This document shows, in pieces, positions 1 through 32,514 of a DNA stretch of 32,514 nucleotides. Position 1 is the first letter of the stretch, and each line of letters begins with the position of its first letter. The DNA lies in contig NC_069000.1 of assembly GCF_001194135.2 (NCBI RefSeq), positions 44,404,612 through 44,437,125 of the forward strand, in the 5' to 3' direction. Source of the stretch: Octopus bimaculoides (lineage: Eukaryota). Below the pieces are notes generated by a model. The model made no database searches. It was not told the DNA's origin and saw nothing but the letters and a program-made list of their open reading frames with translations. A program made the position numbers and the translations under genes.

Positions 1-25
1 ACATAGATGTGTGTGCATGTGCATA

Positions 26-172
26 GGCGCAGGAGTGGTCGTGTGGTAAGAAGCTTGCTTCTCAACCACATGGTTCTGGGTTCAGTCCTACTGTGTGGTC
101 CTTTACTATAGCTTTGGGCCAACAAAAGCCTTATAAGTGGATTTGGTAGATGGAAACTGAAAGAAGCCCATC

Positions 173-208
<36 letters not shown>

Positions 209-416
209 CTGTGTTTGTCCCCCCCACCACTATCGCTTGACAACCAATGTTGGTGTATTTACGTCCCTGTAACTTAGCAGTTTGGCAAAAGAGACCGATA
301 GAATAAGTGTACTAGGCTTACAAAGAATAAGTCTTGGGGTCGATTTGTTCGACTAAAGGCAGTGCTCCAGCATGGCCACAGTCAAATGACTGAAACGAGT
401 AAAAGAATAAAAGAAT
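26..416 (+). mobile_element. tRNA-derived SINE (family A), with internal (TA)n/(TG)n tract
   Basis: Head has A-box-like GTGGTCGTGTGGTAAG and B-box-like GGGTTCAGTCC. The 3' module CATGGCCACAGTCAAATGACTGAAAC recurs at 4771, 18297, 21385 (minus) and 25513. The head recurs at 4465. Confidence 0.75.
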
Positions 417-633
417 TTTAATCTTTCTGGTTTCAAGTTCAATCTCACTGCGTGGCACCTTCGGGATAGCTTCTTCTGATACAGTCCAAAGCCAACCAAA
501 GCCTTATGAATGCATATCATTGATGAAAACTGAAAGAAGCCTTTTGTGTGTATGTGTATATGGGTGTGAAGAAGTATGGTCATGAGGGTGGCAGATGGAT
601 AGAATCGGTGAATGCAGGGTAAAAATAAAAAGA

Positions 634-853
634 TTAACCCTTTTGTTTTTAGATTATTCTGTCAACTGTAATACTTGTTAATTCACATTGATTTGAACTA
701 ATCTCACATTATCTTGTAGCTTTGCGATTTAGATGGTCTGAATGTTATTTTTCAGAAAATGTCATTGTAGGATGGGTGTGAGAGGCTGGATCTGGCCTGT
801 TTGAACTTAAAATGGGTGGACAATTTCGGCTGGATTAAATGCTAAAGGGTTAA
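634..853. mobile_element. Non-autonomous piggyBac-type DNA transposon (MITE)
   Basis: TTAA (634-637) followed by CCCTTT, and AAAGGG followed by TTAA (850-853). This is the TTAA target duplication with CCC/GGG termini typical of piggyBac. A partial internal copy lies at about 6413-6508. Confidence 0.7.
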
Positions 854-1945
854 AGTGAGTACCCGGGTGGACATGAGAAACATAAATCTCTTTTCTTTTT
901 AGAGAAACAAAAAACAAAAACACAAAAGTAGTGCACCATCTAGAAACCGTGTAATACAAATATCTAAATTTGTGGTTCTATACAACCCACATCTGCTCAG
1001 AAAATTGCACATGCAAGCCAACAAGGGGAACTTCAAAGTGGTCTGTTGACATGCTAGAAATGGCAGCAATATCTCCTTCAAATCACATCCTATTGTTTTA
1101 AAAGAGGAAAGGAAGAGAAATTGAATGAAGTGTCTTGAATGAAGATGGGATGGTCATGGTGGGAACACTTGATTCTTATCCAATTTGATTAGGGGTGACT
1201 AGGGGCTGAGCAACAACCAAGTAATCCTAAGCTAAGTGTGTGTGTGTGTGTGTGTAACCTGAATTTTTTTTCCCCTTTTATGCTAATTCATTTCATATAA
1301 GCCTTTGAGAAAGGCATAAACATCACAAACCCTAAAAAATTCCTTTTAGTAAAAAATCATTATTACTAATAGAAATACAAAAAGCTTAGTCATATTATTT
1401 CTTGTAGCTTTATGGTCTGAGTTCAAATTCCACCTAAGGCAACTTTACTTTTTCATCTTTCCAGGGTTAATAAAATGGGTGCCAGTTGAGCTCAAGGGGT
1501 CGACATAATCAACTAACTCCCTTCCACCAAACTTTCAGGCCTTGTGTCAATAATAGAAAGAATTATTATTTTAGAACTCATCATTAGCATGAGGTGAATG
1601 GTTTGACAGGAATACCATGGGATTGAAACTGAATCCATGTAATTGGAAGCAAACACTGAAAAAGCCACCAAAGCAGACACCACATGCTCTGATTTCAGGG
1701 TGTATAGAAGACAAGAAATAAACTTAAGGTTCATCATCATCATTTAACATCCATTGTCCATGCAGGCATGGGTTGGACAGTTTGACCAGGGCTGGCATTT
1801 ATTCTATCGATCTCAAAAGGATGAAGAGCTAAGTTAACAGCATTTGAACTCTGAACATAAACAGCTGGACAAAATACCACTAACCATCTGGTCCAGTGCA
1901 TTAACAGTTCGGCCTAATTGCTGCCTTGACAATAATTATAATAAG

Positions 1946-2159
1946 CTTTTCTACTGGAAGCACAAGGTCTCAAATCTGGGGGAAGGGATTAAGTTGATTA
2001 CATCGACCCCAGTGTGTAACTGGTACTAATTTTATCAACCCTGAAAGGATGAAAGGCAAAGTCGACCTCTGCGGAATTTGAACTCAGAACGTAATGGCAG
2101 ACGAAATACTGCAAAGCATTTTGCCCAGCGTGCTAACGATTCTGCCAGCTTGCTGTCCT
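1946..2159 (-). mobile_element. tRNA-derived SINE (family E), near full length
   Basis: Matches copies at 23369-23557 and 32146-32362 along their length (ATCGACCCCAGT...GAAAGGATGAAAGGCAAAGTCGACC...GGAATTTGAACTCAGAACG). B-box GAGTTCAAATTCC on the minus strand. Many decayed fragments elsewhere (about 1400-1510, 2180-2360, 9700-10010, 18330-18800, 19595-19740, 29475-29540). Confidence 0.8.
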
Positions 2160-2506
2160 AAACCATAATGATGATTACAATAATTTCTTGTATGAGGCAC
2201 AAAGTTAGAAAGAAGGTCGAGTGGGGAGGGAAGAATCAATAATGGTAATCCCAGTTTTTGATTGGTTCTACCCTAGAAGAATTTGAAATCAGAATGTGAA
2301 GGAAGGTAAATAAATACCACAAGGTATTTCATCTGGTGTTCAACTGTTTCTGCCATCTAGCACGCTAAAAGTAATAATAATAATGATAATAATGATAATA
2401 AATACTAAGTTATACTAACATGGCTGAATGGGAGAAGATGAAGAAAATATAAGATGAGGAAATGAAAAAAGAAGTTTAGGGAGTTTAGGCACACACAAGG
2501 GTAAGA

Positions 2507-4282
2507 TTAAGATGACAAATTGTGGATTTTAAGGTGTCTGTAGAGGTGGGAAGACTGGGAGAAGGCTCGGTTGCAAATATCGCAGATATAAGGTCGTTTT
2601 TGTTCATGGATTAATAAATGTCTCGAGAGATTTGAGGAACGAGAAAAAGCTTTGTTACAAATTTCACACTGATATGGTTTCTCGCCCGAATGAGTCCTTA
2701 AATGTATCGACAAGTTGGATGACTGGGAGAAAGATTTGTCGCAGACCAAACAACGGAATGGTTTCTCTCCAGAGTGAGTTTTCATGTGACGCGATAAATG
2801 AGAGGAATCTGTAAAAGTTTTGTTGCAAAGTTCACACCTGAACAGTTTCTCACTTGAATGAGTCTTCATGTGAAGCGCCATTGCTGAAGCTTCCAAGAAA
2901 CTTTGGTTACAGAAACCACACAAGTAAGGTTTTCTTTCAGGTATTTCTTCTGAAGAATACAGATTTTGGTTGTTGTTGTTGTTGTTGCTGAAAAACATGT
3001 TGGTATGAGGTGATTTCAATACATTTTCATTACACTTGCCACAAGGATAGTTTGGTGAAGGCGCTTTGATCTTTGGTTCTGCCGGAGGCTGATTATGTAT
3101 CTTTTGATGTCTGGTAAGATGTGAAGATTGTGAGAAAGACTTCTGGCAAATGGTACAGGTAAATGGTTTTTCTTCAGAATGGACTTTGATGTGTCTAGAC
3201 AAGTTGGAAGAGCGTGAAAAGGATTTGTCACAGATGTCGCAGGTGAATGGTTTCTCGCCAGAATGACTACGTAGATGAATCGACAGATTGGAAGACTGGG
3301 AAAATGCTTTCTCACACACGTGACACACGTAAGGTTTCTCCTCGTAGTGCGTTCGCATATGCCGTGCCAGGTGAGAAGACTGCAAGAAGGCGCGGTCACA
3401 TATGTTACAGACAAATGGTCTTTCTGCTGTGTGAATTTTGATATGACGAGAAAGACTTGAAGAACGAGAGAAACCCTTTTTGCAAATGTCACATTTGAAT
3501 GGCTCCTCACCTGTGTGTAACCGAGAGTGAAGAGAAAGATGTTCGGCTCGAAAAAATGCTTTGCCACATGTGGGACAGAAAAATGGTTTCACCTCAAAAT
3601 GGATCCGCAAGTGGCGTGTTAGATGTGATGACTGCAAGAAAGCTTTGTTACAAACTTGGCAGACATGAGATTTCTCCTGTGTATGAATCTTCATGTGGCG
3701 AGACAAATTTGAAGACCGCGAGAATGATTTGGCACACATATCACATTTGAATGGTTCGGTACCAGAATGGATGCGGAGATGAATGGACAAGTTGGATGTT
3801 TGAGAGAATGTCTTGTGACAATATTCACATGAATAAGGCCGATCTTTCGAATGGATACGCAGATGCCGTGTTAGATGAGACGACTGGGAAAAAGCTTTTA
3901 GACAAATCTCACAGACATAAGGACGTTCAGCAGTATGGATTTTATGGTGCCGAGACAGATTGGAAGAACGGGAAAATGCTTTCTTGCAGATCTTACACAC
4001 ATATGGTTTTTCCCCAGAATGGGTCTTCATGTGGTTTGACAAATGTGAAGATTGCACAAAAGCTTTATTGCAAATATCGCAAGCATATGGCCGACTGGCA
4101 TCATACACTTGTATGGAGATCCCTTTCGTGGTACCATTCTTCTTCAGAATATGTTTCGGTAACCAGGCTTTGATTAAATCATCAGTTAAGTTGTGAAAGC
4201 TCTTTTGGTGCAGAATGAACTCATCCTCTTCAGCAAAGATTATCATACAACTGGAACATTCATATGCTCTGATATCAGCCAT
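2507..4282 (-). CDS. C2H2 zinc-finger protein, 591 aa, 18 fingers (1 + 12 tandem + 5 tandem), single coding exon
   Basis: Repeated C-x2-C-x3-F-x5-L-x2-H-x3-H with TGEKP-like linkers (SGEKP, TAERP, TGEEP). No stops or frameshifts. An in-frame TGA 9 nt upstream of the ATG fixes the start. No KRAB, BTB or other effector domain recognised. Confidence 0.97.
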   Translation of the reverse strand: MADIRAYECSSCMIIFAEEDEFILHQKSFHNLTDDLIKAWLPKHILKKNGTTKGISIQVYDASRPYACDICNKAFVQSSHLSNHMKTHSGEKPYVCKICKKAFSRSSNLSRHHKIHTAERPYVCEICLKAFSQSSHLTRHLRIHSKDRPYSCEYCHKTFSQTSNLSIHLRIHSGTEPFKCDMCAKSFSRSSNLSRHMKIHTQEKSHVCQVCNKAFLQSSHLTRHLRIHFEVKPFFCPTCGKAFFRAEHLSLHSRLHTGEEPFKCDICKKGFSRSSSLSRHIKIHTAERPFVCNICDRAFLQSSHLARHMRTHYEEKPYVCHVCEKAFSQSSNLSIHLRSHSGEKPFTCDICDKSFSRSSNLSRHIKVHSEEKPFTCTICQKSFSQSSHLTRHQKIHNQPPAEPKIKAPSPNYPCGKCNENVLKSPHTNMFFSNNNNNNQNLYSSEEIPERKPYLCGFCNQSFLEASAMALHMKTHSSEKLFRCELCNKTFTDSSHLSRHMKTHSGEKPFRCLVCDKSFSQSSNLSIHLRTHSGEKPYQCEICNKAFSRSSNLSRHLLIHEQKRPYICDICNRAFSQSSHLYRHLKIHNLSS

Positions 4283-4382
4283 GATAACTCAATGTGGACA
4301 CACCAAACTTCAATCTTTAATCATTATAATCAAAAGATTCACTGATCATTTCAACAGATTATGGTTCACCATCTTGAACTGC

Positions 4383-4405
4383 CTGGAAATAGAAAGAGAG
4401 AAAGA
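4383..4405 (-). promoter_or_regulatory. Splice acceptor of the zinc-finger coding exon (5'-UTR intron)
   Basis: Minus strand reads CTCTTTCTCTCTTTCTATTTCCAG|GCAG: a polypyrimidine tract plus CAG, 100 nt upstream of the ATG. Confidence 0.7.
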
Positions 4406-4464
4406 GTTCCTTATTAGTGTTAATGTATGATCCCTAAGTATTCTTACACATACATACATGCAGG

Positions 4465-4573
4465 GGCAAGTGTGGCTGTGTGGTAGGAAGCATACTTCTC
4501 AACCACGTGGTTCTAAGTTCAGTCCCATTGTGTAGCACCTTGGGCAAGTGTCTTCTACTACAGCCTCGGGTCG
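4465..4573 (+). mobile_element. SINE family A 5' part (tRNA head plus CORE-like motif)
   Basis: Same head as position 26, followed by GCACCTTGGGCAAGTGTCTT, which resembles the CORE-SINE central motif. Confidence 0.65.
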
Positions 4574-5177
4574 ACTGAATTTAGTACAATTCTGCCATTT
4601 CACTGGCTCAGACTGGTACTTTTAAATCAACCCCTAAAAGGACATCAAGCTAAGACGACCTTAATGGAATTCAAACTCAGAATGCAGTGAGTCAAAACAA
4701 ATACCACAAAACTGATGTTCCAAAGAATAAGTCCTGGGGTCGGTTTGTTCGACTAAAAGCGGTACTCCAGCATGGCCGCAGTCAAATGACCGAAACAAAT
4801 AAGAAAATAAAAGAGTAAGTAGACTCTTGCTGTTATGTTCAGAGTTCCACATAGATTTATATTCCTGTCTGTTATTCTGTTATTCTGATTCTTTTTGGTT
4901 TCTTTGTTCTGTCTGTTCTTGTGCTGTGCACTCTCTGTTTCGGGCCTTTGTGCCTAACAAAGAGTTAATTCTTTTATGTTTCAGTGTAATGGTTAAGTAA
5001 CTCCTATAATAATTAGCATTAATAGTTTATTAAGTTCCTTGATAATCCGTTCTGGTTAAGCATCCAAATGCATTTACTTGGAACATCCAGTGCAGTGTTC
5101 CAAGCAACCAGAATGGTGAGACATATAAACTTGTGTTTATCTTAATCTCTCATATACATACCTATATATATATATAT

Positions 5178-5278
5178 CATCAGCATCATCATCATCGTTT
5201 AACGTCCGTTTTCCATGCTGACATGGGTTGGACGGTTTGACTGGGGACTGGCAAGCTAGAAGGCTGCACCAGGCTCCA
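5178..5278 (-). mobile_element. 3' end of an RTE-type LINE or LINE-tailed repeat
   Basis: (CAT)n-CGTTTAACGTCCGTTTTCCATGCTGACATGGGTTGGACGG. The same end occurs at 1732-1797, 6165-6412 (opposite strand) and 26603. Confidence 0.55.
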
Positions 5279-5428
5279 TATATATAATAATAATAATAAT
5301 ATTAATCCTGGGATGGAATTTATACACACTTACTGCATTGTTACCCACGTTTCCACAAATCACATGTCTCTTAAGATCACAACACATATGTATATATGGT
5401 TGGTTAGTCCATGGTATTCTGTAAGGAG

Positions 5429-5647
5429 CATGGAGCCAGTTTCCCGGTTTCTCTGGGGTATATATTCCCAACCTGGACAGGACGCTAGTCCCTCACAGGG
5501 TTACTCATTCGTGCCAGTTGAGTGGACTGGAGCAACGTGAAATGAAGTGTTTTGCTCAAGAACACGATGCGTCGCCTGGTTCGCAGATCGAAACCACAAT
5601 CTGAGGATCATATGTCCAACACTCTAACCACCAGGCCACGTGCCACC
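5429..5647 (-). mobile_element. tRNA-derived CORE-like SINE (family B)
   Basis: Minus strand TGGCCTGGTGGTTAGAGTG...GGTTTCGATC...TCTTGAGCAAAACACTTCATTTCACGTTGCTCCAGTCCACTCA aligns with the copy at 30925. Confidence 0.75.
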
Positions 5648-6164
5648 ACACACACAACCCATGCCAGAATGGAAAACAAACATGATGATGATGATATACA
5701 TATACGAAGCAGCTCTGAAGTCTTTCAATTCTAACAATTATATAATACATTTCTTTACAACCTAATAATCTGTCCATTTTGAAAGGACATGAAGCAAATG
5801 CGACCGTGGGTGGTGGAGCCAGGGAAGAGGCCACCACAGAAGCACAATGTATTGTTGTTGCTGTTGTTGGTGTGTTCGTTTCTGTTGCTTACAATTGCCA
5901 CTTCTGCGAACCACTTCTGCAGCCACTTAAAATCCAATGAGAAAATGAAAATGGCCTGACCCCACCAACTCCCTACTTAGAATCTACGAACGTTGAATGC
6001 AGATTTGGAAGTTTTTAAAAAGAAGCAACAACAACAACTACATCTGTGTTTGTATATCTGAAAGTGTGTGTGTGTGTGTCTTTGCAGTGATGTTGGTTTT
6101 TCTCGTCTCCCCTTAACAAACTGGTCGGCAGCAGCTTGACTTGCAAAGATGTGGAATAAGATAC

Positions 6165-6412
6165 CTGAACTCTTTAGCACGATTGGCCTGCAAGAGTCCT
6201 GTGTTGGTCCCACATAAAAAGCACTCATGCCAGTGTCATGTAAAAAGCACCCAGCACACTCTGTAAAGTGGTCAGTGTCAGGAAGGGCATCCGGCCATAG
6301 AAACCCAGCCAAATCAGATTGAAGCCTGGTGTATCTGTTTGGCTTGCCAATTCTGATCAAACTATCCATCCAACCCATGCCAGCATGGACAACAGACGTC
6401 AAATGATGATGA
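6165..6412 (+). mobile_element. RTE-type 3' end with (ATG)n tail
   Basis: Ends CCAACCCATGCCAGCATGGACAACAGACGTCAAATGATGATGAT, the reverse complement of the ends at 5178 and 26603. Confidence 0.55.
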
Positions 6413-7639
6413 TTATTTTGTCAAATGTAATGCTTCTTTATTCATGTTGTTTTGAATTAATCATGCATTCCTTATCTTGTAACTTCAAGAGTTCAATGAT
6501 GTGATTGCTGTACCAATATGAGTTTACATCCCTATAATGTAACAGTTTGGCAAGAAAGTCTGACAGAATGTGTACCAGGCTTCAAAAATCGAAAAGAAGG
6601 CAAGTTCTGGGATTGATTCTACAGAGCAGTGCCCCAGCGTGGCTGCAATCTAATGATAATAACAAGTAAAGGATAAAAGACAGAATTGATCCTCACACTA
6701 TTTCCGTTGGAATACACAGCCTTCGTTTCAATTAATTTTGAAAATAGTGACAAAGTTTGTCATTATTATTAAGCTGCTGTTTAGAACATAAAATGATGTG
6801 GAATTTCAACAGAGGGTTTTAATTGAGATCGTTTTAAAATAGGAAGTTTATTTCATGGAACCAGGAGTGTTCTCAGGCAGATTGGTATGAAATGGGTTAC
6901 ATAAAGTTGTTCACTTGTCAGGAAATATGGATGTTGACAGCAGACACACGTACTGTGAATAATTACTCAAGATTGGCAGTTGGTGACGTTTATGTAGTAA
7001 AACTCACAAAAATGTAAGCGAAACACAGGCACGCGACTGAGTTGAAGGCAGAATTACTTTTGCCTTTGTAACACGTAAAGAAAACGTTGTTGTAGGAATG
7101 TACGCAGCACGTGTACTACAGCAGTACTATACATAGTTTTAATATTGAAATTGAAAGGTAGGGGCAAATTATGTCTACCTAATCTACAAAAAAATGAAAT
7201 ATTTTGCATTTCATGCAGAGTAATCAGAGTAACCTTCGTAATTTTATTGAATTAGGTGCATATTTTGCCATAAAAGGAAAATGTTGCTATCGATCTATTT
7301 TATTCAAGGTAGGCATTGCCTACCTTGCCTACCCAGGTGGCACGTCCCTGGTTGGAAGAATGAAAACTTACGCTTTAAATAAGTGGATGGTAGTTTCTCA
7401 CAGTCTGAGAAAGACGGTTCTGCAATTTCTTGCAGGACAACCTGCACAAATGATTCGTTTATAGTGATCGAATGTTTGTGCATTAAATCAGGTGACTCTT
7501 TCCACCAAATAAACAACACCTGAACAGGAGCACAGTAAATAAATATGGTAATGAAAGGGTCAATGTTATCCTCAAACCAAATAAGCATGGCATAAGTGAC
7601 AAAGTAGTTGGGACTTTCATTAATAAATCACAAATACAA

Positions 7640-7936
7640 GCCATTTCTACATTTTTGAGATGAGGAATTATGTACATCATTTACAATGGAAGGATAAGTG
7701 TCTTCATCTTGTTTGTTGTAATCACGTTTCAGCTGGTGTACTCTCCAGCCCTCATCAGGTTTTCTGGTGGAATTTTGAACCCAACCCTTTATGTGACTAA
7801 CGGGGTACACTGTTCTCATTCCTAATGTATGTTGCCGATGTTACTTTTCAGTTGATTTTTTTTTTTTTAAAGTCCCTGACTGGGATTGAACTTAGAATCT
7901 GAGGGTTAGTAGCCCACCCTCTTATCCACTATGTCA
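7640..7936 (-). mobile_element. SINE-like element: tRNA-derived head, A-rich linker, body, hammerhead-bearing 3' region
   Basis: Minus strand 7936-7871 is tRNA-like (TAGTGGATAAG; GGG-CTACTAA-CCC anticodon arm; GTTCAATCCC). The body and tail align with 7937-8139 on the opposite strand. Confidence 0.7.
7720..7763 (-). ncRNA. Degenerate minimal hammerhead ribozyme motif (type I layout)
   Basis: CUGAUGA-G-GGCUGG[AGAGUACA]CCAGCU-GAAAC-GU. Core and stem II are intact, but a 3-nt deletion relative to the 8043 copy removes the cleavage nucleotide and the stem I partner. Confidence 0.6.
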
Positions 7937-8139
7937 TAAAAAAAATAATATCAACAGAAAAATAACATCAGCAACATACCTTAGGAATGAGAACCGTGTA
8001 CCCCATCAGTCAAATAAAGGGTGGGGCTCGAAATTCCACCAGAACACCTGATGAAGGCTGGAGAGTACACCAGCCAAAATGTTGTGATAATAACAAAGGT
8101 GAGGACATGTATCTGTCCACTGTAAATAATGTACAATTC
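7937..8139 (+). mobile_element. 5'-truncated copy of the hammerhead-bearing element, head-to-head with 7640-7936
   Basis: About 200 bp aligning by eye with the reverse complement of 7665-7868. No tRNA head. Confidence 0.7.
8043..8088 (+). ncRNA. Degenerate minimal hammerhead ribozyme motif (type I layout)
   Basis: AACAC-CUGAUGA-A-GGCUGG[AGAGUACA]CCAGCC-AAAAU-GU-U-GUGAU. Stem I (CAC/GUG) and a 6-bp stem II are present. GAAAC has become AAAAU through two CpG-type transitions. Confidence 0.6.
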
Positions 8140-8289
8140 ATTTGATGGGCTTCCAAGCAGTTTCCATCTATCCAATTTCACTCTCAAACCATAGGTTGAT
8201 CCAACACTATGGGTAAAGACACTTGCCCAAAATGCCACACACCCTATGTTCCTGTAGCTACTAAGTTATGGGGACATAAACAAACCAAC

Positions 8290-8535
8290 ACCTGTTGCCA
8301 TGTAGCGGCGAAAGACAACCACAAAGAACTATTTACTCTTTTATTGTTTCAATCATTGGACTGTGGCCATGCTGGGGCACTTATCTGAAAGGGTCAGTCA
8401 AGCAAATCAACCCCAGTGTTTATTTTTAAGTTTGGTACTCATTCTATCGTTCTCTTTTGCCAAGGTGCTAAGTTATGGGTTCATAAATAAACCAACACTC
8501 GTTGCCAAGAGGTGGTGGAGACAAACAGTAATGCG
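8290..8535 (-). mobile_element. SINE family A 3' portion
   Basis: Reverse complement of the 230-415 segment (TGTTTCAATCATTGGACTGTGGCCATGCTGG; CTCTTTTGCCAAGGTGCTAAGTTA). Confidence 0.6.
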
Positions 8536-8544
8536 CATAGACAG

Positions 8545-8560
8545 GTAAATAGATAGATAA

Positions 8561-8621
<61 letters not shown>

Positions 8622-8870
8622 AGTGCGCATGCGAAAGAGAGAAAAGGGACAGAGAAATAGAAAGAGAGGAAGAATGTGTGTAAAGGAGAAAGGGATAGTA
8701 TGCATGAAGGTGGGGAAAAGAGAGGGGAAGAAAGGGATTGTGTATGAGGGAGAGAAAGGGTCAGGGTATAAAAGAAAGATAGAAGAGACGAAGAGAAGGG
8801 GTGTGTGTGTGTGTGAGCGTGTTGTGAAGACAAGGAGCGTAAAATAAGTATGGAAGGAAGTAAAGGGAAA
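8545..8870 (+). repeat. (GATA)n/(AG)n microsatellite (AG at 8571-8613) grading into a purine-rich low-complexity tract
   Basis: Direct reading. Confidence 0.9.
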
Positions 8871-11800
8871 GTCGAGTTCACAATTTTGATGTAAATAGAC
8901 CGAGTTAAGGTGGTGTGTGAGAATGAGAAAATGGTTTTTTGTTTAAGAAAATCTAACGAAACATGCAAAGCTTTGATGAAAGTTTTCAAAGAGAATCACA
9001 CGCATATATTAGTTTATGGAATGGCATTCAATATGACGTGTGTATATGCGTATATGCATGTGATTTCATATATATGATATGCAGTTATCCGTAGTAGTCT
9101 CTAGAGAGAGAGAGAGAGTGTGTGTGTATATATAAACACACACACGCATATACCCACACACACGCTGTAAGCCTCAAAATGCCAATTCCGTCTGATGGCA
9201 ATGTCTGCGAGAAGGCGGCAACACGTGTGTAGTAGAATGGCGACGTTGAAGAACATAGAACTTCCTTACATAGTGAGACATTTGAAGAGAAAGGGGGGGG
9301 GGGTGACGACTCCCGACGAAGGGTTAATAAATGCTTACACACACACATATATATACATACATACATAAATATACAGGAATACCGATTTCATTGCGTTTTT
9401 CTTTTGTCCATCTCGTGGTGTGGTCGAAGACAAGGTTTTTGGGATTGGATTATGCAAAATTCTTACCAATAAAGTTAGTTAATTTCTTTGTCTTCAGGCC
9501 TTTTCATTTCTTCTAAGTATAAATTAGGCCATTAAAGGGTGAAAAATCACACGAGTAGTACTGACTCGACTCTTGAACAGAATGGAACTTAGAACGTAAA
9601 AGACCTAAATAAAATACCACAAGGCATTTTGTCCGAAATCCCAATTAATTCAGCTAAGTGACTGCCCTAATTAATGATAACAATTACTTCTTAATTGCCG
9701 TTAGTTTAGAGAGAGAGGTCTAGTCGATTAAATCGACTTCAATATTTGACTGGTACTTATTTATTTTATCGAGCTTGGAAGGAAGGCAAAATTGACCTAG
9801 GCTGGATTTGAACTCAGAACATAAAGAATGGTAACAAATACTAATGTTCTAATGATTCTGCTAAATCCTCCGTCCTCAAGGTCACAAATCTAAGGGAAAA
9901 GAAGAATTGATTATATCAACACTGGTACAAGCTCGTACTATCTTACCGACCCCAGAAGAATGAAAATACAAAATTGACCTCGGTATTTTTTTAAAAACTC
10001 AAAAACGTACATTATTATGACTACGATAAAATAAATACCAGTTATATACTGAGATCAATCTAATCAGCTTACCCCTTCCCTTAAATTGCTGGCCTTGAGC
10101 TAAAAACTAAGATCCATTATTACAGCAACCTACACTATTAATAATTGTTTTAATAGCTGTGGTAATTAACCCTTTTCTTAATTATTTACCACAAGGGCGA
10201 TAGATAAGAAAGCAACAATGGTGTAATATAGATAAAAGAAAGTATAGCTTAGTAATTGTGATGTGGTTATATTCATGCCTTTCCCAAGGACATGTAAGGG
10301 TCACAAAGATGAGAACTCTCGTCCAAACCAAAATAAGACAACGGGCAATTTAGTGAATGATAAAATAATGACCATCACCACAACGATAACGGGTGGTGGT
10401 GATGCCGATGAAGGTATTAATGGTTTGTTTTGGACACATGAGGACAAAATGGATGTTGTGATGTTCAAGCATTTCCCTAAATACGAGGAAACCGATATGG
10501 CAAATGCCTTTTAATCCGGGATTGGAACGTCGTCTGTTCTCTCAGTTTAGCGGGAATACCACACATCCACTGGGTCACAATATCAAAGACGATTCCAAGG
10601 CCATTATTTTATGAAGAGATGCAAACAGTTCTTGTGTTATAATTACATTCATATCCAAGATTCTTTATAGAAAAAATAAACCGACTCATTGTTAGAATGG
10701 TAAAGTTAACCTCAGCGAGATTCGAACTCAGAACGTATAGGGACTACAACAAAGCATTTTTGTTCGATACTCAATCGATTGTAATGGGTTCTAGTAATTG
10801 GCGGGGAGATTTTATCGACCTTGAAATTGGCACGATTTTAAGCTTGTAATACACCATTTAGCTCTTATTTTACCGATTCCATCATCATATTTAATAATAA
10901 TAATTCTGTCTAAGAGAGGTCCAAAAGCTTGACATTTTGACGTTGAGAAGGGGCTAGTCGATTACATTGATGCTCGGTACTTGACTGATACTATATGTTA
11001 TCGACCCTGCAGCCATTCGTTTGACGCTGCATCGAAGAAAGCAAAGAACAAAATGCCAAAGAAAAAAGGAGAAAGAAGAAATGGACCCCGCACCAGAGCT
11101 GAAGACACCTTCCAAAGGCGGGGGGCGCCACGTCGAAGACGGTAGAGGAGAAGGGACCGAAACCGGACCTGGTTCCTCCTGATGATGTCTTTAGCCACTG
11201 GATCCTATAAAGGGGCTGTTGAGGTAGCGAACCACGAAACGTAGTTGGAATTCTTCAGAATTCCTCCTGATATCGATGAAGGATGAAAGGCAGGACGTAA
11301 AGAGTCGGAAGAAATGTCGTTAATGTTGTTCGACGTGCAAATGATTCTACCAAACGATGATGATCTCTGACGGTAGATACAAGACCCACATGTGTGTGAA
11401 GAATAGAATTCCAATAATTGACATAGGGCCTCGCTACAGATTGATGCCCCACTAAATTTGTTTCTTCATAACTTTTTGAAAACTACATATTTTAAAACGA
11501 AATTTTGCAGATACATTTTCGTGGGTGTACAAATTACGATTGTGTTGATAACATTAAAAGACAAAATTGTTAGGAGTTTTGTATCATTCGCCTTTCCCTC
11601 TTTCCGACTTTGTCTCTTCATAACTCTCGCTAAATTGGATATTTTTAATATTTTGCAGAAATGTTTTCGCGGGTTTAGATTACGTAATGATCACGTTTCA
11701 GATATATAATTCTAAAAAGAAAGTGAAAATGTTAAAGTTACGGAAATTGGTTGTGTCAAAGTTGGGAGAGAAAGATTGGGTTTTTTTTCAAAATTTTCTA

Positions 11801-12804
11801 CCATCATTATTGTCTTTACACTGCCGACAACTTATCTCTGTAAAATTTCAATTAAAAATTACAATCAATAACACCCCATCAAACTGTTAGACGAAAGGTG
11901 GTGAGTACTTAATGACACTAATAATAATAATATTTAGAAAATTATAAGGGAACAAAATCATGGAGGGTGGGGCCCTAATGTGTAGATATGCCTATGCTTT
12001 GCTTACCGTATCTGCTGTCTACCCCTACAACTTCAGAAAGATGAAAGCTGATACTCATTGACACTTAATAATAATAATGATGGTGATAATTTCTTCGATA
12101 AGCACGAGGTCACAATTTTTATGAAGGGAGGAATGTAATACAGTCGGCTTCAGTTCAATCGACCCGAGATACTTACTGGTACATATTTTTATCGACTGGG
12201 AAGAAATATAAAAGGGAAAAAAACTAACCTATCGATACTAGTGCTGATACTATCGATACTAATGCACCACAGCAAAAACCACGAATATATGTTTGACATT
12301 TAGGACTTCCTGAAGAAGCGTCAACCAAAAATAAACATGAATGTCATAAATTTATATATATATATATATATATTTATACGTCATCCTTCTACGGGGTTCA
12401 GACAAAGGTTAGACGAAGAAGACGGGAAAAACAATTGCTCGTCTTCGTATGACCGGTGCTTTGGTAACTAACTTTAATTGTATTAACCCAGCAAATATAT
12501 ATATATATATACAGAGGTGGCGGGAGTCAAGGTCCGAAAATAATATGGAAACATAAATACGTATAAGGCGCGTTATTTGAAGTTAGGACCACCCAAAAGC
12601 AGTAACAGAATGGTCTACAAAAGTGAATCTGGGAATGGAATAAGGAAGGAATGGAACCGAGGGATCTGGTTATGAGGGATACATTCATATTTATTTCCTT
12701 GGATAAAGACCAAAGACCCTACTTGAAACATTAGAACGTACACAACATACAAATTATAAACACGGTGGTGCACCAGCATGACCGCAGCCACTTGGCTGAA
12801 ACAC

Positions 12805-12805
12805 A

Positions 12806-12899
<94 letters not shown>
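12805..12899. repeat. Compound microsatellite (TAAA)n(TA)n(AG)n
   Basis: Direct reading. Confidence 0.9.
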
Positions 12900-12903
<4 letters not shown>

Positions 12904-13519
12904 TATTTTACTGATCTCAGTATTCGACTACGGCACCGCCATATAATATAACGGGTGTGCTTAGAAAATGAAATTGATTGTACGTGAAGTGAGTCCCAAG
13001 AATGGCGAAGTGTTGAAGAATTCCGACTAGTTATCAACGAAAGTATCTTGGAGTTTTTGCATCCAAAAGTTAGTTAAGCGATGCAAAGTAAGGAAACGAG
13101 CAGACAAACACAAGCCAAAGCAGGCAAGGAAGATCTCCATCCCATTTTTATTTCTTTCAGACAGAAAGAATACCAAGCCGACCGACTTGGTTAGAAATAT
13201 AAGTGAAGAATTTGTTGAACAGAGGGGAAAGACACACAAACTTTTTTTTTTTTTTTTTTTTGCTTTTTCTTTTAATAAGGTTCGATTTAGATTCATTACA
13301 ATAAATACTAGAAGGTAAAAAGAAAAATATATTTAAAAACACAAATTTTTGGTTACGAATGCAACAAGTTTGGAGTATGTAGAGGTTGTGGGCCTCTCAT
13401 CTGTGAATTATAAAATATAAGGATCGGTCTGTCTTCTTTTTTAAATGAGGAATACGTAGGACCATAAACATACAAAGTCTTCGAAATCAACAGGAACTAA
13501 GTTTTTTTTTAACTTCTCA

Positions 13520-13546
13520 AACTCCATCAATCTCTCTCTGCCTCTT

Positions 13547-13580
<34 letters not shown>

Positions 13581-14430
13581 ATTTTCGCACTTACCCTATG
13601 GCTCCTTCTCTTTCTCTTTCTCCTTCTTCACGCTTGAATAATTAGTTAAATAAATATAGAGATACATTAATTATTAACTTGGAGAGTTTGAAAAGAGAGA
13701 AAATATAAAAATAAATATGTATCCGTTTGCAGATACTTTGAAATAAAAGTGAATTTAACCTCACAAAATCGACATCGAATAATCCAATGAAGAAGCAAAA
13801 GCCACTGAAAACTTCATAACTTTTCTCCGCCCCTTCCTCCTGCAACTCTCTCTCTGTATCAATCTTTACATCTAAAGCACTCACTCACTCTTATCTATCT
13901 GTATGTCAATTGCTCTATTCTCTGTGTCTATCTGTATATCTTGCACTCCCTCTCACTCACTCGTTCTGCATTTATACGCGTATCTATCACACTCACTCTC
14001 TATACCCTCTCTCTATATCTATCACACTCTCCCACTCTCTCAGTCTGTCTCTATATCTATTTCGTTCATACTCTCTTTCTTTCTATAGCATTTTATTTCA
14101 TCTTTGGTATAATTTTCTTCCTTCACTCACGCGCTCCTGATTTATTAAGTTAGTAAACTGTACTAATTAATCTAGTTAATAAAGATAGCAATTTATTTAT
14201 TAATAGTTACTAATCTGCAATCACAAATGAAAAATAAACATTTAAAGCAGATTTAAAGTCAAACAAAAATTAACAAATCTAAAGAACAGTTTACGAAATT
14301 TTATAAGTAAAGATTCACTGTTCCTCTTTCTCTCTCTCTCTCTTTCTATCTATCTATTTGTCTCTCTGTCTCCATATCTATCTCTTTCTCTCTCTCTGTC
14401 TACCTCCCTCTATTTGTCTCTCTCTTTCTC
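13520..14430. repeat. Interrupted pyrimidine-rich (CT/TCTA) low-complexity region on the plus strand
   Basis: Direct reading; several (CT)n runs separated by AT-rich sequence. Confidence 0.75.
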
Positions 14431-14984
14431 TCGGCAAGAGACGAGGGAAAGAAATGCTAAGAAACGAACGAGAGGGGGAGTGTTGGAAAGTTGTTGATGT
14501 AGGCAAGAGAGTGAGAAAGGGGTGAGTTCGAGCACGTTCTTGAAGACAAGAAGGATAAAAGCGGGGTGGGGGAGATCTTCTTTCTTAGTTTCCGGTCTCT
14601 CATGTCTTGTTTTACAACTTCTGTTATACGTTTTGCTACTTGTTTTTTCTCCCTATCTTTTGTTATCACACTTTGAGTCCCTTCCTTCCGTCGTTCCCAC
14701 ATAAAACGGGCCCCTCTGTCAGTTTGCCTTTAACTGCTTCTGTGTGTGTGTGTGTGTGTGTGTATATATCAATAGACATTTATCCACACAAACCCTCATG
14801 ATATAGATAAAGAAACTAGGCTGAAAAAGAGAGTGAATGACGTCGTCTCCTCATGCCGACACTCTGGAGACCAATATCGAAGGATCGCCATATACATAAC
14901 AGGCTTCTTTCAGTTTCCGTCTGTGAAATCCAGTCGCAATTCTGCCCGATTTATTGTTGGCGAAGGAAGATAGACAGATAAATT

Positions 14985-16270
14985 CTAAGAAAAGTGACAA
15001 GTGGCGAAAAGAAGGAAGAGACGGATGTTGAGAGAAAAATTGCAGAGAATAAGAGACAAAGGAATAAAACAAAGGAGTGAGAAAGTTGAAAAATGATAGG
15101 AGGGAAACACGAAGGCAGTTTGAGAGAATAGGGGATGGAAGAAGGGAGTAAGTTTAATGAGAGAAGAGAAAATAAAGTTTGGATATAAAAGAGGAGAAAG
15201 AGAATATGGAAGTCTGTAAAGAATATGAAAGGTGAAAGAGTGTATAGGAATCTGTATAAATATGAGGGAGGAGGAGGAATTGTAAAAAGGGATTGGTGAG
15301 AGATTGTGTGACAGAGGGTGGTGGATCACAAGAGAGAGGGGGAACGTATGGAAAAGAGAGGGTGGGAGAATGAAAAGGGAGAGGTGGGAGGTTATAAGAA
15401 ACAGGGTAAGGACGTAAGAGAGGGTGATAGGATAGGAGATAGAGGAGGGGGTGTAAAATGAAAAAGAGAACGACAAAGAGAGGATGAGAAAGTGAGAGAG
15501 TGAAAGGAAGAGGAGAGATGATGAAAAGAAAGAAAAGGTTGCAGAATGTCAAAGGGAAAGGTTAGAGAATATAGGAGAAAGGACGATAATGTCAAAGAGA
15601 GGGAAAGTAAGGTAAAAGGGAGAGGTGAGAGAATGTAGAAGAGAGGGTAAGAGAATGTAAGGGAGGGTCAGAAAATATAGGAGAGAGAGAGAATGTAAAC
15701 GAATAAGAAGAGGGTGAAGTAGTTGATGAGTGTGAATAAAGATATTATAAGATATGAGAGAGGGTGAGTGAGAAAGGAAGTTGTAGTAGGGGACTGAGTG
15801 TAGGATTCCAAGTAGGAGTGTAGATGAAGGGGATAATGCTTGTATGGGGGGGTCAGAGAGAGAGAGAGAGAGGGAGGATATGTGTGAGAGAGAGAGGGAG
15901 GATATGTGTGAGAGAGAGAGGGAAGAGATATGTGAATGTCATGTGATTTGGCATTTGACTGGCGGAGTGAGAAAGAGAGTAAGAACAAGGGGAAAAGATG
16001 AGGGATAGAGAAAGAGAGCGAGAGAGAGAGAGATGCGTGGTGGAAGTAGATGGGTAAAGGAGTGGAGTAAAGAGAGAGAGAAAAAGCGTATGGATATATA
16101 TAGAAGAGGGTGGTGAAGGAGACAAATGATAAAATAGAGAGAGGGAGAGACGGAGTGAAATGAAGGGTGATAAGGAGAGAGAGAGCGAGAGAGGGGGAGG
16201 GCTAGAATAGCAATGCGAAGCAGAGTGTGTGTGGGCATGGATGGAGAAAGGGAGAAAGAAATGACGAGTA

Positions 16271-16301
<31 letters not shown>

Positions 16302-16310
16302 TAAATGGGG
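14985..16310. repeat. ~1.3 kb polypurine low-complexity tract, including a 24-bp unit repeated three times at 15862-15934
   Basis: Plus strand is overwhelmingly A/G. Unit GAGAGAGAGAGGGAGGATATGTGT occurs twice exactly and once as a variant. The tract runs into a gap. Confidence 0.9.
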
Positions 16311-17279
16311 NNNNNNNNNNNNNNNNNNNNNNNNNNNNNNNNNNNNNNNNNNNNNNNNNNNNNNNNNNNNNNNNNNNNNNNNNNNNNNNNNNNNNNNNNN
16401 NNNNNNNNNNNNNNNNNNNNNNNNNNNNNNNNNNNNNNNNNNNNNNNNNNNNNNNNNNNNNNNNNNNNNNNNNNNNNNNNNNNNNNNNNNNNNNNNNNNN
16501 NNNNNNNNNNNNNNNNNNNNNNNNNNNNNNNNNNNNNNNNNNNNNNNNNNNNNNNNNNNNNNNNNNNNNNNNNNNNNNNNNNNNNNNNNNNNNNNNNNNN
16601 NNNNNNNNNNNNNNNNNNNNNNNNNNNNNNNNNNNNNNNNNNNNNNNNNNNNNNNNNNNNNNNNNNNNNNNNNNNNNNNNNNNNNNNNNNNNNNNNNNNN
16701 NNNNNNNNNNNNNNNNNNNNNNNNNNNNNNNNNNNNNNNNNNNNNNNNNNNNNNNNNNNNNNNNNNNNNNNNNNNNNNNNNNNNNNNNNNNNNNNNNNNN
16801 NNNNNNNNNNNNNNNNNNNNNNNNNNNNNNNNNNNNNNNNNNNNNNNNNNNNNNNNNNNNNNNNNNNNNNNNNNNNNNNNNNNNNNNNNNNNNNNNNNNN
16901 NNNNNNNNNNNNNNNNNNNNNNNNNNNNNNNNNNNNNNNNNNNNNNNNNNNNNNNNNNNNNNNNNNNNNNNNNNNNNNNNNNNNNNNNNNNNNNNNNNNN
17001 NNNNNNNNNNNNNNNNNNNNNNNNNNNNNNNNNNNNNNNNNNNNNNNNNNNNNNNNNNNNNNNNNNNNNNNNNNNNNNNNNNNNNNNNNNNNNNNNNNNN
17101 NNNNNNNNNNNNNNNNNNNNNNNNNNNNNNNNNNNNNNNNNNNNNNNNNNNNNNNNNNNNNNNNNNNNNNNNNNNNNNNNNNNNNNNNNNNNNNNNNNNN
17201 NNNNNNNNNNNNNNNNNNNNNNNNNNNNNNNNNNNNNNNNNNNNNNNNNNNNNNNNNNNNNNNNNNNNNNNNNNNNNNN
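16311..17279. other. Assembly gap (N run)
   Basis: Ns. Confidence 1.
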
Positions 17280-17296
17280 ATATATATATATATATA

Positions 17297-18299
17297 TAGG
17301 TACTCAATTCTTTATCCAGAAATCTAAAATCCAGAAAGCACCAAACCCGCCCACCCCTCCGAACTTTTTTGTGACGGGTGGGGCGCGTCACAAGAGGAGT
17401 CGTTTGGTGTGCAAACAGCTGACCACTGTGACCTGACCCAGGCATGACGTGGCAATGTTTGGCAGGTCGGCCACCACTTACCCACAAGCGCCGTAGAGAG
17501 AAGGCGTCCATTTGCTGTTTGCTGTTTTCGTGTTGATTCTTGTGGTTTTGTATATAATTTACCCCGAAAATGTGAAAAAGAACTGTTGGGACCCCAATGG
17601 ATAACAGTGAGAAAAAGAAAAGGTAACATTTATCATTATCAGCAACACAGAAAGTGGAGTTACTACAGAGACTTGATCGTGGTGTGTCTGTGCGGCGGTT
17701 CGCTGAAGAATATGGTGATGGAATTAACACGGTGTATGATTTAAAGAAACAGAAAACAAATTACTGAAGTGAGAGTGATGATCAGAATCTAATGAAAAAT
17801 AGGAAAACATTACATAGGGCAAAAAATGAAGAGCTTGACTGTGTGATGAAAGAATGGATTCGACAACGAAGAAGGGCACATATGCCACTGAATGGTTTGT
17901 TGGTCATGAAACAAGCTAGAATATATCATAAAGAATTGGACATTGAAGGAGAGTGTCAATGTTCAGAAGGTTGGCTGCAAAAATTTGAGAAGCTTTTTGG
18001 TACGAAATGACTGAACATCTGTGGTGAAAATGTTTCTGCTGATTATGAAGCTGTGGAAAATTACAAAGACGAATTTGCCAAGATCGTATCTGATGAAAAC
18101 CTTTCTCCTGAACAAATTTACAATGCTGGTGAAACAGTTTTGTATTGGCGCTACGTACCAAGAAAAATCTTAACAACGGCAGATGAGGCAACACCAGCAG
18201 ATTTTAAGGATGTTAAGGAAAGGTTAAGTATTCTTGGATCTGTTAATGCTGCAGGCACACACAAGGTTAAGTTGGCAGTCATTGGGAAAAGCCAACGGC
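17297..18299 (+). mobile_element. Decayed pogo/Tigger (Jerky/TIGD-type, Tigger7-like) DNA transposon, 5' half; transposase pseudogene from 17570
   Basis: Joined frames read M*KRTVGTPMDNSEKKKR*HLSLSATQKVELLQRLDRGVSVRRFAEEYGDGINTVYDLKKQK (CENP-B/psq HTH), then MKNRKTLHRAKNEELDCVMKEWIRQRR...SEGWLQKF (second HTH), then EQIYNAGETVLYWR...KERLSILGSVNAAGTHKVKLAVIGKSQRP (DDE_1 start, first Asp mutated to Gly). Several stops and a frameshift. The left end follows (TA)n. Confidence 0.9.
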
Positions 18300-19404
18300 C
18301 GCAGTCAAATGACTGAAACAAATCAAAGATTTTGTTCTGAGTTCCTTTCACGCTGAGTTTAAACTTCGTTTTCTACCCTTTTCGAGTTGATTTTACTACC
18401 AGTCACTGAGGTCAGTGATGTCGTTTGGTTCCTTTCTGCCACAATTGCTGGCCTCGTACCGAAATCACAAACAATTATTATAACACAATCCCTGCAACTG
18501 GTTGGTGCAAGATAGAATAGTTAGAACGTCCGGCTCTTTGCGTTCCGAGGAAATCCTGCTAATGTTAGCTTTGACTTTCATTCTTTCAAGGCCGATCAGA
18601 TGAAATAAGCTGTTAGTCTAGCATTGTACTCGATCATCCAATCCTGCCCCTTCAAAATTGCCAGCCTTCTGCTTTAATCAGAAATTATCATTTATAATTG
18701 CAAATTGCCTTTCATCCTTTCGGGATCGATAAATTAAGTACCAGTTCTAATCGACTAGTCCCCTTCTCCAAAATTTCAAGCCTCGTGCCTTTAGTAGAAA
18801 GGATTATTTCATTATCGCAACTTGCTATTTCCCTCTCGTTCATATATTACATTTTGTCACTAAACTCCCGCTCTCTAAACTTCTCCATCTTTCGCATACA
18901 TTCTGTCTTTTCTCTTTCTGAACATTCTCCGTTGATTTTATATTACTTTTTAATCGTTAAAGTCCCTCCTACTTTTGTCTTTAAACATTCCTCCCGCGCT
19001 CATGTTTAACTCATTCTTAAGAATTCGTTCCTACTTCACATGTAACTGCCAGCCTCCCGCAAATTCTCTGTCTCGTTAAACTTTTGTCTTACGCGATTTA
19101 ATTTCTTTTTAATTTCTTCAGTTTCTCCATCTCTCCCTCAAGTTTTTTTTCTTATTTCTCTCTCACTCACATCAAACTTTACATTTGAGGAAAACTACCA
19201 CGCACGCAAACGCGTCCTCACTGTAGGTTTACATGAATGAATCGATTCTAAATTCTAGCTTTGCTCCAAAACAACTTCACAGACTAACATTCAGGTCTTA
19301 ACAACCCGAGAACTGCGTTTTCTACCCAGCTGGGTATCATTATTAGCCTCGGTGCGGTCAGCCAAAGACAGCCTCTCTAGACCACTCCTTCTCTCCTCCC
19401 CCCC

Positions 19405-19407
<3 letters not shown>

Positions 19408-19478
<71 letters not shown>
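19408..19478. repeat. (CT)n(CA)n compound microsatellite
   Basis: Direct reading. Confidence 0.95.
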
Positions 19479-19913
19479 TTTATGCGGCGGCTTTTCCTCT
19501 CGTTTCTATACTCGCTATATTTTCTGTACATCATTTGTCTCCTTGTGAAATCGTTGGAGATTCGGACATAAATAACTTATATTTCTTCCGGTCCTCCACA
19601 TTCTGAGTTCAAATACCGCCGAGGTCAACTGCGCCTTTTACCCCCTCCGACGATAAAATAAAAGTCCCAGTCAAATAGCGGGGTCGATGGGATTGATTAA
19701 CCCCCATCCTCTCAAAACCGCTTGGCCTTGTCCTAATTCAGAAGCCATTTCGCTCATCTCTCTCCCTCGTCTCGTGTTCTGCTCTCTTTTCGCCATTTCT
19801 TGTCTTTCTTCTCGTACAAATACACACACACACACATATATACACACTAACTCACAACACTCTCTTTCTCCCCTTTTATCGAGCTAGCTGTGCATCGCGC
19901 AGCCTTTATATCA

Positions 19914-19972
19914 ATCTATCTGTCTAGCCACCTCTCTCTTTACCTATCTATCTATCTACCTATCTATCTATC

Positions 19973-20031
<59 letters not shown>

Positions 20032-20036
20032 GTCTG

Positions 20037-20076
<40 letters not shown>

Positions 20077-20195
20077 CCTGTCTCTATCTATCTATCTATC
20101 TATCTATCTATATATCTATCTATGTATCTATCTATCTGTCTATCTACCTATCTATCTATCTATCTATCTACCTACCTACCTATCTATCTATCTAC

Positions 20196-20260
<65 letters not shown>
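19914..20260. repeat. (TCTA)n / (GATA)n tetranucleotide array, ~350 bp
   Basis: Direct reading; occasional TCTG and CCTA variants. Confidence 0.95.
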
Positions 20261-20851
20261 CCTCAAGCTAGCTCGCTCTCCCTTTCAATTCTCTGCCTCT
20301 CCTTCACTCTTACTCTCTCACACCTCACACTCTTCCTTATACACATGCCACTCCTCATTTCCCTCTCAATCACCCCTCCCCCTCTCTCTCTCCTTTTCCT
20401 CTTACTCTATTTATCTAACCTTCTCTATTTCTACATTCAACCGTTTCTGGCGCCGACTTCCAGGCAGTGAAGCTGACAGAACCGAACCGCCATACGACCA
20501 TTCTCTCTCTCTGTCTGTCTCTCTCTCAGCACTGCCATTGGTACATTCTACCCGCTTCTTCCAAATATGGGTACTTCTGCTGGGAACTTACTTTGACTTC
20601 TTCTTCTTCTTCTACGTCTTTGTTCTTCACTTCCTCCCTTTATCTTTCTTATTTCAACATCGACGTCTTTTAACGCCAAGTCTTTTAGAAATCAGAGATT
20701 CCCCCTTTGTTATCTATCCAATGCATGCATCTTTGCGCAACCCCCACCCATGTGTGTGTATGTGTGCATGTATGTATAAATATACAAACGTATACTAACC
20801 AGTGATATATGTATATTATACACAAACTGACTCACATTGATTGATAGAGTC

Positions 20852-20874
<23 letters not shown>

Positions 20875-20884
<10 letters not shown>

Positions 20885-20959
20885 AACATCTATAAACAAT
20901 TATTAATTGTTGATTTATTAATAAATCAACAGTTAATAATTGTTTATAGATGTTTATAA

Positions 20960-20964
<5 letters not shown>
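20875..20964. repeat. Spacerless AT-rich palindrome, 45-bp arms, one mismatch
   Basis: Centre at 20919/20920. All pairs match except 20907 T against 20932 G. Flanked by (TA)n on both sides. Confidence 0.95.
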
Positions 20965-21003
<39 letters not shown>

Positions 21004-21249
21004 GTATAAATATACGTGTATATATTTTTATTAATATTTAGCAGGAGTGACTCAAGGTCCGAGAGTCTTGTGCGTTAGTACTTATCAAACCTATATACGT
21101 GTGCTATACGAGGTAGCTAGACCTGCTACAAACAGCAGCCAAACACTCCTTCGAGTCACATATTAACGCCTTAAAATGCAAGACACGGTTAATTTAGTCT
21201 GAAATACACTCTGTGTGTGTGTGTGCTGCGTTCGTGTGAGTGTGTATGT

Positions 21250-22239
21250 GGGGAGAGAGAAATAGAGAGGCAGGAGGGGAGGAAGAGGATTTAACTGTAG
21301 TAAAGTGACAAGAATGAGAGAGAAAGAAAGAAATGCTGTAAAAGAGAAATAACGAGAAATCGAGAGAGAGAGAGAGAGAAAAGTCATTTGACTGCGGCCA
21401 TATTAGAGCATCGCTCTGAATGTTTAGTCATTCAAATGGACTCCAATACTTGTTTTTTGAAGTCTGCTACTTATTCTCTAGTACTTGTTTCGAGTCTAGA
21501 ACTTAAGCTGATCAAACTCTCCAAAACCTCGACATAATTCGCTGCATCTCGTATCTGTACGTAAGAGTCCATCAGCTCTTTTTGATTTGTTCTCGTGTAA
21601 CACAATCGATATCCCCTAGAAAGCATCTCCTCTGTAAAATGGTCGGAAGAGTTCGACTTTGATGATGCAACTGGTTGAATAAATTGTCTTGAACAGTGGA
21701 GACGTAGGCTGTCATATATGAGACAGATTTTGAAGAATTTGATCCGACCTGTTTCATTCCAAAGTGATTGTGGTGTTATTGATGGGATCAGCTTTTGTAG
21801 ATAATCGTACATAAAAGGGAAGACTACATTTGGTCTTGACTCTCATTTGAACTCGCTAACACGAAACTTTACTTGTGTTGTTGCTGATGAAGTGAGTTAA
21901 ATTACTTAGAATAACGCAATAGTTGATTTAAATGAAATTAAGCGGGAGTTGAATTTCATGAATTCTAGGACAAGTGACGGCACAATGAAATGTAGTCGTC
22001 TCTTTTTTGAGTTATTCGTCAGAAATGAACAAAAATGCTATTAGTAATTTAAGGAGAAATTAAAGAAATATGATTTAAAATAGAAATAAAATTGCAAGGT
22101 TAAAAGAAAGACGTAAATGATATTGTGAACAACATAAACGTAAAGAAACAAGAGATGTGGAAAAAATTGGTGGGTGGGAAAGAAACCGAAAGAAAAGGCG
22201 ACAAGAAGAGTGAACATGGAAATCGAAAAGAATTGGAAA

Positions 22240-22306
<67 letters not shown>

Positions 22307-31238: not shown

Positions 31239-31264
31239 CATATATATATATATACACACATATA

Positions 31265-31362
31265 TATATTTATATAAGGGCATTACTACAGAATAATGCC
31301 ACACACTAGACTTCTCAAATAAACGTGGCATTATTCTGTAGTAATGCCCTTATATAAATATA
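31265..31362. repeat. Perfect 38-bp inverted repeat with a 22-nt spacer
   Basis: 31265-31302 is the exact reverse complement of 31325-31362. Confidence 0.97.
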
Positions 31363-31564
31363 AATGAATAATTATATTCTTGGGAATAAAAAAATGAAGG
31401 CTTTTTCCCTTATGAATTTTTTACACACTAGCTTCCTGATAAAATTCTTGTAAAAGATTTTTATCCCATTATTGAATTAATTAATTAAATATATACATAC
31501 ACAAGTAAGCACATAAATGCAAAACGTGGTGGAAAAACATACTTGGATACCGAACGGTAGAATA

Positions 31565-31742
31565 ATATGCTTTAGTTAAAGGTGGAAAGATACCTTCACC
31601 AACTGTAACAAGAGTTTCACATGATTGCTCATCGGACAATTGTGGTAGTACACAGTATGATCACAAGTGTGTGATGAATGGTAAGACGAAACACTGAATA
31701 ACAGTTTGTGAAGATTTTTTTCAGCTTTAATAAAAGCATATA
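31565..31742. mobile_element. Head-to-head inverted pair of ~76-bp hammerhead-bearing repeats, Penelope-like pseudo-LTR candidate
   Basis: The reverse complement of 31565-31640 aligns with 31666-31742 (GATGA..GAAAC..ACAGTT.GTGAAG..T.TTT.CA.CTTTAA..AAAGCATAT). Confidence 0.6.
31602..31640 (-). ncRNA. Minimal hammerhead ribozyme motif (type I layout), second family
   Basis: AUUGU-CCGAUGA-GCA[AUCA]UGU-GAAAC[UCUU]GU-U-ACAGU. All three stems can form. Deviations are U4C and a G.U pair closing stem II. Confidence 0.55.
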
Positions 31743-32145
31743 TAAATACATACACACACACATATATTTATATACATACATTATCATCATCGTTTAAATG
31801 TATATTTATATATATATACACACATACATGCATTTATACATGTGTTTGGTGCTGCAGTCCATGCTAATCACGTGTGTGTGTAGTCAATTCATGTTGAAAG
31901 ACAAGAGATGATAACAGTAACAAAACATCAACAACAATTCTTTCTACTCAGTCAGTCGCAAGGCCATTAATTTCATGGTGGAGTGGGGGGAGAGGTTAGT
32001 TGATTCCACAGACCCCCAGTTCTTGACTGGTACCTTATTGTATCAATTGTGAAAGGATAAAAGGTTAAGTCCCCCTCGGAGCTTTAACGGGGTTGGAAGA
32101 AATACCTCTAAGCATTTTCTTCAATACCTTAACAATAATAATAAT

Positions 32146-32362
32146 CCTTTCCATTAAAAGCACAAGGCCTGAAATTTTTTGTGGGGAGGGGATTAGTTGA
32201 TTACACCAACTCCGGTGTTTCACTGGTACTTAATTTATCGACCCTGAAAGGATGAAAGGCAAAGTTGACCTCAGCGGAATTTGAACTCAGAACGTGAAGA
32301 CAGAGGAAATGCCGCTAAGCATTTCGCCCACCATGCTAACATTTCTGCCAGCTCACCACCTT
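32146..32362 (-). mobile_element. SINE family E, near full length
   Basis: Aligns with 1946-2159 and 23369-23557. Confidence 0.8.
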
Positions 32363-32514
32363 AATAATAATAATATTAATAACAACAACAGAAACATGGA
32401 ACAGGGTACAGGGGTGGATCGGGGATGGGGGGTAGGGTGAGAGTGGAAAACAAATTCAGAGTATTTGGGTAATCAAATTTTAACTGATTTGAATTAATTA
32501 GAAAGTATAACCAT

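Follow-up and report, generated by a model that had tools for sequence, protein, structure and literature searches.

Introduction

An expansion of C2H2 zinc-finger genes in cephalopods was reportedly described by Albertin et al. in 2015, and a flanking tandem repeat of 70–90 bp is said, from the same 2015 work, to be typical of its octopus members. The zinc-finger gene expansion of cephalopods ranks among the largest in the animal kingdom, with approximately 1,450 C2H2 genes in Octopus bimaculoides (Holzinger et al. 2025, PMC12513265), and the DNA targets of the cephalopod expansion are acknowledged to be an open question (PMC12513265). The gene described here lies in a 32.5-kb stretch of the O. 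bimaculoides genome, hereafter the window, and it resembles the members of these expansions in species, in superfamily, in having a single-exon coding sequence and in the presence of a second zinc-finger gene nearby, which is located 5.7 kb away in convergent orientation. It differs from them in that a close paralogue was not retrieved, its internal repeats are saturated, and no flanking 70–90 bp tandem repeat was found by TRF in the window and 10 kb of extra flank. Because the internal repeats are saturated the gene looks old, and not the product of a recent octopus-specific burst. No further zinc-finger-like sequence was found in the window beyond this gene and its neighbour, which encodes 435 residues; an IFT52 ORF is a second potential syntenic anchor.

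The best database matches to the encoded protein were vertebrate Krüppel-type proteins (ZNF271-like, ZNF7, ZNF180 and ZNF112) which were 35–49% identical over the array, and the closest solved structures were those of ZFP568, PRDM9, CTCF and the designed protein Aart. In common with the vertebrate proteins the octopus protein has a CX2CX12HX3H finger every 28 residues, TGEKP-like linkers and helices of the QSSxLxxH type. Unlike them it is without KRAB, SCAN or BTB domains, and its period-3 pattern of base contacts was unapproached among 196 comparable proteins.

Human ZNF274 recognises zinc-finger genes at their 3' ends via a motif located in the sequence coding for fingers and linkers. The protein CLAMP of Drosophila has seven fingers, which are not known to have a three-finger period and are laid out as an isolated N-terminal finger and a C-terminal cluster, and the octopus protein, with a single N-terminal finger and a C-terminal cluster, resembles it in this layout. 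CLAMP binds GA repeats (PMC4945028, PMC5588930); as with CLAMP and GAGA factor, the octopus target is predicted to be purine-rich and GA-like and the host genome is rich in GA repeats, but the targets of those proteins have been measured while the octopus target is predicted only and has an odd 9-bp unit. The engineered polydactyl proteins of the Sangamo, Barbas and ToolGen archives are likewise built from GNN/ANN modules, one finger for one triplet, strung together, although the octopus protein is natural and has 18 fingers. Among such modules the human-derived QSHR, RSNR and QSNI are assigned to GGA, GAG and A/CAA, respectively.

The gene and its relatives

The coding sequence (2507..4282, minus strand) was identified from the list of open reading frames and its translation, and extends from an ATG start over 591 codons to a TAA stop in a single exon. 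A gene called in the O. bimaculoides assembly GCA_001194135.2 (CM046620.1) encodes exactly the same protein, and this zinc-finger gene is intact and previously unstudied. A preliminary description of this DNA had placed a zinc-finger array at 2507–4090; the array is real and the cephalopod source presumed there is correct, but both the minus strand and the N-terminal finger had been overlooked. An in-frame stop is found two codons 5' of the ATG, and a tract resembling a splice acceptor, TTTCTCTCTTTCTATTTCCAG (4383..4403, minus strand), can be read 100 nt 5' of the ATG. This putative acceptor would imply an intron in the 5'UTR. Given the in-frame stop and the acceptor-like tract, an upstream coding exon cannot join in frame.

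A Pfam scan of the protein returned zinc-finger families alone (zf-C2H2, PF00096, E = 2e-104, 16 stretches; PF13465, E = 1e-116), and none of the KRAB, BTB, SCAN or ZAD effector domains (PF01352, PF00651, PF02023, PF07776) was found in it by Pfam. Matches to Pfam GAGA, BED, BolA, jaz and others as separate domains were rejected, as their scores represented accumulated generic finger signal.

When the full protein was searched against an index of 5.8 billion proteins only generic poly-zinc-finger matches were obtained, with identity of at most 49%, and the unique N-terminus, the spacer and finger F14 gave no matches when used as queries. A profile made from five three-finger units retrieved short proteins only, none of which had the helix triplet described below. 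HMMER was run exhaustively against 1.84 billion representatives, and giant poly-zinc-finger proteins dominated its matches, with no orthologue seen. The three protein searches and the representative-library search yielded neither an orthologue nor a paralogue that shares the helix triplet, the best identity to other proteins being 65% over a three-finger unit and 49% over the whole protein. CLAMP and GAGA factor proteins were absent from the top matches of the protein searches. The exact protein was missing from the large protein collections searched, the earlier O. bimaculoides annotation included.

Organization of the fingers

Parsing of the 591-codon ORF with a regular expression (CX2CX12HX3-4H) gave 18 fingers, of which F2–F13 span aa 66–396 and F14–F18 span aa 453–587. 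The 17 recognition helices given in two lists in the preliminary description are identical to those of the parsed fingers F2–F13 and F14–F18. These 17 canonical fingers have all Cys and His ligands intact, and identity at the structural positions (Cys, Cys, Phe, Leu, His, His) is 98% over F2–F18. Finger starts are exactly 28 residues apart throughout F2–F13 and throughout F14–F18, so the linkers are of canonical length; they are TGEKP-like (SGEKP, TAERP, TGEEP and similar), with several deviating from TGEKP (FEVKP, SKDRP and TQEKS among them). With this repeat unit and seven-residue linker the protein is a member of the tandem C2H2 (Krüppel-type) family, and it is an architecturally unusual new addition to that known family.

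The N-terminal finger F1, YECSSCMIIFAEEDEFILHQKSFH (4193..4264, minus strand; aa 7–30), was found by the same parse and is isolated and atypical, with the spacing CX2CX12HX4H, the helix EEDEFIL and a 35-residue spacer before F2. Since its helix is acidic, F1 is unlikely to read DNA; a role in contacting protein might be envisaged for it. An AlphaFold2 single-sequence model of aa 1–93 (pLDDT 60.5) did not recover the finger fold and was discarded.

The other fingers are arranged in modules of three, all on the minus strand. Module 1 (3851..4087) consists of F2 QSSHLSN, F3 RSSNLSR and F4 QSSHLTR with the predicted site 5'-GGA GAG AGA, and module 2 (3599..3835) of F5 QTSNLSI, F6 RSSNLSR and F7 QSSHLTR with the predicted site GGA GAG NAA. 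Module 3 (3347..3583) is diverged (F8 RAEHLSL, F9 RSSSLSR, F10 QSSHLAR; predicted site GGA GNG NGG), while module 4 (3095..3331; F11 QSSNLSI, F12 RSSNLSR, F13 QSSHLTR) is again predicted to bind GGA GAG NAA. Between the two arrays a possible relic finger, YPCGKCNENVLKSPHTNMFFSNN (2981..3049, minus strand; aa 412–434), can be read in which the Cys knuckle is retained and both His ligands are gone, and which continues into poly-Asn (aa 433–438, nt 2969–2986). Its profile score was weak at 1.2 bits, with 2 of 200 shuffles scoring higher, and this part of the spacer is possibly a lost finger. With one finger lost from the spacer between the arrays, the period-3 register would carry on into F14–F18. 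Module 5 (2774..2926) is decayed, F14 EASAMAL having lost its contacts and F15 DSSHLSR having kept His3 and Arg6, with a predicted site of GGC NNC. Module 6 (2522..2758) comprises F16 QSSNLSI, F17 RSSNLSR and F18 QSSHLYR, for which the predicted site is GGA GAG NAA.

The three-finger period

Shuffling of finger order confirmed the three-finger period that had been noticed in the preliminary description (P = 0.02 for lag 3, P = 0.0001 for lag 6), and similarity was depleted at lags 1, 2 and 4. The identity of contact residues was 66% for in-register finger pairs and 28% for out-of-register pairs, whereas that of scaffold residues was 32% for both kinds of pair. Register information was carried by helix positions −1 (P = 0.004), 3 (P = 0.003) and 6 (P = 0.0008), and more weakly by helix position 5 (P = 0.02) and the second linker residue (P = 0.007), with none at the remaining positions. 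Within the module, the position occupied by the first finger was variable.

Helices close to a QSSxLxx consensus are common in poly-zinc-finger proteins, and a chance arrangement of them would be in keeping with Ser1, Ser2 and Leu4 being generic consensus residues without register information, and with signatures that recur outside this protein, QHR being counted 37 times and QNI 24 times among 5724 fingers. The permutation tests speak against this, as does a comparison with 196 long poly-zinc-finger proteins, among which the octopus protein ranked first for period-3 contact periodicity with an excess of 0.39 (background −0.004 ± 0.064, runner-up 0.18). The ordered helix triplet occurred in 0 of 387 retrieved proteins, and we find chance barely credible as an explanation.

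The period is not due to recent duplication. The three-finger blocks are only 59–66% identical at the DNA level and 34–44% identical at third codon positions, which excludes the recent high-identity 84-codon duplications that had been named beforehand as a possible source of the pattern. Helix codons vary synonymously (Arg is encoded by CGT, CGG, CGC and AGA; Ser by TCT, TCA, TCC and TCG), and synonymous sites are saturated, with pS of at least 0.66 in every class among the repeats of the protein. On this nucleotide and codon evidence we reject both recent duplication and gene conversion as the source of the period. Selection was assessed on the repeats within the protein, in place of cross-species site-wise dN/dS, and pN over all in-register pairs was 0.25 for contacts, 0.44 for scaffold and 0.41 for linker. 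The period is thus almost confined to the base-contacting residues while scaffold and synonymous sites are randomised, which argues for the selection on DNA contacts proposed in the preliminary description, and the data support selection on these contacts over the long term.

The same observations bear on whether the array might bind RNA or proteins instead of double-stranded DNA, or whether the gene might be an unexpressed relic. Some C2H2 fingers do bind RNA or mediate dimerisation (PMC12774644), and the absence of the protein from the large collections would fit such a reading. We regard it as highly improbable, however, as the periodic signal falls exactly on the three positions at which fingers canonically contact bases and the zinc ligands encoded in the 591-codon ORF are all intact although the repeats are synonymously saturated. 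An ORF and ligands that remain intact despite saturated synonymous divergence make a neutral relic impossible.

Predicted DNA target

According to the recognition code, in antiparallel binding the 5' base is read by helix position +6, the middle base by +3 and the 3' base by −1, with Arg and His reading G and Asn and Gln reading A (PMC12264921). The reading GGA-GAG-NAA offered in the preliminary description is a correct application of this canonical code (PMC12264921), which for F2–F13 gives the 36-bp prediction GGAGAGNAA GGAGNGNGG GGAGAGNAA GGAGAGAGA. Ile at +6 may favour T instead of accepting any base (PMC12264921). The helix QSSHLTR is itself a module of the engineered archives, and since a published module table lists it for GGT and not GGA (PMC3237566) the GGA triplet is uncertain at its 3' base. 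A literature search yielded QSSHLTR solely as a nuclease module, and neither the helices RSSNLSR and QSSNLSI nor the names of the ToolGen modules. For long natural arrays code-based prediction is only moderately reliable, and such arrays often bind through a subset of their fingers. From the helices we infer that the protein probably reads purine-rich, 9-bp-periodic DNA.

Occurrence of the predicted site in the window

Five matches to GGAGAGNAA were found in the window, at 8614, 8749, 11765, 2762 (minus strand) and 24396 (plus strand). The exact matches at the first three of these positions had been reported in the preliminary description and are indeed present, but the total of five compares with 3.3–4.1 expected (P = 0.24–0.38 with local composition kept). 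The best site for the 36-bp prediction scored 15.9 of 56 bits, a value equalled or beaten in 81% of locally shuffled windows. For both 36-bp and 15-bp sites, a weight matrix derived from the code gave nothing above locally shuffled controls in the window, the variant GGAGAGTAA gave nothing notable, and a two-copy 9-bp repeat at 7215–7232 was isolated. The scan for 9-bp-period purine arrays that had been recommended for the genome was run on the 32.5-kb window and 10 kb of extra flank and none was found. A literature search did not find an octopus 9-bp satellite.

Of the non-N bases of the window, 7.2% lie in tracts, mostly (GA)n, with a purine or pyrimidine content of 90% or more, compared with about 0.03% in shuffles. 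This abundance, predicted triplets that are all purine-only aside from the unspecified position, and a CLAMP-like finger layout would suit a protein that reads (GA)n, or polypurine tracts in general, in the manner of CLAMP or GAGA factor, and that would bind the very abundant GA microsatellites of the octopus genome via single modules with mismatches tolerated. We consider such a reader quite unlikely. The purine tracts of the window are (GA)n with a period of 2 (base identity 0.56 for lag 2 against 0.30 for lag 9), and because the 9-bp unit is odd it is out of phase with the 2-bp repeat and cannot keep register along it. A 36-nt segment at 8587–8622, consisting mostly of (GA)n with GGAGAGAAA as its last bases, scores 11.9 of 56 bits. 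No homology to the CLAMP or GAGA factor DNA-binding domain was found, Pfam GAGA (PF09237) giving 0 individually significant stretches. The link to local purine-rich repeats drawn in the preliminary description does not hold, as the tracts have period 2 and not 9 and the 9-mer matches are at chance, and its idea of an autoregulating factor was not supported.

The match within the gene, GGAGAGAAA (2762..2770, minus strand), is formed by the Gly-Glu-Lys codons of the SGEKP linker 3' of F15 and equals the gene's own predicted 9-mer. This spelling is used in one of the four GEK linkers of the gene and in one of the seven of the neighbouring zinc-finger gene, and GEK linkers are spaced at least 84 nt apart, not as a 9-bp tandem. 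A parallel with ZNF274 may be drawn in that the predicted 9-mer is one spelling of the Gly-Glu-Lys linker; unlike ZNF274, the octopus protein is without KRAB or SCAN and only this minority of GEK linkers match. Linker targeting of the ZNF274 kind by the octopus protein would be pure speculation.

Discussion

The explanation which we favour, at about even confidence, is an ancient amplification of a three-finger block whose contacts have been held by selection and whose predicted target is purine-rich, 9-bp-periodic DNA. The ancestral array would once have been continuous, with six three-finger modules that arose by this amplification following the odd N-terminal finger. Synonymous and non-structural scaffold sites would afterwards have been randomised, with helix positions −1, 3 and 6 held in register as Gln/Asn/Ile, Arg/Asn/Arg and Gln/His/Arg. 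The present state would then be modules 1–4 contiguous (F2–F13), the fifth decayed (the possible relic finger, F14 and F15) and the sixth intact (F16–F18). The most likely function would be sequence-specific binding of double-stranded DNA, with about 9 bp per module resembling 5'-GGA GAG (N or T)AA-3', and the full array may prefer a purine-rich, 9-bp-periodic sequence to which it could bind in several registers and with high avidity.

The period might instead be the historical trace of an old block amplification, in a protein that now binds one or a few long non-repetitive sites or uses only 3–5 of its fingers, the contacts being conserved since each finger matters by itself and not on account of a periodic target. 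Two of the six modules have drifted (F8–F10 to RAEHLSL, RSSSLSR and QSSHLAR; the fifth decayed), the first finger position is variable, a periodic target was not seen in the window and 10 kb of flank, and use of a subset of fingers is common in long natural arrays. Three modules nevertheless keep identical Gln/Asn/Ile, Arg/Asn/Arg and Gln/His/Arg despite saturation, which would be difficult to account for if the sub-sites they read were not themselves alike. A purely historical period is possible, though on balance we doubt it.

A bolder form of the selected-contact explanation is that the protein is dedicated to reading a purine-rich tandem repeat of 9-bp period, a GGAGAG(N)AA-type satellite or dispersed minisatellite, elsewhere in the octopus genome, its six modules providing multivalent binding independent of register, which we judge to be unlikely. 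More speculatively, it would recognise other zinc-finger genes where their Gly-Glu-Lys linkers are spelled GGA GAG AAA.

Most members of the cephalopod expansion are too irregular for confident target prediction. Here the contact pattern is simple, internally replicated and evidently held by selection, and thus allows an unusually sharp and cheap prediction, namely GGAGAG(N)AA with 9-bp periodicity. Should that prediction fail, this would simply be another uncharacterised zinc-finger gene. The protein is a clean natural example in which selection on contact residues and on scaffold can be separated using the repeats of one protein. If the reading as a repeat reader is true, a higher-order period would have been preserved solely in the base-contact residues after scaffold and synonymous sites were randomised, and the octopus protein would provide the first concrete protein-to-target assignment for the cephalopod zinc-finger expansion.

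Gene structure and finger array

The poly-zinc-finger ORF at 2507..4282 (minus strand) runs from ATG to TAA over 591 codons, and its exact 591-residue protein is a called gene on chromosome CM046620.1 of the Octopus bimaculoides assembly GCA_001194135.2, which bore out the cephalopod source guessed in the preliminary description. Since an in-frame stop lies two codons 5' of the ATG and a polypyrimidine tract ending in CAG (TTTCTCTCTTTCTATTTCCAG, 4403-4383, minus strand) lies 100 nt upstream of it, the entire coding sequence is in one exon and an upstream exon could not add an effector domain; a 5'UTR intron probably lies ahead of the coding exon. Pfam analysis of the protein returned zinc-finger families and nothing else, and every sequence criterion tested placed it in the tandem C2H2 family. 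Scores for GAGA, BED, BolA and similar families were rejected as sums of generic finger scores in which no stretch was individually significant, and a KRAB, SCAN or BTB protein was ruled out. An AT-rich, not purine-rich, period-9 mini-array (TAATGATAA x3.3, 2372-2401, plus strand) was found about 105-135 nt past the stop codon, in the probable 3'UTR, and bears no relation to the predicted motif.

Pattern parsing identified 18 fingers (F1-F18, N- to C-terminal). The helices listed previously were exact for F2-F13 (aa 66-396) and F14-F18 (aa 453-587), although that inventory of 17 had overlooked F1 (aa 7-30, YECSSCMIIFAEEDEFILHQKSFH), an isolated atypical finger that has HX4H spacing and an acidic helix and lies 35 residues before F2. 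Finger starts are 28 residues apart throughout both arrays. The arrays are separated by 56 residues that include a Cys knuckle, YPCGKC (aa 412-417), after which both His ligands are lost and a poly-Asn run follows. As a relic finger this stretch scored 1.2 bits against the finger profile and was beaten by 2 of 200 shuffles, which is weak support. If the relic is accepted, the ancestral array consisted of six three-finger modules (F2-F4, F5-F7, F8-F10, F11-F13, F14-F15 with the relic, and F16-F18) of which the fifth has since decayed, and the loss of one finger in the spacer would keep F14-F18 in three-finger register with F13.

A three-finger period limited to contact residues

Matching of the base-contact residues (helix positions -1, 3 and 6) was compared with finger-order shuffles and was raised at lag 3 (P=0.02) and lag 6 (P=0.0001) and depleted at lags 1, 2 and 4. 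Among 196 background proteins, each with at least 10 contiguous fingers and drawn from the retrieved proteins, the octopus protein ranked first for period-3 contact periodicity, with an excess identity of 0.39; the background was -0.004 +/- 0.064 and the next-best protein reached 0.18. A chance arrangement of fingers is disfavoured by both the shuffles and this rank. Contacts recurred with period 2 or 4 in a few other proteins, so the phenomenon is rare, not unique.

Contact residues were 66% identical in register and 28% out of register, whereas non-structural scaffold identity was 32% in both cases, giving quantitative support to the earlier proposal that contacts were kept while the scaffold drifted. 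With the three finger positions within a module labelled A, B and C, register information was found at helix positions -1 (P=0.004), 3 (P=0.003) and 6 (P=0.0008) and more weakly at helix position 5 (P=0.02) and the second linker residue (Gly after A-type fingers, P=0.007); the position-by-position test found none at the remaining finger positions. It is probable that the protein is functional, binds DNA sequence-specifically and has contacts held by selection, a rival reading being a role other than DNA binding.

The three-finger blocks shared only 59-66% DNA identity and 34-44% at third codon positions, and identical helices were spelled with differing codons (Arg CGT/CGG/CGC/AGA; Ser TCT/TCA/TCC/TCG; Leu TTG/CTG/CTA/CTT/CTC). 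By the Nei-Gojobori method synonymous differences were saturated in all classes, while non-synonymous differences over all in-register pairs were 0.25 for contacts, 0.44 for scaffold and 0.41 for linker. Recent high-identity 84-codon duplications, named beforehand as the observation that would undo the proposal, are excluded by these DNA, codon-spelling and synonymous-site data.

The Arg+6 codon (2522-4003) was the same in the second and third fingers of four of five modules (CGG/CGG, CGC/CGC, AGA/AGA and AGA/AGA; the sole differing pair was CGT/CGG), with P=0.033 in an exact permutation test applied post hoc. The closest module pair was 4 and 6, at 66% DNA identity. This may faintly record the order in which the modules were duplicated.

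Relatives

No orthologue was found in full-length, N-terminus/spacer, representative or three-finger profile searches. With the full-length query the hits were generic poly-zinc-finger proteins of vertebrates and arthropods, none above 49% identity; searches with the unique N-terminus and spacer had no hit, the exhaustive representative search returned only giant poly-zinc-finger proteins, and the three-finger-unit profile retrieved only short proteins. The contact order Gln/Asn/Ile, Arg/Asn/Arg, Gln/His/Arg occurred in none of 387 retrieved proteins, and the octopus protein itself was absent from the clustered protein collection. Two mutually related zinc-finger proteins, P0091 (Octopus vulgaris, 930 aa) and P0061 (public read-archive assembly, 952 aa), had a looser modularity, with recurrent ESGNLxR then QxxH(V/L)xK helices, often preceded by a variable finger, and predicted sites of GGA GAC type. 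This pattern hints at modular helices in further octopus zinc-finger proteins.

Predicted DNA target

In the canonical code, helix residues +6, +3 and -1 specify the 5', middle and 3' bases of a triplet on one strand, to which the protein lies antiparallel, with Arg, Lys and His reading G and Asn and Gln reading A (PMC12264921). QSSHLTR, RSSNLSR and QSSNLSI then give GGA, GAG and NAA, and the same derivation in the preliminary description was a correct use of this code. The predicted site is GGAGAGNAA per module, GGAGAGNAA GGAGNGNGG GGAGAGNAA GGAGAGAGA from F13 to F2, and GGAGAGNAA GGCNNC from F18 to F14. QSSHLTR is assigned GGT in a published module table (PMC3237566). Because Ile at +6 in SALL4 makes van der Waals contacts with thymine methyl groups, the N of NAA may by analogy be T. 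Resemblance of the true motif to GGAGAG(N)AA is put forward tentatively, at a little under even confidence. Bulk motif predictions have been published for all octopus zinc-finger ORFs (PMC10547256), and nothing on this gene in particular was found.

Candidate sites in the window

The three exact 9-mer matches reported earlier (8614, 8749 and 11765) were present and two more were found (24396, plus strand; 2762, minus strand). These five matches appeared enriched against whole-window shuffles (1.2 expected), but their number was no more than chance when local composition was preserved (3.3-4.1 expected, P=0.24-0.38). The best match to a 36-bp model scored 15.9 of 56 bits and was equalled or beaten in 81% of locally shuffled windows; the best match to a 15-bp model reached 15.6 of 21.9 bits, a score attained by 28% of shuffles.

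Purine/pyrimidine tracts were indeed abundant: they covered 7.2% of non-N bases, where shuffles gave about 0.03%. The density of strand-asymmetric tracts is very high, and they lie at 8559-8742, 12851-12905, 13527-13636, 14313-14433, 15330-16311, 19381-19465, 20276-20655, 22225-22577 and 24192-24509. Their strand switches along the window: purines predominate at 15-17 kb and 22-24.5 kb, pyrimidines at 13.5-14.4 kb and 19.4-20.7 kb. The tracts are mostly (GA)n (identity 0.56 at lag 2, 0.30 at lag 9), and the 9-bp unit alternates in phase on them; a CLAMP-like reader of (GA)n is a rival explanation of the array. No purine-rich array of period 9 turned up when Tandem Repeats Finder was run on the window and 10 kb of extra flank. 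Given the match counts, model scores, tract period and array scan, neither a cognate site nor autoregulation finds support in the window, and the link drawn earlier to local repeats did not hold.

Four assembly gaps (16311-17279, 24937-25242, 27274-27546 and 30431-30777; 1,895 N in total) interrupt the window. Repeat content is probably under-represented, because those at 16311 and 27274 have GA-rich tracts or (TA)n microsatellites directly at their edges.

Neighbouring features

A second zinc-finger gene of 435 residues and about 14 fingers lies beyond the window, 5.7 kb past the 3' end of the period-3 gene and convergent (17477-18784, minus strand, in the separate coordinates of locus L001). 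Its helices follow a different, roughly alternating contact pattern, with many HSSTLxx interleaved with xxxNLxx. The 9-mer GGAGAGAAA, one of the codon combinations that encode the Gly-Glu-Lys linker, occurs once in each gene: at 2762-2770 (minus strand; GGA GAG AAA in a Ser-Gly-Glu-Lys-Pro linker) and at L001 17645-17653 (minus strand; one of seven such linkers). Linker-coding DNA of other zinc-finger genes could in principle be a target of the protein. Inside the window no zinc-finger-like sequence was found besides the 591-codon gene.

A full-length, intronless IFT52 ORF (27717-29030, plus strand, 437 residues) had GIFT (E=1.5e-117), central and C-terminal domains. A 49-residue IFT52 piece on the opposite strand (25360-25506, minus), adjoining an assembly gap, was 73% identical to aa 168-215 of that ORF. 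One possible reading is a retrocopy located close to an exon of a second IFT52 copy; another is that octopus IFT52 has a single exon. A 302-residue ORF was rejected as a spurious product of the long (TATC)89 microsatellite at 19909-20260 (plus strand, 88% matches).

Interpretation

We propose that an old three-finger block was amplified into six modules, that selection then held the base-contact residues in most of them, and that everything the fold did not require diverged to saturation. The simplest reason for several modules with identical contacts would be that they read similar 9-bp sub-sites, and the target would thus be purine-rich with 9-bp periodicity and the array able to bind in several registers. 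Long natural finger arrays often use just a subset of their fingers. A tandem repeat as the natural target is unlikely in our estimate; a rival reading is a composite site without repeats, in which case the period would be a historical trace. CLAMP, GAGA factor, engineered polydactyl proteins and, very speculatively, ZNF274 are functional analogies by resemblance only. The gene is an uncharacterised tandem C2H2 gene whose unusual feature is a period limited to contact residues, and it yields a sharp prediction of the target, cheap to test, for a family whose DNA targets are acknowledged as unknown.
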